This document shows, piece by piece, positions 1 through 64,000 of a stretch of 64,000 nucleotides of DNA (positions are counted from its first letter, which is position 1; each line of letters begins with the position of its first letter). Source of the DNA: Caulobacterales bacterium. GTDB taxonomy: Bacteria > Pseudomonadota > Alphaproteobacteria > Caulobacterales > Caulobacteraceae. The stretch spans positions 7,267-71,266 of the forward strand of contig JBIOEG010000003.1 of assembly GCA_044445825.1 (NCBI GenBank), in the 5' to 3' direction. The translations under genes and the position numbers were made by a program. The notes beneath the pieces are model-generated. The model ran no database searches, had not been told where the DNA came from, and saw nothing but the letters and a program-made list of their open reading frames with translations.

Positions 1-78
1 CCTAGCACCGATGAGGGCGCGATTGAAGGCTGGGCGGTGCGGCGTGGGCGGCCAACCGTCATCCCGCCCCCCTCAGCT

Positions 79-126
79 CGTCACCCCGGGCGAAGCCGCA
101 ACGCGGCGAAGACCCGGGGCCTGACG
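79..126. repeat. REP-like GC-rich stem-loop downstream of RNase J
   Basis: CGTCA-CCCCGGG ... CCCGGGG-TGACG arms enclosing an inner GCCGC-AAC-GCGGC hairpin. Confidence 0.4.
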
Positions 127-236
127 GACCGCCGCCAAGAATTCGATCGTCTTGGAGCCGGCGCGTCCGGCCCCGGCTCTGCGCACTGCGTGCTCCGGCC
201 GGGGTGACGAGGTTGGGGGCGTCGCGGCTTGCCCAC

Positions 237-1916
237 CTAGATCCGCAGCACCGTGGTCTCCACCACGGGCCGGCGCTCCCAGATGCGGAACGCGGCCTTC
301 TTCACCACGCGGGAGATGGCGTGCTCCACCGCCTCGTCGTCGTCGCGGGCGTCTGCCGTGAGCTTCTTCAGCGCCTGTTCGGCCTCGTCGGCGAGGTCGC
401 CCTCGGCCTCATCCAGGGGATAGTCCTCGTCGCCCGGCAGGCCCAGCACGCGCACCTGCGGGCCCGAGGCGATGTGGCCTTTGTGGTCCAGGGCGACGGC
501 GATGGTGATCATGCCGTTGTAGGCGGCGTGGCGGCGTTCGCGCAGGGCGTCGCCGTTCTCGGGGGTGACCATGCCGGCGTCGACATAGAGCCGGCCCGAC
601 GGGACCTCGTCGATGACCACGGCCTCGCCCGGCGCCAGGCGCACCATGTCGCCGTTGCGCGGGGCGATGGCCTGCGGGACCTGCAGGTCCTTGGCCAGCG
701 CCGCGTGTTCCAGCAGGTGTCGCCGCTCGCCATGCGTCGGCACGGCGATCCTCGGCCGCGCCCACTGGTACATGCGCTTCAGCTCGTCGCGGCAAGGGTG
801 CCCGCTGACGTGGATGCCCGGGTGATCGCGCTCGGTGTAGAGGCGCACGCCCCGGTCGGCGAGCTTGTTCTGCAGGTTGCGGATCGGGACTTCGTTGCCC
901 GGGATGATCCGCGACGAGAAGATGCAGGAATCGCCCTGCCCCAGCTTCACGTGGTGGTGCGTGCCCTCTGCGATGCGCGACAGGGCGGCTCGCGGCTCGC
1001 CCTGGCTGCCGGTGCACAGGTAGAGGATGTTTTCCGCCGGGAAGTAGCCGGCCTCGGCGTCGGACACGAAGGGCTGGATGTCCTGGAACAGGCCCACCGA
1101 CCTGGCCGCCGCCGCCATGCGGATCATCGACCGGCCCACCAGGCATACCCGCCGATCGTTGGCCTCCGCGGCGCGGATGATCGAGTCCATGCGCGCCACG
1201 TTGGAGGCGAAGCAGGCGGCGGCGATCTTGCCCTTCAGCTGGCCCACCAGGCGGTTCAGCGTCACCCGCACGTCGGCCTCGGAGCCGGCTTCTCCGTCCA
1301 CGAAGACGTTGGTGGAGTCGCAGACCATCGCCAGCACGCCCTCGTCGCCGAGCCGGCGGATGGCGTCGACGTCGGTGGGCGGCCCGAGCAGCGGGTCCGG
1401 GTCTATCTTCCAGTCGCCGGTGTGCAGGATGGCGCCGAGCGGCGTGCGGATGGCCAGGCCGTTCGGTTCGGGGATCGAGTGGGTCAGGGTGATCAGCTCG
1501 AGGTCGAACGGCCCCAGCCTGAAGCGGCCGGACAGCGGCACCTCGGTGATCGACACGCGGTCCAGCAGGTCCTTCTCGCGCAGCTTCTCGCGCAGCAGGA
1601 ACGCGGTGAACGGCGTGGCGTAGAGGGGCGCCCTCAGCCGCGGCCACAGCCAAGCCACGGCGCCGATGTGGTCCTCGTGCGCATGCGTGAGCACGATGCC
1701 GATGATGTCCTTGGCGTATTCCTCGATGAAGCTGGGGTCGGGCAGGATGATCTCCACGCCCGGCGTCGTCTGGTCGCCGAAGGTGACGCCGAGGTCGACG
1801 ACGATCCACTTGCGCGCGTGCGGCGGGCCGTAGCCATAGAGATTGAAGTTCATGCCGATCTCGTTCGACCCGCCCAGCGGCAGGAAGACGAGTTCGTCCA
1901 CGGATTTTGCGGTCAT
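237..1916 (-). CDS. rnj: Ribonuclease J (metallo-beta-lactamase/beta-CASP)
   Basis: [19 protein letters not shown] and HVSGH motifs; start reassigned to the ATG at 1916 ([11 protein letters not shown]), which overlaps the coaX stop (ATGA). Confidence 0.95.
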
Positions 1917-2692
1917 TTGGCCGCCAGATGGGTGTTCCGGCGGTGGATTTCGAGCAGGCCGCGGATGGTGAGGTCGTGGTCGAAATAGTCGATCGATGCG
2001 GTGGCGCCTTCGAACAGCGAAGCGACGCCGCCGGTGCCGATCACCGTCATGGGTTTGCCCCACTCCTGCTTGATCTGCCGCACCAGGCCTTCGATCATCG
2101 CCACATAGCCCCAGAACACGCCGGCCTGCATGGACTCCACAGTGTCGCGGCCAATCACGTGGGCCGGCCTCTGGATGGCGATGCGCGGCAGGTTGGCGGC
2201 CGCTTCGTGCAGCGCCTGCATCGACAGATTGATGCCCGGCGCGATGGCGCAGCCTTCGAGGCCGCCGTCGGCCGCCACCACGTCGAACACCGTGGCGGTG
2301 CCGGAGTCGATGACGATCAGGTCCCCGGGATAGGTGATGTGCGCGCCGATGGCGTCCACCAGCCTGTCGGCGCCGGCTTCCGACGGCTTGGTGATGCGAA
2401 CCTCCATGCCGAGATCGACATTGTCGCCCACCACCATCGGTTCCTGATGCAGGTATCTGCGCGAGAGGTTGCGCAGGTTGAACAGGGACTGGGGCACGAC
2501 GCTGGAGATCACGCAGGCGTCGAGAACGCCCAGGGCCAGACCCGCGAGGCTGAGCAATTGGGACAGCCAGACGGCGTATTCGTCGGCCGTGCGCGTGGAT
2601 TCGGTGGCGGTGCGCCACTGGGCGAGCCACTTCTCGCCGTCATGCACCGCGAACAGCGTGTTGGTATTGCCTTGGTCGATGGCCAGCAGCAT
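1913..2692 (-). CDS. coaX: Type III pantothenate kinase
   Basis: [25 protein letters not shown] and IAPG motifs; sits in the birA-coaX-rnj cluster. Confidence 0.95.
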
Positions 2693-2694
2693 TG

Positions 2695-3435
2695 CTAGGC
2701 GCTCCCGAAGAACACATCGCCGGCGGTGATGCGCCGCACGGACCCGTCGGCCGTCCTAAGCCTCAGCGCGCCGTCCGCGTCCAGCCCCGCGGCGACCCCC
2801 TCGACGGTTTCATTGGGCAGTCGCGCGGTGCAGGGCTCGCCGAGGCCGTGGGCGCGGGCGGTCCAGGCATAGGCGATGGGCTCGAAGCCCGCCGCCTCCC
2901 ACAGCATGCGCCAGCGCTCGAAGGCTTCCGCCAGGACCGTCAGGGCTTCCAGCGGCTTGGGCGGCGGGCGGGTCAAGTGTCCGGCCAGGGATGTCGCCGG
3001 GCGCGCCGGCGCCATGGGCGCCTTGGCGAGGTTCACGCCAACGCCCACCGCCAGCCACAGGCCGTCCGCGGCGTGCGGCCCGGACTCGATGAGGATGCCG
3101 GCCGCCTTGCGACCGCCGATCATCGGATCGTTCGGCCACTTCAGGGTGACCAGCGACGGCGCCACCTGGCTCGACAGCAGGTCGGCGACGGCCAAAGCGG
3201 CGACAAAGGAGACCTGCGCCGCCTCGCCCGGCGGCTTCACAGTGGTCATCAGCAGCGTCGCCGCAAGGTTGCCCTCGCCGGTCTCCCAGGTGCGGCCACG
3301 GCGGCCCCGCCCGGCGGTCTGCCGGCTGGCGGTGATCCAAAGAGGCCCCCTGGCCCCCGCCTCCGCCCGGCGACGCGCCTCGGCGTTGGTGGAGTCGATC
3401 TCGTCCAGCACGTCGATGGGAACCGGCTTGGTCAA
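2695..3435 (-). CDS. birA: Biotin--[acetyl-CoA-carboxylase] ligase (no N-terminal HTH)
   Basis: [14 protein letters not shown] and KWPND motifs; TTG start. Confidence 0.93.
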
Positions 3436-3436
3436 C

Positions 3437-4867
3437 CTAACGGGCCGCGAGGGCGGCGGCGGCGGTCTGGGCCAGCGGATCGAGGGCGATCAGGGCCGCC
3501 ATCACCAGGGGAAAGGCGAAGAGCGCGGTGGCGTAGGCGATCGCTGTCGCGCCGCCCGCGGGCTTGTCGGTGAGGCTGGGCTGCGGGTCCAGCCACATCA
3601 CCTTGATCAGGCGAAGGTAGTAGAACGCCGCCACGACGCTGCCGACCAGCCCGGCGACCGCCACCGGCGCAAGCCCGGCATGCAGCGCCGCCTTGAACAC
3701 GTAGAACTTGGCGAAGAAACCGGAGAACGGCGGCAGGCCGAGCGCGCTGAGGCAAAATGCGGTCATCGCCAGGGCGATGCCCGGCCGTTCGCGCATCAGG
3801 CCGGCGAAATCGTCCATGGTCTCCATCGCCCGGCCGTCGCGGGTGACCGCGGACAGGCAGGCGAAGAAGCCGGTCACGTCGATGGTGTAGAGCACCATGA
3901 ACACCAGCATCGACTGCACGCCCTCCGCGCCGCCGGCGGCCAGACCGATCAGCGCATAGCCGATGTTGGCGATGGAGGAGTAGGCCCACAGGCGCTTCAG
4001 GTTTGTCTGGGCGAGGCCCGCGAAGGCGCCCACCAGCACCGAGGCCAGGGCGACGATCACCACCACCTGGCGCCACTGTTCGATGGCGCCGCCGAAGCCT
4101 TCGGACAGCAGCCGGGCGAACAGCACCATGGCGGCCAGCTTCGGCGCACCGGCGAAGAAGCCGACGATGGGCGTGGGCGCGCCTTCGTAGACGTCCGGCG
4201 TCCACATGTGGAACGGCGCGGCCGACACCTTGAAGGCGAGGCCGCAGATCAGGAACACCAGGCCGAACAGCACCCCGCCGCCGGCGCCGGCGTGCACCGC
4301 CCTGGCGATGACGTCGAAGTGCGTGGACCCCGCGAAGCCGTAGACCAGCGAGGCGCCGTAGAGCAGCAGGCCGGAGGACAGCGCGCCCAGCACGAAGTAC
4401 TTCAACCCGGCCTCCGACGAGCGCGCGTCGTCGCGCAGGAAGGCGGCGAGCACATAGAGCGCCAGGGAGTGCAACTCGATGCCGACATAGAGCGACAGGA
4501 GGTCGCCGGCCGAGGCCATGATGCTCATGCCCAGCGCCGCCAGGATCACCAGCACGGCGAACTCGAAGCGCTTCTGCCCGCGCCGGGCGAACCAGTCGTC
4601 GCCGAGCACTATGGCCACCGCGCTCGCGCCGAAGATCACCACCTTGGCGAAGGCCGCGCCGTCATCGGCGATCAGTCCGCCGGCGAACGCGCGGCCCGTG
4701 GGCCCCATGGCCGCGGCGACGCCCGCGGCGGCGAGCGCGCCGACGGCCGCGAGCGTGAACAGGGCGCCGGCGCGCTGGTGGAAGGCGCCCCACACGAGCA
4801 GAACCAGGGCCGAGCCGGCGAGGATCAGCTCGGGGATTGCGAGGGAGGCGTCGGAGGAGAGCGTCAT
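3437..4867 (-). CDS. nuoN: NADH-quinone oxidoreductase subunit N
   Basis: Polytopic; SEAGLKYFVLG and FKVSAAPFHMWTPDVYEGAP. Confidence 0.97.
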   Translation of the reverse strand: MTLSSDASLAIPELILAGSALVLLVWGAFHQRAGALFTLAAVGALAAAGVAAAMGPTGRAFAGGLIADDGAAFAKVVIFGASAVAIVLGDDWFARRGQKRFEFAVLVILAALGMSIMASAGDLLSLYVGIELHSLALYVLAAFLRDDARSSEAGLKYFVLGALSSGLLLYGASLVYGFAGSTHFDVIARAVHAGAGGGVLFGLVFLICGLAFKVSAAPFHMWTPDVYEGAPTPIVGFFAGAPKLAAMVLFARLLSEGFGGAIEQWRQVVVIVALASVLVGAFAGLAQTNLKRLWAYSSIANIGYALIGLAAGGAEGVQSMLVFMVLYTIDVTGFFACLSAVTRDGRAMETMDDFAGLMRERPGIALAMTAFCLSALGLPPFSGFFAKFYVFKAALHAGLAPVAVAGLVGSVVAAFYYLRLIKVMWLDPQPSLTDKPAGGATAIAYATALFAFPLVMAALIALDPLAQTAAAALAAR

Positions 4868-4955
4868 GCGTTCGAGCTCCCGAATCCGGCGCCGCCCCAG
4901 GCGTAGCGGCGCAGCTGCGAAGACCCGCGGTGACGCGACGTGGGGTGTGGCCTGG

Positions 4956-6437
4956 TCACTTCAGCACCGCCTGATAGCCGGCCACCAAGTGGTCGATGGC
5001 CGGGCCGGTGAGCTGGAAGATCAAATTGGGCTGCAGGCCCAGCACCACGGTGGCGACAATCAGCGGAGCGAAGATCAGCACCTCGCGCCGCTCCAGGTCG
5101 GCGATGGTCATCAGCGCGTTGTTGGTGATCTCCCCGAAGATCACCCGCCGGTAGAGCGGCAGGGCATAGACGGCCGACAGGATGACCCCGGTCGCGGCGA
5201 ACAAGGTGGTCCAGGTGGAGACGTTGTAGGTCCCGGTCAAGGTGAGGATCTCGCCCACGAAGCCGCTGGTGCCGGGCAGGCCCACATTGCCGAGGGTGAA
5301 CAGCATGAAGGTCGCCGCGTACCACGGCATGCGGTTCACCAGGCCGCCGTAGTAGGCGATCTCGCGGGTGTGCATGCGGTCGTAGACCACCCCGACGCAG
5401 AGGAACAGCGCCCCGGAGATCACCCCATGGCTGAGCATCTGGTAGAGCGCGCCCTGCTCGCCCACCACGTTGCCCGAGAAGATGCCCATGGTGACGAAGC
5501 CCATGTGGGCCACGGAGGAGTAGGCGATCAGCTTCTTGAAGTCGGTCTGCCGGAACGCCACCAGCGAGGTGTAGACGATGGCGATCACCGACAGGGCGAA
5601 GATCAGCGGCGTGAACTGATGGCTGGCCGCCGGGAAGATCGGCAGCGAAAAGCGCATGAAGCCGTAGCCGCCCATCTTCAGAAGGATGCCCGCCAGGATC
5701 ACCGAACCCGCCGTAGGAGCCTCCACGTGGGCGTCCGGCAGCCAGGTGTGCACCGGCCACATGGGCATCTTCACCGCGAACGACGCGAAGAACGCCAGCC
5801 AGAGCCAGGTCTGCACGGCCGGGTCGAACCTGTAGGCCATCAGCGCGGGGATCGACGACGTATGGGCGACGGCGATCATGTAGAGGATCGCCGCCAGCAT
5901 CAGCACCGAGCCCAGCAGGGTGTAGAGGAAGAACTTGAAGGCCGCGTAGACCCGCCGCTGCCCGCCCCAGATGCCGATGATCAGGAACATCGGGATCAGC
6001 TGTCCTTCGAAGAACAGGTAGAAGACGATCAGGTCCAGGGCGCAGAACACCCCGATCACCAGGGTCTCCAGCGCCAGGAAGGCGATCATGTATTCGAGCA
6101 CCCGCTCGTTGATCGTCTTCCAGCTGGCGATAATGCAAAGCGGCATCAGGAACGCGGTCAGCAGCACGAACAGGACCGAGATCCCGTCGACGCCCATGCG
6201 GTAGTGCAGGCCGGCGAACCAGGGCGCCTCCTCCTGGAACTGGAATCCCGCGCTGCTCCCGTCGAACTCGGCGACCAGCAGGATCGACAGCGCGAAAGTG
6301 GCGAGAGTGACGACGAGGGTGATCCAGCGCGCGGCGCTGGCGGCCTGCGCGTCGTGACCGGGCCGCGCCAGCCGCAGGATCAGGATCGCGGCGACTCCGA
6401 CCATCGGCAGGAAGGTGACGAGGCTCAGAATGCCCAT
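4956..6437 (-). CDS. nuoM: NADH-quinone oxidoreductase subunit M
   Basis: [20 protein letters not shown] and [13 protein letters not shown]. Confidence 0.97.
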
Positions 6438-6440
6438 GGC

Positions 6441-8462
6441 TCAGCGCGCTCCCTGCGAGAAGGACCACAGGGTGTAGGAGAGCAAGGCGGCGACGCCGAG
6501 AAGCATCACGAAGGCGTAGTGGTAGACGTAACCGGTCTGCGCCCGGCTGAAGATGCGCCGGCCGGCGGCGTAGGAGGCGGCGCTCACCCCGTCCGGGCCT
6601 AGCCCGTCGATGACCCTCTCGTCGCCGCCCTTCCAGAACAGGTCGCCCAGCCACCGCGCCAGGCGCACGAAGGTCGCGTCATAGAGCTCGTCGAAATACC
6701 ATTTTTTGTACAGGAACATCCACACCGGGCCCCGGCGGGCGGCGATCCGGGCGCCGAGGCCCTCGTTGAGGATGTAGGACCAGTAAGCTGCGCCGAAGCC
6801 GATCGTGGTGATCACCAGCGGGCCGAACACCACCCAGGTCGGCAGGCCCGCCTCTACGCCCGCGCCGCCCTTGGCGACGAGATGGAAGATCGCGCCGCGC
6901 CAGAACCCCGTACGGCCCTCGCCGACGAAGATCTCGTGGAAGGCGTAGCCGGAGGCCGCGGCCCCCAGGGCCAGGACCAGCAGCGGAACCAGCATCACCC
7001 AGGGGCTCTCATGCGGCGTGACGGCATGATGGCCGTGGGCCTCATGGTTGTCGGCGCGCCCGTGGTCCGCGTCGGCCCACTTCGGCGTCCCGTGGAAGGT
7101 CATGAAGATCAGCCGCCAGGAGTAGAACGACGTCAGGCCGGCGGCCAGAAGGCCGATGACGAAGGCGAAATATGCGACGCCGCTGTGCTGGCCGGCCAGA
7201 TAGGCCGCGTCGATGATCGCGTCCTTGGAATAAAAGCCGGCGAAACCGAGCTCTAAGCCTGGAATACCAACGCCGGTGATCGCCAGGGTGCCGATCAGCA
7301 TCACCGCATAGGTGACCGGCAGCTTCTTCCAAAGGCCGCCCATGGCCCGCATGTCCTGCTCGTGGTGCATGGCGACGATCACGCTGCCGGCGCCCAGGAA
7401 CAGCAGGGCCTTGAAGAAGGCGTGGGTGAACAGGTGGAACATCGAGGCCTGGTAGGCCCCCACCCCGGCGGCGAAGAACATGTAGCCCAGCTGCGAACAG
7501 GTCGAATAGGCGATCACCCGCTTGATGTCGTTCTGCGCCAGACCCACCGTCGCGGCGAACAGCGCCGTGACCGCGCCGACGACGGTGACGATCGCCTTGG
7601 CGTCCGGCGCATATTCGAACATCGGCGACAGCAGGCAGACCATGTAGACGCCCGCGGTCACCATGGTCGCCGCGTGGATCAGGGCCGAGACAGGTGTCGG
7701 GCCTTCCATGGCGTCGGGCAGCCAGGTGTGCAGCAGGAACTGGGCGGACTTGCCCATGGCGCCCACGAACAGCAGGGCGCAGGCCAGGTCCATGCCGTTG
7801 AAACTGTGGCCGGCGAACAGCCACGCCTGGTGTGCGTGAGCCGGAACCTGCGGGAAGATCTCGGCGAAGCGGATGGATCCAAACATCCAGAAGGTGGTGA
7901 TGATGCCGAGCGCGAAGCCGAAGTCGCCTATCCGGTTGACCACGAACGCCTTGATCGCCGCGGCGTTGGCCGTGGGCCGCTTGTACCAGAAGCCGATCAG
8001 GAGGTAGCTCGCCACGCCGACGCCTTCCCAGCCGAAGAACAGCTGCATGAAGTCGGAGGCGGTCACCAGGGCCAGCATGGCGAAGGTGAAGAACGAGAGG
8101 AAGCTGAAGAACCGAGGCTTGCAGTCGTCCTCGGCCATGTAGCCCCAGCTGTACAGGTGCACGAGCGCCGAGACGGTGGTCACCACCACCATCATCACGC
8201 CTGAGAGGGTGTCGATGCGCACGCTCCAGAAGGACTGGAACTTGCCGACGTTGATGAAGGGCGCGACGACCGTGGTGAAATGCCAGTCGCCGGTCATCAC
8301 GTGCCGGAATGTGATCCAGGCCAGAATGCTCGAGACGAACAGCAGGCCCGTGGTCACGCCCATGGAGATGCGGTCACCAATACGGCGGCCAAAGAAGCCG
8401 GCGATCAGAGCGCCCAGCAGCGGCAGCAGGACGAGTGCGGTGACGAGGACCTGAGGGCTCAA
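6441..8462 (-). CDS. nuoL: NADH-quinone oxidoreductase subunit L
   Basis: GKSAQFLLHTWLPDAMEGPTPVSALIHAATMV; probable TTG start at 8462 with a GAGG Shine-Dalgarno (ORF track extends to 8510). Confidence 0.97.
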   Translation of the reverse strand: MSPQVLVTALVLLPLLGALIAGFFGRRIGDRISMGVTTGLLFVSSILAWITFRHVMTGDWHFTTVVAPFINVGKFQSFWSVRIDTLSGVMMVVVTTVSALVHLYSWGYMAEDDCKPRFFSFLSFFTFAMLALVTASDFMQLFFGWEGVGVASYLLIGFWYKRPTANAAAIKAFVVNRIGDFGFALGIITTFWMFGSIRFAEIFPQVPAHAHQAWLFAGHSFNGMDLACALLFVGAMGKSAQFLLHTWLPDAMEGPTPVSALIHAATMVTAGVYMVCLLSPMFEYAPDAKAIVTVVGAVTALFAATVGLAQNDIKRVIAYSTCSQLGYMFFAAGVGAYQASMFHLFTHAFFKALLFLGAGSVIVAMHHEQDMRAMGGLWKKLPVTYAVMLIGTLAITGVGIPGLELGFAGFYSKDAIIDAAYLAGQHSGVAYFAFVIGLLAAGLTSFYSWRLIFMTFHGTPKWADADHGRADNHEAHGHHAVTPHESPWVMLVPLLVLALGAAASGYAFHEIFVGEGRTGFWRGAIFHLVAKGGAGVEAGLPTWVVFGPLVITTIGFGAAYWSYILNEGLGARIAARRGPVWMFLYKKWYFDELYDATFVRLARWLGDLFWKGGDERVIDGLGPDGVSAASYAAGRRIFSRAQTGYVYHYAFVMLLGVAALLSYTLWSFSQGAR

Positions 8463-8523
8463 GCGGCGGTCCTCGCGGACAGGTGGCGAACAGCGTAACG
8501 GCGTCGACAAGCGGCCACGGCGC

Positions 8524-8835
8524 CTAGCCCTTCATCATCGAGGCGTCGTCCACGGCGATGTCGCCGCGGTTCCGGAAGAAAGTGACCAGGATCGCTAGGC
8601 CCACGGCCGCCTCGGCCGCGGCGACGGTAAGCACGATCATGGCGAAGATCTGCCCGACCACGTCGTGCAGGAACACCGAGAAGGCGACCAGATTGATGTT
8701 CACCGCCAGCAGGATCAGCTCGATCGACATCAGGATGACGATGACGTTCTTGCGGTTCACGAAGATGCCGAAGACGCCGATGGTGAACAGCATGGCGGCG
8801 ACTGCGAGGTAGTGGGTCAGGCCGATGCTTGTCAT
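8524..8835 (-). CDS. nuoK: NADH-quinone oxidoreductase subunit K
   Basis: [15 protein letters not shown] and [10 protein letters not shown]. Confidence 0.97.
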
Positions 8836-9446
8836 GCGTCGATCCCCTCGCCCGACTTGATCTTCACCACCCGCATGCCCGTGGCGCGGCTGCGCGCCAC
8901 CTGGGCGGCAATGTCCTGGCGCTTGATGTTCGGACGATGCTTGAGGGTGAGCACGATGGCGCCGATCATCGCCACCAGCAGCACCATCCCGGCCGCCTGG
9001 AAGTAGTAGATGTAGTCCGTGTACAGAACGTTGCCGATGGACTGGGCGTTGCTGACGTTGGTGGCCACGGTGGGTGTCGTGCTCGACGCCGCCGCCCCAT
9101 GGCTGGCTACCTGGAAGGCGACGATCACCATCTCCACCGTGAGCACTCCCGCCACCAGCAGCCCCAGCGGCAGATATCGCGTGAAGCCCTGGCGCAGCTG
9201 GGAGAAGTCCACGTCGAGCATCATCACCACGAACAAGAACAGCACAGCCACCGCGCCGACGTAGACGACGATCAGCAGCATGGCCAGGAACTCGGCGCCC
9301 ATCATCACGAACAGCCCCGCCGCCGAGAAGAACGCGGTGATCAGGAACAGCACCGAGTGAACGGGATTACGCGCGAAGACCACGCCCAGTCCGCCGAGAA
9401 TCGTCGCGGTCGCGAACACGTAGAAGGCGATCGCCTGCAGGTCCAT
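8832..9446 (-). CDS. nuoJ: NADH-quinone oxidoreductase subunit J
   Basis: [10 protein letters not shown] and [18 protein letters not shown]. Confidence 0.97.
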
Positions 9447-9530
9447 CAGACTGCCGAAACTCCCGTCCTGAGGCGCCGTGGGGCGCAGGCGCGCGATCGC
9501 ACGCAGCCCCCGCCGAGTCGCGCCGGTGTC

Positions 9531-10022
9531 TTAGCGATAGGGTGCGTCCAGTTCCAGGTTCTTCGCGATCTGCCGTTCCCAGCGGTCGCCGTTCTCCAGC
9601 AGGCGCTCCTTGTCATAGTAGAGCTCCTCTCGGGTCTCGACGGCGAACTCGGTGTTGGGGCCCTCGACGATGGCGTCCACCGGGCAGGCCTCCTGGCACA
9701 GGCCGCAGTAGATGCACTTCACCATGTCGATGTCGTAGCGGGTGGTGCGGCGGCTGCCGTCCTCCCGGGGTTCGGCCTCGATGGTGATCGCCTGGGCCGG
9801 ACAGATCGCCTCGCAAAGCTTGCAGGCGATGCAGCGCTCCTCGCCGTTGGGATAGCGGCGCAGGGCGTGCTCGCCGCGGAACCGCGGGCTCTGCGGCCCG
9901 CGCTCGTTGGGATAGAGCACTGTGGCCTTCGGGCGCAGCATCACGCGCATGGCCAGGCCGAAGGCGCCGGCGAAGTCCATCAGGGCCGCGCCCTTCATGG
10001 CCTGGGTGAGCCGTCCCATCAT
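9531..10022 (-). CDS. nuoI: NADH-quinone oxidoreductase subunit I
   Basis: Two 4Fe-4S motifs, [12 protein letters not shown] and [12 protein letters not shown]; start ATG at 10022 or 10019. Confidence 0.97.
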
Positions 10023-10252
10023 GAACCTTTCCGATCCTTCGCCCCGAGGCAGGCGTAGTCGGCGAGCCGGGTTGGATCGCCGCCGTCCTTCAGGCGCAGC
10101 TCGCCGCCGCGCTGGCTGCATTGGTCGGTGATCGCCTTGAGCCGGTCGTAGCTCGCGTCACCCTGCTCGTAGTAGGCCCGTCCCGTGTCCGACCCGCAGG
10201 CCGAGCAGATCAGAGCGAGCGAGGCGATCGCCATCAGTCCGAGCATCCTCAT
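10019..10252 (-). CDS. Small putative lipoprotein (77 aa) between nuoH and nuoI
   Basis: [19 protein letters not shown] lipobox-like signal; ATG overlaps the nuoH stop and TGA overlaps the nuoI start. Confidence 0.75.
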
Positions 10253-11319
10253 CGCCAGAACACCCTGACGCCGGCCACGATAGCCACGGCCGCTAGCGAA
10301 GTCGGCAGGAACACCTTCCAGCCCAGGCGCATCAGCTGGTCGTAGCGGTAGCGGGGAACGATGGCTTTCGCCATGGCCACCAGGAAGAAGAAGAAGATGA
10401 CCTTGGCGAAGAACCAGAGGAAGCCGAAGAAGCTCGCCGCCGTGGGGTCCCAGCTCTTCAGGAACGGCGTCGGGAACGGCGCCTGCCAGCCGCCGAAGAA
10501 CAGGATGCTCATCGTCGCGCAGATCAGCACGATGTTGCCGTACTCGCCGATCTGGAACAGCAGATAGGGGGTCGAGGAATATTCGACGGCGTAGCCGGCC
10601 ACGAGTTCGGACTCGGCCTCCGGCAGGTCGAAGGGCGGGCGGTTGGTCTCGGCCAGGCCGGAGACGAAGAAGATCACCGCCATGGGGATCATGACGAGGG
10701 CCAGGGGCAGCCGCGCCAGCCCGCCGCCGCCCAGCACGTTCCAGTTCCAGAAGCCGCCGGCCTGCTGCTCGACGATGGTCTGCAGGTTCATCGAGCCGGC
10801 CAGCAGGATCACCGTGATGATCACGAAGCCGATGGAGACCTCGTAGGACACCATCTGCGCGGCCGAACGAAGGCTGCCTAGGAACGGGTACTTCGAGTTC
10901 GAAGCCCAGCCGCCCATGATGATGCCGTAGACGCCCAGGGAGGAGATGGCGAACAGGTAGAGGATGCCGACGTTGATGTTGGACACAACCCAGCCGGGGG
11001 CGAGCGGGATCACCGCCCAGGCGCCGAACGCCAGGGTGAAGGCCACCATCGGGGCCAGCAGGAACACGGTCTTGTCGGCGCCGGCTGGCACCACGACCTC
11101 CTTCAGTACGAACTTCAGGAAGTCGGCGAACGACTGCAGCAGGCCGAACGGGCCCACCATATTGGGGCCCTTGCGCATCTGCACCCCGGCCCAGACTTTC
11201 CGGTCGGCGAGCAGCAGGAAGGCGAGCGACAGCAACAGCCAGATCAGGACGGCGGCGATCTGGCCGACCACCAGCAGGGTCCAGAGCGCCGCCGATCCCC
11301 AGTCGAAATCGCTCTGCAC
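10249..11319 (-). CDS. nuoH: NADH-quinone oxidoreductase subunit H
   Basis: [15 protein letters not shown] and [20 protein letters not shown]. Confidence 0.97.
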
Positions 11320-11322
11320 GCC

Positions 11323-13374
11323 CTACTCCGCGGCGATCTTGGCGGCGCCGGCGGCCAGGGCCGAGCACTCGGCCATGGTCACGCTGGCGCGCGCGACGGG
11401 GTTGGTGAGATGGAACGCCCGGATCGGGCTGGCCAGCGGCGTGCTCGGCGCCTCGCCCGCTCCGCCGACCGCGCTCAGGTCAAACGTCGTCGGAATCGAG
11501 CCAGGCGCGAAATCGATCTGGCCGAACGTCGGATGGTCGGCGAACAGCTTGGCGCGCAGCTGGTCCAGGGTGTCGTAGGGCAGCTTCGAGCCCAGCCGCT
11601 CGGACAGGGCGCGCAGGATGGTCCAGTCCTCCTTGGCCTCACCCTTGGGGAACACCGCGCGCTCGCCGCGCTGCACGCGCCCTTCGGTGTTCACATAGAG
11701 CCCGTTCTTCTCGGTGTAGGCGGCGCCGGGCAGGATGACGTCCGCGCGGTGCGCGCCTGCGTCGCCATGCGTGCCGAGATAGACCACGAAGGCGTCGGTC
11801 TTCGACAGGTCGACCTCGTCTGCGCCCAGCAGGAAAAGCACGTCCAGCGCGCCCTTCTGGAGCATCTGGGCGGCGTTCTTGCCGCCTTCACCCGGGACGA
11901 AGCCGAGATCGAGGCCGCCTACGCGCGCCGCGGCGGCGTGCAGCACGTTCCAGCCGTTCCAGCCCTCGCGCACGATGTTGAAGGCGACCGCGAGGTCGGC
12001 GATGGCCTTCGCCGTGGCCGGATCCTTCAGCGCGCCCTGGCCGATGATGATCGCCGGCTTCTGCGCCGCCTTTAGCGCCTCGGCGAAGTCCGACTTCGAC
12101 CTCGCCAGGCCGGCGATCGCGGAGGCGTCGGCGCCCAGATGGTCGTAGCCGTAGGTGAGGTCAACGGCCTCGCCGATCAGGCCGAAGCGGGTCCTGCCCG
12201 ACAGCCAGAGCTTGCGCAGCCGGGCGTTCAGCACCGCGGCTTCCCAGCGCGGATTGGTTCCGATGAGCAGGACCACGTCCGCCTGCTCGACACCGGCCAG
12301 GGTGGAGTTGAACAACCAGCTCTCGCGCGGCCCGGCGCCCAGCACCGTCCCATCCTGCCGGCAGTCCAGGTTCTTCACCCCATTGCCGCCAAACAGGTCG
12401 AGCGCCGCCTTCATGGACTCGGCGTCCTGCAGGTCGCCGGCGATCACGCCGACTCGGTCCGGCGAGGTCTTCTGGATCGCGGCGGCCACCGCATCGAAAG
12501 CCTCGCGCCAGCTGGCCGGCCGCACCTTGCCGCCCCGGCGCACGAACGGGCTGTCCAGGCGCTGGCGCGACAGTCCGTCCACGGCGTACCGGGTCTTGTC
12601 GGAGATCCACTCCTCGTTCACCGCGTCATTGGTGCGCGGAAGCACTCGGAGCACCGCCGGCCCACGCGCGTCCACGCGGATCGCCGAGCCGAGGGCGTCC
12701 ATCACATCCACGCTCTCGGTCTTGGTCAGCTCCCAGGACCGGGCGTTGAAGGCGTAGGGTTTCGAGGTGAGCGCGCCCACCGGGCACAGGTCGATGATGT
12801 TGGCGGACAGCTCGCTGGTCACCGCGGCGTCGAGATAGGTGGTGATCTCCACGTCCTCGCCGCGGGAGATCAGGCCGATCTCCGGCACGCCGGCCACCTC
12901 GGTGATGAAGCGCACGCAGCGGGTGCATTGGATGCAGCGGGTCATCACCGTCTTGACCAGCGGACCCATGAACTTCTCTTCCACGGCCCGCTTGTTCTCG
13001 CCGTAGCGTGACGCATCGCGGCCGTAGCCCATGGACTGGTCCTGCAGGTCGCACTCGCCGCCCTGGTCGCAGATGGGGCAGTCCAGCGGGTGGTTGATCA
13101 GCAGGAACTCCATCACCCCCTGGCGGGCCTTCTTCACCATGGGCGAGTTGGTGATGATCTCCAGGCCCTCGGCGGCCGGCAGCGCGCAGCTGGCCTGCGG
13201 CTTGGGCGGCCCAGGCTTCACCTCCACCAGGCACATGCGGCAGTTGCCGGCGATGGATAGGCGCTCGTGGTAGCAGAAACGGGGGATCTCCTCCCCGGCC
13301 AGTTCCGCCACCTGCAGGACGGTCATACCGTTCTCGAACTCGACCTCGACGCCGTTGACCTTGGCCTTGGGCAT
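11323..13374 (-). CDS. nuoG: NADH-quinone oxidoreductase subunit G
   Basis: CYHERLSIAGNCRMC, HPLDCPICDQGGECDLQ and RCIQCTRC Fe-S motifs. Confidence 0.97.
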   Translation of the reverse strand: MPKAKVNGVEVEFENGMTVLQVAELAGEEIPRFCYHERLSIAGNCRMCLVEVKPGPPKPQASCALPAAEGLEIITNSPMVKKARQGVMEFLLINHPLDCPICDQGGECDLQDQSMGYGRDASRYGENKRAVEEKFMGPLVKTVMTRCIQCTRCVRFITEVAGVPEIGLISRGEDVEITTYLDAAVTSELSANIIDLCPVGALTSKPYAFNARSWELTKTESVDVMDALGSAIRVDARGPAVLRVLPRTNDAVNEEWISDKTRYAVDGLSRQRLDSPFVRRGGKVRPASWREAFDAVAAAIQKTSPDRVGVIAGDLQDAESMKAALDLFGGNGVKNLDCRQDGTVLGAGPRESWLFNSTLAGVEQADVVLLIGTNPRWEAAVLNARLRKLWLSGRTRFGLIGEAVDLTYGYDHLGADASAIAGLARSKSDFAEALKAAQKPAIIIGQGALKDPATAKAIADLAVAFNIVREGWNGWNVLHAAAARVGGLDLGFVPGEGGKNAAQMLQKGALDVLFLLGADEVDLSKTDAFVVYLGTHGDAGAHRADVILPGAAYTEKNGLYVNTEGRVQRGERAVFPKGEAKEDWTILRALSERLGSKLPYDTLDQLRAKLFADHPTFGQIDFAPGSIPTTFDLSAVGGAGEAPSTPLASPIRAFHLTNPVARASVTMAECSALAAGAAKIAAE

Positions 13375-13706
13375 GCGCGCTGACTCGTCGTCCTCGTGGC
13401 GGGCGGCCTGCGAGAGGCGCGCCGGGCGGCTGCGCGATAACCCGTCTGGGGCGGCAGGAACAGGGGTTTTCTCAGGTTCCCCGGCTATGGAGCGACCGAA
13501 TCGCCCAGTGGAAGCATTTCACCGTCCGCTCGCGTCGAAAACGGCGCTGAAGCACGGCGCGACGGTCCGTCGGCCGAGCTTCGGCTAACGAATCGGCGGG
13601 CGGCGCCGCGCAGAATCCGAGCCTGCGACTATTAGACGGTCTAACTGCAGCGTGATTTCACCTAACGGTAACTAAGCCGCCTGAAGGTGTCCGGTGGGGA
13701 AACGCC

Positions 13707-15521
13707 ATGTCGACACAAGCTGCAGGCGGTGGGAGTCTGTCCGAAGACGCAAGGCTGTTTCTCGCGTCGGCGCGTAACCTCACCAACCGCTTTGTCACCC
13801 TGACCATCACCATCGGCGCGGCATTGCCGATTCTCCCGCTGTCGGTGGTCGCGGTCTGGGGGGCGTGGGTGCTGGTGTGGGCCGCGGTGGAGTCGCGGCT
13901 GGCGAACGTGGTTCAAAGGCGGTCGGCCGAGGGCCACTCCACCTTCGCGGTGGTGGCCGCCGCCTTCGCGGCCGCCCGCGCGCCCTACTCCGTGATCGCG
14001 GCCCTGTTCTGGCAGAGCGGCACGCCGACCGCCCAGCTGTTCTCCATCGTGATCCTGTGCGTGTCGCTGCTCTATTCGCTGATGCAGCTCTATCCGAAAC
14101 CGAGCCTGTTCCTGCTGGCGATCTCCCCGCACCTGGCGGCGCTCGGCTACCTGTTCGGCGGCCTCGCGTTGCGGGACATCCGCCATGGCGCGCCGCTCAC
14201 GGCGGTGACGGTGCTGATGAGCGCGGCAGCGCTCTACCACTTCTTCAGCATCGCCCGGGCCCAGCTGGCCACATCCCGGTCGCTGCTGCGCGAGGCCCGC
14301 GCCAAGGCCGTGCAGCACGGGGTGGAAGCCGAGGCGGCGACCCGCGCCAAGAGCACCTTCCTGGCGGTGATGAGCCACGAGATCCGCACGCCGCTGAACG
14401 GCATCATGGGCATGGCCCAGGCGCTGTCCTTCGACACCCTCACCGAGCGGCAGCGTCAGCAGGTGTCGATCATCCGTGAGTCCGGCGACGCGCTGCTGTC
14501 CATCCTCAACGACGTGCTCGATCTGTCTAAGATCGAAGCGGGCAAGCTCGACCTGGAGGAGATCGAGTTCGACATCGACGACCTGGTCCGAGGGGCCCAC
14601 GCCGCCTTCACGGCCCTCGCCAACAAGAAGGGCCTGGACTTCAACCTCTCGATCGGGCGGCAGGCGCGGGGCGTCTATCTGGGCGATCCGACCCGGGTGC
14701 GGCAGATCGTCTACAATCTCATCTCCAACGCCCTGAAATTCACCGACGCCGGCGAGGTGCGCGTGCTGGTCGACCGCGTGGACGGCCGGCTGACCATCGC
14801 CGTGTCCGACACGGGGGTGGGGATTTCCGCCGACCAAATACACCTTCTGTTCGACAAGTTCGTCCAGGCCGACGCCTCCACCACACGCCGATTCGGCGGC
14901 ACCGGCCTTGGCCTGTCCATCTGCTTCGAGCTGGTCCAGGCGATGAGCGGCGCGATCACGCCGACCAGCGAAGTCGACAAGGGCTCGACCTTCACCGTGT
15001 CGTTGCCCCTGCCCCGCATCGGCGAGCCGAGGTCTTCCGACACCCAGGACGAGGCTGCGCAGTCGCCCACCCCGGCGCAACCAGCTCCGAACGCCTCGGC
15101 GGAGGTCCGCGTGCTGGCGGCGGAGGACAACGCCATGAACCAGCTCGTGCTGAAGACGCTGCTCGCCGAGATGGGAATCTCGCCCACCGTCGTCGCCAAC
15201 GGCGAGGAGGCCGTGGAAGCCTGGGCGACCGGCCAATGGGACGCCATCCTGATGGACGTGCAGATGCCCGTGATGGACGGGCCCACCGCCACTCGCATCA
15301 TCCGCGAGCGGGAGGCCACGAGCGGCCGCGCGCGCACGCCGATCATCGCCCTGACCGCCAATGTCATGAGCCACCAGGTGCTGGAATATGTCGCCAGCGG
15401 CATGGACGGGCACGTCGCCAAGCCGATCGAAGCCGGCAAGCTCTTCGAGGCCCTGGACGCCGTGCTGGCCGGCGAGGAAGACGCGGCCGATCAGGGGGCG
15501 GTGCAGGCCGCGGCCGGCTGA
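13707..15521 (+). CDS. Membrane-bound hybrid sensor histidine kinase (HisKA-HATPase-REC)
   Basis: N-terminal hydrophobic helices; MSHEIRTPLNG H-box; NALKFT, DTGVG and GGTGLGL; REC with MDVQMP and KP. Confidence 0.93.
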   Translation: MSTQAAGGGSLSEDARLFLASARNLTNRFVTLTITIGAALPILPLSVVAVWGAWVLVWAAVESRLANVVQRRSAEGHSTFAVVAAAFAAARAPYSVIAALFWQSGTPTAQLFSIVILCVSLLYSLMQLYPKPSLFLLAISPHLAALGYLFGGLALRDIRHGAPLTAVTVLMSAAALYHFFSIARAQLATSRSLLREARAKAVQHGVEAEAATRAKSTFLAVMSHEIRTPLNGIMGMAQALSFDTLTERQRQQVSIIRESGDALLSILNDVLDLSKIEAGKLDLEEIEFDIDDLVRGAHAAFTALANKKGLDFNLSIGRQARGVYLGDPTRVRQIVYNLISNALKFTDAGEVRVLVDRVDGRLTIAVSDTGVGISADQIHLLFDKFVQADASTTRRFGGTGLGLSICFELVQAMSGAITPTSEVDKGSTFTVSLPLPRIGEPRSSDTQDEAAQSPTPAQPAPNASAEVRVLAAEDNAMNQLVLKTLLAEMGISPTVVANGEEAVEAWATGQWDAILMDVQMPVMDGPTATRIIREREATSGRARTPIIALTANVMSHQVLEYVASGMDGHVAKPIEAGKLFEALDAVLAGEEDAADQGAVQAAAG

Positions 15522-15525
15522 CCGC

Positions 15526-16173
15526 TTACCAGCCCGTCGGCACGCCTTGCGTCCGGGCCGCCGCGTCCTGGGCGGCCATCGCCTGGGCGTAGCTGGGCTG
15601 CTCCGTCAGGCGCGCCCAGTAGGCCTTGGCGGCGTCCGGCAGGTCGTCCCCAAGACCGATCGACCCGGCCAGCTTGAAGGCGTAGCCCACGGAGATGTCG
15701 GCGGCGGTGAAGCGGCCGGCGCAGATGAAGCCCCGGCTGAGGGCCGTCTCCACCGCCCGCGTTCGGGCCAGGAACCAGCGCGCGTAGTCGTCGGCCGCCT
15801 GGGTCGCGCGCCGCTCCGGCGGCTCCAGCCGGCGGTAGCGCAGCACCAGGGTCTGCGGAAAGGTCAGGGTCGCCTCGCCGAAATGCAGCCAGTTGAGGTA
15901 GGCGCCGTAGTCCGGCTCGTCGACCCGCACGCCGAGTCCGCCGGCGCCGTGCCGGTCGGCCAGGTACTGGCAGATCGCGGCGGACTCGGTCATGCGCAGT
16001 TCGCCGTCGAAGAACGCCGGAATGGTGCCGAGCGGATTGACCTCCAGATATTCCCGCTGAAGCGCACGCGGCGGAAACGGCAGCATCTTCAGTTCATAGG
16101 ACAGCCCCAGAGCCTCCAGGGCCCAAAGCGGCCGGAACGATCGGGCGTTGTAGCAGTGATAGAGGGTGAGCAT
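15526..16173 (-). CDS. Glutathione S-transferase family protein
   Basis: NPLGTIP, ESAAICQYL and FTAADI motifs. Confidence 0.9.
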   Translation of the reverse strand: MLTLYHCYNARSFRPLWALEALGLSYELKMLPFPPRALQREYLEVNPLGTIPAFFDGELRMTESAAICQYLADRHGAGGLGVRVDEPDYGAYLNWLHFGEATLTFPQTLVLRYRRLEPPERRATQAADDYARWFLARTRAVETALSRGFICAGRFTAADISVGYAFKLAGSIGLGDDLPDAAKAYWARLTEQPSYAQAMAAQDAAARTQGVPTGW

Positions 16174-16262
16174 TCTGGGCCGTTCCCTGGCGTAGCGGTT
16201 TGGGGCGTGACCTTGCTGTGTCGGCGGGTCTCAAGCCAAGCTCAATCTCGACGGAGAAGATC

Positions 16263-17738
16263 GTGTACGACGTGATCGTGGTGGGCGGCGGCAACGCGGC
16301 GTTCGCGGCGGCCATAGCCGCTGCGGAACGGGGCGCGAAGGTGGTGATGCTGGAGCGCGCGCCGCTGGAGGAGGCGGGCGGCAATACCCGCTTCACCGCC
16401 GGCGCCATCCGCTTCGCCTACGAGGGCGTCGACGACCTGCGCCGCCTGATGCCCGATCTGACCGACGACGAGGTCGCCCGCAGCGACTTCGGGACCTACA
16501 CAGAGGGCCAGTTCTTCGAGGATATGGGCCGCCTCACCGAGTACCGCACCGATCCGGAGCTGTGCGAACTGCTGGTGCGGCGCAGCCGCGAGACCCTGTT
16601 CTGGATGCAAGGCAAGGGCGTGCGCTTCGCCCCGATCTGGGGTCGTCAGGCATTCCTGGTGGATGGCAGGTTCAAGTTCTGGGGCGGCCTGACCGTCGAG
16701 GCGGCAGGCGGCGGGCCGGGCCTGGTGGATGCCTGGAGCGCCATCGCGCGTGGGGCGGGAATCGAGATCCGTTACGGCGCCCGTGCGCTGTCGTTGATCG
16801 CCGGCGACGAGGGCGTCAAGGGCGTGCGCGTGCGCCAGGACGGCAGGACCGCCGACCTCATGGCCAAGGCCGTGGTGCTGGCCGCGGGCGGCTTCCAGGC
16901 CAATGTGGAGTGGCGCACGCGCTATCTAGGCCCGGGCTGGGACACCGCCAAGGTGCGCGGCACGCGGTTCAACACCGGCGACGGCCTGCGCATGGCCCTG
17001 GACATCGGCGCCATGGCCGCGGGCCAGTGGTCCGGCTGCCACGCGGTGGGCTGGGAGCGCAACGCGCCGGAGTTCGGCGACCTGGCGGTGGGCGACGGAT
17101 TCCAGAAGCACTCCTACCCCTTCGGCGTGATGCTCAACGCCAACGGCGAGCGGTTCGTCGACGAGGGGGCCGACTTTCGCAACTACACCTACGCCAAGTA
17201 CGGCCGCGTGATCCTGGCCCAGCCCGGCCAGTTCGCCTGGCAGATCTTCGACGCCAAGGTGAAGCATCTGCTGCGCGACGAGTACCGCATCAAACAGGTG
17301 ACCAAGGTCTCGGCGGACACTCTCGAGGCGCTGGTGGAGAAACTCGACGACGTGAACCACGGCCGGGCGCTCGAGACCCTGCTGGCCTACAACGCTGCGG
17401 TGCGCACCGACGTACCCTTCGACCCCAATGTGAAGGACGCTCGCGGCACGGCGGGCCTGGCGATCCCTAAATCCAACTGGGCCAATCGCCTCGATGCGCC
17501 GCCTTTCGAAGCCTACGCCGTCACCTGCGGCGTCACCTTCACCTTCGGCGGCCTGCGCATCACCCGCGACGCCCAGGTGCTGGACTCCGACATGGCCCCG
17601 ATCTCCGGCCTCTACGCAGCGGGCGAGATGGTCGGCGGCCTGTTCTACAACAACTATCCCGGCGGCAGCGGTCTCGCCGCCGGCGCGGTGTTCGGCAAGA
17701 TCGCCGGAGCGTCGGCCGGCGCCGCGTCGTTGGCCTGA
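16263..17738 (+). CDS. tcuA: FAD-dependent oxidoreductase, tricarballylate dehydrogenase TcuA-like
   Basis: DVIVVGGGNAA FAD fold; GGNTRFTAG, FVDEGAD, TFTFGGL and NYPGGSGL; GTG start at 16263 with a GGAG RBS; no tcuB/tcuC adjacent. Confidence 0.75.
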   Translation: MYDVIVVGGGNAAFAAAIAAAERGAKVVMLERAPLEEAGGNTRFTAGAIRFAYEGVDDLRRLMPDLTDDEVARSDFGTYTEGQFFEDMGRLTEYRTDPELCELLVRRSRETLFWMQGKGVRFAPIWGRQAFLVDGRFKFWGGLTVEAAGGGPGLVDAWSAIARGAGIEIRYGARALSLIAGDEGVKGVRVRQDGRTADLMAKAVVLAAGGFQANVEWRTRYLGPGWDTAKVRGTRFNTGDGLRMALDIGAMAAGQWSGCHAVGWERNAPEFGDLAVGDGFQKHSYPFGVMLNANGERFVDEGADFRNYTYAKYGRVILAQPGQFAWQIFDAKVKHLLRDEYRIKQVTKVSADTLEALVEKLDDVNHGRALETLLAYNAAVRTDVPFDPNVKDARGTAGLAIPKSNWANRLDAPPFEAYAVTCGVTFTFGGLRITRDAQVLDSDMAPISGLYAAGEMVGGLFYNNYPGGSGLAAGAVFGKIAGASAGAASLA

Positions 17739-18557
17739 TCAGGCCGTTTCCGCCACGAACCGCTCCAGCAGCGGGTTGAACCGCTCCGGCGCTTGCCAGA
17801 AGGGCGCGTGGCCGAGCCCGGCCAGGCTGTGCACCTTGCCGTCCCAGAGGTTCGCATAGCGCACCGTCTCGAAGTAGGCGGGGTTGATGAACGCATCTTC
17901 CGCGCCGTTGACGATCGCCAGCGGAATCCTCGACGTCTCCGCGATCCGCCGCTGGTCGTCCACCTGGCCGGAGAGGGCGTTGGCGAAGAAGGTCTCCCGG
18001 GCGATCCCAGGGGTGCGCCGGGCCGCGGCGAGCATGAACGGCTCGAAAGGCGCGTCGGCGCCGGCGGTGGCGCGGGCGTAGGCTTCCGCGTCCGCGTCGG
18101 TCCAGCCGCCCGATCCCGCGAGCGCCATGTGTTCGCTCGGCTTGAAGCCCCGGGCGACGCCTTCCATTCCGCCGGGCACGGGCGGGGTCCCGCTGATCAT
18201 CACCCCTGTGAGGCCGCCGAAGCGCGAGATCATGTCCAGCGCCACGTGTCCGCCGAGGGACCAGCCGAGGACCGTGGCCCGCGTCACGCCGAGCCGGCCC
18301 AGAACCTCCAGCGCCGCCGAGGCGTAGCCGTTCAGAGTGTAGCCCGTCGCCGGATCCCGGGCGTCGCCGGACGCGCCGTGGCCGGGCAGGTCCATGGCGA
18401 TCAGCCGCAGCTTGTCGGCCAACGGGCTTTCGAACTGGCGCCGGAAGATCTCCTTGCACGAGGAATTGCCGTGCAGCATCAGCACCGCGGGTCCCGCACC
18501 TTCGCTGTCCAGCACCGCGATGTCGGCGACCGAGGTCGGCGCGGTGATGGTCTTCAT
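17739..18557 (-). CDS. Alpha/beta hydrolase
   Basis: HGNSS, DLPGHG, GWSLGG nucleophile elbow and GHAP; start reassigned to ATG 18557 (GGAGG RBS). Confidence 0.88.
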   Translation of the reverse strand: MKTITAPTSVADIAVLDSEGAGPAVLMLHGNSSCKEIFRRQFESPLADKLRLIAMDLPGHGASGDARDPATGYTLNGYASAALEVLGRLGVTRATVLGWSLGGHVALDMISRFGGLTGVMISGTPPVPGGMEGVARGFKPSEHMALAGSGGWTDADAEAYARATAGADAPFEPFMLAAARRTPGIARETFFANALSGQVDDQRRIAETSRIPLAIVNGAEDAFINPAYFETVRYANLWDGKVHSLAGLGHAPFWQAPERFNPLLERFVAETA

Positions 18558-18678
18558 CGGCGTCCGGCCCTCCAGCGGGGTGCAGCAATTCCTTTCGTTG
18601 TGCAGTACGCTGGCGGCGTTTCGCGAGCAATGCGCGGCGCCCAGCGCGACGCTGTCGCCCTTTCGTACCTGGAGCGCC

Positions 18679-19458
18679 ATGTTCATTACACGCCGCCGTT
18701 TCACGCATCTCCTTACCGGCACGACGGCCGCCGGCGCGCTTGCCGGCCTCGCTGCCCCGCTCGTGCGGGCGCAGGGCTACGAGGACATGCCGAACGTGTT
18801 CTACAGTCCGCACGGCAAGCCGTTCCGCGCCAAGACGGGCGCGCCTTATCCAGTGGCCGACTGGTTCACCCAGGCCGACAAGGACGCAGACGGCAAGCTC
18901 GACCACGCGGAGTTCATCGCCGACGCCGCCGCCTTCTTCGCCGTCCTCGACCTCAACGGCGACGGCGTGCTCGATCCCTATGAGATCTCGCTCTACGAAC
19001 ACCGCGTCGCGCCGGAGATCCTCGGCTATCGCGTGAATGTCGCCGCCGGACGATCGCGCGCGGGACCGGACGGGGCGCGGCTTTGGCTGGCGCAGTACGG
19101 GGGAGGAGGAGGAGGAGGATCGCCTGGCCAGCCCGAGCTGGGGCCCCCGGAGGGCAGCATCGATCCGGGCGGCAGCCGGCCGAATGAGCCGACGCGGCCC
19201 AAGGAAGACCTGGAGCTGGGGACCGGCGCCTCCCCCTTCAGCCTGCTGCGCGAGCCCGAGCCGGTCACTGCCGGGGACCCTGAATTCGTGACCAGGGGCA
19301 CGGTCCGCAAGGCCGCCTTCCTGCGCCACGCCGACGACAACTTCACCGCCCTCGACGGCGACGGGGTGGGCTACCTCACCCTGGCCGGGCTGCCGAAAAC
19401 GCCTGTCCAGGCGCTCATCGAGCGCGAACACCACGGGCGCAGGGCGAGCCGACGCTGA
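18679..19458 (+). CDS. Tat-signal EF-hand protein
   Basis: TRRRF twin-arginine signal; EF loops DKDADGKLDHAE and DLNGDGVLDPYE; GGAG RBS before ATG 18679. Confidence 0.75.
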   Translation: MFITRRRFTHLLTGTTAAGALAGLAAPLVRAQGYEDMPNVFYSPHGKPFRAKTGAPYPVADWFTQADKDADGKLDHAEFIADAAAFFAVLDLNGDGVLDPYEISLYEHRVAPEILGYRVNVAAGRSRAGPDGARLWLAQYGGGGGGGSPGQPELGPPEGSIDPGGSRPNEPTRPKEDLELGTGASPFSLLREPEPVTAGDPEFVTRGTVRKAAFLRHADDNFTALDGDGVGYLTLAGLPKTPVQALIEREHHGRRASRR

Positions 19459-19505
19459 CGAAGGCGCGATCAGGACCGCTGTCGGGGAGCCGCGACTATC
19501 GATTC

Positions 19506-19814
19506 GTGTCGCTCGATTCGGCGATGCAGCCGGTTCGCGAAATGACCCTCATCTGTCCCGACGACGTCGGCGCCCTGTTGATCGCTGGGCGGGTCGGCGC
19601 AGGCGCCTCGGTGCAGGTGTGGGACGAACAGCGCTTCGTCGGCCTGGTGGACGCGCCCGAAACCGGAGAGACGACGACGCCCGATCCCCCATCCGCCGCG
19701 ACGCCCGCACCTGACCTGGCGGCGCCCTCCGGCGACGAGGCTCGCACCGAGCGGCCGAGGGCGTTCAACCCCTTCCGCCGAGGCGTCTGGCGCCGAAGCG
19801 ACGGCAGCGGCTAG
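19506..19814 (+). CDS. Hypothetical protein
   Basis: Open frame between two + strand genes; no recognisable motif; start uncertain. Confidence 0.4.
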   Translation: MSLDSAMQPVREMTLICPDDVGALLIAGRVGAGASVQVWDEQRFVGLVDAPETGETTTPDPPSAATPAPDLAAPSGDEARTERPRAFNPFRRGVWRRSDGSG

Positions 19815-19916
19815 ACGGGGCGCCGCTGGGAGCGATTGCCAGGGAGAAACTTTGCCTTAAGACTTCGCCGCATCAGCGAGCTCACGCATCCTGGAAAGCG
19901 TGGCGGTGGGGCGGAA

Positions 19917-22016
19917 ATGAACAGATTCCTGAAGGGCCTCGTAGTGGCCGTGGCGGCATTGGCGCTGGTCGCCTGCCACCAAAAGGGGCCGGCGGCGGTG
20001 GACGGCGCGCGCATCCTCGCCGCCGACAATGACCCCGGCAATTGGATGACGCAGGGGCGCACCTACAGCGAACAACGCTACAGCCCGCTGGACAAGATCA
20101 ACACCTCCAACGTCGCAAACCTCGGTCTGGCGTGGAACTTCGAGCTCAGCACCAACCGCGGGGTGGAGACCACGCCCATCGTGGTCGACGGCGTGATGTA
20201 CGTCACCAGCTCCTGGAGCCTGGTCTACGCGCTCAACGCCAAGACCGGCGAGCTGATCTGGAAGTACGATCCCCAGGTGCCGCGCGAGACCGGCTTCAAG
20301 GCCTGCTGCGACGTGGTCAACCGAGGCGTGGCGGTGTGGAACGGCCGGGTCTATGTGGCGACCCTGGACGGCCGGCTGGTGGCCCTGGACGCCAAGACCG
20401 GAACGCCGGCGTGGAGCGTGGTCACGGTCGACCAGTCCAAGCCGTTCGTCATCACCATGGCGCCGCGGATCATCAAGGGCCGGGTGCTGATCGGCAATTC
20501 CGGCTCCGAGTACGGAGTGCGGGGCTATCTGTCGGCCTATGACGCCGACACGGGCAAGCTGGCGTGGCGCTTCTTCACAGTCCCCGGCGATCCCTCGAAG
20601 GGCTTCGAGAACAAGGCCATGGAAATGGCCGCGAAGACCTGGACCGGCGAGTGGTGGAAGTTCGGCGGCGGCGGCACGGTGTGGGACTCCCTCGCCTACG
20701 ACCCGGAAGCCAACCTCGTCTATTTCGGCACCGGCAACGGCCTGCCGTGGGTAGACCGCGTCCGCTCGCCCGGGGGCGGCGACAACCTGTTCCTGGCCTC
20801 CATCGTCGCGGTGGACGCCGACACCGGCGAGTACCGGTGGCACTACCAGACCACCCCGGGCGACACCTGGGACTTCGATTCCACCCAGACCCTCACCGTC
20901 GCCGACCTGACCATCGGGGGCCAGCCGCGCAAGGTGGTGATGCAGGCGAACAAGAACGGCTTCTTCTATGTGATCGACCGCATCACCGGGAAGTTGATCT
21001 CGGCCAACGCCTTTGTGCCGATGAGCTGGGCCAAGGGCGTGGACATGGCGACCGGCCGGCCCATCGAGGTGGGCGATGACCGCTACCGCAAAGGGCTCAC
21101 GGCGGTGTTCCCCGGCGCCTTCGGCGGCCACAACTGGCATCCGGCCTCGTTCAGTCCCAAGACCGGCCTGGTGTACATTCCCGCCCAGGAGGCGGCGTTC
21201 GGCTACGGCGAGGATCGGCGCTTCAGCTTCGCGCAGGGCCAGGAAAACCTCGCCGAGGATCCCGCCGTCTTCGCCCTGCCGAAGGACCCCAAGGCCCTGG
21301 CCGCCATGCGCAACAGCATGAAGGGCTATCTGCTTGCCTGGAACCCGGTCACCGGCAAGGAAGCCTGGCGCGCCGAGCACAAGGGGCCTTGGAACGGAGG
21401 CACGCTGGCGACAGCCGGCGGGCTGGTGTTCCAGGGCACCGCCGACGGCCATTTCGCCGCCTACGACGCCTCCACCGGCAAGCCGTTGTGGTCCGCGCAG
21501 ACCTACACGGCGACCCTGGCCGGACCCGTGACCTACACGGTCGACGGCGAGCAGTACGTGGCGGTGGCGGCCGGCGACGGCTCGCTCTTCTACCTCGTCG
21601 GCGGCTTCGCCCTGGACCGCAAGGGTACGCCGGACAATGGCCGGATCGTCGTCTACAAGCTCGGCGGCGCCGCCACCCTGCCCAAGCCGACCCTCGTCAA
21701 GCTGGTCATGCCCAAGCCGCCCGCGGCCAGCGCCTCGGCCGCGACGGTGGCCGCCGGACAGGACGGCTACAACCGCTATTGCGCCGTCTGCCATGGACTG
21801 GGGGCCATTGGCGCCGGCGTGCTTCCCGACCTTCGCTACAGCCCCCTGCTCGGCGACACGGCGGGATTCAGGGACGTCGTGATCGGCGGCGCGCGCAAGG
21901 CCAACGGCATGGTCAGCTTCTCGCAGGTGCTCAAGGATACCGACGCCGACGCGGTGCGCGCCTATCTGATCACCGAGGCGAACGCCGCATACTCCCAGGA
22001 GCACGCCAGCCGCTAG
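19917..22016 (+). CDS. PQQ-dependent alcohol dehydrogenase, type II quinohemoprotein (C-terminal cytochrome c), predicted lipoprotein
   Basis: LALVAC lipobox; W-docking beta-propeller repeats; vicinal CC (KACCDVVNRG); GSEYG; WDFDST; heme motif CAVCHG. Confidence 0.93.
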   Translation: MNRFLKGLVVAVAALALVACHQKGPAAVDGARILAADNDPGNWMTQGRTYSEQRYSPLDKINTSNVANLGLAWNFELSTNRGVETTPIVVDGVMYVTSSWSLVYALNAKTGELIWKYDPQVPRETGFKACCDVVNRGVAVWNGRVYVATLDGRLVALDAKTGTPAWSVVTVDQSKPFVITMAPRIIKGRVLIGNSGSEYGVRGYLSAYDADTGKLAWRFFTVPGDPSKGFENKAMEMAAKTWTGEWWKFGGGGTVWDSLAYDPEANLVYFGTGNGLPWVDRVRSPGGGDNLFLASIVAVDADTGEYRWHYQTTPGDTWDFDSTQTLTVADLTIGGQPRKVVMQANKNGFFYVIDRITGKLISANAFVPMSWAKGVDMATGRPIEVGDDRYRKGLTAVFPGAFGGHNWHPASFSPKTGLVYIPAQEAAFGYGEDRRFSFAQGQENLAEDPAVFALPKDPKALAAMRNSMKGYLLAWNPVTGKEAWRAEHKGPWNGGTLATAGGLVFQGTADGHFAAYDASTGKPLWSAQTYTATLAGPVTYTVDGEQYVAVAAGDGSLFYLVGGFALDRKGTPDNGRIVVYKLGGAATLPKPTLVKLVMPKPPAASASAATVAAGQDGYNRYCAVCHGLGAIGAGVLPDLRYSPLLGDTAGFRDVVIGGARKANGMVSFSQVLKDTDADAVRAYLITEANAAYSQEHASR

Positions 22017-22088
22017 CCGCAAAACCAGTTCCCATTCTTGCGGCTCGCACTCTAGGGTGACGGACCTGCATTCCGGGGAGGACGTCGC

Positions 22089-22901
22089 TTGACCGATACG
22101 CCCGTCGCCAAGCCAGCGCGTCGGCTGGACGCCTTCTTCTACACCGAGACGGTGAACTGGGTTCACCACTGGACCGAAAGCCTGTTCTCGTTTCGCACGG
22201 CGCGATCGCCGGACCTTCGCTTCGCCAGCGGCCAGTTCGTCATGGTTGGGCTGCAGCTTCCCGACGGCAAACCCCTGGTGCGCGCCTACTCCATCGCCTC
22301 CTCCACGGAGGATGCGGAGCTCGAGTTCTATTCGATCAAGGTGCCGGACGGGCCGCTGACCTCGCGGCTGCAGCACATCAAGGTCGGTGACCAGGTGCTG
22401 GTGGGCAAAAAGCCGACCGGCACCCTTGTGCTCGACGGCCTGAGGCCCGGAAAGCGCCTCTATCTGGTGGGAACGGGCACCGGCCTCGCGCCTTGGCTGT
22501 CCCTGGTGCGCGATCCCGAGGTCTATGCGCGCTTCGACGAGGTCATCGTCACCCACACGGTGCGCGAGGTGGGCGACCTCAGCTACCGGGACTTCTTCGA
22601 GGCGAACCTGAAGAGCGATCCCAGGGTGGGCGAGATGGCGGCGGCCAAGCTGCGGTACTACCCGTCGGTCACACGCGAGCCTTTCAGAAACGAGGGGCGC
22701 ATCACCGATCTCATCGCCTCCGGCAAGCTGTTCCGAGATCTCGGCGTGCCGCCGCTGGACCGGAAGATCGACCGCCTGATGCTTTGCGGCAGTCCGGGGC
22801 TGCTGAGCGACCTGAAAGTCATGCTCACGGAGCGCGGCTACGACGAAGGCGCCGTCGCCTCGCCCGGCGACTACGTTCTCGAAAAGGCCTTCGTGACTTG
22901 A
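22089..22901 (+). CDS. fpr: Ferredoxin--NADP(+) reductase, bacterial type
   Basis: RAYSIAS, GPLTSRL, GTGTGLAP and MLCGSP; TTG start. Confidence 0.92.
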   Translation: MTDTPVAKPARRLDAFFYTETVNWVHHWTESLFSFRTARSPDLRFASGQFVMVGLQLPDGKPLVRAYSIASSTEDAELEFYSIKVPDGPLTSRLQHIKVGDQVLVGKKPTGTLVLDGLRPGKRLYLVGTGTGLAPWLSLVRDPEVYARFDEVIVTHTVREVGDLSYRDFFEANLKSDPRVGEMAAAKLRYYPSVTREPFRNEGRITDLIASGKLFRDLGVPPLDRKIDRLMLCGSPGLLSDLKVMLTERGYDEGAVASPGDYVLEKAFVT

Positions 22902-22964
22902 GCCCCCAGAGCTGCGGCGCGCACCCGCGCGTGACCGCGAACCGGCCGTCGCCGGCGTCCCCGG

Positions 22965-23008
22965 AAGCAGACCTTCGCAGTGTCCGCCGAGGGGGGAAAG
23001 CGGACATT
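22965..23008. repeat. Short palindromic repeat (AAGCAGACCTT plus TGTCCGC-N12-GCGGACA hairpin)
   Basis: Read directly; inverted copies AAGGTCTGCTT at 24393-24403 and AATGTCCGC at 23943-23951. Confidence 0.5.
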
Positions 23009-23086
23009 CGACGCTCTGCCACCCATGGCCCCGCTCCAGCTTTGGCTTGCGGCGGTGGATCGCCCGTCGCTACGCTGGTCCGTCGC

Positions 23087-23842
23087 TTATAGAGCCTGAG
23101 CGGCCGCCCGGCGCCGAGGCCGGCCCGACTTGACCCCGGTGGCCAGCTTCACCCTGGTCTCGCGCACCGCGATCGCCGGCAACGAACCGGGGTTGGCGTC
23201 GAGGTAGGCCGCCACCGCCGCGCCATGACGCCCGGTCATCGAGCGCAGCAGCCATGAGACGGCCTTGGTGATCAGGATCGGCCGCTCGCCCTTCAGACGC
23301 TCGATCACCTCGAAGGCGAGATCGCGAAAGCGGGGATCATCGCTCGTGCGGCAAGGCGTGGTGAGCAACACCAGGGCCGCGCGGCGCTTATTGATGTTGG
23401 GATCGCGGGCGAGCCGCTCGATGAGCGCGCGCCAGGCCGGCCAATCGACGGCTTGCTGCTCGGCGGGGAACACACTGGCGCAGAGACTGTCGATCTCGGC
23501 CCAACCGGCGAGGTGGTCGAGCCAGACGTCGACCATGGCCGGCGTGGCGAGCCGGCGCGCGCGGGCGCCGTACCCGAGGACAACCGCTCCCAGCACCTTC
23601 TCCTCGTAGGCTTCGCCAGTCAGCAACCGCGCGGCGAGCTCCAGCACCTCGCCGTCCTCGGCGGTCTTGCGGTGCGCGGCGAGCCAGCCTCGAGCCATGG
23701 CGCGAAGGTCCGGGATCGAGACGTTGAAGAACGGATGGCCGCTGCCGGTGGAGTCGTTCTGCTGGCCACCGCGATATGGCCGTCCCGCCGCCTGCAATTC
23801 GGCTACCAAAGCGGCGTGCTCGGCGGGGATGTCGAGGCTCAT
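23087..23842 (-). CDS. DNA alkylation repair protein (AlkD-like HEAT repeats)
   Basis: Helical repeat pattern with W...D, KRRAALV and KAVSWLLR; start at ATG 23842. Confidence 0.8.
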   Translation of the reverse strand: MSLDIPAEHAALVAELQAAGRPYRGGQQNDSTGSGHPFFNVSIPDLRAMARGWLAAHRKTAEDGEVLELAARLLTGEAYEEKVLGAVVLGYGARARRLATPAMVDVWLDHLAGWAEIDSLCASVFPAEQQAVDWPAWRALIERLARDPNINKRRAALVLLTTPCRTSDDPRFRDLAFEVIERLKGERPILITKAVSWLLRSMTGRHGAAVAAYLDANPGSLPAIAVRETRVKLATGVKSGRPRRRAAAQAL

Positions 23843-23933
23843 CGGCTTCCCCAAGGTCCCTCTGGACGAAGCCTAGACCCGCCTCGAATGAATCGACGAC
23901 CTCGACTAATTCTTCGATGGCCGCGTTGCGACG

Positions 23934-24311
23934 TCACTGATGAATGTCCGCGAGTGGCGGCACATCACCGCCTGGTATCCGGCTTCTGCCGTCGCCACGA
24001 GAGACCTCCAAGGTGAAGATGTCCACGTCATCAAGGCAGCGAGCATTGATCGAGAGGTGGTTGTTCGGCCCGGTCCGCGCGATCGAGACTCCGCACGTCT
24101 TGCAGAAGTGATGACCCTCATCGACGAACCGCCAGACGTAGGTCGATAGACCTGAACGCGGCGTCGCGAGACGGACTTGGTCGTGGCGTACCTTCCAGTG
24201 CAGGAACCCGTGCCTTGCGCACGTGGAGCAGTTGCATTCGCCGAGGTTGACCAGCTCGGCGTTGCACTCGAGACGGACCGCGCCGCAATGGCAGGAAAGT
24301 GTTCGGATCAT
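23934..24311 (-). CDS. GFA family (Mss4-like) zinc protein
   Basis: SCHCGAV, CNCSTC and FCKTCG; start at ATG 24311. Confidence 0.88.
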   Translation of the reverse strand: MIRTLSCHCGAVRLECNAELVNLGECNCSTCARHGFLHWKVRHDQVRLATPRSGLSTYVWRFVDEGHHFCKTCGVSIARTGPNNHLSINARCLDDVDIFTLEVSRGDGRSRIPGGDVPPLADIHQ

Positions 24312-24666
24312 CGGACTTCGTCCTAACCGGGGTCGGGCACTCACATTGCCCCTTGATGCGGGCCGGCTCTAGTCACTCGGGACGGTCGTCAGAAGGTCTG
24401 CTTTGGGTCGATCACTGCCTTTGGCTCCCGGCCGAAGACCGGACTCGGCGAACGTCCGATAGACGGAGCTGGGCCGAGCGTCGGTATTGGCGCTTCGGCG
24501 CAACGCCGCGCAGACAGCTGCATCGTCAGCGAGGACGGTCAAGACCTGGACCAGTCTTAAGGCTTTCCTATCGACTGCTTCATTCCGCCTTAAGTTGAGC
24601 CGTGGATACTGCCTCTCGTTCTGGCGAAAGCCGCGTCTATTCTCGCCTAACGTGCAGGGGCTCTCA

Positions 24667-24831
24667 TTGCGCGACTTCATCTCTCGCTTCGCTCACGACC
24701 AGTCCGGTGCGACGGCCATCGAGTATGGCCTCATCGTCGCTCTGATCGCCGTGGTGATCATCGGCGCGGTCACGACGCTCGGAACCAATCTCAACTCGAA
24801 GTTCAGCGCGGTCGGCTCTGCGGTCGGGTGA
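24667..24831 (+). CDS. flp: Flp family type IVb pilin (54 aa)
   Basis: DQSG/ATAIEYGLIVALIAV prepilin cleavage motif and Flp EY motif; TTG start. Confidence 0.92.
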   Translation: MRDFISRFAHDQSGATAIEYGLIVALIAVVIIGAVTTLGTNLNSKFSAVGSAVG

Positions 24832-24895
24832 GGCCGGTGACGCCGCGCTGGCGGCGCTGCGCAGGTGCGAGAGCTCTCTCCATCATCAGGGCTAG

Positions 24896-26083
24896 TTGAA
24901 GCTTTTCAGCCATCTGGCCGGGGGACGAGCAGTGTTGCAACAGAATAGGTCCTGGCGTGTCGTCTCCTCCGGCCGCCCCAGTCGCAGCCTGCTGCATCTG
25001 CAGGCCAACGCTTCGACATCCCGGACGCTAAGCCTGCTCGCGGTCTGGAAGAAGCACGCGGATGACGAGGAGTACAAAGCCAACCCGTTCTTTCAGAACG
25101 TGGTCCTCAACCGATCCATCATCGTGAAACACCGACTGCGCGACAACGAGCGCGACAGCGTGGGCGATGACCGAACCTCGGCGACCAAGGTCATTTTGCC
25201 CATCGACCTCACCAACCTGGGCACGGGGGCTCACTCGTTCTTCGTTGGCCAGCGGGGCTACGAGAACTTCCTCGAGGATCTCTCCATCACGGTCGGCGAC
25301 CCCGACTCGCGCGACGAGAAGCTGCTCCGCGTGCTCGATTCGCTTCCCTCCCTCGATCCGTTCCTCATGCGCGAACGGCTGAAGAAGGAAGGGTTCACGC
25401 CGCCGCGCTGCTATTTTGAGCTGAGCGACGCCGACGCGTCGCGCATGTTGCGGTTCGTGCGCGACGAGCTGACGCCGCTGATTGGCATGTCCTTCGGCTC
25501 CGCCGACGGCTCGATCAATGAAAAGTCGGACAAGCTGGCGGCCAAGCTTCTCGCCAACGCAGGCGACGCCGAGCTGGACCCGCTGCGCCAGGGCATGGGC
25601 ATGAGCAAGCCAGATTTCGAGGAGGGAGTCTTCAGCTGGAAGGGGTTCATCTACTACAAGTGGACCCTCTCGGACCTGCTGCCGAAAGTCCGGCCCGTCG
25701 CCGCCCAGATCACCGGCGTCCGCGCGGAGGGCCCGGTCAACGATGACGAGCGCGTCTACATCGCCTCTGCCCAAGCCCGACTCTCCAAGGCGATCGGCCG
25801 CACTTGCGAGGCTGTCCGCGCCACGCTGAAGATCTATGACGACGCCTATGCCGACCTCACGCGGCACGGCCAGCCGCAGTCATTCCGACAATTCCTGTTG
25901 AACGCGCCGCGGCTGTTTGCCGAGCTCGGCGAGCGGCTGGGGTCCGTCCAACACGTCGTCAGCTTCTGGCGCTTCCGCTTCCCGGAAGGTGCTCGACAAA
26001 AGATCGGCGCCGAAGAGCTGGTTGACCTGCTGGCCGACTTCGAGGCGAGCCTCAGCTTCAGCGCCTCCGACAGTGTGGCGTGA
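24896..26083 (+). CDS. Hypothetical protein, about 350-395 aa, predicted soluble and helical
   Basis: Long ORF with host-like codon usage; start uncertain; no motif recognised. Confidence 0.75.
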   Translation: MKLFSHLAGGRAVLQQNRSWRVVSSGRPSRSLLHLQANASTSRTLSLLAVWKKHADDEEYKANPFFQNVVLNRSIIVKHRLRDNERDSVGDDRTSATKVILPIDLTNLGTGAHSFFVGQRGYENFLEDLSITVGDPDSRDEKLLRVLDSLPSLDPFLMRERLKKEGFTPPRCYFELSDADASRMLRFVRDELTPLIGMSFGSADGSINEKSDKLAAKLLANAGDAELDPLRQGMGMSKPDFEEGVFSWKGFIYYKWTLSDLLPKVRPVAAQITGVRAEGPVNDDERVYIASAQARLSKAIGRTCEAVRATLKIYDDAYADLTRHGQPQSFRQFLLNAPRLFAELGERLGSVQHVVSFWRFRFPEGARQKIGAEELVDLLADFEASLSFSASDSVA

Positions 26084-26238
26084 CGGGATCGCGCCGGGAA
26101 CGTCCCGCTGCGGGCCAACGTGCTGTGCCGGCCCAGGTAGGCGCGCTGGCGGGGCGCGACTGGCGTGCATGTTTAGCCACGCCTAGTCTTCGCGGCAGAT
26201 AGAGGTGGATGAGCCACCGATTCGGGAGGGTTCGCATC

Positions 26239-26772
26239 ATGTGGGGCATGGAGGGACTGAAGAATCCAGTCAACGCCCTGGCCGTAGTCGGTTTGGCTCT
26301 CGGCGGGGTGTTCGGCTTGGCCGGCACGATCATCGCTCAGCCAAACCTGCAAGCGAGCGCCTGGGCCATCGACAGCGCCGGCCTGGTGATGGCTTGCGCG
26401 TTGCTGGCTTTGAAATTCCATAAGATTGATAGGGCGATCGTCGCCGGCGGGTTTCTAGTATTCGCCATCGGCGAGGCTGTCATTCTGTCTGGAACGGCGG
26501 CGGGACAGATCGCCAGCGTTTCTTCGTTCGGCGCCGGCACGGCGTTATGGGCGACGGCGCTTTTGCTGATCAGCATCCCAACGGCATTTCCGTTTGGGGT
26601 TCGTGTGGTCGGCATCTTCAGTGCAGTTCTGTTTGCGATCACCGCCGCGAGGATTTTCTGGGGCGAGCAACTCGTGCCGACGGCATCGCCGCTGCCGTTT
26701 TTCGCCTACCCGTTCCTCATCGTCACCTTCGTCGGTTGGATCTGGGTGCTCTTGAGGGAAAAGGCGGTCTGA
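26239..26772 (+). CDS. Hypothetical polytopic membrane protein
   Basis: About six hydrophobic segments; start at 26239 or 26248. Confidence 0.7.
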   Translation: MWGMEGLKNPVNALAVVGLALGGVFGLAGTIIAQPNLQASAWAIDSAGLVMACALLALKFHKIDRAIVAGGFLVFAIGEAVILSGTAAGQIASVSSFGAGTALWATALLLISIPTAFPFGVRVVGIFSAVLFAITAARIFWGEQLVPTASPLPFFAYPFLIVTFVGWIWVLLREKAV

Positions 26773-26871
26773 CGGGACCTGCAAGTAGCCCGGCTTGCGG
26801 CTAGCCTTGCACAGGTGAAATGCCAGCCTCCGCTGGCATATGCTCGGTCGCTCATCACTGGGAATACCGCC

Positions 26872-27333
26872 ATGCCCAAGATCGACATCGCCTCCGTGCC
26901 GAAGCGCAGAGGCTCGGGATATCCGCCGCCCTTCAATGCACCCTGCGCCGAACGCGTGCGGCAGAGGCTGGGAGACGCCGGCGGGCTCGATGATTTCGGG
27001 GTCAACCTCATGTGCCTGCCGCCGGGCAATTGGTCCAGCCAGCGCCACTGGCATTCGGCCGAAGACGAATTCGTCTATGTGCTCGAAGGCGAACTGACGC
27101 TCATCGAAGACGGCGGCGAGACGGCGCTGCGCGCCGGCGATTGCGCGGCCTTTGCGAAAGGCTCCGGCAACGGCCATCACCTGATCAACAGATCGGGCGC
27201 TATGGCGGTCTATCTCGAAGTCGGCGCGCGCTCGCCCGCCGACGTCACCATCTGCTCCGACGTCGACATGATGAGCACCAACGCCGACGGTCGCTTCGTG
27301 CACAAGGACGGCGCGCCCTATCCCGGACCCTAG
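26872..27333 (+). CDS. Cupin domain protein
   Basis: SQRHWHSAEDEFVYVLEGE and NGHHLIN. Confidence 0.9.
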   Translation: MPKIDIASVPKRRGSGYPPPFNAPCAERVRQRLGDAGGLDDFGVNLMCLPPGNWSSQRHWHSAEDEFVYVLEGELTLIEDGGETALRAGDCAAFAKGSGNGHHLINRSGAMAVYLEVGARSPADVTICSDVDMMSTNADGRFVHKDGAPYPGP

Positions 27334-27363
27334 AGTCCCTGCGAGCTCAATCAGCGGGACGAC

Positions 27364-28449
27364 CTACGAGGTGACGGACGTCGCGCCGGCGTGAAGGACG
27401 GGCGTTCTCCCCGACGCCGCGAGCACGTCCTGGACGGCTTGCAGCACCGCGTCGGCCTGGCGGAAGGGAATGGTGAGATGCCCGGCGTCGACCGGACGGT
27501 TCTCGCCGTGGGGGACCGTTGCGGCGAGCGCGTCGTAGAGACGCCGCTTGCCTTCGATCTCTTCGCGCAGCAGCGACTCGTCTTCGCCCACGGACACGGC
27601 TCGCCGGAACTCATCGGTCGCCATCGAGCACAGGATGATCAACGGGACATCGGGCAGCGGGCCGCCCCGACGCACCTCGTCGTACAGCGGCTCCGCGTTC
27701 AGCGCTTCCTCGATCCCCGTCCACAGCCATTGCAGACTGACATGGCGCTCGATGAGCAGTTCGCGAAACGCGTCGGGCCAATCGGCGCCCATCTCCTGGG
27801 CGATCAGACCGCGGTAGAGGACGCGGTATCGGCGGACAATCGGCAGGCGCAGCAAGACGCCCTGCGCGAGCCGGTTGCGAACGACGCCTGACATCGCCCG
27901 GACGAGCAGTCGGCCGAACTGCTTCCTGGCGAGCGAGACCAGGGACTCGCGCGTCGGCGCCCCAGGGTCGGAAATCCCGCGCATCGCGTTCAGCCGCTCG
28001 GGCATGTAGGCGTTGTAGTCCTCGTGCGCCGGGTCGAGCAGGACGAGGCCCGCGACGTCGTGCGGGAAGCGCTGGGCGTATTGGCGCGCGTAGAGGCCGC
28101 CAAGCGAGTGACCCACCAACACGTAGGGAGGGGGCGCGCCGGCGATCGCCAGCAGGTCGCGCAGTTCTTCGCTCACCTCGGCGCCCGTGCGGCCCACGAG
28201 TCTGGCGCGATCGCTCCATCCGGTTCCGGCTCGGTCGTAGAGGATGCTCGTGGTGAGCTGGGCGGCGCGTTGCTGGAGGCCCAGGTAGTCGATGCCGACC
28301 GTGCCGGCGCCCGGCAGGAAAACCACCGCCGGACTCCCCTCGCCCGAGCGATGCAGCAGCAATCGCCGCCCACCTACATCGTAGAACTGTCCGACCGGGG
28401 GCGGCGCGTTCGCCGTTTCCGAACGCCGAGATGCCTTCGCCAACGCCAT
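27364..28449 (-). CDS. Alpha/beta hydrolase
   Basis: YDRAGTGWS, GHSLGG and AGH; start at ATG 28449 (GGAG RBS). Confidence 0.88.
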   Translation of the reverse strand: MALAKASRRSETANAPPPVGQFYDVGGRRLLLHRSGEGSPAVVFLPGAGTVGIDYLGLQQRAAQLTTSILYDRAGTGWSDRARLVGRTGAEVSEELRDLLAIAGAPPPYVLVGHSLGGLYARQYAQRFPHDVAGLVLLDPAHEDYNAYMPERLNAMRGISDPGAPTRESLVSLARKQFGRLLVRAMSGVVRNRLAQGVLLRLPIVRRYRVLYRGLIAQEMGADWPDAFRELLIERHVSLQWLWTGIEEALNAEPLYDEVRRGGPLPDVPLIILCSMATDEFRRAVSVGEDESLLREEIEGKRRLYDALAATVPHGENRPVDAGHLTIPFRQADAVLQAVQDVLAASGRTPVLHAGATSVTS

Positions 28450-28461
28450 CGCCGTCTCCAT

Positions 28462-28499
28462 TGATCTCAATTTTGAGAATGATATCATTTGTGAGATCA
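28462..28499. promoter_or_regulatory. Multi-palindrome operator between divergent hydrolase and HTH regulator
   Basis: TGATCTCA...TGAGATCA (28462-28469/28492-28499), TCTCAA-TT-TTGAGA (28465-28478), AATGATATCATT (28478-28489) in an AT-rich patch. Confidence 0.7.
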
Positions 28500-28589
28500 T
28501 CGCGCCATACGCGGTTGAGCGACTCTGCAATCCGGTGAGGCTTGGGCCGGTCCGGCGTGGCGCTCGGGATCGCAGGCCTTGGAGAACGC

Positions 28590-29192
28590 ATGCCGACCGC
28601 TCGTCTGACGCTGCTGCTGCATCCCGTCCGCATCCGCCTGGTCAATGCGATGTATGCCGGCGGCGCGCTCACCACGTCTGAGCTCTGCGCGCGCATGCCC
28701 GACCTGCCCAAGGCGACGCTCTATCGGCAGGTCGAGCGCCTCCTGCGCGGCGGAGTGTTCGAGGTGGAGAGCGAGCGACAGGTGCGGGGCACCGTCGAGC
28801 GCCGGTTCCGCCTGGCCGAGGGCGGTGCGCTCGTGGATGAAGAAGCCGCCCGGTCGATGACGCTCGAGGACCACCGGCGGGGGTTCACCGCCGCCATGGC
28901 GGCCCTAATCGGCGACTTCAACGTCTATCTCGACCGCGGCGACGCCGATCCCCTGGCGGATCAGGTCTCATATCGGCAGTACACGCTCTGGCTTCGGCCC
29001 CAGGAGCGGTCGCGCTTGATCCGCGAGGTTTGGCGCACGCTCGTCGCCTCGAGCAGCAACAAGCCCGGCGCCGGCCGAGCACCGTACGTGTTCAGCACTG
29101 TGTTCTTCCCGACAAGCGCGGGAAAGCCCAGCGAAAGGCCCAGACCGGGAACGACGTCTCGCCGGTCCAGAAGTCCGCCCGCCGCGGACTGA
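28590..29192 (+). CDS. Winged-HTH (ArsR/HTH_20-like) transcriptional regulator
   Basis: LLHPVRIRL, ATLYRQVERL and GTVERRF; GGAG RBS. Confidence 0.82.
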   Translation: MPTARLTLLLHPVRIRLVNAMYAGGALTTSELCARMPDLPKATLYRQVERLLRGGVFEVESERQVRGTVERRFRLAEGGALVDEEAARSMTLEDHRRGFTAAMAALIGDFNVYLDRGDADPLADQVSYRQYTLWLRPQERSRLIREVWRTLVASSSNKPGAGRAPYVFSTVFFPTSAGKPSERPRPGTTSRRSRSPPAAD

Positions 29193-29449
29193 GCCGCGTC
29201 ATCGTCGCCCGACAGCGACGCGCGGCGCTTGCGCAGTACGAGTGGCCCTGGCTGATCTGAGACCGAAGCAACGTGAGCCTCGTGCGCGGTGGTTGATGCC
29301 GACCGCCCTACTCCAGACCAGACGCCGGACGGACATCAGCCCTAGCGATGGACGGCCCCGCGCGCGAAGTCATGCTGAAACTGGGAACGGCGCCTCCTCA
29401 ACCCAAAGTTAAAGGGGCATCGATAGAATAGTGCGAGGAGGAACAACTC

Positions 29450-29929
29450 ATGATGAATAGATTGTTGCCTTGCATGTCCTTGGTGCTGGCTTTGTTTGCC
29501 GGAGCGCCAGTGTTGGCGCAGGAGATGACCCGCGATGCGACCCAGGCTTGCGATGAGACCGCGGCGCTGGAAGGTCGCGGGTGCGTGCCCGTCGGCAACA
29601 GCCACCGCAACCCCGATGGCAGCATCACCGACCGCAATGGCGCCACCATCGACGGCGCGGACCGCAGGCCTTCGCAACCGTACGACATCTACGCCCGGCC
29701 CTTTGCGGACTTCCAGACCTCCGACTGGCGCTTCAACGCGATCATGAATCGCATCGCCAATAATCCAGGCGTCAACGCCTGCATCTCACCCGCGGAGCGC
29801 GAGTACATCTGGTACTACATGGGCGAACACCCCGAGATCGCGCAGTCCGTTCGCGATCATGACCTCACCGGGACCTGCCCTCGCGGGCCCTATGAAGCGG
29901 CGGACCTTCGGCCCCTCGGCGTGCGCTAG
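29450..29929 (+). CDS. Hypothetical secreted protein
   Basis: GAGGAGG RBS; signal peptide ending VLA-Q; four Cys in the mature part. Confidence 0.7.
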   Translation: MMNRLLPCMSLVLALFAGAPVLAQEMTRDATQACDETAALEGRGCVPVGNSHRNPDGSITDRNGATIDGADRRPSQPYDIYARPFADFQTSDWRFNAIMNRIANNPGVNACISPAEREYIWYYMGEHPEIAQSVRDHDLTGTCPRGPYEAADLRPLGVR

Positions 29930-30013
29930 GAAGTCGGAGGCGAAGAGCGACAGACCATCTGAGCGTCCCGACGCGCCTTCCCTGCGAACCGCCGGGTTCA
30001 GGGGCGGAATCCC

Positions 30014-30433
30014 CTAGGACTTCGCTTTCTTCCCAGGGTTCGACTTGCGGGGACCGTTGAAGGCGACCGCTTGGCGAACGAGCGCCTTGAAGGCGGACTC
30101 GTCAACTTCCTCTCCTTCGTGGATGTCGATGGCGCGGCGGGCGTTTCCGTCGAGACTCGCGTTGAAGAGTCGGGCCGGATCCTTCAGCGACGCGCCCTTG
30201 GCGAAGGTGAGCTTCACGACGGTCTTGTAGGATTCGCCGGTGCAGATGATGCCGTCGTGCGACCAGATCGGCGTGCCCATCCACTTCCATTCCTCCACGA
30301 CGTCAGGGTCTGCTTGCTTGATGAGCTTGCGCATCCTGCCGAGGGTGTCCCCACGCCAGTCCCCGAGTTCGGCGATTCTGTTCGAGATGAGCTCCGATGC
30401 CGACTGGCCCTGGCTCGCGCCTGACTTTTCCAT
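30014..30433 (-). CDS. DUF1801 (YdhG-like) domain protein
   Basis: [29 protein letters not shown] and RRAIDI. Confidence 0.88.
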
Positions 30434-30772
30434 GGTCTGATCCTAGCGGGGCCCGCAATTTCACCCCCCAGCTGGTTGCGTATCAAGCCCGACGCCTGTT
30501 GCCGCGGCAAACGCAGAACAGCCGTGCCGTCCGGCAGGTGCGATTGCGACTTCAATGCATTCCATGGTAAGGGTTTTTGGGACGGCGCGGGCGTTAGTAA
30601 GTCACAGCGATTTCGACTGCAGCTGGTCTTTCCCGTTGATTTCAAGGGCGGGGGGCAAGCTCCGTGATCGAGTTCACAACCACGCGTCGCCGTGGCGCTC
30701 TGCCCTGCGGCGGTACGACGGCCTGACGGCCGCATTCATCCAAGTGCAACCCTCTGCGCGAGGACAGGTGAA

Positions 30773-31378
30773 ATGATGAAGGCAGGGTCATCAGTCTGGA
30801 AAGCCTTGCTGCTGTTCACCACGACGGCGGCCGCGTTGGGAGCGGTCCTAGGCCTCCCGGTGAAAAAAGCCTTGGCGGCGTCGCCACAAATGCCCCCAGG
30901 CCCCGTGGTCAATAGAGCACCAGCCCAGCTGGAGGTGATCCAGCCCAGATTTGTGAACGCCACGGCCGCAACGTTGCTCAGGATCGCGGACCAGGCGCTG
31001 TCGAACAACGCCCTGGCAGAGCGGATCTTCCGGGATCCGGACGGGGTGGCCGCGCAGTATCACCTTTCGAACAGCGAACGGCTCGTCCTGCGCCATATGG
31101 ACCAGACGCAGTTCCAGGTCGCGCGCGCCGATGCGGCCCGGCTTGTGGCGACCCGTCTGTCTTCCGGGAGGTCGATGCCGCCCGGCGCCACCGATGGCCG
31201 CCTGATTGGCGAGCGCATGATCGTCGGGCGCGCCATCCTCGCGGCGGTGGGCAGGTCCTATCGCGAGGCCGCGAGCGCGAACGCCTGCTGCCCCTGGAGC
31301 AAGGCCATCGAGGTGGGGGTCGGCGGCGATCCGGCAGCCTACAACGCAGGTTTCGCAAGGCCCTCCGGCGTCCGGTGA
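30773..31378 (+). CDS. Secreted hypothetical protein with an NHLP/Os1348-like helical segment and a single CC motif; candidate modified-protein precursor
   Basis: Signal peptide ending ALA-A; RIADQALSNNALAERIFRDPDGVAAQYHLSNSE resembles the NHLP-clan pattern; NACCPW near the C-terminus. Confidence 0.6.
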   Translation: MMKAGSSVWKALLLFTTTAAALGAVLGLPVKKALAASPQMPPGPVVNRAPAQLEVIQPRFVNATAATLLRIADQALSNNALAERIFRDPDGVAAQYHLSNSERLVLRHMDQTQFQVARADAARLVATRLSSGRSMPPGATDGRLIGERMIVGRAILAAVGRSYREAASANACCPWSKAIEVGVGGDPAAYNAGFARPSGVR

Positions 31379-31394
31379 GCGCTGGCGGCGCGGC

Positions 31395-32792
31395 ATGAGT
31401 GCGAGGCGGCGGACCGCATTCTGGTCGCCGGCGCAGGCGGCGGCGTCGCTGGTTCAACTCGCCTACCTCGAGCGGTCCCTCGCACACATCCTGGCGGGTT
31501 GGGCCGTCAAGATGCCGGCGTTCGACGCCAAGCGGGCGTTCGGCTTGCAGATGCATCGCGCGATGGACCGAGCCACAAACTTGCGTGGCCGGATCAACGG
31601 CCTTTGCCGTGCCACGGCAAGCGAGGCCACGGTTCCGGCGGGCTTGCGCTCGGTGCTGTCGCATATGGACCGCGCGCGGACACCGGCCCTGCTGGTCGCG
31701 GCGATTCACCGGTGGCTGTATCCGTGCCTGATCGAGCTATATGAGACGCACCTTCGCGAAACCGACCCCGATGGCGACCGCGCTTCCGTCGAACTCATCC
31801 GGTCATTTCTGACGCCGATGAAACAGGAGAGGCTCGAGGGCCTCTCCTTCTCAACCCGACGCGACGAACAAAAGACGTGGATTTGCGACATCGAAGAGCT
31901 GTGGAACGCGCGGGTGACGGGAGAGCCGCTGTTCCTCGCGAACGGGCTGTGGAGCCCCGTCGACCGCGTGCCCGCAGCAGCCCGGCCGGAGGCTTCGCGG
32001 TTTAGCGAGTCCGGCTCGCTCGGCCTGTTTCCCGTGGACCCGCTGCACGACCCGCGAGATATCGGCATGTCACTGCACAAGGAACTCGATGAAGAGTACG
32101 CCACGCTGGAGCTCATGGCTCGCAATTCCTATGAGCATCCCGACATGCCGTGGGCCTTCCACCGCGACATGGCCCGGCAGGCTTCCGATGAAGCAAGGCA
32201 TGCCATCATGATCTCGCGCCTGATGACAGCCCGCGGGGTTCGTCATGGCGATTTCGCACTCAGCACGTCGTCGTACGACGGCATTTACTCGTTCGAACCT
32301 TGCGAGGCCGGGAGCCGCAAGGAACTGCTTTGGCGCATCCTGATCCGCCAGACCTTCATGGAAGGGCTGGCGATCGACCATCTGGCGTATGAGATCGAGC
32401 GCCGCCGGTCCGTCGGCCAGACCGACATCGCGTCGGTGTTCGAGTACATACTTCGCGACGAAGTCTTTCATGCGCAGTCCGGGCTGCGCTGGTCACGGGA
32501 GCTTCTCGGATCCGATCCTGGGGTCGTGCTCAAAGAGCGGGCCGAGGCGATGCGGTATTTCACGGCGCGCGCCGAGGCGGCACGAGAATTCTTTGTGATG
32601 AACAACCTCGACGAAGCCATGCGGGAGTTGGCCACGATTGAAGCCAGCAAGGAGCGCAGGGGCGGAAAACTCCCGGAACGTCCGCTCTATCGGACTGGAC
32701 GCTTGCAGGCGGGCTATACCGAGGACGACATCCGCCAGGTCGTGTCCTGGGGTTACGCTGGCGACGAATCAACGCGTTTGGAAGACCCATAA
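31395..32792 (+). CDS. Ferritin-like di-iron protein (DUF455-like) with a degenerate N-terminal ferritin-like domain
   Basis: Ligand pattern EEYATLE / DEARH / MEGLA / DEVFH in the C-terminal half. Confidence 0.8.
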   Translation: MSARRRTAFWSPAQAAASLVQLAYLERSLAHILAGWAVKMPAFDAKRAFGLQMHRAMDRATNLRGRINGLCRATASEATVPAGLRSVLSHMDRARTPALLVAAIHRWLYPCLIELYETHLRETDPDGDRASVELIRSFLTPMKQERLEGLSFSTRRDEQKTWICDIEELWNARVTGEPLFLANGLWSPVDRVPAAARPEASRFSESGSLGLFPVDPLHDPRDIGMSLHKELDEEYATLELMARNSYEHPDMPWAFHRDMARQASDEARHAIMISRLMTARGVRHGDFALSTSSYDGIYSFEPCEAGSRKELLWRILIRQTFMEGLAIDHLAYEIERRRSVGQTDIASVFEYILRDEVFHAQSGLRWSRELLGSDPGVVLKERAEAMRYFTARAEAAREFFVMNNLDEAMRELATIEASKERRGGKLPERPLYRTGRLQAGYTEDDIRQVVSWGYAGDESTRLEDP

Positions 32793-32875
32793 CTGTCGGC
32801 GCGGCGGCGCGCGAACATGCCTGGCGCCGCGAGCCCTCCCCGCCTAGCTTGGCCGCCGGTCATCGGGGGATACGC

Positions 32876-33379
32876 ATGCGCCGACGCGTGGCGATGGTGC
32901 TGACCGCGGCGCTGCTGGCCGTCGCCGCCTGTTCGGTTCCGCCGATGAAGGAGTACGCCTACCCTCGCTGGGGCTTCGCGGTCTCGCTGCGCGCGGCGCC
33001 GCGCGTGACCGAGCGGGCGGCGTCGACCACTCCGACGCTGGCCGCCGCGATCAAGGTGCAGCTGTCCCAGGCCGGCCGGGTCTATACGGCCACGGCCTCC
33101 GACATCTCGACCTACACGGGCGGCGATGAGACCATGCTGGGCATGGTTCCGCGCGCCATGGCGGGCGCCGACGGCGCGGTGAGCACGGTGACCTATGTCG
33201 CCACCGGCAAGGTGGTGGGACGCGAGGCGATCGTCGAGCGGAAGGGCCAGGACAGGCAGCGGGTGCGGGTCTTTGTGCAGGGCAAGCGGCTCTACTCGAT
33301 CAGCGCCCAGTCCGTGCTCGGGCCGGACGATCCCGAGGTGACGGAGTTCCTGGACTCGTTCCGGCTGCTGGGCGGCTAG
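32876..33379 (+). CDS. Hypothetical lipoprotein
   Basis: MRRRVAMVLTAALLAVAAC lipobox; C-terminal FLDSFRL. Confidence 0.75.
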   Translation: MRRRVAMVLTAALLAVAACSVPPMKEYAYPRWGFAVSLRAAPRVTERAASTTPTLAAAIKVQLSQAGRVYTATASDISTYTGGDETMLGMVPRAMAGADGAVSTVTYVATGKVVGREAIVERKGQDRQRVRVFVQGKRLYSISAQSVLGPDDPEVTEFLDSFRLLGG

Positions 33380-33589
33380 GCTGGCGGGGGCGCCGACGAA
33401 GGGGAACCACGAAAAGCACGAACGCGCGCTTTGTGTCGGCGGCGGTTCGGTAGGACGCCGGGCCCTGGCCAAATCAGCACGCAAATGGTGACGTGACGCG
33501 CCCGGCCCGCGGGCCGGCCCTGGTCTTTGACATCGTGAAACGAATAGCGCGCGGCCGGTCACCGGCCGGCGCACAGCCACGTTCCCGAT

Positions 33590-33722
33590 CCCCCAATCCG
33601 AAATTCCCCGCGCAAGCGGGGACCCAGGCTTTTTTCCATCGGTGGGGCCGCGCGATGGTGGGCGGAAGGAACAAACAAAAACGCCTGGGTCCCCGCTTGC
33701 GCGGGGAATTTCGGATTGGGGG
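33590..33722. repeat. REP/BIME-like long inverted repeat with 40-bp perfect arms
   Basis: 33590-33629 is the exact reverse complement of 33683-33722; each arm contains a CCCCGC-GCAA-GCGGGG hairpin. Confidence 0.85.
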
Positions 33723-33759
33723 TAGTGGGAAAGCCTGGGGTGGGACCCGGTCCCCGCCC

Positions 33760-33956
33760 CACCTGATCCGCACCTGTTATGCATCGATAACAGGCCTGTT
33801 TGGCGCCTGTTATCACCTGTTATCACCTGTTCCTGAGCGATATCAGGTGGCCGCAAGCCATTGAACAATCACGGCTTCCAGACCGTAACAGGTGGAAAAA
33901 ACCGTGAAATAACAGGTGGAACAGGTGAATAACAGGTCGGAACAGGTCGGAACGGG
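33760..33956. repeat. Polarised array of CCTGTT/AACAGG motifs
   Basis: Five CCTGTT and six AACAGG copies, many spaced 9-11 bp apart. Confidence 0.85.
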
Positions 33957-33975
33957 CGGCGCGGCGGGCGCGGGT

Positions 33976-34857
33976 TCACGTGCCCCAGTCCGGCCCCGAC
34001 ACCGTGGAGCTGTAGACGCCGAGCTCGCTCATCCGGCGAATGTCGGCGCCCTTGGAGAGGCCCCAGGGGCCCACGCGCAGGCCTAGGGCCCGGGCTTCGG
34101 CCATGGTCTGCTGCGTCACCTCGGTGTAGTGCGGCGACCACTCCACGCCGCCGTGGGCCCGGATGGCGCGCAGCTCGGAGCCGCCGTGGTCGGCGGCGTC
34201 GCAGCCGTCCGCCCAGGGCGAGCGGCCGTCCGGCCCCAGGCGGACGGTGGACCTGAGCGCGTCGGGGATGGTCAGGTGGGCGGTCCTGACGCCCGGGTGG
34301 CGCTCGCGCGAAAGCCGCAGCACCTGCCAGTCGAAGGCGATGATCTTGGCGTGATCGAGGTAGTCGGCCGCCTCCAGGTCGCGCAACACCGCGCCCACGA
34401 TCGCCGCCGGCGGCGGGGCGTGGCGCGGGTTCTGCGGATCGGTCTTGATCTCCACGTAGATCAGCCGCCGGGGGCCGCGCGCCGCGGCCAGCGCCGCCAG
34501 CAGCTCCGGCAGGGTCGGGATGCGGACTTGGTCCATCTGTTCGCGCTCGGGGCGCCGCGCCGCATCCTTCGAGCCCGGGCGGGAGCGTCCGACGTCGTAG
34601 AGGCGCAACTCGTCGAGGCTCAGGGTCTTCAGCGGCGCGGAGGGCGCATCCAGCCAGGCCTCGCCCAGGCGTGTCTGGTCCGGGCTCAGGCGGTAGTCGT
34701 GATGGGCGACCACGTGGCCGTCGGCGGTGAGCTGCACGTCGATCTCGACGCCGTCGACCGGCGCATCCAGGCAACGAAGCGCGCCCTCCAGGCTGTTCTC
34801 CGGCCAGACGCCATAGCCGGTGGCGCCGGCGATCAGCAGGGGCTTGGATTGCGGCAT
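33976..34857 (-). CDS. Glycerophosphodiester phosphodiesterase family protein
   Basis: PENSLE, EIDVQLTADG..V..HD, IPTL.E and EIKT. Confidence 0.88.
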   Translation of the reverse strand: MPQSKPLLIAGATGYGVWPENSLEGALRCLDAPVDGVEIDVQLTADGHVVAHHDYRLSPDQTRLGEAWLDAPSAPLKTLSLDELRLYDVGRSRPGSKDAARRPEREQMDQVRIPTLPELLAALAAARGPRRLIYVEIKTDPQNPRHAPPPAAIVGAVLRDLEAADYLDHAKIIAFDWQVLRLSRERHPGVRTAHLTIPDALRSTVRLGPDGRSPWADGCDAADHGGSELRAIRAHGGVEWSPHYTEVTQQTMAEARALGLRVGPWGLSKGADIRRMSELGVYSSTVSGPDWGT

Positions 34858-34876
34858 GTTGGGTCGCGGCCGGGGT

Positions 34877-36070
34877 TCAGGCCTCTTCGGTCACCGCCCC
34901 GATTTCCGCCAGCACCTCGTCCGTGTGCCGGCCGATCGGCGGCGGGTCGCGGCGGATGCTCACCGGCGTCTTGGCGAAGCGCAGGCCGGGCCGCATGGCG
35001 CGGTAGGTCCCCTCGCCTTCCAGCTGGCGCTCCTCGAACAGGGTCTGCCTGAGCTGTGGATCGTCGAAGATCTCCTCCGAGCGGTTGGCGCGCATGGCGG
35101 GGATGTGGTGGGTGGCGCACAGCTCCATCCACTCCTCGGTGGTGTGACTGGCGGCGGCTTCGTCCATCATGGCGTGGTATTCGGCGACCCGCGCCTTGCT
35201 GCCGCTCTTCGAGAGGAAGCGCTCGCTCTCGTAGGCGTCCGGCAGTCCGCCCAGGGACATGAACCGCGCCGACTGCTCGCGGTTCGCCGGCGCAACGGAC
35301 AGATGACCGTCCCTGGTCTTCAGGGGGCGGCGATAGGGCGTCAGGGTGGTGGTGTGGCCGAAGTGGCCGGTGGGCGGGACGAAGGTCTCGCCGTAGAGGT
35401 GCTCGGCCATGATGTAGCCGGTGAAGGTCTCCAGCATCGGCACGCAGACATATTGGCCTTCGCCCGTGCGCTCCTTGTGGCGCAGCGCGGCGAGGGTGGC
35501 GATCACCGCGAAGAGGCCGCAGGTCTTGTCGGCGACGATGCTCGGCAGGGGCCTGAACGGCGCGGCATCCTCCACCAGTTCGCCCAGGCCGCAGGCGCCG
35601 CTGGCCGCCTGGATCAGGTCGTCGAACGCCTGACGGCCGGCGTAGGGGCCGGCCGGGTCGTAGCCCATGGCCTCCACATAGACGATGTCCGGCTTCACGG
35701 CCGCGACCTCGTCGTAGGCGAAACCCAGCCGCGCGATGGCTTCGGGACGCATGTTGTGGATGAACACGTCGGCGGTCGCCACCAACCGCCGCAGCGCGCG
35801 ACGGCCCGGCTCGTGCTTGAGGTCGAGGGCCACCGACCGCTTGTTGCGGTTGAGCGCCACGAACAGCGGGCCCATGGTCTTGGAGTTCGGCGCCCTCCCC
35901 GAGCCCCTTTGCCGGTCGCCCGACGGCTCCTCCACCTTGATCACGTCGGCGCCGAGGTCGCCCAGGGTCTGGGTGGCGTAGGGACCCAGCACGAACTGGG
36001 TCAGGTCCACGATCCGCACGCCCGCAAGCGGGCCGGACGCCCGCGAGGCCGCCTCAGGGGTCTTGCTCAT
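34877..36070 (-). CDS. CaiB/BaiF family (type III) CoA transferase
   Basis: PLAGVRIVDLT, GADVIKVE, LNRNKRS and AFDDLIQAASG; start at ATG 36070. Confidence 0.92.
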   Translation of the reverse strand: MSKTPEAASRASGPLAGVRIVDLTQFVLGPYATQTLGDLGADVIKVEEPSGDRQRGSGRAPNSKTMGPLFVALNRNKRSVALDLKHEPGRRALRRLVATADVFIHNMRPEAIARLGFAYDEVAAVKPDIVYVEAMGYDPAGPYAGRQAFDDLIQAASGACGLGELVEDAAPFRPLPSIVADKTCGLFAVIATLAALRHKERTGEGQYVCVPMLETFTGYIMAEHLYGETFVPPTGHFGHTTTLTPYRRPLKTRDGHLSVAPANREQSARFMSLGGLPDAYESERFLSKSGSKARVAEYHAMMDEAAASHTTEEWMELCATHHIPAMRANRSEEIFDDPQLRQTLFEERQLEGEGTYRAMRPGLRFAKTPVSIRRDPPPIGRHTDEVLAEIGAVTEEA

Positions 36071-36175
36071 CACTCGGTCTCTCCCAACGCCGTCGTTTTC
36101 CTGATCGGTAGGCGACGATCGCGTCCCGGTCCAGCGGGCTCGCGCACGGGGCTCGCCGCGCGGCACTGCGATCGC

Positions 36176-37264
36176 TCAACCGCGCGCCCGGGCCAGCGCC
36201 GCCGGAAAACTCGCGCCCTCGCGCTGGAATGCGTAGTCGCGCAGGCCGTCCACGGCCGTCCAGGTCGGGTGGTAGGGCGAGCCGTCGCCCCAGCTGCCGT
36301 CCCTGTGCTGCGTGCGCAGCAGGTAGCGGCTGGCCCTCTCGATGTCCGGGTCCTGGTCGCCGACACCGAAGCCCTTCAGGGAATCCATGAATTCGCCGAG
36401 CAGCTCGCCGTCGCCGCTCTGGATATTGGCGGAGATGTTCTGCTTGAGGAAAGCGAACTCATCAGGCAGCCAGTCAGGACGTAGGCGTAGGGCGCTGTAA
36501 TCATTGAGGGTGTAGACGATGTGGGTGACCGCATAGGCGATCGACTCAAAGTCCGGGTTGTCCCCGCCTTCGTAGCCGCGGTAGGGGCGCATGCGTGGCA
36601 ACAGGCCGGTCACCTCCGGGTAGCCGGCGCCGAGACGCACACCATAGCTCTCCCCGACAAAGGCCACGATCAGCGCGCTGGACAACACGTCGTACGGGCT
36701 CTGCATGTCCAGCTGGGCGCCGCAGTAGGCGCAGGTGCGCCGCCCCCGCACATTGTCGCGGCCGCATTGGCCGCAGGTGTCGGGTACATCGTCCGGCGGC
36801 GGCTCGCGAGCCGGGTCGAACCAGAAAAAGTCCTCGGCCTTGAACCGCGTCGCGGCGCGCGCCAGATCGTCGTGCATTCGTTCGTCGGGAGCGCCCAGCC
36901 GGTCGGCGCAGCGCGATGCGCCTGCGAACTCATAGACCTGGTCGGAGTTGGCGTCGGGCGGAACAACCGGATGGCTGCGGCGCCAGGCCAGGGCGCATCG
37001 CTGGCCCATCCGCCGCGCCGCGCTCGCGAGCACGGGGTCGGCCGCGGTCACCGAGATGTTGTAGAAGGCCCAAAGGTAGTCGTCGCCGTGATCGGCGAAG
37101 TTCTTCGGGACCTGGGCGGACCGGTAGATGGCGTCGAGCCCGCGGCGGGCGGCGCGTGTGCGGCGTTCGGGAGCGTCGGCCGCCGGCGCGCGCCGCGGAT
37201 CCGCGGCTGCGGCCACGCCCAGGGCAAGCGGCGCGAGCAGCAATCGGCGCCGGGTCGGCCTCAT
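36176..37264 (-). CDS. Tat-signal hypothetical protein with a zinc ribbon and a prenyltransferase/squalene-cyclase-like QW repeat
   Basis: MRPTRRRLLL; CGQC...CAYC; AYAVTHIVY; LLRTQHRDGSWG; ATG overlaps the upstream stop (ATGA). Confidence 0.72.
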   Translation of the reverse strand: MRPTRRRLLLAPLALGVAAAADPRRAPAADAPERRTRAARRGLDAIYRSAQVPKNFADHGDDYLWAFYNISVTAADPVLASAARRMGQRCALAWRRSHPVVPPDANSDQVYEFAGASRCADRLGAPDERMHDDLARAATRFKAEDFFWFDPAREPPPDDVPDTCGQCGRDNVRGRRTCAYCGAQLDMQSPYDVLSSALIVAFVGESYGVRLGAGYPEVTGLLPRMRPYRGYEGGDNPDFESIAYAVTHIVYTLNDYSALRLRPDWLPDEFAFLKQNISANIQSGDGELLGEFMDSLKGFGVGDQDPDIERASRYLLRTQHRDGSWGDGSPYHPTWTAVDGLRDYAFQREGASFPAALARARG

Positions 37265-39498
37265 GGCGTCGGCGCGATTTGCTGCTTCAGCAGGAACGCG
37301 CCGAAGACGTTGGAGTAGTCGTCGGTCCACAGCCCGATGTCCGAGTTCAGCCGGACGCCCTCCCAGCGCTGATCTTGGGCGATGGGACCAAGGTCCTGCG
37401 CGCGGCGCACGACGATCATCCAGTCCGCGGCGTCCTTGTAGTCGGTGCTGGGCGGGGCGTTGTCGCTGTCGGAGTCGGTGGACTTGGGGTCCTCCCACAG
37501 GCGCGTGGTCAGGCCCATCGCCTTCGAGATGTTCGCCACCACGGGCGGCAGTTCGAGAAACTGGTTGGAGACGTGGAACACCACCATGCCGCCGGGACGC
37601 AGCTTGGCCAGATAGAGCTGCATCGCCTCGCGCGTCATCAGGTGGACCGGTATGGCGTCGGAGCTGAACGCATCCAGGATGATCATGTCGTAGGCCGCGT
37701 CCGGCTCGCGCGCGAGCGACAGTCGAGCGTCGCCCATGACGATCTCGGGGTGCGCCGGGCAGTCGCGCAGGAAGGTGAACAGGGCCGGGTTCCTGGCGAT
37801 CTTCACCACCGCCGGATTGATCTCGAAGAACGTCCAGCGCTCGCCCGGGTGGGCGTAGCAAGCCACTGCGCCGGCGCCCAGGCCGACGACCGCAACGGCG
37901 CGCGTGGCCGGACCGCCGCCCACCTTGGCGAACAGCTGCCCGAGCGGACCGTCAGGGTGATAGTAGCTCAGCGGCTGGAGCCTCCGGGCGGGGTCCCGGC
38001 TCTGGGCGCCATGGTCGATGGTGCCGTTGACCAGGACGCGCATGGGCGGCGAGTCGCGGTCCACCACCCGCAGCACGCCGTAGAAGTTCCGGGCGTGCGC
38101 CACCTCCCGGCTCGCGCCGCCGGCGATGACCGCGCCGGAGACGATGAGCGCCGCGATGCTGAGCGCGAAACCCACCGGGCGCGCGCGCAGGCTGAAGACG
38201 ATCAGCGCCAGGATCAGCACCGAACCCTGCGCGGCGCCGTTGAGATCGCTCACGTCGAGCTTGGCGAGCCGGAATGCCAGGAGGACGAGGGCGATGATGG
38301 CCGCCGGCGCCAGCAGGTCGCCGCCGGCGCCGCGCCAGTCCTTCAGGTTCGGGAGCGGCCCGGGCCGCAGCGCGCAGGCCAGGACCAACACCAGCGGGTA
38401 TTCGATGATCCTGGCGAAGAGCAGCGGGGCGATGAGCGCGTTGAAGATCCCGCCCAGAGCGCCGCCCAGGGAGACAATCAGGTAGAACTCGGTGAGGTGG
38501 GCCGCATCGGGCCGCGTGCGGGCGATCTCCTGGTGGCACAGCAGGGCGGTGACGAAGAACGCGGCCAGGTGCAGGCCGAACAGCGGCAGCGAGGCCCCGC
38601 TCTCGTTGGTCAGCAGCGTAACCGCCAGCGCCACCAGCAGCAGGGCCTGCAGGTGGACCGTCCAGCGCTCCGGCAACGTCACCAGCCGCTGAAACGCAAG
38701 CACGAAGCTCAGCAGGTAGAGGGTGAGCGGGATCACCCAGAACAGCGGCGTTGCCGCCACATTGATCGTGAGGTGGCTGGTGACGCCGAGCAGCAGGCTC
38801 GACGGGACGAACGCCAGCACCAGCCAGCGCAGCCGCAGCGCCAGCCCCGGGCGCGTGGCGGCCGGGGCCGGGGCAGGTTCGGGCGAGGGCGCGATGAGAC
38901 CACGGCCGCGCGCCAGCACCACGGCCGCGCAGGCCGCGGTCAGCGCGATCAGCAGCACATAGCCGGTGGTCCACCAGGCGCTCTGCCGCAGCAGGCTGAG
39001 ATGAGGCTCCACCAGTGTCGGATAGCTGACCAATGCCGCGAGGCTGCCGAAGTTGCTCGCGGCGTAGAGAAAATAAGGATCGCCAGATGACCTTTCGCCG
39101 AGGCGGGAAAACCACACCTGCAGCAACGACGCCGTGCCGGACAGGATCACGAAAGGCGCCCCGACGATGACGCAGAGGGCGCCGAGCTGCCAGAGCACCG
39201 GGTCGGTGTCGCCCTTCGGCATGGCCAGGCCGCTCACCGAAATCGGCAGCAACGCCACGGCGGCGAGCAGCAGCGCCGGGTGGATCAGGAGGGCGAGGCG
39301 GTGCGTCAGCCAGCGCGCGCTGGCGTGCGCGTAGAGGTAGCCCAGCAGCAGGGCCACCTGAAAGAACACCAGGGAAGTGTTCCACACCGACGCGCTGCCG
39401 CCGAGCAGCGGCAGCAGCAGCCGGGACGTCAGCAGTTCGGCCCAGAACAGCAGGGCGGCGCCCACCAGCAAGGCGACGCCGTACAGGACTTTCATCAT
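37261..39498 (-). CDS. Fused membrane (MFS-like)/spermidine synthase-like SAM-dependent transferase
   Basis: Many TM helices followed by LVNGTIDHG, VVGLGAG, EINP and DAFSSDAIPVHL; start at ATG 39498. Confidence 0.9.
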   Translation of the reverse strand: MMKVLYGVALLVGAALLFWAELLTSRLLLPLLGGSASVWNTSLVFFQVALLLGYLYAHASARWLTHRLALLIHPALLLAAVALLPISVSGLAMPKGDTDPVLWQLGALCVIVGAPFVILSGTASLLQVWFSRLGERSSGDPYFLYAASNFGSLAALVSYPTLVEPHLSLLRQSAWWTTGYVLLIALTAACAAVVLARGRGLIAPSPEPAPAPAATRPGLALRLRWLVLAFVPSSLLLGVTSHLTINVAATPLFWVIPLTLYLLSFVLAFQRLVTLPERWTVHLQALLLVALAVTLLTNESGASLPLFGLHLAAFFVTALLCHQEIARTRPDAAHLTEFYLIVSLGGALGGIFNALIAPLLFARIIEYPLVLVLACALRPGPLPNLKDWRGAGGDLLAPAAIIALVLLAFRLAKLDVSDLNGAAQGSVLILALIVFSLRARPVGFALSIAALIVSGAVIAGGASREVAHARNFYGVLRVVDRDSPPMRVLVNGTIDHGAQSRDPARRLQPLSYYHPDGPLGQLFAKVGGGPATRAVAVVGLGAGAVACYAHPGERWTFFEINPAVVKIARNPALFTFLRDCPAHPEIVMGDARLSLAREPDAAYDMIILDAFSSDAIPVHLMTREAMQLYLAKLRPGGMVVFHVSNQFLELPPVVANISKAMGLTTRLWEDPKSTDSDSDNAPPSTDYKDAADWMIVVRRAQDLGPIAQDQRWEGVRLNSDIGLWTDDYSNVFGAFLLKQQIAPTP

Positions 39499-39719
39499 GC
39501 AAGGCGCTCCGACCGGCCCCTGACGGTTGCGGCCTGGCGACGGACGCAAACGGCATTTCCCCAACACGTACGACACTGCCGCGACACGGTTGAGAAGGCC
39601 AGTTCAATGAGCGATTTGGGCGTCTGAACCGCCGTGAGGACGCCCTCCGAGCGCCACCCGCCGCAGGCTTGTCAGTGCAGTGGTTGCGGAGCATGGTTAA
39701 GCCGAGGTCGGAGGGTCGC

Positions 39720-39935
39720 ATGAAACTGAACGCCGTCGTTTCCGGGTTGGCTTGGCTTTGTCTGGCGACGGCGTCGACGGGTCCGATGGCCTACGCCCAG
39801 GCGACCGGCGGCTCGCCCGGCAAGGACGCCCATGCCTCGAACATCGGCGGCAGGAAGGGCGCGCACTCGCACGCCCGCCAAACTCATTGCCACCGTCGTG
39901 GGCGCAGTTGCCATCACCACCCGAAGGCCCATTGA
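39720..39935 (+). CDS. Small secreted His/Arg/Cys-rich peptide (paralog 1 of 4, 71 aa)
   Basis: GGAGG RBS; MKLNAVVSG signal; AYA-QATGG. Confidence 0.75.
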   Translation: MKLNAVVSGLAWLCLATASTGPMAYAQATGGSPGKDAHASNIGGRKGAHSHARQTHCHRRGRSCHHHPKAH

Positions 39936-40079
39936 GGCGCCCAGCGTGCGCCTTCGCGGGTCGCTAGGCAGGCGACGAACGCTCCGAATCGCGGTGGGTT
40001 GCCGCGGTGCGCGCACCGCCGCTGGGCGCTGTTCGCCGGTTTCGAGTTTTGCGTAGTGGTACAAAAAAGAGAGGACAAC

Positions 40080-40304
40080 ATGAAGCTCAGTTCAATCGTC
40101 TCGGGGTTCGCCCTGCTCGCCCTCGTCGCCGCCTGGTCGGCGCCCCCGGCCTTCGCCCAAGCGACCGGCGGCAGTACTGCCGTGAAGACTGCGCCGAAGA
40201 CTACGTCCGGCAAGAAGGCGACCAAGACCAAGAAGGGTCACAAGGGCGGCAAGAAGGGCAAGAAGGGCGCCTCCACCACGACCACGACGCCTCCGCCCAA
40301 GTAG
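40080..40304 (+). CDS. Small secreted Lys-rich peptide (paralog 2 of 4, 74 aa)
   Basis: GAGG RBS; MKLSSIVSG signal; AFA-QATGG; SGKKATK; C-terminal PPPK. Confidence 0.82.
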   Translation: MKLSSIVSGFALLALVAAWSAPPAFAQATGGSTAVKTAPKTTSGKKATKTKKGHKGGKKGKKGASTTTTTPPPK

Positions 40305-40457
40305 GGCTAAGGCGCGCCCGCGCACCGTCGCGCGGCGTGTCATTCACTGGTTCAGCGTCCAGCGGCGCGCGACGAGCAATGCTTGCGCGCGCCGATTTGG
40401 TTGTGTACGGCGGCTTCGTCATTGCCACGCAGGGTCGCGTGGGCTGGGGAGGTCACC

Positions 40458-40676
40458 GTGAAGTTGAAAGTTATTGTTTCCGCATTCGCCCTGGTTTGTT
40501 TGGCCGCTGCCTGGGCTGTCCCGGCCGGCGGCCCTGCCTGGGCCCAGGACACCGGCGGCGACAAGGCCGCCTCCGGGAAGAAGGCGACGAAGCCGAAGAC
40601 GGCGTCGCATACGCACTCGCACGAAAAGAGCAAGAAGGGCAGCGGCGGCGGCACGACTACCCAGCCGCCCAAATAG
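40458..40676 (+). CDS. Small secreted Lys/His-rich peptide (paralog 3 of 4, 72 aa)
   Basis: GGAGG RBS with GTG start; AWA-QDTGG; SGKKATK; C-terminal QPPK. Confidence 0.8.
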   Translation: MKLKVIVSAFALVCLAAAWAVPAGGPAWAQDTGGDKAASGKKATKPKTASHTHSHEKSKKGSGGGTTTQPPK

Positions 40677-40802
40677 GCGGCTCGCGGGCTGCCTAACGTC
40701 ACTTCCAGCGTGTCGGCGCGCGCCCTTGCCGCGCGCTGCCTTTAGTCATGATTGCAGGGTCGGCGAGAGCGGCGCATGGTCGCGGTTTCCAGGGAGGCAC
40801 CC

Positions 40803-41015
40803 ATGAAACTCAGCGCCCTCATTTCCGGTTTCGCTCTTCTTGCGCTCGTCGCGGCATGGTCCGCCCCTGCGGCGGCCCAGGCCACGGGCGGCACCACCAA
40901 GGTGGCGCACACGGCCGATTCCGGGAAGAAGGCCACCAAGACCAAAAAGGGTCACAAGGGCGGGAAGAAGGGCAAGAAGAGCAGCGGCGGCTCGACCACG
41001 CCTCCGCCGAAGTAG
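40803..41015 (+). CDS. Small secreted Lys-rich peptide (paralog 4 of 4, 70 aa)
   Basis: GGAGG RBS; AAA-QATGG; 20-aa block identical to paralog 2; C-terminal PPPK. Confidence 0.82.
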   Translation: MKLSALISGFALLALVAAWSAPAAAQATGGTTKVAHTADSGKKATKTKKGHKGGKKGKKSSGGSTTPPPK

Positions 41016-41222
41016 GCGCCTGTCCGCGCCCAGGCCGGCGCGCCGGCCGGGCCGGCCGCGGACGAGATGAACGCCGCGGCCGGCCGCGAGCAGCAGTCCG
41101 GGCGCGCCTAGACACCGCCGCCCGCTCATCTCCGGCCACAATTGTCGGGCGCGCCGGTGCTATAGGTTCGCTGTCCACCAGATCGAACCGATCGACGCAC
41201 ATCGTCTTGAGAGGAGAGCGCC

Positions 41223-41342
41223 ATGGCCAAGGGTCAGAAGCGGAGCAACAAGGAAGTCCGCAAGCCGAAGGCCGACAAGCCCAAGCCGGCGCCAGCGGCG
41301 CGGTCGTTCCTGACGCCGCCGTCGAGCGCGAAGAAGAAATAA
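41223..41342 (+). CDS. 39-aa basic small protein MAKGQKRSNKEVRKPKADK... (absent from the ORF track)
   Basis: GAGGAG RBS, ATG at 41223 and TAA at 41340-41342; translated by hand. Confidence 0.75.
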   Translation: MAKGQKRSNKEVRKPKADKPKPAPAARSFLTPPSSAKKK

Positions 41343-41368
41343 GAGCCGTCGCCGGCGAGGCGCGGACG

Positions 41369-41797
41369 TTGGCGAGGCGGCCGGTCAGACCCGCCATCGG
41401 CAGGTGGGCGGCGCGCGGCGCAGCAGCGTTCTGCATCGGCTTCGCGATGTTCCAGGCCGCCCTGGCGCTCGGGGCGCCGCTCGGACAGATGACATGGGGC
41501 GGCGCTTCCAGGGTCCTGCCCACCGGCTTGCGCCTGGCCAGCGCCGGGGCTGCGCTCTACCTGGCCGCTGCGGCGGCGGCCTTGCTGGTCAGGTCGCGCG
41601 ACTGGGGCCGCCGCCTGCCGCAGACGCCGTTCCGCTGGTTTGTCGGGTTCCTCGCATTTCAGCTGGCGCTCAATACCGCCGCCAACCTCGCGTCACGAAC
41701 CGCCGCGGAACGCTACGGCATGGGCGCCGCCAGCGCATTGGGCTTCGTGTTCTGCCTCGTCGCGGTGATCCTGTCGCCCGAGCGCGCGGCGGCGTAG
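41369..41797 (+). CDS. Hypothetical four-TM membrane protein
   Basis: FQAALALGAPLG..TWGG pattern; probable TTG start at 41369. Confidence 0.72.
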   Translation: MARRPVRPAIGRWAARGAAAFCIGFAMFQAALALGAPLGQMTWGGASRVLPTGLRLASAGAALYLAAAAAALLVRSRDWGRRLPQTPFRWFVGFLAFQLALNTAANLASRTAAERYGMGAASALGFVFCLVAVILSPERAAA

Positions 41798-41856
41798 TCG
41801 CGGCGCGCGCGGTTCGCGACCTGCTAAGCTCACGACAGACCGGACGGGAGCCACCG

Positions 41857-42312
41857 ATGGAAGAGCTGAGCGTGGACTTCGAGCCCTTCGTCGACGACGA
41901 GGTGCGCAAGTTCATCGACGACGGCATCGACAACCACAACATCGCCGTCACCGGCCTGCCGGCCTATTTCCCCACCAACTTCGTCCTGCGCTCGGAACGC
42001 GGCGACGTGCTCGGCGGCCTGCTTGGAACGATCTGGGGCGGGTGGCTGCACGTCGGCACGCTGTGGGTGTCCGAGATCGTTCGCGGCCAGGGCCACGGCT
42101 CGGCGCTCCTCGAAGCCGCGGAGGCCTACGCCAGGGCGCGCGATTGCACCGGCATCTTCGTCGACACCTTCAGCTTCCAGGCCCGGCCGTTCTATGAGCG
42201 GCACGGCTTCACCTGCTTCGCCACCCAGGCCGACTACCCGAAGGGTCACGCCCGCCACTTTCTCGAAAAGCGGCTGGCCCAGAGCACGATGGGGTCAGGT
42301 GGAATCACCTGA
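41857..42312 (+). CDS. GNAT family N-acetyltransferase
   Basis: LWVSEIVRGQGHG motif A; TFSFQARPFYERHGF. Confidence 0.92.
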   Translation: MEELSVDFEPFVDDEVRKFIDDGIDNHNIAVTGLPAYFPTNFVLRSERGDVLGGLLGTIWGGWLHVGTLWVSEIVRGQGHGSALLEAAEAYARARDCTGIFVDTFSFQARPFYERHGFTCFATQADYPKGHARHFLEKRLAQSTMGSGGIT

Positions 42313-42322
42313 CCGCTGAATC

Positions 42323-42400
42323 GTGCTCTAGATTCAAAAGTGTAGAGCCTGATTCAGGGTTCGGATCGCTTCGATCTGAACCCATCAGGCTCTAGAGCAC
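42323..42400. repeat. Nested palindromic TAGAGC...GCTCTA element (MITE/RPE-like) containing the stop codon of the second nuoF
   Basis: GTGCTCTAGA (42323-42332) / TCTAGAGCAC (42391-42400) outer arms; inner imperfect hairpin at 42343-42394. Confidence 0.65.
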
Positions 42401-43705
42401 CGGTTCCATTCTCGCGCCCTGCACAAGAGGGCGGCCGGCGCGATAGCTGGCGATGCGCGCTTCCACCTCGTGGCGGAAGTGACGGAACAGGCCCTGGATC
42501 GGCCAGGCGGCGAAGTCGCCTAGGCCGCAGATGGTGTGGCCCTCAACCTCCGAGGCGACGTCGAGCAGCATGTCGATTTCGCGCATCTCGGCCTCGCCGG
42601 TGACCATGCGCTGCATGATCCGCCACATCCAGCCGGCGCCCTCCCGGCACGGCGTGCACTGGCCGCAGCTCTCGTGCTTGTAGAAGTAGCTGAGGCGCGC
42701 GATGGCCCGCACCAGATCGGTGTCACGGTCCATGACGATGACCGACGCCGAGCCTAGGGCCGTCTTCAGATCGCGCAGCGAGTCGTAGTCCATGAGCGCC
42801 TGCTCGGCCTGCCAGGCCGGAATCATCGGGGTCGAACCGCCGCCGGGCAGCACGGCCTTCAGATTCCCCCAGCCCCCGCGAACCCCGCCGGCGTGATCCT
42901 CCAGCAGTTGGCGCAGAGGGATCGACATCGCCTCTTCCACATTGCAGGGACGGTTCACGTGGCCGGAGATGCTGATCACCTTGGTGCCGACGTTGTTCGG
43001 CCTGCCGATGCCTGCGAACCAGTCGGCCCCGCGCCGCAGGATGGTTCCGACCACTGCGATGCTCTCGACGTTGTTCACATTCGTCGGACAGCCGTAGAGC
43101 CCGGCGCTGGCGGGAAACGGGGGGCGGATGCGCGGTAGCCCCTTCTTGCCCTCCAGGCTCTCCAGCAGCGCCGTCTCCTCGCCGCAGACATAGGCCCCGC
43201 CGCCGTGCGTGACGAAAAGGTCGAAGTCCCATCCGTGTACGTTGTTCATCCCGATCAACCGAGCGGCGTGGGCCTCGGCGATGGCCGCCTCCAGCCTGGC
43301 CCGCTCGGCGGCGTATTCGCCGCGGATGTAGATGTAGCCGGCGTGGGCGTTGATCGCCCGGCCGGCGATAAGGCAGCCCTCGATCAGCAGGTGCGGATCG
43401 TTGCGGATGATCTCCCGGTCTTTGCAGGCGCCCGGCTCTGACTCGTCCGCATTCACCACGAGGTAGTGCGGCCGCACCGGCTCCGCGGGCAGGAAGGACC
43501 ATTTCATCGCGGTCGGGGCCCCTGCCCCTCCGCGCCCGCGCAGCCCCGACGCATTGACCTGAGCCAGGATCCAGTCGCGGCCCAGCGCGATCATGTCCGC
43601 CGTGGCGTTCCACGCGCCGCGCCGCCGCGCGCCCTCCAGACCCCAGTCGTGCAGACCGTAGAGGTTGGTGAAGATCCGATCCCGGTCCCGTAGCACGCCC
43701 GCCAT
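42392..43705 (-). CDS. nuoF: Second, stand-alone NADH-quinone oxidoreductase subunit F paralog
   Basis: [21 protein letters not shown] and [10 protein letters not shown]...C; full length with no frameshift. Confidence 0.93.
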
Positions 43706-43810
43706 GATGGCCCTCCCGCGTTCGGAAGATCGCCGGGTTTGGCTGAACTGTCACGCCCCGCGGACGCAGCGCCGCTGTACGCACCCGGCCGGCTTTGCTA
43801 CGGGCGCAGC

Positions 43811-44836
43811 GTGGCGAGCCTCAGCATCCCCAGATCCATCATCCTCAGCCGCCAGGACAACATCGGCGACGCCGTCGTAACCCTGCCGATGGCCGGCTGG
43901 ATCAAGCATCACAGCCCGCGGACGCGCATCACCGCCCTGGTGCGGGCCTACACGAGCCCCATTTGGCGGCAGTGCCGGCACATCGACGAGGTTCTGGCGG
44001 TCGAGACTTTGGAGGAGTCTGGAGATGTGGCGGCGATCGCGCGTCTGAACAGCCTGCACGCCGACGCCATGGTGGTCATGCCGGAGTGGCAGCTGCCGAC
44101 CTGGGTGGCGCGCGCGGACATTCCGCAAAGGGTCGGCAAATTGACCCGTTGGCGCAACTTCCTCACCTGCAACATCAGGCCACACGTCCCCCGGCGCGGG
44201 ACCGGGCTGCACGAAGCCCAGCTCGCCATACGCCTGCTCGCGCCGTTCGGAATTCCCTGCCCGGACAAGGTGCAGGATCTGTGGCCGTTCATCGGCCTCT
44301 CCGCGCCGGCGCCAGCGCCGCGGATCCGCGCCCTGCTCGATCCGGCGCGCATCAATGTGGTGGTGCATCCGATGGCCGACCGCGGCATGCAGTGGGGCCT
44401 GGAGAACTTCTCGGCGCTCCTGGAGGCGCTGGATCCGCGGCGCTATCATTGCCTGGTCACGGGGACCGCCAAGGAAGCCGGCGCCTATCAGGCGCTGCTG
44501 CCGTTGGACCGCGCGAACGTCACCGACACCGGCGGCGCGCTGGATCTGGAGGGGCTGATGCAGCTGATCGGCGCGGCGAACGGCCTGGTGGCCTGCAGCA
44601 CCGGGCCGCTGCACCTGGCCGCGGCGTTCGGCTTGCCGGCGATCGGCCTCTATTCGGCGCGACCTGCCAGGGCGCCCTCGCGCTGGGGACCGATCGGGCC
44701 GCGCGCTGCCGCCCTGGTGTTCGACGAACACTGCCCGGACTGTGCACGCGGGGCGCGCTGCGACTGCATTCGCCGCATCGCCCCAGCGCGGGTGGTGGAG
44801 GCGCTGGAACGGGCCCTCGCCCCGGCGGTCGCCTGA
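43811..44836 (+). CDS. Glycosyltransferase family 9 (heptosyltransferase-like)
   Basis: RQDNIGDAVVTLP and CSTGPLHLAAA; probable GTG start at 43811. Confidence 0.88.
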   Translation: MASLSIPRSIILSRQDNIGDAVVTLPMAGWIKHHSPRTRITALVRAYTSPIWRQCRHIDEVLAVETLEESGDVAAIARLNSLHADAMVVMPEWQLPTWVARADIPQRVGKLTRWRNFLTCNIRPHVPRRGTGLHEAQLAIRLLAPFGIPCPDKVQDLWPFIGLSAPAPAPRIRALLDPARINVVVHPMADRGMQWGLENFSALLEALDPRRYHCLVTGTAKEAGAYQALLPLDRANVTDTGGALDLEGLMQLIGAANGLVACSTGPLHLAAAFGLPAIGLYSARPARAPSRWGPIGPRAAALVFDEHCPDCARGARCDCIRRIAPARVVEALERALAPAVA

Positions 44837-45907
44837 ATGGCGGCGAGCGGACGCCAGGGCGAGCGCTTCCTGATCGTCGGCCCGGTCTGGGTCGGCGATG
44901 CGGTGATGATGCACAGCCTGTTGCAGCGGCTGAAGCTCGACGACCCGGCCTCGCACATCACCGTGTTCGCCCCGCCCCACGTCACCCCGGTGCTGCGCCG
45001 TTTCGCCGAGATCGACGAGTTGATCCCCAACGACTTCGCCCACGGGGCGCTGCGCCTGGCGGATCGCTGGCGGCTTGCGCGCTCCATGGCCGGACGCTTC
45101 GACCACGCCCTGGTGCTGCCCACCTCGTTCAAATCGGCGCTGATCCCGTTCCTCGCCGGTGTGCCGCGACGGACCGGCTACATGCGTGAGGCGCGCTACG
45201 GCCTGATCAACGACGCGCGGCCGCTGAACGAGAAGACCATGCCCCGCGTGGTCGACCACTACGACTTCCTGGCCGAGCCTCGCGGCGTGGCGTTCCCGCG
45301 CGCCGCGCTTCAGCCGCGCCTGAATGTCGACCAGTCCGAACGCACAACCCTCCTCGCCGAACTCGGCCTGAGCGAGGGCGGCCGCGCTGTGGCGCTGTGC
45401 ATCGGCGGCGACGGCGGCGCAGCCAAGCGCTGGCCGGCGGCGCATTTCGCGGAGCTGGCCCGGCGGCTGGTCGAAGCCGGCCATCAGGCCTGGCTGGTCA
45501 GCGCGCCGGAGTATCGCGAGGCGGGCGACGAGATCGTGCGCCTCTCCGGCGGCGCGGCGGTGAACCTGTGCGGGCGCACCACACTCGGCGAGGCCATTGT
45601 CCTGCTCTCGGCCGCCGGGGCCGCGGTCAGCAACGACACCGGACTGATGCACATCACCGCCGCGCTCGGGCGGCCGGTTGTGGCGCTCTACGGCCCCACG
45701 GCGCCGAACCGCATCCCGCCACTCAGCGACCGCGCCGCCGTGGTGCAGGAAGACCTGCCCTGCCGCCCCTGCTACGCGCGCGAATGCCCGCTCGGCCACA
45801 ACAACTGCATGAAGCAGCTCGCGCCGTCGCGGGTGTTCGAGGCGCTGCGGAACCTGCTGTCGGCCGTCTCGAGCGTCACGGGCCCACGCGAAGGTAAGTT
45901 GCCGTAA
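44837..45907 (+). CDS. waaF: Lipopolysaccharide heptosyltransferase II
   Basis: GPVWVGDAVM, LPTSFKSAL, AKRWPAAHF, SNDTGLMH and C-terminal CPLGHNNCM. Confidence 0.85.
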   Translation: MAASGRQGERFLIVGPVWVGDAVMMHSLLQRLKLDDPASHITVFAPPHVTPVLRRFAEIDELIPNDFAHGALRLADRWRLARSMAGRFDHALVLPTSFKSALIPFLAGVPRRTGYMREARYGLINDARPLNEKTMPRVVDHYDFLAEPRGVAFPRAALQPRLNVDQSERTTLLAELGLSEGGRAVALCIGGDGGAAKRWPAAHFAELARRLVEAGHQAWLVSAPEYREAGDEIVRLSGGAAVNLCGRTTLGEAIVLLSAAGAAVSNDTGLMHITAALGRPVVALYGPTAPNRIPPLSDRAAVVQEDLPCRPCYARECPLGHNNCMKQLAPSRVFEALRNLLSAVSSVTGPREGKLP

Positions 45908-45991
45908 CACCGTTTTTCATGCTGTCGTGTCCGCGACTGCGGCTGGGTTTCCACACGGCTTGCCCGTCGCGCGCTAGGCAGGGGGATAACC

Positions 45992-47761
45992 GTGCGGATA
46001 TCGCAGCTGGCGGGCCTCGCGGCCATGATCGCCTTGATCGCCACGGTGGCCTGTTCCGGCGCCAACGCTCAGCGACAGCCCTGCCAGCAGATCCGCAAGG
46101 CCTGCCTCGCTGCAGGCTTCCACCAGGGCGGCGCCAAGGCCGGTGAAGGCGTCATCAACGACTGCCTCGCGCCGCTGATGAGCGGTCTGCCGCAACGGCC
46201 GAACGCCAGCATCCCCCTGCCGACGGTCGATCGCCAGCTGGTCGCCGAGTGCAAGCGGGTCAATCCGAAGTTCGGCGGACCCATGGCCTCGATGACTGTC
46301 GCGCCACCCTTGTCCGCCAACCCGGAGCCTGTCCCCGTGGCCGGGCCGCCGCCGACCCGGACCGACCGGCCGAATATCGTGTTCATCCTGGCCGATGACT
46401 TCTCCTGGGACCTGCTGTCCCCCGATCTTATCGAGCAGAGCATGCCGAACGTTGCGCGGATGCGGCGGGAGGGCGCGACGTTCCTCAGCTACTTCGTGAC
46501 GGATTCGCTTTGCTGCCCGTCGCGTTCGTCCATCTTCACCGGCAAGCTCCCTCACAATACCAACGTCTTCACCAACACGCCGCCGTTGGGCGGCTACGGC
46601 GCCTTCATGGCGCACAACGACGACGCCCACACCTTCGCCCTGACCTTGCAGCAAGCTGGATACAAGACCGCCATGCTGGGCAAGTACCTGAACGGCTACG
46701 AGCCGGCCACCAACGGCGTGCCGCAGGGCTGGAGCGAGTGGGACGTCGATGGCGACCAGGGCTACGGCGAGTTCAACTACCCCCTGAACCAGAACGGAAC
46801 TGTGTTGGTCCATCCGGACTATCTCACCGACGTGGTGTCCAAACTCGGACGGCTGTTCATCGGCAAGTCGGCTGCGGAACCCTTCTTCATCGAGATCGCC
46901 ACCTTCGCACCGCACGCGCCCTATATCCCGGCGCCGCGGGACGCTGACCACTTCCCGGGGCTCACCTATCCGCGCGGGCCGTCCTGGGGCGTTCGGCCGG
47001 ACGCCGCGGCGCCGCAATGGCTGCAACAGATCCCGCCGATGCGGCCGGGCGAAATCGCCGCCATCGAGAAGGCCCACCGGATGCGGGTCCAGTCCGACCA
47101 GGCGATCGATGAGATGATCGGCGACATCCGCGCCCTGCTGGCCCGCGCCGGCCTGGACCGCAACACCTACATCGTCTTCAGCTCGGACAACGGCTACCAC
47201 ATGGGCGAGTATTCGTTGCGGCCGGGCAAGATGACGCCATTCGACACCGACATCCGCGTGCCCCTGATCATCGTCGGGCCTGGTGTGCCCGCGGGGCGAA
47301 CCGTCAGCGAAATCACCGAGAACGTGGATCTCGCACCGACATTCGCCGAAATCGCCGGCCGCGCTCGTGGCCAGACCGGGCCTCTGGACCCCGACGGCCA
47401 CAGCCTGATGCCGCTGCTCCGGGCGGATGGCGCCGCCGAGCACGAGTCGTGGCGGCATGTGGCGCTGGTGGAGCATCGCCATCCGGTCAAGGACCCGACA
47501 GATCCGGACATCCCGGAACCCAGTTCCGGCAACCCGCCGTCCTACGAGGCCGTTCGCCTGCCCGGCTCCATGTATGTGGAGTATGACGACCCTCAGCATG
47601 AGGTTGGCTACTACGATCTCAAGGCGGATCCGCTGGAGATGAGGAACATCGTGTCGAGCTTGACCCCCGCGCAGCGCAAACGGCTGCACGACATCCTCAC
47701 CGTGAATTCTACCTGCGTCGGCGTGCAGGCGTGCTGGGCCGCGCAGCAGCAGCTTCCATAG
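45992..47761 (+). CDS. Secreted sulfatase (FGly type) with an extra Cys-containing N-terminal module
   Basis: Signal peptide; PNIVFILADD; CCPSRSSIFTG (CxPxR); GKYLNG; SSDNGYH. Confidence 0.9.
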   Translation: MRISQLAGLAAMIALIATVACSGANAQRQPCQQIRKACLAAGFHQGGAKAGEGVINDCLAPLMSGLPQRPNASIPLPTVDRQLVAECKRVNPKFGGPMASMTVAPPLSANPEPVPVAGPPPTRTDRPNIVFILADDFSWDLLSPDLIEQSMPNVARMRREGATFLSYFVTDSLCCPSRSSIFTGKLPHNTNVFTNTPPLGGYGAFMAHNDDAHTFALTLQQAGYKTAMLGKYLNGYEPATNGVPQGWSEWDVDGDQGYGEFNYPLNQNGTVLVHPDYLTDVVSKLGRLFIGKSAAEPFFIEIATFAPHAPYIPAPRDADHFPGLTYPRGPSWGVRPDAAAPQWLQQIPPMRPGEIAAIEKAHRMRVQSDQAIDEMIGDIRALLARAGLDRNTYIVFSSDNGYHMGEYSLRPGKMTPFDTDIRVPLIIVGPGVPAGRTVSEITENVDLAPTFAEIAGRARGQTGPLDPDGHSLMPLLRADGAAEHESWRHVALVEHRHPVKDPTDPDIPEPSSGNPPSYEAVRLPGSMYVEYDDPQHEVGYYDLKADPLEMRNIVSSLTPAQRKRLHDILTVNSTCVGVQACWAAQQQLP

Positions 47762-47777
47762 CCGAGCGAAACTTCGC

Positions 47778-48347
47778 CTAGCCGCCGGCTTGCAACAGCG
47801 CGGCCGTCGTCACCACGGTGCAATATTCTCCGTCAAGATTGGCCAGCGACATGGCGTGCACCTCCTCCGCCGTTCGCCTGAGCCCATTCCAGTCCGTGCG
47901 GTCGAAGGTGAAGCAACCGTCGGCGACCAGCCAGGTCGCGAAGCCGAGATTGCCCGCCATGCGCACGGTCGCCTCCACCGAGTTGTTGGTGATCACGCCG
48001 GCCACGACGAGGGCGTCGTGTCCGCCGGCGCGCAGCCGCGCCTCGAGGTCTGTGCCGATGAAGGCGCTGTTCGTGCGCTTCGCGATGACCGGCTCGTCAG
48101 CGCGTGGAGCGACCTCGGGCTTGAAGTCGTTACCCGGTTGGCCGGGTCGGTAGTGAGACTGGGGTTCGGTGGAGTCGTGCCGCACGTGCCAGACCGGCCA
48201 TTTTCGGCGACGCCAGCACTCGAGCAGCCGCGTGAGGTTCGCCTCGGCTGTCGGATTGTTACGCTCACCCCAGCTCGGGTGGTCGATAGCCCGTTGCAGG
48301 TCGATCAGAAGCAGCACTGCGCCGGATTGTGGAAGGAACGCCGACAT
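47778..48347 (-). CDS. Isochorismatase-like (cysteine hydrolase fold) protein
   Basis: LLIDLQ, KRTNSAF and GVITNNSVEAT; start at ATG 48347. Confidence 0.88.
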   Translation of the reverse strand: MSAFLPQSGAVLLLIDLQRAIDHPSWGERNNPTAEANLTRLLECWRRRKWPVWHVRHDSTEPQSHYRPGQPGNDFKPEVAPRADEPVIAKRTNSAFIGTDLEARLRAGGHDALVVAGVITNNSVEATVRMAGNLGFATWLVADGCFTFDRTDWNGLRRTAEEVHAMSLANLDGEYCTVVTTAALLQAGG

Positions 48348-48501
48348 GAGCGCAACTCCCACGAGAACCGCGCTCGTGGCAAGCGCCGACGCAGACTGCT
48401 CCTCCAATCTGCACGAAGCGTGCGTCATTCCCCGCGATCACGAGTTGACGCCGTCGACGCGCCCCGCCAAGACCCGGGAATGGCCCAAGCGAGCGAAACC
48501 C

Positions 48502-48930
48502 ATGGCTGACGCGCCGTCCTACTGGCTCATCAAGTCTGAGCCCAAGAAGTACTCTTTCAGCGACCTGCAGCGCGACGGGCGCACGGTGTGGGACGGCGTG
48601 CGCAACAACCAGGCGGCCATCTATCTGCGCACGATGCGGGCGGGCGACCAGGCGTTCTACTACCACTCGCAGGAGGGCCTGGCGGTTGTCGGGATCGCCA
48701 AGGTCGTGCGCGAGGCCTTCCTCGACCCCTCCGATCCGGCCGGCCGCTTCGTGGCTGTCGAGGTCGCCCCCGTGCGCACCCTCCCCCGGCCCGTGACCCT
48801 CGCGGACATCAAGGCGACGCCGGCGCTTGCCGGCATGACCATGCTTCGGCTGTTTCGTCTCTCGGTGACGCCGATCACACCGGAGGAATGGGCGACGATC
48901 CGGACGATGGGGGGCGACGAAGCCGCGTAG
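48502..48930 (+). CDS. EVE domain protein
   Basis: YWLIKSEP, WDGVRNNQA and FYYHS. Confidence 0.92.
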   Translation: MADAPSYWLIKSEPKKYSFSDLQRDGRTVWDGVRNNQAAIYLRTMRAGDQAFYYHSQEGLAVVGIAKVVREAFLDPSDPAGRFVAVEVAPVRTLPRPVTLADIKATPALAGMTMLRLFRLSVTPITPEEWATIRTMGGDEAA

Positions 48931-48933
48931 CGT

Positions 48934-49224
48934 CTATCGGCAGTGCGTGATCACGCAGAGGTAGCCGCGCGGCGTTCGGATCGCGCACTGGACCAGCGCG
49001 TTGTGCTGGGCGAGCGCCAGCGACGTCGAGGTCCAGACGCCGTAGGCGAAGCGGCTGCGCGCGGTGCAGGTGTAGACGTGCACGCGGATGGTCCTCACCG
49101 GCTCCAGCATCGGCGCCGGATCGGCGCTGGACATGACCGCCGGCTGGAGGGGCTGCGCCGATGCGCCCACAGACGCCGCGATGGCGCCCGCAAGCGCGAG
49201 CAATGCCAGACCGAAGTTCCGCAT
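48934..49224 (-). CDS. Small secreted protein with four Cys (DUF4189-like pattern)
   Basis: Signal peptide ending ASA-Q; A...AL..C...C....C C-terminus. Confidence 0.65.
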   Translation of the reverse strand: MRNFGLALLALAGAIAASVGASAQPLQPAVMSSADPAPMLEPVRTIRVHVYTCTARSRFAYGVWTSTSLALAQHNALVQCAIRTPRGYLCVITHCR

Positions 49225-49346
49225 GACTGGATCCCCCACAGGCTGGACGCCGTGTCCTGTCAGTCAGGCTTACAGTCAATCGCCGGCGTCGGCCAGCCGC
49301 CGAGCACTTTTGGAGCCGCAGCGGCGGCGAGGTGTCGTCGGCCGCG

Positions 49347-50657
49347 CTATTCCGCCGCCGCCAGCGTCGCGCCCTGCACGTGAGGGCGGCGCGCGCGGTA
49401 GCTGGCGATGCGCTCCTCGACCTCGTGACGGAAATGGCGGAACAGTCCCTGGATCGGCCAGGCGGCCGCATCTCCGAGGCCGCAGATCGTGTGGCCCTCC
49501 ACTTGGCTGGCGACGTCGAGCAGCATGTCGATCTCCGACATCTCCGCCTCGCCGGTGACCATGCGCTCCATGATCCGCCACATCCAGCCGGTGCCTTCCC
49601 GGCACGGGGTGCACTGGCCGCAACTCTCGTGCTTGTAGAAGTAGCTGAGGCGGGCGATGGCGCGGATCAAGTCGGTGTCCTTGTCCATGACGATCATGGC
49701 CGCGGTGCCGAGGCCCGACTTGAGCGCAGCCAGGCTGTCGAAGTCCATCAGCGCCGTCTCTGCCTCCTCGGCAGGGATCAGGCGCACGGACGAGCCGCCG
49801 GGGATGACGGCCTTGAGGTTGCCCCAGCCGCCGCGAACGCCGCCGAAATGTTCTTCCACCAGCTGGCGGAGCGGGATCGACATGGCCTCTTCGACCACGC
49901 ACGGCTTGTTCACGTGGCCCGAGGCGCTCATCAGCTTGGTGCCGGTGTTGTTCGGCCGTCCGAAGCTGGCGAACCAGTCGGCGCCTCGCCGCAGGATCTC
50001 GGGGGTGACGGAAATGCTCTCGACATTGTTCACCGTGGTCGGACAGCCATAGACACCCGAGCCGGCCGGGAACGGCGGCTTCAGGCGCGGTTGGCCCTTC
50101 TTGCCCTCGAGGCTCTCCAGCAGGGCCATCTCGTCGCCGCAGATGTAGGCGCCGCCCCCGTGGGTCAGGCGGATGTAGCAGTCCCAACCCAGGATGTTGC
50201 CCTTGCCGATCAGCCTGGCCTCGGTCGCCTGGATGATCGCCGCCTCGACGCGCTCACGCTCGAGCACATATTCGCCGCGAATGTAGATGATGCAGTCATG
50301 CGCACGCATGGCGCGGCAGGCCACCAGGCAGCCCTCGATCAGCCGGTGCGGATCGTTGCGCATGATTTCCCGGTCCTTGCAGGTTCCCGGCTCCGACTCG
50401 TCGGCGTTGACCACAAGGTAGTGCGGCCGTTCGGACTCCTGCTTGGGCATGAAGGTCCACTTCAGGCCGGTGCCGAAACCCGCCCCGCCGCGGCCGCGCA
50501 ATCCGGAGTTCTTGATCTGGTCGCAGATCCACTCGGGGCTCATGGCCAGCATCTCGCGCGTGCCGTTCCACACGCCGCGCTGCTTCGCGCCCTCCAGGCC
50601 CCAGTCGTGCAGGCCGTAGAGGTTGGTGAAGATGCGGTCCTTGTCTTCCAGCAGCAT
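49347..50657 (-). CDS. nuoF: NADH-quinone oxidoreductase subunit F (operonic copy)
   Basis: [18 protein letters not shown] and [10 protein letters not shown]; follows nuoE; start at ATG 50657. Confidence 0.96.
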
Positions 50658-50659
50658 GG

Positions 50660-50926
50660 TCAGGCCTTGGGATCGAACGGATGGGCGCGCACCCACGACA
50701 GGCGCTGCACGACGGCATAGACGAACAGGCCCCAGCCCATAGCGATAACCGCGACACCCGCCCAGAGCAGGAATGTCATCTGGGGCAGGATGAAGCGGGC
50801 GGTGATCAGCATCAGCGCGCCGGCCAGGCAGGCGACGAAGCCCGCCGCCCGCTCCCGGCGGTAAAGACCGCGCATGGTGTCGACATAGGCCGCCTGGCGC
50901 TGCAGCAGGGCCGGATCGTCGTTCAT
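50660..50926 (-). CDS. Small two-TM membrane protein between nuoE and nuoF
   Basis: Two hydrophobic helices; overlaps the upstream ORF (ATGA); 2 bp from nuoF. Confidence 0.72.
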
Positions 50927-51129
50927 GACGACCGCCCGTCCCTCAACACGCCCAGCATCAGCCAGCCGTGCGAGGCGAAGCCGGCGACGATGGCCCCGGC
51001 GAACACCCAGATCATCCAGCGGATGTGGAAGCCGAAATCAGCGACCAAGGCGCCGAGCGCGACAGCGAGGCAGATGCCGGTGATGATCAGCGTGATCACC
51101 AGCCTTCGCCGTTGCCTGGAAACGTCCAC
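50923..51129 (-). CDS. Small two-TM membrane protein between nuoE and nuoF
   Basis: GGAGG RBS with GTG start; two hydrophobic helices. Confidence 0.72.
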
Positions 51130-51178
51130 TATCCTCCCTCCCCTTCATGGGGAGGGGAGCGAACACGCGAAGGCCTCA

Positions 51179-51847
51179 TCAGACTGCCGTCTCCGGCTCC
51201 GGCGCGTTGGGCAGCTTGGCGATCGGCGCGGCGCGCGAGCCATCGTAGAGCGTCGGGTCGGTGAGGGTCAGCGGCCCGCCCTCGGGGGCGGAAGCCTGGC
51301 GGCCAATGACTGAGCCCGGCTGCGGATGTTTGCCGGCCCGGAAATCGTCGAGGATCTGCTTCAGCGAGGCCGTGGTCAGGTCCTCGTAGTAGTAGTCGTT
51401 GATCGCGGCCATGGGAGCGTTGGCGCAGGCGCCCATGCACTCCACCTCTTCCCAGGAGAAGCGTCCGTCGGCCGTGCAATGGTCCTTCGGGCCGATCTCG
51501 GCCCTGAGCATGTCCATCAACTCGTTCGCGCCGCGCAGCATGCACGGCGTGGTGCCGCAAACCTGGACGAACGCAGTCCTTCCAACCGGTTCCAGCTGAA
51601 ACATGGTGTAGAAGGTGACGTTTTCGAACACCCGCATGAGCGGCATCGACAACAGCTCGGCGACGACCTTCAGCGCCGGCTCGGGCACCCAGCCTTCCTG
51701 CTTCTGCACCAGCCACAGCACCGGGATCACCGCCGACTGCTGCCGGCCGGCCGGGAACTTGGCCATCCACCAGCGCGCCTGCTCGAGGTTTTCAGGCGTG
51801 AAGGCGAACGAGGCAGGCTGCTGCTTGGCGAGGCGGCGGACGCTCAA
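51179..51847 (-). CDS. nuoE: NADH-quinone oxidoreductase subunit E
   Basis: [11 protein letters not shown] and [10 protein letters not shown] 2Fe-2S motifs. Confidence 0.97.
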
Positions 51848-53091
51848 CGATCGATCTCCCCGAAGACGACGTCCAGCGAGCCTATGATGGCGCTGACGTC
51901 GGCCAGCATGTGGCCGCGGTTCATCCAGTCCATGGCGGCCAGGTGCGGGAAACCGGGCGCGCGGATCTTGCAGCGGTAGGGCTTGTTTGTGCCGTCGGCC
52001 ACCAGGTAGACGCCGAACTCGCCTTTGGGGGCTTCGACGCAGGCGTAAACCTCACCCTGGGGCACGTGGTAGCCTTCGGTGAACAGTTTGAAGTGGTGGA
52101 TCAGGGACTCCATCGACCGCTTCATCTCGCCCCGGCGCGGGGCGGAGACCTTGTGGTCGTCGGAGAGCACCAGGCCGGGCGATTTCCTCAGCCGCTCGAC
52201 GCACTGGAGCATGATCTTCGTCGACTGCCGCATCTCCTCCACGCGGCAGAGGTAACGGTCGTAGCAGTCGCCGTTGACGCCGAGCGGAATGTCGAACTCG
52301 AGTTCGTCGTAGCATTCATAGGGCTGACTTCTGCGCAGGTCCCAGGCGACGCCCGAGCCACGCAGCATGACGCCGGTGAAGCCCCACTCGAACGCCTGCT
52401 CCTTCCTCACCACGCCGATGTCGACATTGCGCTGCTTGAAGATGCGGTTGTCGGTGATCAGGGTCTCGATCTCGTCGAGCGAGGCAGGAAAGGCCTTGGC
52501 CCAGGCCTCGATGTCTTCGATGAGCGCGGGCGGCAGGTCCTGGCGCACGCCGCCGACGCGGATGTAGTTGGCGTGCAGGCGGGCGCCGGACGCGCGCTCG
52601 TAGAACACCATCAGCTTTTCGCGCTGCTCGAAGCCCCACAGCGGCGGGGTCAGCGCGCCCACGTCCATGGCCTGGGTAGTGACGTTGAGCAGATGGTTCA
52701 GGATGCGGCCGATTTCCGAGTAGAGCACCCGGATCAGCTGGGCCCGGTATGGAACGGCCAGGCCCATCAGCTTCTCGATGGCGAGCACGAAGGCGTGCTC
52801 CTGGTTCATCGGGGAGACGTAGTCGAGGCGGTCGAAGTACGGAATGTTCTGGGCATAGGGCCGCGCCTCGATCAGCTTCTCCGTGCCCCGGTGCAGCAGG
52901 CCGATGTGCGGGTCGACTCGCTCCACCAGCTCGCCGTCCAACTCCAGCACCAGGCGCAGCACGCCGTGCGCGGCGGGGTGCTGCGGGCCGAAGTTGATGT
53001 TGAACTTGCGGACCGGAGTTTCGCCGACGTTCGCGTCAGGAACCTCAGGGGCTGCGGCGAGCGGCGTCTCCTCGGCGACTGTCGCGCTCAT
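51844..53091 (-). CDS. nuoD: NADH-quinone oxidoreductase subunit D
   Basis: [14 protein letters not shown] and [12 protein letters not shown]; start at ATG 53091. Confidence 0.97.
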
Positions 53092-53738
53092 GCGCCTTTC
53101 TCCGCCTTCTCGTCCCCCGGCAGCGCCTCGGGGTAGCCCTGGCCGGGGCGAGCGTATTCCGCGCCCTCCCAGGGTGACAGGAAGTCCCAGTTGCGCCACT
53201 CGGTGGCCTTCACCGGCTCGTAGACGACCCGCTTGATCTCGTCGTCGTAGCGAACCTCCACGTAGCCGGTCATCGGGAAGTCCTTGCGCAGCGGATGGCC
53301 ATGGAAGCCGTAGTCCGTGAGCAGGCGGCGCAGGTCCGGATGGCCGGAGAAGAACACGCCGTACATGTCGAAGGCTTCGCGCTCGAACCAGTTGGCCACC
53401 GGGAAGACCGGGGTGACGGAGGGCACGGCGGTGTCCTCGTCGGTCTCGACCTTGACCCGGATGCGCCGGTTCTTCGGCATAGAGAGCAGGTGGTAGACCA
53501 CGTCGAAACGCAGGGGTCGGTACGGGTAGTCGGCGCCGGCGATGTCGATCAGCTGGGTGAAGCGCAGATCCGCATCGTCGCGCAGCACGCGAAGCAGATC
53601 CACGATGCGGTCGGCCGGGGCGGTGACCGTGAGCTCGCCATAGGCCACCTTGCAGCCGGTGACCGCGCCGCCGGCGCGGGCGACCACCGTCTCGCCAAGG
53701 GTCGTCAGGTCCTCGCTGGACACGCTCCAGGTGCTCAT
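53088..53738 (-). CDS. nuoC: NADH-quinone oxidoreductase subunit C
   Basis: EREAFDMYG and [14 protein letters not shown]; start at ATG 53738. Confidence 0.97.
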
Positions 53739-54295
53739 CGATCGATGGTTCCCGTGCGGCGGATCTTCTTCTGCAGCTGCAGAACGCCGTAGACCAGGGC
53801 CTCGGCGGTGGGCGGGCAGCCGGGCACATAGATATCCACAGGCACGATGCGGTCGCAGCCGCGCACCACGGAGTAGCTGAAATAGTAGTAGCCGCCGCCG
53901 TTGGCGCAGGAACCCATTGAGATCACATAACGCGGCTCGGGCATCTGGTCGTAGACCTTGCGCAGGGCCGGGGCCATCTTGTTGGTCAGCGTGCCGGCGA
54001 CGATCATTACGTCTGACTGACGCGGGCTGCCGCGCGGAGCGAAGCCGTAGCGCTCCAGGTCGTAGCGCGGCATGGAGGCCTGCATCATCTCCACCGCGCA
54101 GCACGCCAGGCCGAAGGTCATCCACATCAGCGAGCCGGTGCGCGCCCAGGTGATCAGGTCGTCCGCCGCGGCCGTGATGAAACCCTTGTCGGCGAGCTGG
54201 TTGGAGACGCCGTCGAAATAGGGATCGTGGACCTTGGGGTCGTAACCCTCGACGCTGGCGCGGCCGGCCGCGCCGGCCGGTACGATCACTCCCAT
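53735..54295 (-). CDS. nuoB: NADH-quinone oxidoreductase subunit B
   Basis: [18 protein letters not shown] and VPGCPP; start at ATG 54295. Confidence 0.97.
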
Positions 54296-54663
54296 TCGAG
54301 CGCGCCCTTCTTCCATTCGTAGACGAACCCCACCGTGAGCACGCCCAGGAACGCCATCATCGACCAGAAGGCATAGGCCGCCGCCGCATGCGGCAGCTTC
54401 ATCAAGCTCACCGCCCAGGGGAACAGGAACGCCACCTCCAGGTCAAAAATGATGAACAGGATGGAGACCAGGTAGAAGCGCACGTCGAACTTCATGCGCG
54501 CGTCCTCGAAGGCGTTGAAGCCGCACTCGTAGGAACTGAGCTTCTCGGCGTCGGGCGCACTCGGGGCGATAATCATCGCCGCGACGATGAAGATCACGGC
54601 GAGGGCGCCGGAGATGCCGAGGAAGATGACGATCGGCAGGTACTGCAGGAGAAAGGCGTTCAT
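54286..54663 (-). CDS. nuoA: NADH-quinone oxidoreductase subunit A
   Basis: YECGF and [12 protein letters not shown]. Confidence 0.97.
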
Positions 54664-54862
54664 CGACGGTCCCGGGGAGGAGTCGGCGTCCTTCTAGCCC
54701 ATGCGGACTGGGGGTTCAAACGCCCAGAGGCCGCAACGGGAACGGGCCGATCCCCTGCCCGCCCGTGCGTCCTGCCGCCTCGCGCTTCCCGGTTGACGGA
54801 AGGCCGCCCGGACCCTATCAGACGCCCCTCACTTTTCCGGCCCCACGGGGACTCGGACGAGC

Positions 54863-54939
54863 GCGGGTGTAGCTCAGTCGGTTAGAGCGCCGGCCTGTCA
54901 CGCCGGAGGTCGCGGGTTCGAGTCCCGTCACTCGCGCCA
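54863..54939 (+). tRNA. tRNA-Asp (GTC)
   Basis: 77-nt cloverleaf; acceptor GCGGGTG/CACTCGC; anticodon loop CTGTCAC; GGTTCGA T-loop; encoded CCA. Confidence 0.97.
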
Positions 54940-54979
54940 TTCTACGCCGACGGGGCGAGCCGTCGCAGGCGGGGCCGCC

Positions 54980-56212
54980 CTAGCTCGCGAGCGCGAAGTC
55001 TTTCGGCGGTTCAGTGAAGCGCGCATCGCCGCTGACCTCGGTGTAGATCGCCGCCAGACGGGTGAAGACGCTGTCCCAACCATGGTGCTCCACGGCACGG
55101 CGGCGGGCCGCCTGGCGCAGGGCGGGGATGTCGCGTTCGAAGAGCGCGCTGACCGCGTCGGCGAAGTCGCCGGGCGTGGAGCTGCGCGCCAACTGGCCGA
55201 CTTCCCGGTCCACGCTTTCCGCCACACCGCCTGCGTCGACCCCCACCACCGGCAGGCCACAGGCGATGGCCTCCAGCACGATCAGGCCGAACGGCTCGCC
55301 GTCATTGGCGTGCACGAAGGCGTCGCAACTGGCCAGCAGCGCCGCGAGATGGCCCGGCTCGCGTTCGTAGGGCAGTTCGATCACCCGGTTGGACAACGGC
55401 GCGGCGGCGCCTGCGCCGACCAGCAGAAGCACATAGGGATCGCCGAGCTTCTCCACCGCCTCCACCAATACGTCCACGCGCTTCTCACGCGCCGGACGCC
55501 CGGCGAACACCAGCAGCCGGTGATGCGGCCTGAGACCCAGGCGGCGTCGCAATCCCACGGGATCGGCGCCCGAGGGATTGAAGGTATCCACATCCACGCC
55601 CAGCGGCAGGGCGATGGGGTCCTCGACCCCGGCGTCGGCCAGGCGTTCGGCTATGTAGCGGCTGGGCGCCAGTGCGCGGTCGAAGCGGCGGTAGATCTCC
55701 CCCCAGTGCTTGCGCACCGGCTTTTCGGCCCACTCTCCGATGTGCAGCGCCGCAAGCGCGCCCAGATCGGTGTGACAGAAGCCCACCACCGGCACCCCCA
55801 TGGCCTCGCCCGCCTTCAGCGCCGCCAGGCCCGGCGTATAGGGGTCGCCGGCTTCGATCAGGGTCGGACGCTGGCGGATCAGGCGCTTCATCCAGGCGGT
55901 CTTGCCGACGGGCCATCGATAGCCGTCGCCGAACGGCAGCGGCGCGGCGTAGATCGAAAGTCGTCCGTTCCCGTCGTAGGCATGGCGCGGACCCGGCACG
56001 ACCAGCGTGTGTCGAACGTGCGGGCGCGCCTCGGCGAACCAGGCGCGCTTGGCGGTGAGGTAGCGTTTCACCCCGCCGCTGCGGGGGGCGTAAAGCATGG
56101 TTGTGTCGACCAGTTTCGCTCCGCGGTTCAGGGAGGGTCGCACCAGGAACTCGGTTCTGGCTGCGGCCCACTCGACAACGGTTTTCGACAGCACTGGCGA
56201 ACCTCCACTCAA
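54980..56212 (-). CDS. GT-B glycosyltransferase (GT4-like)
   Basis: SGGVKRYL, FAGR..REKR and EPFGLIVLEAIACGLPVV; the true start is probably downstream of 56212. Confidence 0.88.
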   Translation of the reverse strand: MSGGSPVLSKTVVEWAAARTEFLVRPSLNRGAKLVDTTMLYAPRSGGVKRYLTAKRAWFAEARPHVRHTLVVPGPRHAYDGNGRLSIYAAPLPFGDGYRWPVGKTAWMKRLIRQRPTLIEAGDPYTPGLAALKAGEAMGVPVVGFCHTDLGALAALHIGEWAEKPVRKHWGEIYRRFDRALAPSRYIAERLADAGVEDPIALPLGVDVDTFNPSGADPVGLRRRLGLRPHHRLLVFAGRPAREKRVDVLVEAVEKLGDPYVLLLVGAGAAAPLSNRVIELPYEREPGHLAALLASCDAFVHANDGEPFGLIVLEAIACGLPVVGVDAGGVAESVDREVGQLARSSTPGDFADAVSALFERDIPALRQAARRRAVEHHGWDSVFTRLAAIYTEVSGDARFTEPPKDFALAS

Positions 56213-56456
56213 GCCAAGGTCACTCTCTATTTCACATTGTGACGCTCACGCGAATACGCGTTCAACCCTTCTTGACCCTGGAGGGCCTCGCACAGGCGCT
56301 TTCACGGCGCGCGGACCGGGCATCCGCCCTTAGGGGGCAGGCAGCCAGTCCTCCGACCTGCGTCATGGGCAGGCAAAGTTCCGCGCTCGTCACCAGCGTG
56401 TCGCCGGTTACAGTGGGCGTCGGCGCGGCGGGCGTCGGCGGATTCGGGCAGCGATC

Positions 56457-56822
56457 ATGATCAAGCTAACCTTCGTTCTCACGCGTCGGCCGGACTTCAC
56501 GCGCGAGAGCTTCCAGGCCTACTGGTTCGACCACCACGCTCCGCTGGTGGCCAGCGTTCGCGAGGCGCTGCGCATCCGCCGCTATGTCCAGTTGCACAGC
56601 CTGCCGGCGGAGGTCTCGGCTGATCTGCGCGCCAGCCGGGGCGGGCCGGAGGGCTACGACGGCGTCGCCCAGCTCTGGTGGGACAGCTTCGACGTTCTCG
56701 CCGCCCAGGCGGGCGACGCCGCCGCCCGCGAGGCCGGGCGCATGCTGCTGGAGGACGAACGCAAGTTCATCGACCTCTCCCGCTCGCCGCTCTGGTGGGG
56801 TGAGGAGAAGGTGATCTTTTGA
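56457..56822 (+). CDS. EthD domain protein
   Basis: YWFDHHAPL, YDGVAQLWWDS and DERKFID. Confidence 0.85.
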   Translation: MIKLTFVLTRRPDFTRESFQAYWFDHHAPLVASVREALRIRRYVQLHSLPAEVSADLRASRGGPEGYDGVAQLWWDSFDVLAAQAGDAAAREAGRMLLEDERKFIDLSRSPLWWGEEKVIF

Positions 56823-56861
56823 GGATCGCGGCTCCACAAGTGCGAGGCCGCATCCGCGCGG

Positions 56862-56907
56862 TGGTGGGCGGCGAGGGGATCGAACCCCCGACCTCCTGGG
56901 TGTAAAC
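56862..56907 (-). other. 3' fragment of tRNA-Val(TAC), interpreted as the att site of an integrated element
   Basis: Reverse complement GTTTACACCCAGGAGGTCGGGGGTTCGATCCCCTCGCCGCCCACCA has the anticodon loop, T-arm and CCA but no D-arm or 5' acceptor strand. Confidence 0.85.
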
Positions 56908-57081
56908 CTGAGGGTGCCGACCTGAAGCCGATATTGCCGCGAGCTGCCAGGAGTTGCCACGGCCTGCAGAGAGCCTCCCAAACCATTGAGTTACATATGA
57001 CTCCAAGGCATTCAGACAGCCACCGCCCTGCCCTTCGAGTTGCCTCGACTTGCCGAGGGATTCCCTCCACTTCCGCTTCCG

Positions 57082-57122
57082 TGGTATCGGGCTGGTATCG
57101 GAACTGTCAAGCCAGGTATCGG
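57082..57122 (+). repeat. Three GGTATCGG direct repeats, putative integrase arm-type sites
   Basis: Copies at 57083-57090, 57094-57101 and 57115-57122, between att and the integrase start. Confidence 0.6.
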
Positions 57123-57130
57123 AGGCGACT

Positions 57131-58489
57131 ATGGAGAGCCGGAAAGCGAGGATCGGCAAACGCACGGTCGACGCAGTGCAGAAGCCCGCTGAAGGCGAGG
57201 TCCGGCTATGGGACACCGAGCTCAAAGGGTTCTTCCTTCGCGTCTACGCCAGCGGACGGCGCGTCTATGCGCTCAAGTATCGCGCGGGTCCGGTGCAGCG
57301 CATCTTCACCATTGGCGTACACGGCTCGCCCTGGACGCCGGACATGGCGCGCGAAGCTGCTGACGTCGCGTTGCAGCAGATCAAGGACGGCGAAGACCCA
57401 ACGACTGAGAAGAAGGAAGCCCGCCACGCGATGACGGTAGCTGGCCTCATCGACGCCTACCTTGCAGACGGCCCAGCGACCAAGCCCGCAAAGCGCGCCT
57501 CCACCTGGGCGAACGACGGGTCACACCTCAAGAGGCACATCCTGCCGCTACTCGGCCGGAAGGTCGCAATGGCGGTCACCAAGGCCGACGCCGCAAAAGC
57601 ACTGTCAGATGTAGTGGCCGGCAAAACCGCAGTTGACGAAAAAACGCGCGCTCGCGGCCGAGCCAGGGTCACGGGAGGCGCCGGCGTCGCCCGAAACACT
57701 CGAATGACGGCAGCGGCCATGTATGCCTGGGGTATCGAGCACCGCCTGATCAAAGCCGGAAACCCGTTCTCGACTGTCAGACTCGCCGCGGCGCCGCTGC
57801 GCGAACGCTTCCTGAGCCGCGCCGAGGCCGGCCGAATGCTCGACGCCATCGTCGCGCTTGAGGGGGAGAAGGCACTTTCGAAGACCTTCGGCGACGCCTT
57901 GCGCCTCCTGCTGCTCACTGGCGCCCGCAAGAGCGAGATCCTGGGTCTGCGGTGGTCTGAGGTCGACTTCGACCGGAAGGCGCTTCTGCTTCCTCCGGAA
58001 CGCACGAAGGCGGGCGGTAAGACGGGTGAGCGTCGGATCACCTTGTCACCGCCCGCGCTCACGATCCTGTCTGCACGCGAGACCGCAGAAAAAGCGGCCC
58101 TCAAGGCTGCAGACGATGCCAAGGAGCCCGTCTTGCCGTCCCCCTATGTGTTCAGAGCCTATCGAGGGCATGGACCGGCAGTCGGCCTCCGCAAGGCGTT
58201 CGCTGCGGTGTGCGGACGAGCGGAGCTTCCCGGCCTGCGGATTCACGACCTGCGGCACAGCTTCGCCAGCTTTGCGATCGCCGACGGCGCGAGCCTGTTC
58301 CTCGTCGGCAAGCTGCTCGGCCACGCCAACGCGCGAACAACGGAGCGCTACGCCCACCTCTCCAACGACCCGTTGCAGGATGCAGCCGCGTTGGTCGGCC
58401 GGCGGATCATGGGAGACCGCCCAGCTAACGCCAACGACGGGAGGAAGAAAGCCCGGACGCGGCCGCCAAGCCTGCGTAACCTTCCATGA
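57131..58489 (+). CDS. int: Tyrosine integrase with an N-terminal arm-DNA-binding domain
   Basis: LWDTELKGFFLRV arm domain; TGARKSEI (R), HDLRH (HxxR), LGH and ERYAH (Y). Confidence 0.95.
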   Translation: MESRKARIGKRTVDAVQKPAEGEVRLWDTELKGFFLRVYASGRRVYALKYRAGPVQRIFTIGVHGSPWTPDMAREAADVALQQIKDGEDPTTEKKEARHAMTVAGLIDAYLADGPATKPAKRASTWANDGSHLKRHILPLLGRKVAMAVTKADAAKALSDVVAGKTAVDEKTRARGRARVTGGAGVARNTRMTAAAMYAWGIEHRLIKAGNPFSTVRLAAAPLRERFLSRAEAGRMLDAIVALEGEKALSKTFGDALRLLLLTGARKSEILGLRWSEVDFDRKALLLPPERTKAGGKTGERRITLSPPALTILSARETAEKAALKAADDAKEPVLPSPYVFRAYRGHGPAVGLRKAFAAVCGRAELPGLRIHDLRHSFASFAIADGASLFLVGKLLGHANARTTERYAHLSNDPLQDAAALVGRRIMGDRPANANDGRKKARTRPPSLRNLP

Positions 58490-59013
58490 CGCGGCCGCGC
58501 AAAGGCGAGCACCACGTCGCCGAGCTGGCGATCCTGATCGCGGACGCTGAGCCGTTGGGTCGTGACCTGACTAGCGCTTCGCCAACGGTGCGCCGGGGGA
58601 CGGAGCGCAAGCGCGACATCGCGCGAGACGAACTCATCGGAATGTATCGGGATGCTCAAGACGCAGGTCTGCTCGACAGGCTCGACCCTCGCGTGCGCCT
58701 GATCTGCGACGAGTGGCGACGGCTGAACGGAGGACTGCTGCCGCGTCGCAAGGGTGGCCGGCCGAAGAACGAACACCATCGGCTGATCATATGGCTGCGC
58801 GTCCACGACAGATCGCAGGCGGGGATGGGCATTGTCGCTGCGATGCGTGCTGTCGCTGCGGACCACCGCCCTGCCCTCACCTACGAGCACATCCGCAACA
58901 TTTGGTACGACGAAGACCCTGAGTGGGTGCGGCTGAAACAGCTGACCCTCGCCGAGCGCCGCGTTCCCCTGCGTCGGAGCCATCGAAGCGGCAAGTCGAG
59001 CACCTCCGACTAA
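58486..59013 (+). CDS. Hypothetical basic protein, translationally coupled to the integrase
   Basis: ATGA overlap; GGRPK motif and an HTH-like C-terminal region. Confidence 0.65.
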   Translation: MTRPRKGEHHVAELAILIADAEPLGRDLTSASPTVRRGTERKRDIARDELIGMYRDAQDAGLLDRLDPRVRLICDEWRRLNGGLLPRRKGGRPKNEHHRLIIWLRVHDRSQAGMGIVAAMRAVAADHRPALTYEHIRNIWYDEDPEWVRLKQLTLAERRVPLRRSHRSGKSSTSD

Positions 59014-59105
59014 CGGCTACCCTTTTTAGGAATGTACGCCTGAGCCGCCTTGAGGCTCCGATTGTTGGCCGGACCAATCCGGCTCTGCATCGGACGGCAA
59101 CAGAC

Positions 59106-59324
59106 ATGACTGCGAACCAACCCATGCCCCTGCTCTCGACGGGCGAGGCGGCGGAATATTGCGGCGCCAGCGCCTCGAGCTTCGAGAAGTATCGCGTCTA
59201 CGGCTGTGGCCCGCTCTTCATCAAATTGGGCCGGCGAGTCCGCTACGCGCGCGGCGACCTTGACGCGTGGATTGCAGCTAACCGCCGGCGATCCACGTCT
59301 GACGCTGGTAGCCAGGTCGCCTAA
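59106..59324 (+). CDS. Excisionase/AlpA-like HTH protein
   Basis: LLSTGEAAEY, GPLFIKLGRRVRY and DLDAWI; start at ATG 59106. Confidence 0.9.
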   Translation: MTANQPMPLLSTGEAAEYCGASASSFEKYRVYGCGPLFIKLGRRVRYARGDLDAWIAANRRRSTSDAGSQVA

Positions 59325-59326
59325 GA

Positions 59327-61387
59327 GTGCCACCTCAAGGGCGGCTGCCCGAAAACGGCGAGGGGGCCCCGCCCGCACAGACGAGACCCACAGCACACGA
59401 TAGCTCACTTGGCAGCCAGCAATTCAAGCATATCACGAGGAAGCGATTGCTCGAAGGGGCGCTCAATCTGGCCGGACGCGGATTCTCTGTATTCCGCCTA
59501 GCAAAGGGAACGAAGGTTCCCGCGTTCAAGGGCTGGCAGGCCGAGGCCACGACTGATGCGGATCAAATCCGCCGCTGGTGGGCCGAGGCAGACTACAACA
59601 TCGGCGTTCGGACTGGGAACGGTCTGCTAGTTCTGGACATCGACAAGAATGGGAAGCCAGGCCCTGAATCGCTCAAATCCCTGGCCCTGACGCAAGACGA
59701 CTATCAGACGTTCGTCGTCCGCACAGCCTCGGGCGGCTACCACATGTACTTCGAGACCGCAGAGCCGTTCGGCAACTCACCGGGCGACCTTGGCCCAGGG
59801 CTCGACGTGCGCGGGGCCGGTGGCTATGTCGTTGGTCCTGGTTCCGTTCTCTCAAACGGTTCGGCGGGTGGCGCGTACACGATCACACGTGACACGCCGC
59901 TTCGCCCCCTCCCGGCACAAATTCGAGAACGGATTTACGTTCGGCGCGAGCGCGACGAACGCGCCACGCTCCCCTTAGTTGAATTGGATCGGGACGACTC
60001 GACCGAAAGAGCCGTCGACTACCTGCTGACAGTGGCGCCGCTAGCGATCGAGGGCCAGCGAGGTGAGCTGACAACCTTCAAAGTCGCCGCAGTTCTCAAG
60101 GACTTTGGCATCTCGCAGGACGCCACCGCTGGTCTGATGGACGACTACTGGAACGATCGATGTTCGCCACCCTGGGATCTGGAAGGCCTCACCCGCAAGG
60201 TTGCGAACGCCTACGAGTATGGCTGCGACCCGCCCGGCTCCGGCCATCCCTCCATTGCGTTCGCTGGCGTGCATCCGATCGCAGCACCCACGGGCGCGCC
60301 GCCTTCAAGGAGGTCGGCAATTCTGCGTTTTCTCGGGGATGTCGCCGACCGACCACCAGCGTGGCTCGTCAAGGGACTTCTCCCGAAGACAGGAGTCGCC
60401 TTGCTCAGCGGCCAGAGCCGTGTCGGCAAGACCTTTCTGGCGATTGATCTAGCCGGCGCCGTGGCCACGGCGGGTCAGTTCTTTGGACACCAGGTGAAGG
60501 AGCCCTCTGGAGTCCTGTTCATTCTGGGCGAGGGTACCGGCTCGATGGGAATGCGCATGGAAGCGCTGAGACTGCGAAAGTTGGAGGGCCTGCAGCACGA
60601 GCAGTTGCCGATCGCCTGGGTGGAAGCGGATGACCCGAGCCAAATCGCCTCCGCGATGGCCGAAGCCAACGCCGAGCTACAACACCGTTTTGGCGTTCGC
60701 CTCGGACTCGTTGTGATCGACACGCTCCCCGCGGTGTTCAACGTGACTGACGAGAACGAGGCTCACCAGGCGACAGGCGTGATGAAGCAACTTCAGCGCT
60801 TCTCGCGGGAGTATCGATGCCTGATCCTGGGCGTCACGCACTATGGCAAGAATGCAGAGTCTGGCGTGCGGGGATCGAGCGCATGGACAGCGAGCTCCGA
60901 TGTCGTCCTCGCCGCCACAGCGAAGATTAGTGAGACGACGGGGTCCGTGACGGACCGGAGATTGGCGCTCACGAAGAACCGCGACGCCGACACCGGCCCC
61001 ATCAGCGCCTTCGAATTGGAGCCGGTTCAGCTAGGGTTGGACGAGGACATGGGGTCGATCGTCTCCATGGTCGTGCGACCGTGCGCCGGCAAGGCTCGGG
61101 GAGCCAAGGTGTCGCGTCATATCCCGCTGTTGCTGGCGTGCGTGCAGGAGGTGATTGCGTCGGAGCCGACCGACGTCGGGGGTCGAGCCATGGCGGCGCG
61201 GTCCCGCGTCCGAGCCCTCTTTCGCCAGAAAGTCCCGGGGTCGAAGGACACAGGCAACGTCTCAAGGGCGTTCAGCACCGCGCTGGCCCTTGCCGGCCTG
61301 ATGGTCGAAACCATGGGGGATGGGGAGTACCTCTCCCCCCCCAGCGATGATGGCGAAACCTCCGCTGTGTGTGCTGTAGCCTCCTAG
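59327..61387 (+). CDS. Bifunctional primase/polymerase (Prim-Pol) fused to a RepA-like AAA_25 helicase
   Basis: GFSVFRL..GTKVP, NIGVRTG, VLDID, TASGGYHMYF and DVRGAGGYVV; Walker A GQSRVGKT; Walker B VVIDT; HYGK..RGSS. Confidence 0.9.
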   Translation: MPPQGRLPENGEGAPPAQTRPTAHDSSLGSQQFKHITRKRLLEGALNLAGRGFSVFRLAKGTKVPAFKGWQAEATTDADQIRRWWAEADYNIGVRTGNGLLVLDIDKNGKPGPESLKSLALTQDDYQTFVVRTASGGYHMYFETAEPFGNSPGDLGPGLDVRGAGGYVVGPGSVLSNGSAGGAYTITRDTPLRPLPAQIRERIYVRRERDERATLPLVELDRDDSTERAVDYLLTVAPLAIEGQRGELTTFKVAAVLKDFGISQDATAGLMDDYWNDRCSPPWDLEGLTRKVANAYEYGCDPPGSGHPSIAFAGVHPIAAPTGAPPSRRSAILRFLGDVADRPPAWLVKGLLPKTGVALLSGQSRVGKTFLAIDLAGAVATAGQFFGHQVKEPSGVLFILGEGTGSMGMRMEALRLRKLEGLQHEQLPIAWVEADDPSQIASAMAEANAELQHRFGVRLGLVVIDTLPAVFNVTDENEAHQATGVMKQLQRFSREYRCLILGVTHYGKNAESGVRGSSAWTASSDVVLAATAKISETTGSVTDRRLALTKNRDADTGPISAFELEPVQLGLDEDMGSIVSMVVRPCAGKARGAKVSRHIPLLLACVQEVIASEPTDVGGRAMAARSRVRALFRQKVPGSKDTGNVSRAFSTALALAGLMVETMGDGEYLSPPSDDGETSAVCAVAS

Positions 61388-61462
61388 GGTCGGCTACAGC
61401 ACACACAGCCATCAGCCTGCTGTGCTGTACTGTCGAAATACAGCCGCCGACAGCGCCACAGC
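61364..61462. repeat. 18-bp perfect inverted repeat plus ACAGC/GCTGT iterons, putative replication origin
   Basis: GCTGTGTGTGCTGTAGCC-N10-GGCTACAGCACACACAGC (61364-61409) flanks the primase stop; further GCTGT/ACAGC copies to 61462. Confidence 0.7.
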
Positions 61463-61706
61463 ACGAGGTCGGAGCTGGCCCTGGGGTGGGGGGCCGCAGC
61501 CTCGGATTGCCTGCGCGACAAAGCGTTCTTCGGTGGGAGAGAGGTCTATGCGGCGGCGCGCCTGTAGGCGCACGAGGCGCGCACGCGCGCACGCGGTCAA
61601 TTTGCCAACTGGCAAGTTCGCTTTCGCATCGGTGGCCCACCGCGCCACGCCCTCGCCGCGCTGTTATTCTGGAAGGGCCACACTCTCAATGTCCAGCACA
61701 GCCATT

Positions 61707-62426
61707 TCAGCGGTTGTCAGCCTCAGCGAACCAACTCTGCTCCAAATTCGCCGACTTCGTGTCGCCGGTGAGCAAGATGCACTCCGTTACGCCTGGCGGC
61801 GAATACGCGTCATAGCGCGTCGACACGCCGCCAATGGTGACCAAAATTGTTCGATCGTCAGGTTCGAAAGAGAAAGAACCCTTAGTTTCGACGGTCTCTT
61901 TCGCAGTGAGAATGTTGTCGCCCGGGGCTGCGTTCGGGGCCAACACGGTGAGCGTCGCCTTGTCGGGTAGGTCCAGGTCTAGTTCGCGTTTCGAAGTTGG
62001 GTCCGTGAACAAGCTGCACTCTTCGACTATCTCATGCGCAGTCAGCGGAGCGTCCGGACCAGGGAACGCTGCGGGGGTCGCCCCACTAGGTTGCGCTCCT
62101 CCGTCTCGCGCGTAGGCCCTGCATCCCTCAATGAAAGACCGGCTGTTTCCTCCGCACCGGTCTGGATCGGTGATGTGATGCGCCCGCGCCCACCGCCAGC
62201 CTGCCTCGTGGCCTGAGCAGTCTTGCGTACAGGCTGCCGAACCCTCGGCTTCGCGGTAGGACTGCGGTTGTCTACCGCATGAGCAGATCAGCGGTGCGAC
62301 CATGCAGACCACCGTCGTCAGCGCGATTGAACGCGCAACATCCCCCTTCCGCAGGACAGCGACGATGGACCCAACCAGTTCGAGCACGCCCCGCGGCGCG
62401 CCCTGCCTCGTCGATCCGCCAATCAC
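61707..62426 (-). CDS. Cargo protein, probable lipoprotein with a small four-Cys domain; start uncertain
   Basis: PLICSC lipobox-like motif; CTQDCSGHEAGWRWA...C...SFIEGC. Confidence 0.65.
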   Translation of the reverse strand: MIGGSTRQGAPRGVLELVGSIVAVLRKGDVARSIALTTVVCMVAPLICSCGRQPQSYREAEGSAACTQDCSGHEAGWRWARAHHITDPDRCGGNSRSFIEGCRAYARDGGAQPSGATPAAFPGPDAPLTAHEIVEECSLFTDPTSKRELDLDLPDKATLTVLAPNAAPGDNILTAKETVETKGSFSFEPDDRTILVTIGGVSTRYDAYSPPGVTECILLTGDTKSANLEQSWFAEADNR

Positions 62427-63136
62427 TGCAAGCGCCTGCCACCGAAGTAGACCTTCATGTGCGAGCCCGTGTCGCCGCGTGCACGCGTCGTGAACTCGAA
62501 CGAAGAGGCTCCAATCGTGACCTTCAGTCTGAGTGGCAGCGGTTCCCTGGCCGGCGCCTGATAGAACAACGCGCCGACCGTCGCTTCCTGCGGATCGAGC
62601 GACACGCTTGGCTGAAGCCAGGATGTCGAGGCCAAGGCGATCAACCGCCGGCCATCGCTCGCTCGAATGACAGCCCTGTTGTGTTCTCCGCGCGACGTGC
62701 CGTTGTCGAAGCCCTGGGAGAACCCCCCAGCGAAGCCTCCTGAGGGCGCTGACCTGTCGATCTGTGTTGCAGGTATCGACGTTCCGGCCAGCTCCTCGCC
62801 GAACTCCAGAAGTTGCCGGCGATCGGCCACAGCCAGCACGACGCCGTCAGCGGTGAGTAGCTTGATCACGGGAGCTGCGTTCGCTGGCGCTGACGAGAGG
62901 TTGCGGATCTTGAGAACGAGCCGGAACCCGGTCACCCCCTCATCCCATTGGCTGAGGTTGTAAGTCACCGACCAATTGGCGTCGTGCTTTTCCTCAACCA
63001 GAATGTCCCGGTCGTCGCCAAGCGCCGTGGGATCGGCTGCCCAGATGCTGGTCGCTGGGTCGTTCAGCTGCGTCCAATCCGGCATCCGCGAGCAGGCCGA
63101 CAAAGCAAGCGACATGACCAACGCGACCGGCGACAT
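62423..63136 (-). CDS. Cargo lipoprotein
   Basis: MSPVALVMSLALSAC lipobox; overlaps the downstream ORF. Confidence 0.7.
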   Translation of the reverse strand: MSPVALVMSLALSACSRMPDWTQLNDPATSIWAADPTALGDDRDILVEEKHDANWSVTYNLSQWDEGVTGFRLVLKIRNLSSAPANAAPVIKLLTADGVVLAVADRRQLLEFGEELAGTSIPATQIDRSAPSGGFAGGFSQGFDNGTSRGEHNRAVIRASDGRRLIALASTSWLQPSVSLDPQEATVGALFYQAPAREPLPLRLKVTIGASSFEFTTRARGDTGSHMKVYFGGRRLQ

Positions 63137-63327
63137 ATGCTCGTCCCTTCCGTTGCTCGACTAAGCTGCCGCGCGCACTCGCCGCGCGGCAGAGAGGCAA
63201 GCACCACCGCGAGGGGGTTCATACGCCCTGCCTGTTTGCGCCTCGATGGCAGTAGGTCGTGCTGCGAAAATCGAAGCAAGCCCGCTGACGCCTAGCACAC
63301 CCGCCGAACAACCGACAGGCGGGCGTC

Positions 63328-63585
63328 ATGGGGCGATGGGTTTCCTCGCCATCCTACCGAGCGGCGGTGCGCGTCCTCGTCGAGGCCAGGCACGTGTCCG
63401 GACTCACCCAGAGAGAGCTCGCTGTGCGGATCGGCCGACCCTACACCGTGATAGCGAACATCGAGCGGGGCGAGCGACAGATCGATGTCGTCGAGTTCGT
63501 CGCGATCGCGCGTGCGCTAGGTGTCAGCGAGGCAGAGTTGATGGCTCGCGTTGCCGACGCCATTGGACCCCAACTGGATTTTTAG
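63328..63585 (+). CDS. XRE-family HTH regulator
   Basis: GLTQRELAVRIG...IANIERGERQIDVVEF. Confidence 0.9.
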   Translation: MGRWVSSPSYRAAVRVLVEARHVSGLTQRELAVRIGRPYTVIANIERGERQIDVVEFVAIARALGVSEAELMARVADAIGPQLDF

Positions 63586-63588
63586 CAT

Positions 63589-63999
63589 CTAGGCGCGTGC
63601 GGCACCGAGCAGTGGGCTGCCGATCTGTAGCTGTCGCATGGCATTCTCCATTGCCACGGTGCGTAACCGCACCGCGGCGAGTTCGGGAGCCTCAAGCAGT
63701 CTTGCGGCCCAAGCCCCTGCCTCTCGACGAACTACGCCCAGGCTGATCGGACGCCCGATTCCGCCTGGAGACACCTCGATGGCGTGAAAGAGGCCCCAAT
63801 AGACACCGAAGGTCGCATCCTCGACGGTCGGCGCTTCTCCATTCCAAAGCACGCGGCTGACAAACGCCATAAATGGCTCGGCAAGGTACTGACCAGATCC
63901 CATTGCCACGATGTGCAGCGTGTCCGACTTCAACTCGGGCTGCATGTCGACGGGCGAGAATTCGATGAGTTCGGCTCTGTCCTCAACCACAGCAGCCAT
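63589..63999 (-). CDS. C-terminal part of a hypothetical protein, possibly proteasome-beta/Ntn-hydrolase-like; starts outside the window
   Basis: AMGSGQ..A.PF and PGGIGRPISLGVV resemble C-terminal elements of the proteasome-type fold. Confidence 0.5.
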   Translation of the reverse strand: MAAVVEDRAELIEFSPVDMQPELKSDTLHIVAMGSGQYLAEPFMAFVSRVLWNGEAPTVEDATFGVYWGLFHAIEVSPGGIGRPISLGVVRREAGAWAARLLEAPELAAVRLRTVAMENAMRQLQIGSPLLGAARA

Positions 64000-64000
64000 T

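What the first reader, a model, noticed from the sequence alone, without database searches (positions are those of the whole stretch)
33760..33956. Polarised, helically phased AACAGG/CCTGTT array in a convergent intergenic region
Seen: CCTGTT at 33773, 33795, 33806, 33816 and 33826; AACAGG at 33789, 33887, 33911, 33920, 33931 and 33941; the extended consensus is about ATAACAGGTG. Copies mostly face one way on the left and the other way on the right, often 9-11 bp apart, in an AT-rich patch. The region lies between two gene 3' ends, so it is not an ordinary promoter. Inference: a multi-site protein-loading platform (iteron-like, nucleoid-organising or recombination-directing) or a structured ncRNA. 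It fits no standard feature class I can name.
Basis: partly seen in the sequence, partly recalled or inferred. Interest (0 to 1): 0.65.

Follow-up and report, generated by a model that had tools for sequence, protein, structure and literature searches.

The report
Dispersed repeat built from integrase-arm boxes
The phased AACAGG/CCTGTT array is real, but it is one of about 118 copies of a 196-base non-coding repeat that sits just after gene ends, and its 10-base boxes match the probable protein-docking boxes of a small integrase-carrying mobile element in the same genome, which gives a testable lead on how such repeats arise.

Summary
The array is not a unique platform. It is one copy of a 196-bp repeat ("C module") with about 118 copies in this 4.35-Mb, 69% G+C draft genome. 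No copy was found in 24 same-genus and 16 same-order genomes.

Each copy has two inverted arms of 5-6 boxes (consensus ATAACAGGTG), spaced 9-11 bp, around a centre of about 55 bp.
- The boxes diverge 6-8 times less than the spacers or the centre.
- There is no base-pair covariation, no target-site duplication, no Rfam match and no replication polarity.
- The AACAGG arm ends a median of about 9 bp after the stop codon of a converging gene.
- C is usually chained to other repeat modules in a fixed order (A1-A2-B-C). B resembles a REPIN, and the genome has one RAYT gene.

Outside these copies, the box array occurs once in the genome. That site is the arm of a 2.5-kb tRNA-Ala integrative mini-element (two small ORFs plus a tyrosine integrase with an arm-binding domain). 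Homologous elements elsewhere conserve the same phased boxes.

Best reading: a lineage-specific, non-autonomous repeat made of amplified arm or excisionase-type binding boxes. How it spreads is unresolved. This is a new variant of a known kind, of moderate interest.

The parts
33756..33957 (+). C module: the 196-bp dispersed repeat that holds the reported array. About 118 copies in the genome.
   Evidence: A 196-position nhmmer profile gives about 118 non-overlapping hits. The right boundary is sharp at about 33957.
33759..33831 (-). Left arm. CCTGTT-type boxes at 33762 (degenerate CCTGAT), 33773, 33795, 33806, 33816 and 33826, plus one inverted box at 33789.
   Evidence: Boxes are intact in 59-64 of 64 young copies, except the outermost one.
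33832..33886 (+). Asymmetric centre, including a degenerate box (ATCAGGTGG at 33842) and a small TGGC-CGCAA-GCCA dyad. This is the least conserved part.
   Evidence: 11% divergence in young copies against 1.4% in the boxes.
33887..33957 (+). Right arm. AACAGG boxes at 33887, 33911, 33920, 33931 and 33941, plus a degenerate terminal AACGGG. It ends 19 bp before the stop codon of the converging GDPD gene.
   Evidence: Genome-wide, the distance from this end to a converging stop codon has a median of about 9 bp.
33590..33722 (.). B module: REPIN-like hairpin with 46-nt arms (98% complementary) and a 41-nt loop. Each arm carries a TCCCCGC-GCAA-GCGGGGA mini-hairpin. About 115 copies, 29 of them solitary.
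   Evidence: It shares GGGGAATTTCGG with the REPINs that flank the genome's single RAYT gene.
33462..33589 (+). A2 module, with the conserved motif M (TCTTTGACATCGTGAA, 33524-33539) and two G+C-rich hairpins.
   Evidence: M lies upstream of most C copies checked: about 40-100 bp away without B, and about 220-260 bp away with B. It is not coding.
33400..33461 (+). A1 module: a short tandem CACGAA-type array. About 29 copies.
33976..34857 (-). Glycerophosphodiester phosphodiesterase gene. Its stop codon abuts the right arm.
   Evidence: Pfam GDPD, E = 1.1e-20. Orthologues in four relatives lack the repeat downstream.
32849..33379 (+). Converging 176-aa ORF with no Pfam family. Its stop codon lies about 20 bp before module A1.

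Best explanation
The array is one copy of a lineage-specific, non-autonomous dispersed repeat (module C, 196 bp, about 118 copies). Each copy has two inverted arms of 5-6 helically phased 10-bp boxes (ATAACAGGTG) around an asymmetric centre of about 55 bp.

Shown:
- The family exists and has clear subfamily structure.
- The boxes are the constrained part.
- The AACAGG arm lies flush with the stop codons of converging genes.
- C is chained to other repeat modules in a fixed order (A1-A2-B-C).
- The same boxes, with similar phasing, form the conserved arm of a 2.5-kb tRNA-Ala integrative mini-element (orf73, an 88-aa possibly winged-helix ORF, and a P4-type tyrosine integrase with an Arm-DNA-bind_3 domain). 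This element is present once in the genome, and homologues occur elsewhere.

Inferred:
- The boxes are double-stranded-DNA binding sites for a protein of that element. Candidates are the integrase arm-binding domain or a Cox/Xis-like small protein that forms a filament with one protomer per helical turn.
- Each C copy is therefore an attP-arm-like nucleoprotein platform that derived from such an arm and then amplified.

Not resolved: how copies spread. Candidates are integrase/RDF-dependent recombination, co-mobilisation with the REPIN-like B module by the single RAYT, or recombination between modules. Also unresolved is whether the stop-codon position reflects targeting or selection for a harmless or useful 3'-end hairpin.
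For: Copy number and architecture.

Lineage restriction: 0 of 40 relatives by BLAST. No 3-box arrays in 4 same-genus genomes. Only chance-level hits in 400 genomes of the class. Nothing real in the metagenome scan.

Box constraint: in 64 young copies, divergence is 1.4% in the boxes, 8.8% in arm spacers and 11.0% in the centre (Fisher p = 4e-88). Private mutations are also about two-fold depleted in the boxes (p = 0.004).

Phasing: 694 neighbouring box pairs are spaced 9-11 bp, and most of the rest 22-24 bp.

Link to the integrative element:
- CCTGTTAT occurs only 6 times outside C copies, and 2 of these lie 155 bp apart in contig C104.
- That site is the arm of the orf73-orf88-int element. 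The integrase has Phage_integrase plus Arm-DNA-bind_3 domains.
- Homologous elements in metagenome contigs sit in tRNA-Ala(CGC), with a truncated tRNA copy on one side and the intact gene on the other.
- In the G000 versus L116/L119 arm alignment, the conserved blocks are the AACAGG-type boxes.
- All 5 WAACAGG matches in 12.3 kb of L116 lie in the 216-bp arm on one strand, against 0.58 expected. L135 from genome G554 shows the same.
- G000 arm boxes score 17-19 bits on the C-box matrix, above the training median of 15.8.
- G554 has the element but only 9 box pairs genome-wide. One of those loci has a C-like two-arm layout 35 bp after a converging stop codon.

Precedent: P2 Cox binds six or more 9-bp boxes spaced 10-11 bp as a winged-helix filament (PMC3936717). 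A 283-bp attP with five 10-bp integrase arm motifs is described in PMC11963761.
Against: - No protein binding has been shown.
- The C consensus has no core-type site resembling the tRNA-Ala crossover region, so classical integrase-mediated insertion is not supported.
- No target-site duplication and no defined termini were found.
- The integrase and its small ORFs are absent from other genomes that hold CCTGTT-array families. Several of those genomes lack Arm-DNA-bind_3 integrases altogether.
- The small-ORF structure models are of low confidence, and the winged-helix matches are weak, with E = 0.09-0.5.
- The G000 copy of the mini-element lacks an intact tRNA next to int and may be decayed.
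- Outside the boxes, C and the arm show no significant overall similarity. The arm contig was not hit by the C profile, and A2 against the island promoter region scores no better than shuffles.
Confidence: 0.55

Rival explanations
1. C is an ordinary REP/BIME-type hairpin repeat. It acts and spreads as a single-stranded DNA or RNA hairpin: a 3'-end stabiliser or terminator, mobilised by the genome's RAYT together with module B. On this reading the boxes are simply the building blocks of the stem, and the match to the integrase arm is coincidental.
For: - Both strands form a strong predicted hairpin, with z = -7.8 and -6.8.
- The position just after stop codons, mostly in convergent gaps, matches REP behaviour.
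- C occurs in a fixed mosaic with a REPIN-like module.
- There is one RAYT gene flanked by REPINs that share GGGGAATTTCGG with B.
- No target-site duplication was found, as expected for HUH transposition.
- The youngest and largest subfamily is the one joined to B.
Against: - There are no compensatory changes. The consensus fold keeps only the invariant hexamers.
- Spacers between paired boxes are not complementary, and they diverge 6 times faster than the boxes.
- Strict 9-11 bp phasing is a property of duplex DNA, not of a stem.
- The same boxes form a one-directional array, which cannot form a hairpin, in the arms of the integrative element in three different sources.
- No intrinsic-terminator or promoter consensus was found.
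- No replication-strand bias was found, although one is expected for lagging-strand ssDNA transposition.
Confidence: 0.22
2. The arrays serve the host. They act as a chromosome-wide set of docking sites for a nucleoid-associated or regulatory protein, used for genome organisation, as roadblocks at the ends of convergent genes, or to titrate the integrase or excisionase. They are kept by selection at each locus. This is closest to the first reader's idea.
For: - Private mutations are about two-fold depleted in the boxes (p = 0.004).
- About 1300 phased boxes amount to a large titration capacity.
- Placement at gene ends is consistent.
Against: - The family is absent from every relative examined, so it cannot be an established host system.
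- The subfamily structure and 85-95% identity are typical of recent selfish amplification.
- Orientation does not track replication once the neighbouring gene's composition is accounted for.
- There is no positional information relative to ori or ter, because the assembly is in 122 contigs.
Confidence: 0.12
3. C is a classical MITE left by a DDE transposon whose ends carry multiple transposase-binding sites (Tn7-, Mu- or IS21-like asymmetry). The autonomous partner is missing from this draft assembly.
For: - The arms are inverted, with dispersed boxes on the left and packed boxes on the right, and the packed arm faces the gene end as Tn7-R does at glmS.
- Box conservation is driven mainly by shared lineage variants: 42 in the boxes against 668 elsewhere. 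This fits a requirement for mobilisation.
- Many contigs break in the repeat, so a multicopy partner could have been lost.
Against: - No target-site duplication of 4-9 bp was found at any offset.
- The right terminus is variable.
- No multicopy transposase is present. The only IS-like genes seen are two IS1595-type copies.
- No long copy encloses genes.
- An rve/TnsB family search was not run.
Confidence: 0.08
4. C encodes a structured non-coding RNA.
For: The predicted folding energy is very low.
Against: No Rfam family matches beyond spurious miRNA-like hits to module B. There is no covariation and no promoter or terminator consensus. The fold is equally good on both strands, as for any inverted repeat.
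Confidence: 0.03

Closest known systems
REP / REPIN / BIME mosaic elements of Proteobacteria, and the RIMEs of rhizobia (reviewed in PMC3184786; RAYTs in PMC5581495)
   Same: Both are short, non-coding, high-copy and strictly extragenic. Both are concentrated after stop codons, often in convergent gaps. Both combine with other modules in a fixed order to form mosaics. The genome holds a single RAYT, and module B looks like a REPIN.
   Different: The C arms are not a simple palindrome. They are rows of 5-6 helically phased 10-bp boxes with non-complementary spacers. There is no covariation, no RAYT flanked by C, and the boxes recur as a one-directional array in an integrase arm.
attP arms of heterobivalent tyrosine integrases, for example the 283-bp ICEMlSymR7A attP with five 10-bp IntS arm motifs (PMC11963761); lambda attP from general knowledge
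   Same: The total size is about 200 bp. The boxes are 10 bp and lie on both sides of a central region. The boxes match those in the arm of an element whose integrase carries an Arm-DNA-bind_3 domain.
   Different: No core or overlap sequence matching the tRNA-Ala attB is present in C. There are about 118 dispersed copies, none next to an integrase gene. C has more boxes than known attP sites, and they are more regularly phased.
Cox/Apl/Xis-type excisionase box arrays (P2 Cox: at least six 9-bp cox-boxes, 10-11 bp start to start, winged-helix filament; PMC3936717)
   Same: Both have five or more short boxes, one per helical turn. Box direction is variable. The arrays lie in or near an attP arm and upstream of the element's own small genes.
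   Different: No Cox/Xis homology was detected for the small ORFs; there is only a weak, low-confidence winged-helix resemblance. Cox arrays are not known to be amplified across a chromosome.
MITEs with multiple subterminal transposase-binding sites (Tn7- or Mu-type ends; IR/DR elements, PMC5224488)
   Same: Both are small, non-autonomous and multicopy, with inverted arms made of repeated binding sites and asymmetric packing of those sites.
   Different: No target-site duplication, no defined termini and no cognate DDE transposase were found.
Heptamer- or octamer-array hairpin repeats after stop codons
   Same: Both have inverted arms built of short tandem units and lie flush with stop codons. 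Both form dispersed, lineage-specific families.
   Different: The unit here is 10 bp and is phased to one helical turn. It also has an identified single-copy source: the arm of an integrative element.

Membership tests
MITE (DDE-transposon derived) | Small, non-coding, multicopy, with terminal inverted repeats | tested here: met
   196 bp, about 118 copies, inverted arms. No consistent ORF.
MITE (DDE-transposon derived) | Target-site duplication of fixed length at both ends | tested here: not met
   In 32 copies with unique flanks, no 4-9 bp direct repeat occurs at any consistent offset; the best offset has 3 of 32. CTAG is enriched only on the right side, as part of stop codons.
MITE (DDE-transposon derived) | Autonomous partner with the same ends and a transposase | tested here: inconclusive
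   No long copy, no multicopy transposase, only two IS1595-like genes. However, the assembly is a 122-contig draft and no rve/TnsB family search was run.
REP / REPIN / BIME | Extragenic, often after stop codons, in mosaic combinations | tested here: met
   The right flank is a gene 3' end in 47 of 61 internal loci, with a median stop distance of about 9 bp. The order A1-A2-B-C is fixed.
REP / REPIN / BIME | A cognate RAYT gene flanked by the same repeat | tested here: not met
   For C, the single Y1_Tnp gene (C12:37.4-38.06 kb) is flanked by a different REPIN. Only module B shares a motif with that REPIN.
REP / REPIN / BIME | Stem maintained by selection (compensatory changes) | tested here: not met
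   17 consensus pairs, all inside invariant hexamers, with 3 compensatory cells. Flanking positions vary independently.
Integrase arm-type / RDF box array (attP-arm-like) | Boxes identical to those in the arm of an integrative element in the same genome, and conserved among homologous elements | tested here: met
Integrase arm-type / RDF box array (attP-arm-like) | Boxes spaced one helical turn apart, four or more per array | tested here: met
   Spacing of 9, 10 and 11 bp in 130, 297 and 267 pairs; 5-6 boxes per arm.
Integrase arm-type / RDF box array (attP-arm-like) | Core-type crossover site that shares identity with attB | tested here: not met
   TTCGCAA, TCGTTCGCAA and CGCAATGAGG are absent from the C consensus.
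Integrase arm-type / RDF box array (attP-arm-like) | Demonstrated binding by the integrase or RDF | not testable with these tools
   Needs EMSA, footprinting or ChIP. The structure models of the small ORFs are of low confidence.
Iteron-type replication origin / partition centromere | One or a few loci per replicon, next to rep or par genes | tested here: not met
   About 118 dispersed copies next to ordinary metabolic genes.
Structured ncRNA | Family match or covariation supporting one strand's fold | tested here: not met
   No Rfam match to C. No covariation. Both strands fold equally well.

The most novel reading that the evidence does not exclude
C elements are a so-far undescribed kind of non-autonomous mobile DNA: miniature 'arm-only' satellites of a tyrosine-integrase element. 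They would be assembled into a wrapped nucleoprotein complex by the element's integrase arm domain and/or a Cox-like small protein. They would then be copied to new sites just after stop codons by a route that needs neither a transposase nor a canonical attB core. As a by-product, the roughly 1300 boxes would titrate the integrase or excisionase and so set the excision frequency of the parent element.
Probability: 0.2. Interest if true: 0.8.

Novelty: new variant of a known kind. Interest (0 to 1): 0.55.

Why it matters
Small intergenic repeats whose arms are rows of phased short boxes keep turning up after stop codons in many uncultured bacteria. For almost none of them is a source or a trans-acting protein known. 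Here the boxes of a high-copy family can be traced to a single-copy, conserved arm array of a tiny integrase element. That gives concrete candidate binders (the integrase arm domain and two small ORFs) and a simple bench test. If binding is confirmed, it would show that recombination-site architecture, and not only transposon ends or REP hairpins, can seed genome-wide repeat families. It would also mean that such families could feed back on the control of the parent element. If binding is not confirmed, the family remains a well-characterised but ordinary REP/BIME-like repeat.

Tried and rejected
1. Replication polarity. C orientation correlated strongly with local GC skew (84 of 104 concordant, p = 3e-10). 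A distance meta-profile showed the skew is confined to 0-4 kb on the right side, which is the converging neighbour gene; coding strands are C-rich in this genome. The signal vanishes beyond 6 kb. Rejected as an artefact.

2. CTAG as target or duplication. CTAG is about 25-fold enriched within 20 nt of the right end, and CTAG-type stops are about 2.6-fold over-represented. There is no matching enrichment on the left, so this is not a duplication.

3. A small gene starting at motif M. Reading frames break between copies.

4. Motif M or module A2 as a relic of the island promoter. Similarity is no better than shuffles.

5. A class-wide CCTGTT-binding host factor. In 400 genomes of the class, 3-box arrays are as rare as the reversed control.

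6. A shared protein in other CCTGTT-array genomes. orf73, orf88 and the integrase are absent there. Arm-DNA-bind_3 integrases are absent from three of those genomes, and where present they have no arrays nearby.

7. An empty site in relatives. The GDPD orthologues are only 60-70% identical and synteny is lost, so exact insertion boundaries could not be read.

8. Exact-pattern scans. The genome collection gave nothing for the 25-mer. The metagenome collection gave only chance hits in coding DNA.

9. The repeat in MAG MFD03346 that looked like a small ORF next to an array. It is a different 530-bp repeat with broken frames.

10. Structure prediction of the two small ORFs. Confidence was too low to assign a fold firmly.

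11. Sequencing runs.

Full report
**1. The observation**

CCTGTT occurs at 33773, 33795, 33806, 33816 and 33826. AACAGG occurs at 33789, 33887, 33911, 33920, 33931 and 33941. The hexamer occurs 51 times in the window against 16.9 +/- 4.1 in dinucleotide-preserving shuffles. The extended unit is CACCTGTTAT/ATAACAGGTG. The flanking genes converge: a 176-aa ORF ends at 33379 and a GDPD-family gene on the minus strand ends at 33976.

**2. It is a dispersed repeat**

A scan of the organism's own draft genome (4.35 Mb, 68.8% G+C, 122 contigs; the window is contig C3:7267-71266) found more than 100 clusters with the same layout of CCTGTT boxes followed by AACAGG boxes. Each spans 170-190 bp, and many lie at contig ends.
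- A 196-position profile built from 76 copies finds about 118 non-overlapping copies.
- The right boundary is sharp at about 33957.
- Pairwise identity is bimodal: a young group at 85-95% and older groups at 60-70%. No two copies are identical.

The family is absent by BLAST from 24 genomes of the same genus-level group and 16 of the same order. Four same-genus genomes have no 3-box arrays. In 400 genomes sampled across the class, 3-box CCTGTT arrays are as rare as the reversed-pattern control. Exact-word scans of the genome and metagenome collections gave nothing beyond chance. The family is therefore restricted to this lineage.

**3. The whole intergenic region is a mosaic of repeats**

Coverage by self-BLAST shows that 33400-33957 is repeat DNA. 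The modules are:
- A1 (33400-33461): a CACGAA-type tandem array, about 29 copies.
- A2 (33462-33589): about 58 BLAST-detectable copies.
- B (33590-33722): a hairpin with 46-nt arms, each arm itself a small hairpin, about 115 copies.
- C (33756-33957).

The order is always A1-A2-B-C. The tallies are: B alone at 29 loci, C alone at 45 (many of these at contig ends), B-C at 32, A2-B-C at 21 and A1-A2-B-C at 10.

A short motif in A2, CTCTTT[GC][AT]CATCGTGAA, lies upstream of most C copies checked. It sits 40-100 bp away when B is absent and 220-260 bp away when B is present. The ancestral unit was therefore motif-plus-C, and B was inserted later. The B-containing unit is the youngest and largest subfamily. 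The motif does not start a gene, because reading frames break between copies.

The genome has one Y1_Tnp (RAYT) gene, at C12:37.4-38.06 kb. It is flanked by its own REPINs, which share GGGGAATTTCGG with B. B is thus a REPIN-like element.

**4. Anatomy and constraint of C**

Start-to-start spacing of neighbouring boxes is 9, 10 or 11 bp in 130, 297 and 267 cases. Most of the remainder are spaced 22-24 bp. The box matrix from 877 boxes has the consensus (C)ATAACAGGTG(G).

In the 64 young copies, divergence from the subfamily consensus is 1.4% in the hexamer columns, 8.8% in arm spacers and 11.0% in the centre (Fisher p = 4e-88). Most of this contrast comes from variants shared by sublineages: 42 in the boxes against 668 elsewhere. 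The lineages that kept propagating therefore kept their boxes. Private mutations are also about two-fold depleted in the boxes (0.50% against 0.97%, p = 0.004).

Both strands are predicted to fold into a long hairpin (z = -7.8 and -6.8). A consensus fold over 88 copies retains only the invariant hexamer pairs and shows 3 compensatory cells. Neighbouring positions vary independently, and the spacers facing each other are not complementary. Rfam has no match to C, and no promoter or terminator consensus was found. The constraint therefore lies on phased boxes in duplex DNA, not on a stem.

**5. Where the copies sit**

In 81 of 104 copies, a converging gene's stop codon lies within 60 bp of the last AACAGG box. 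For 61 internal loci, the right flank is a gene 3' end in 47 and a 5' end in 14. The right-side stop distance has a median of about 9 bp, with many at 3-12 bp. The left side of the mosaic shows broad distances.

TAG stops, and CTAG in particular, are over-represented at the right end. CTAG-type stops account for 32 of 81 against about 15% expected. There is no matching signal on the left, and no direct repeat of 4-9 bp at any consistent offset. There is therefore no target-site duplication. The right terminus itself varies by one box.

An apparent link between C orientation and GC skew (84 of 104) is an artefact. The skew is confined to the neighbouring converging gene and is nil beyond 6 kb.

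Orthologues of the GDPD gene in four relatives have no such repeat downstream. In one relative the two converging genes overlap at their stops. Others carry unrelated hairpin repeats there.

**6. The source of the boxes**

Outside C copies, CCTGTTAT occurs six times in the genome. One is in 23S rRNA and one is part of a split C copy. Two lie 155 bp apart on contig C104. There, a phased run GGCCTGATCCGCCCCTGTTAGCACCTGTTAT lies upstream of three co-oriented genes: a 73-aa ORF, an 88-aa ORF and a 431-aa tyrosine integrase with Arm-DNA-bind_3 and Phage_integrase domains. Next to them is a truncated tRNA 5' half.

The 88-aa ORF has one homologue cluster (72% identity) in the protein collection. Its contigs carry the same three genes. 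In contig L116 the element is inserted in tRNA-Ala(CGC), in this order:
- truncated copy of the tRNA 5' half with its promoter, 5226-5262;
- an AT-rich stretch;
- the box array, 5399-5614;
- orf73, orf94 and int;
- the intact tRNA, 7780-7855.

All five WAACAGG matches in the 12.3-kb locus lie in that 216-bp arm on one strand, against 0.58 expected. When the arms of G000, L116 and L119 are aligned, the conserved blocks are the boxes, about 11-12 bp apart. The G000 arm contains ATAACAGGTG, which is the C consensus. G000 arm boxes score 17-19 bits on the C-box matrix, whose training median is 15.8.

A search of 120 genomes of the same family found the element in one, G554, which belongs to another genus. 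Its arm has the same box pairs. G554 has only nine box pairs in 3.6 Mb. One of those loci has the C-like two-arm layout 35 bp after the stop of a converging gene, a large serine recombinase, next to tRNA-Ser.

The three other P4-type integrase loci of G000 have no box pairs. The boxes therefore belong to this particular element, and the amplification is specific to G000.

**7. What this supports and what it does not**

Arrays of five or more short boxes, one per helical turn, are how Cox/Apl/Xis-type winged-helix excisionases bind and wrap DNA. P2 Cox uses at least six boxes spaced 10-11 bp and bends DNA only when more than four boxes are present (PMC3936717). Ten-base arm motifs on both sides of a core within about 280 bp are how heterobivalent integrases read attP (PMC11963761).

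The best reading is that a C copy is an attP-arm-like docking platform for a protein of the mini-element, derived from such an arm and then amplified. The limits of this reading are:
- The 88-aa ORF model has low confidence (pLDDT 62). Its top structural matches are all winged-helix regulators, but they are weak, with E = 0.09-0.5.
- The 73-aa ORF is predicted to be three helices at pLDDT 64.
- C has no sequence resembling the tRNA-Ala crossover region.
- C has no target duplication and no defined ends, so classical integrase insertion and DDE transposition are both unsupported.
- No multicopy transposase is present.
- The G000 copy of the mini-element lacks an intact tRNA beside int and may be decayed.

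Other genomes that hold CCTGTT-array families were found by a pattern scan. They include MAG MFD01872 with 129 arrays, MFD03346 with 51, a Caulobacteraceae MAG with 39 and an Anaerolineae MAG with 29. They lack this integrase and its small ORFs. Those families are independent cases of the same general architecture, not evidence for a shared binder.

**8. Verdict**

The element is a new, lineage-specific member of the broad class of small intergenic repeats. It has one unusual and testable property: its building block can be traced to the arm of a tyrosine-integrase mini-element. The mode of spread, and any role at gene ends, remain open.

Noticed in passing
G000 contig C12:37250-38320 (outside the window): The genome's single RAYT (Y1_Tnp) gene is flanked on both sides by its own REPIN (AATTTCGGGGACACAATACTTAATTGAC ... 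GTCAATTAAGTATTGTGTCCCCGAAATT), which has 14-17 copies. A CTTCGTG tandem array with about 28 copies lies next to it.
   Followed up: partly
window 33400-33461; also L101 (G045) about 1360-1460: Module A1 is itself an array repeat (CACGAA with 2-3 nt spacers). A relative, G045, carries an inverted pair of CACGAACCA arrays downstream of the orthologous GDPD gene. Array-armed hairpins of different units therefore recur in this family.
   Followed up: partly
left of many A1-A2-B-C loci, e.g. G000 C6, C14, C18: A further module, CCCCGGATAAGGCCTGCGGCCTTTCCGGGGTGAC (a REP-like hairpin), often precedes A1. A similar GTCATCCCGGA...TCCGGGATGAC hairpin occurs in relative G001 (L102).
   Followed up: no
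L141 (G554 contig C60:1-1828): The locus reads: tRNA-Ser(CGA), an AT-rich stretch, a two-arm AACAGG/CCTGTT element, then the 3' end of a large serine recombinase gene. It is either an island boundary or a single C-like insertion, in a genome that carries the mini-element but shows no amplification.
   Followed up: partly
L010, L027, L032, L043, L073, L074 (MAG MFD03346.bin.1.73): A different repeat of about 530 bp carries AACAGGGAAAT x4 next to a degenerate ORF fragment ending ...DENDDYIILRWEG. That 7.8-Mb genome has 51 three-box arrays.
   Followed up: partly
L031, L071 (MAG MFD01872.bin.2.193); L014, L020, L024 (Caulobacteraceae MAG); L063, L075; L038, L039 (Anaerolineae MAG): These are independent multicopy CCTGTT-array families with the same polar two-arm layout, often just after stop codons. 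The genomes lack Arm-DNA-bind_3 integrases.
   Followed up: partly
G000 genome-wide: Coding strands are C-rich. Only 47% of genes are co-oriented with local GC skew, and top-strand skew is positive over minus-strand genes. Local GC skew is therefore a poor replication proxy in this draft genome.
   Followed up: yes
G000 contig C62:13480-13580: An AT-rich stretch holds CCTGTTATCCACAG, which contains a perfect TTATCCACA DnaA box. It may be near oriC or the dnaA promoter.
   Followed up: no
G000 contig C104 (L009) 820-1445 and 3700-3900: The G000 copy of the mini-element has the truncated tRNA-Ala 5' half on the arm side but no intact tRNA downstream of int. An intact tRNA-Ala(CGC) exists elsewhere in the genome. 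The element may be rearranged or decayed.
   Followed up: partly
window 1-64000: After removing the 11 hexamers of the C copy, AACAGG/CCTGTT still occurs about 40 times against about 17 expected, mostly inside coding regions. This is probably a codon or dipeptide effect.
   Followed up: no

Follow-up and report, generated by a model that had tools for sequence, protein, structure and literature searches.

The window analysed, a stretch of 64,000 nucleotides from a Caulobacteraceae genome, carries a tandem array of four small open reading frames (P1-P4) on the forward strand. P1 extends from position 39720 to 39935 and encodes a precursor of 71 amino acids (aa), P2 (40080-40304) a 74-aa, P3 (40458-40676, with a GTG start codon) a 72-aa and P4 (40803-41015) a 70-aa precursor. 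All four have a GGAGG-type Shine-Dalgarno sequence 5-9 nt upstream of the start codon, and the deduced polypeptides begin with MKL(N/S/K) followed by a hydrophobic h-region. Cleavage is predicted, in the order of the genes, at AYA↓QATGG (in P1 the signal reads MKLNAVVSGLAWLCLATASTGPMAYA↓Q), AFA↓QATGG, AWA↓QDTGG and AAA↓QATGG. The peptides are predicted to be exported by the Sec system by means of this classical signal and the AxA↓Q signal peptidase I site, and the mature forms (45, 48, 43 and 45 aa, respectively) probably start with pyroglutamate.

The mature regions are rich in Lys, Gly and Thr. Their charge ranges from +6 to +13 over 43-48 residues, the number of hydrophobic residues (V/I/L/M/F/W/Y) is 0-1 per mature peptide, and GRAVY is between -1.35 and -1.66. 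Mature P2, which ends in TTTTTPPPK, has 13 Lys, no Asp or Glu and a charge of about +13, and P1 is rich in His and Arg (9 His, 5 Arg, 2 Cys); P2 and P4 have one and two His, respectively, and no Cys. SGKKATK is common to P2, P3 and P4, whose C-termini are PPPK, QPPK and PPPK; in mature P3 the motif is part of SGKKATKPK...HTHSHEKSKKGS, and the peptide ends in TTTQPPK. P2 and P4 share an identical 20-aa block, SGKKATKTKKGHKGGKKGKK, whose coding sequences differ at four nucleotides, all synonymous. Lys occupies positions 4, 7, 10, 13, 16 and 19 of the block, an exact period of three, so that the core can be written as xxKxxKK heptads (ATKTKK-GHKGGKK-GKK) with six Lys at exact i/i+3 spacing. In the AlphaFold2 model of P2 the only helix comprises residues 3-19, which belong to the signal, and the rest is coil (pLDDT 53-73); according to such modelling the mature peptides are disordered, and by their composition they have no hydrophobic core. 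An earlier note on this DNA had reported the four frames with their ribosome-binding sites, MKL signals and AxA↓Q(A/D)TGG sites, the SGKKATK motif in three paralogs with PPK ends and the identical block of paralogs 2 and 4. All of these were found, and recounting gave the same figures as the note for the length, Lys and acidic residues of mature P2 and for the two Cys of the His/Arg-rich P1.

In a genome of 70% GC small open reading frames could be spurious. This was ruled out by the substitution pattern together with the relatives from other phyla, with which the array peptides align over their full length. Mature-region dN/dS was 0.04-0.45, with dS saturated between phyla. Within the array the mature parts of P2 and P4 gave a dS of 0.73 and a dN of 0.21, and P3 gave dN/dS values of 0.40-0.45 against P2 and P4; the value of about 1.2 for P1 against P2 means that these mature parts are essentially unalignable. 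Judged by these comparisons, P1-P4 are genuine, separately translated genes. When a profile built from the four peptides was run against the 4.35-Mb genome, it recovered only P1-P4 (E 5e-35 to 5e-29), the next match being at 1.4e-4. The array probably goes back to ancient tandem duplication of a unit of about 360 bp; Tandem Repeats Finder did not detect a 360-bp unit in the array, only short codon repeats. Across the family a conserved core, GKKA.K.KK.HKGGKK.KK...PK, is nearly invariant, and the GKKATKTKKGHKGGKKGKK...TTPPPK block, a KxxK ladder of period three, is almost unchanged. The description of the family as diversifying does not fit these data: purifying selection on the mature core is strong, its sequence is nearly invariant between phyla, and only P1 has diverged radically. 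Such near-invariance is atypical of a disordered sequence and suggests a specific partner that probably recognises the core.

A promoter-like sequence, TTGTCA-N17-CATGGT, lies on the forward strand at 39669-39697, which puts it 28 nt before the start codon of P1, and the same putative layout (TTGCAG-N17-CATGGT, 40752-40780) precedes P4. The motif GCAT(G/C)(G/A)TC occurs about 30 nt upstream of the start codons of P1, P3 and P4 and in two other loci of the family (L024 and L099). A scan with the E. coli-type consensus found no promoter at the array. Downstream of P4 the forward strand can form a GC-rich 12-bp stem-loop (41050-41085); the segment 41013-41110 folds with -65.6 kcal/mol (z = -2.6 relative to shuffled sequences), and the stem-loop is likely to mark the 3' end of array transcription. 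Evidence for gene-specific terminators was not obtained: the terminator scan stayed at chance level, and the hairpins 3' of P1, P2 and P3 folded no better than shuffled sequences, the one after P4 being the only hairpin that did. The sole RNA match was a 178-nt metatranscriptome contig covering 39942-40117, too slight a basis for judging transcription.

Searches of P1-P4 with hmmscan against Pfam-A and NCBIfam (E <= 1) returned nothing meaningful and no match to Asr, and Rfam gave nothing meaningful for the array. A weak match to New_glue (E 0.0012, under the cut-off) was dismissed as compositional. The claim that this is an undescribed family of small Sec-exported polycationic peptides therefore stands, as no curated model matches it. 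In metagenomes 251 clusters (50% identity) matched at E <= 1e-3. The profile scans comprised genome contigs and metagenome contigs (at least three loci and at least one locus, respectively). Among 201 genomes related to a Terriglobia metagenome-assembled genome (MAG) 53 carried the family, mostly as tandem arrays of 2-4 genes. In the class of the present genome it was the only carrier among 401 (0/400 others; four weak matches, L027-L030, were unrelated proteins), and none of 36 genomes of the same genus (Phenylobacterium-like Caulobacteraceae) had it. The NuoF protein of the host places it in the Caulobacteraceae. The main home of the family is thus one clade of Terriglobia (soil Acidobacteria) and not the Alphaproteobacteria, where a search of the class had been suggested. 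A third phylum, Methylomirabilota, appeared through the NCBI label of the L010 MAG and was discarded, since the genomes sampled for this phylum were identical with those sampled for the Terriglobia MAG. P2 is 70% identical over its mature part to an acidobacterial peptide (P0003), and the His-rich peptide that takes the place of P1 in locus L025 shares 38% identity with it (E 4e-6). The genes have not been missed by annotation, as had been supposed; public records call them 'hypothetical protein'. The gene order around the second nuoF was not conserved in comparison with three genomes of the same genus, so that the borders of an island could not be drawn. The array and the enzyme gene described below may form an accessory block that was acquired together by this Caulobacteraceae genome.

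Divergently from the array, on the reverse strand (37264-39498) and separated from P1 by 221 bp, lies a gene for a 745-aa membrane protein with about 14-15 transmembrane helices and a C-terminal domain of the spermidine synthase fold. It scored 62.3 bits with the NCBIfam model NF037959 (fused MFS/spermidine synthase; cut-off 40), its AlphaFold2 model had a pLDDT of 89.6, and the best 50 of 77 Foldseek matches in the PDB at E <= 0.001 were all spermidine synthases or polyamine aminopropyltransferases. Decarboxylated S-adenosylmethionine (SAM) is selected through the Asp of GGGDGG. In the alignment with AtSPDS1, motif I of the 745-aa protein reads GLGAGA versus the canonical GGGDGG, and the catalytic segment is ILDAFSSDAIP versus D-S-S-D-P, one of the two catalytic-region Asp being displaced. 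With TIGR00417 (SpeE) the protein scored 13.8 bits against a cut-off of 249; by motif and score it does not qualify as a canonical spermidine synthase. The loop Lys + Arg count (17 versus 5) favours 15 transmembrane helices and a periplasmic catalytic domain, and the modelled topology (14 or 15 helices) is ambiguous. The genus as a whole has a paralog of this gene, from which the additional copy beside the array is distinct. A literature search found neither a characterisation nor a peptide partner of the NF037959 family.

The genes of the six homologs closest to the enzyme (65-67% identity) likewise have peptide genes in the divergent upstream position, in the P0075 contig in the form of a putative 79-aa gene. 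In three Terriglobia loci (G460, G863 and L114) the peptide genes are convergent with the enzyme gene at a distance of 200-310 nt. The peptide-linked cases fall into two separate, fully supported clades of the enzyme tree, by which the adjacency is taken to have arisen at least twice independently, in different orientations. No nearby peptide gene was found for the enzyme homologs at 55-64% identity or for 29 alphaproteobacterial homologs at 37-47%. In the largest, Terriglobia lineage the peptide genes are flanked by an HMGL-like gene on one side and the gene of an M20/M28 peptidase on the other. One or both of these adjoined the peptides in all of 29 new loci examined by tblastn, and none of the 29 had a spermidine-synthase-like gene in its 1.5-kb flanks; nor was there one within about 6 kb in L011, L012 and the P0024 contig or in the 5.5-kb downstream flank of L008. 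The M20/M28 peptidase was rejected as a partner, as no N-terminal signal peptide was seen in the L011 translation, and the arrangement was taken as inherited synteny. The 745-aa protein is the best candidate partner of the peptides.

The reading that we favour, with a probability of roughly 0.45, is that P1-P4 are real exported envelope polycations of the Asr type, perhaps modified by the neighbouring enzyme or acting with it, and encoded in a co-acquired block. The peptides would enter the periplasm or cell envelope and act there as soluble polycations that bind client proteins or the anionic polymers of the envelope, much as E. coli Asr does; P1, rich in His, Arg and Cys, may be a variant responsive to metal or pH. 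A role of bulk charge as in Asr does not explain the near-invariant peptide sequence. The core would be recognised by a specific partner, for which the spermidine-synthase-fold membrane protein is the best candidate, and this enzyme could modify the peptide lysines or work together with the peptides.

A narrower proposal, which we consider unlikely, is that the GHKGGKK lysine-ladder peptides are made by the ribosome as dedicated substrates of the enzyme next door, or as its primers. The enzyme would alkylate the epsilon-amines of the KxxK lysines with aminopropyl, methyl or aminocarboxypropyl groups to yield a polyamine-decorated envelope peptide. The near-invariant KxxK ladder would fit a recognition motif, the fold is that of spermidine synthase, and the Lys side chain resembles putrescine. 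Moreover, the adjacency arose at least twice, in unrelated enzyme clades with opposite gene orientations, the enzyme copy that sits with the array is additional to the genus-wide one, and the loop Lys/Arg count favours a periplasmic catalytic domain. Against this, the peptides of the main Terriglobia lineage are far from any such enzyme, and most enzyme homologs have no nearby peptide. The enzyme does not have the Asp for decarboxylated SAM, and of the two Asp in its catalytic region one is displaced. Its topology is ambiguous, with either 14 or 15 helices, and we know of no SAM-type donor in the periplasm.

That the peptides are periplasmic metal buffers or metallochaperones, binding Cu, Ni, Co or Zn through (G/A)HK and the His/Cys-rich P1, appears improbable. 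One nearly invariant His does lie inside the Lys block, the 9 His and 2 Cys of P1 have a His-rich counterpart in L025, one relative carries the JGI label RcnB, and the same genome encodes a distant secreted GHKGGHRGGHRGG protein. Nevertheless, there is only one His in P2 and two in P4, neither of which has Cys, the Pfam scan (E <= 1) gave no match to RcnB (PF11776) or another metal-binding family, and no metal efflux or sensor gene is nearby.

The suggestion that the peptides are secreted antimicrobial or competition peptides has very little in its favour: they are small, exported, strongly cationic and present in several paralogs, but with 0-1 hydrophobic residues an amphipathic structure is not possible, which makes the role unlikely, and the mature part has no predicted helix. 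Immunity, ABC-export or maturation genes were not found nearby, and a sequence almost frozen across phyla is the opposite of arms-race evolution. It is equally hard to credit that the peptides are envelope tethers whose C-terminal Lys is cross-linked to peptidoglycan by an L,D-transpeptidase, giving the wall positive charge. In its favour, every member of the core family ends in an invariant P-K. On the other hand, a terminal Lys is unsurprising in a protein with 27% Lys, the N-terminus has no lipobox or other anchor, and the array is not linked to a gene for an L,D-transpeptidase.

Little work has been devoted to small, disordered polycations that are exported to the envelope, of which Asr is, to our knowledge, almost the sole characterised example. 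Terriglobia are a dominant group of bacteria in soil, and the present, as yet unstudied family is abundant among them. The family stands out by a low-complexity sequence frozen across phyla and by its double linkage to an uncharacterised membrane enzyme of the spermidine synthase fold. If the peptides were substrates of this enzyme, they would be bacterial ribosomal peptides with aminopropyl-type extended lysines deployed in the envelope, and prokaryotes would have their own counterpart of silaffin and hypusine chemistry; the widespread 'fused MFS/spermidine synthase' family would gain its first function. If they are unmodified, the family remains a tractable model for why a disordered polycation needs an exact sequence.

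Comparison with known systems sets the envelope-polycation reading in context. Membrane-active antimicrobial peptides are amphipathic with a substantial hydrophobic fraction, which the array peptides lack. Braun's lipoprotein carries a lipobox Cys at its mature N-terminus, and its C-terminal Lys is joined to peptidoglycan by an L,D-transpeptidase; a C-terminal Lys is common to both, but the mature array peptides start with Gln and have no lipobox. A loose class of KKEKKAKK-type secreted peptides of Terriglobia (27 of 101 relatives of G460, E 1e-6 to 1e-10) has the same size (56-83 aa), signal (..PVFA↓Q) and Lys-rich disordered mature part, a likeness that may reflect either homology or convergence. 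These differ from the array peptides in having many Glu, in being encoded by single genes and in having neither the GHKGGKK core nor the PPPK end; the 1.5 kb around them contained a spermidine-synthase-like gene in no case.

Asr, a periplasmic acid-shock protein of the Enterobacteriaceae, is reported to act as a disordered chaperone/aggregase and to help keep the outer membrane intact during acid stress (PMC10746267). Like Asr (PF06392, NF033636), the array peptides are small Sec-exported precursors without an enzymatic domain, whose mature part is disordered, strongly cationic and rich in Lys, His, Thr and Ala. There is no detectable sequence relationship (hmmscan, E <= 1), and because the Asr models gave no match the analogy is one of composition; taken as such, the likeness drawn in the earlier note was fair. 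In place of the Ala/Gln/His-rich repeats of Asr the array peptides have a near-invariant, Gly-rich KxxK ladder ending in PPPK, and unlike Asr they are encoded in tandem arrays and linked to an enzyme of the spermidine synthase fold.

The silaffins and cingulins of diatoms are eukaryotic and unrelated in sequence, and their lysines bear methyl and aminopropyl or polyamine groups; the array has no link to silica, and the bacterial enzyme lacks the canonical decarboxylated-SAM motif. They share with the array peptides a secretory signal, a low-complexity Ser/Gly/Lys-rich sequence and clustered KXXK (as defined in PMC4557024). It has been proposed that lysine-modifying enzymes recognise silaffins at their KXXK clusters (PMC4557024), and at the present locus, as far as can be read from the genes, the gene of an aminopropyltransferase-fold enzyme, a putative modifier, adjoins the peptide genes.

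The four genes P1 (39720-39935, 71 aa), P2 (40080-40304, 74 aa), P3 (40458-40676, 72 aa, GTG start) and P4 (40803-41015, 70 aa) are all on the plus strand with a start-to-start spacing of 345-378 bp, and each start codon is preceded at 5-9 nt by a GGAGG-type Shine-Dalgarno sequence. The precursors have an MKL... n-region and a hydrophobic h-region, followed by a site with AxA before and Q(A/D)TGG after the predicted cut. The compositional claims of the earlier note were all borne out on recount: mature P2 (48 aa) contains 13 Lys and lacks acidic residues, in P1 there are 9 His and 5 Arg along with 2 Cys, P2, P3 and P4 have SGKKATK and the PPK ending in common, and the 20-aa block shared by P2 and P4 is identical, with 4 of 60 nt differing, all synonymously. 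Mature P1-P4 carry a charge of +6 to +13 at pH 7 and 0-1 hydrophobic residues each. In the AF2 model (31-sequence alignment) helix was restricted to residues 3-19, i.e. the signal, the remainder being coil with pLDDT 53-73.

No model in Pfam, NCBIfam or Rfam, those of Asr and RcnB included, matched P1-P4. A profile built from the four found only P1-P4 in the 4.35-Mb assembly (E 5e-35 to 5e-29), the next match being at 1.4e-4. A weak match of this E-value was given by a 95-aa secreted His/Arg/Gly-rich protein (..AMAQDTGPSRDR..GHKGGHRGGHRGGGHGG..) on contig C6 of the window's genome (L005, 1420-1707, minus strand), which may be distantly related to the His-rich P1 type. Directly 3' of the array a 39-aa Lys/Pro-rich ORF without signal peptide, MAKGQKRSNKEVRKPKADKPKPAPAARSFLTPPSSAKKK, was seen (41223-41342, plus strand); at the DNA level this ORF, in contrast to the array, is conserved to 78-89% in several genomes of the same genus.

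Among 5.8 billion proteins searched, 70 relatives (59-120 aa) were recovered, and all are built on a common plan: signal, AQATGGSTD, a short variable segment, SGKKATKTKKGHKGGKKGKK, a Gly/Ser/Thr segment and finally TTPPPK. An exhaustive profile search yielded 251 clusters (50% identity) at E <= 1e-3 and 68 at E <= 1e-10. The dN/dS of the mature part, determined by the Nei-Gojobori method, was 0.04-0.45 in all pairs except those with P1. Synonymous sites were saturated between the window's and the acidobacterial genes, and dS between the window paralogs was 0.7-1.2, which indicates that the paralogs are old. These observations show that P1-P4 are real genes under purifying selection. Mature P1 could not be aligned with mature P2; however, P1 is a conserved subtype rather than a product of decay, because it shares 38% identity (E 4e-6) with a His-rich peptide in the equivalent position of a related locus.

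The near-invariant columns of the family are Q at +1, TGG, GKKA.K.KK.HKGGKK.KK, one Thr and the terminal P-K. The core block consists of xxKxxKK heptads, and in the relatives P0023 and P0039 it is enlarged as GHKGGKK repeats. In SGKKATKTKKGHKGGKKGKK lysines stand at 4, 7, 10, 13, 16 and 19, spaced exactly 3 residues apart, and in an extended or PPII-like chain these six charges would lie on one face. Such sequence-level invariance is unusual for a disordered polycation and, since the core is near-invariant, we infer a specific partner rather than an action through bulk charge alone. A related locus (L032, 837-1208, minus strand) encodes a 123-aa repeat-expanded member, SGKKATK..KEHKGGKTGGTAD x2 ... 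TTTTPPPK, next to a normal 72-aa copy; the heptad block can therefore be amplified.

About 28 nt 5' of the start codons of P1 and P4 there is a TTGnnn-N17-CATGGT layout, presumably resembling a housekeeping-type alphaproteobacterial promoter; it is weaker in P2 and absent in P3. This layout recurs before the single genes of the related loci L024 and L099, there as TTGCSG-N17-CAT(C/G)AT. A stem-loop 3' of P4, the sole such case in the array, scored better than shuffled sequence. Public sequencing runs contained little of the array region: one freshwater metatranscriptome (n=1) had a 178-nt contig over 39942-40117, identical save for a 2-nt insertion, which is insufficient for a claim of expression. 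Two repeats were noticed in the window. One of ~120 bp, REP- or MITE-like, is found in the gap where the GNAT gene and the second nuoF converge (42270-42406) and has many copies per genome throughout the genus (77-92% identity); the other, of ~490 bp (33464-33959), has at least six further copies of 85-88% identity in the same genome (contigs C5, C6, C14, C37, C52 and C54).

By its operonic NuoF, which shares 84-86% identity with the NuoF of Caulobacteraceae MAGs and of P. montanum, the host belongs to the Caulobacteraceae and is Phenylobacterium-like. In the same GTDB genus (36 genomes) and order (24) only the window's genome had the peptide family. A search of 401 genomes of the window's class (its own included) likewise left the window's genome as sole carrier, the four weak matches being unrelated. 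In an even sample of Acidobacteriota the family was found in 3 of 401 genomes, and among relatives of the Terriglobia MAG G461 in 53 of 201 (E <= 1e-12), usually as tandem arrays of 2-4 genes; tandem organisation is typical of the family. All 29 new loci of this group occupy one slot, adjoining an HMGL-like and/or M20/M28 peptidase gene (both in 20 of the 29). In the acidobacterial locus L012 the gene for a 132-aa secreted NPQPLPPG-repeat protein (6385-6783, plus strand) separates the peptide array from the M20/M28 peptidase gene. Those relatives that carry a name belong to Terriglobia or 'Ca. Angelobacter' MAGs. A third phylum, Methylomirabilota, was rejected and two were counted, because the phylum sample drawn for the MAG with this title consisted of the same genomes as that of the Terriglobia MAG. 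This distribution suggests transfer of the family between phyla. Among 101 relatives of a different Terriglobia MAG, 27 had a looser class of secreted KKEKKAKK-type peptides (56-83 aa), whose likeness to the core family may reflect either homology or convergence; in one Terriglobia locus (L063, 1865-2116, plus strand) a KKEKK-type peptide is paired with an adjacent secreted Arg/Glu-rich paralog, ..RHERREARKDRRQERRRDRRQRKEARKDRRQARRDARKD...

A 745-aa membrane protein (37264-39498, minus strand; below, the enzyme) is divergent from P1 and 221 bp upstream of it. It scored 62 bits against the NCBIfam model 'fused MFS/spermidine synthase' (cut-off 40), and its AF2 model (pLDDT 89.6, pTM 0.90) has 14-15 long helices, then a beta-hairpin domain and a Rossmann domain; all 50 PDB matches listed in the fold search were spermidine synthases or polyamine aminopropyltransferases. 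It is no canonical SpeE: motif I is GLGAGA in place of GGGDGG, so the Asp selecting decarboxylated SAM is absent. The catalytic segment reads ILDAFSSDAIP, and in 60 homologs D609 was invariant and D614 nearly so. Loop Lys+Arg counts were 17 vs 5 for a 15-helix model (N-terminus inside, catalytic domain outside) and 15 vs 7 for the 14-helix alternative; they favour 15 helices with the catalytic domain outside, though only suggestively. Directly downstream of the enzyme gene is a 361-aa ORF without Pfam match (36176-37264, minus strand); in the same position L025 has a 358-aa protein, and L024 and L099 have none.

The window's enzyme is an extra paralog, 42% identical to the genus-shared copy on another contig. 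The six homologs nearest to it (65-67% identity) make up a single clade (SH-aLRT 100%), and each has 1-3 small divergent genes immediately upstream, which, wherever the DNA was readable, code for secreted peptides bearing a KAHKGGK motif. Such cases include the loci L025 (..KAHKGGKKGKKSSGGTTTPPPK), L024, L099, L104/L105 and the P0075 contig, where the 79-aa upstream gene is known by size and position alone. Except for the enzyme-peptide pair, the flanks of the six (GST, 406-aa CxxCH protein, P450) are unlike the window's. In every alphaproteobacterial contig of the GST/P450 context a 406-413-aa CxxCH protein (CITCHA / CISCHA) without Pfam match adjoins the peptide gene (L024 3354-4574, L099 2331-3572 and L104 1279-2505, all minus strand). 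In the Terriglobia genomes G460 (L009, L033) and G863 (L041) a single core-type peptide gene converges with an enzyme-family gene at a distance of 200-310 nt, and the metagenome contig L114, near-identical to the G460 loci, has the same layout. In a 58-sequence tree the G460 and G863 enzymes formed their own clade (100% support) amid peptide-less Terriglobia paralogs and remote from the alphaproteobacterial clade; at least two changes were needed for the label 'adjacent', a value equalled in none of 500 shuffles. There are two independent adjacencies between the peptides and a membrane protein of spermidine-synthase fold; we estimate the chance of placement within 500 bp at roughly 4e-4 per event (two such genes per 4-6 Mb genome). 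In the HMGL/M20 lineage no enzyme-family gene was found around the peptides: the flanks covered were 1.5 kb for the 29 new loci, about 6 kb for L011, L012 and the P0024 contig, and 5.5 kb downstream for L008. In G461 one is present elsewhere in the genome. Conversely, enzyme homologs of 55-64% identity (L100, L026 from Aliidongia, L106, L107) and 29 class homologs of 37-47% had no peptide nearby. We read the association as real but facultative.

The products have Sec-type signals and are predicted to be disordered, polycationic and non-hydrophobic. They would be exported and cleaved, would reside in the envelope and, by analogy with Asr, would bind anionic envelope components or client proteins electrostatically; a functional connection with the enzyme is proposed. 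Our tentative reading (probability about 0.45) is that P1-P4 are Asr-type envelope polycations, possibly working with the enzyme. It is rather unlikely that they are silaffin-like, lysine-alkylated products of the enzyme, a proposal for which a KXXK parallel exists (PMC4557024). That the four act as a metal buffer is quite doubtful. Antimicrobial peptides, with so few hydrophobic residues, or a peptidoglycan tether via the C-terminal Lys of the conserved P-K end are both highly improbable.

What sets the family beyond an ordinary hypothetical gene is the frozen lysine ladder, the distribution and the repeated capture beside an orphan enzyme family, and this last feature opens a simple, decisive mass-spectrometry test. 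As to the preferred reading, Asr-type polycations, Asr itself is strongly induced by acid and acts in the periplasm as a disordered chaperone/aggregase (PMC10746267). The peptide family itself has been neither catalogued nor studied, but small exported disordered polycations are already known as a kind from Asr.
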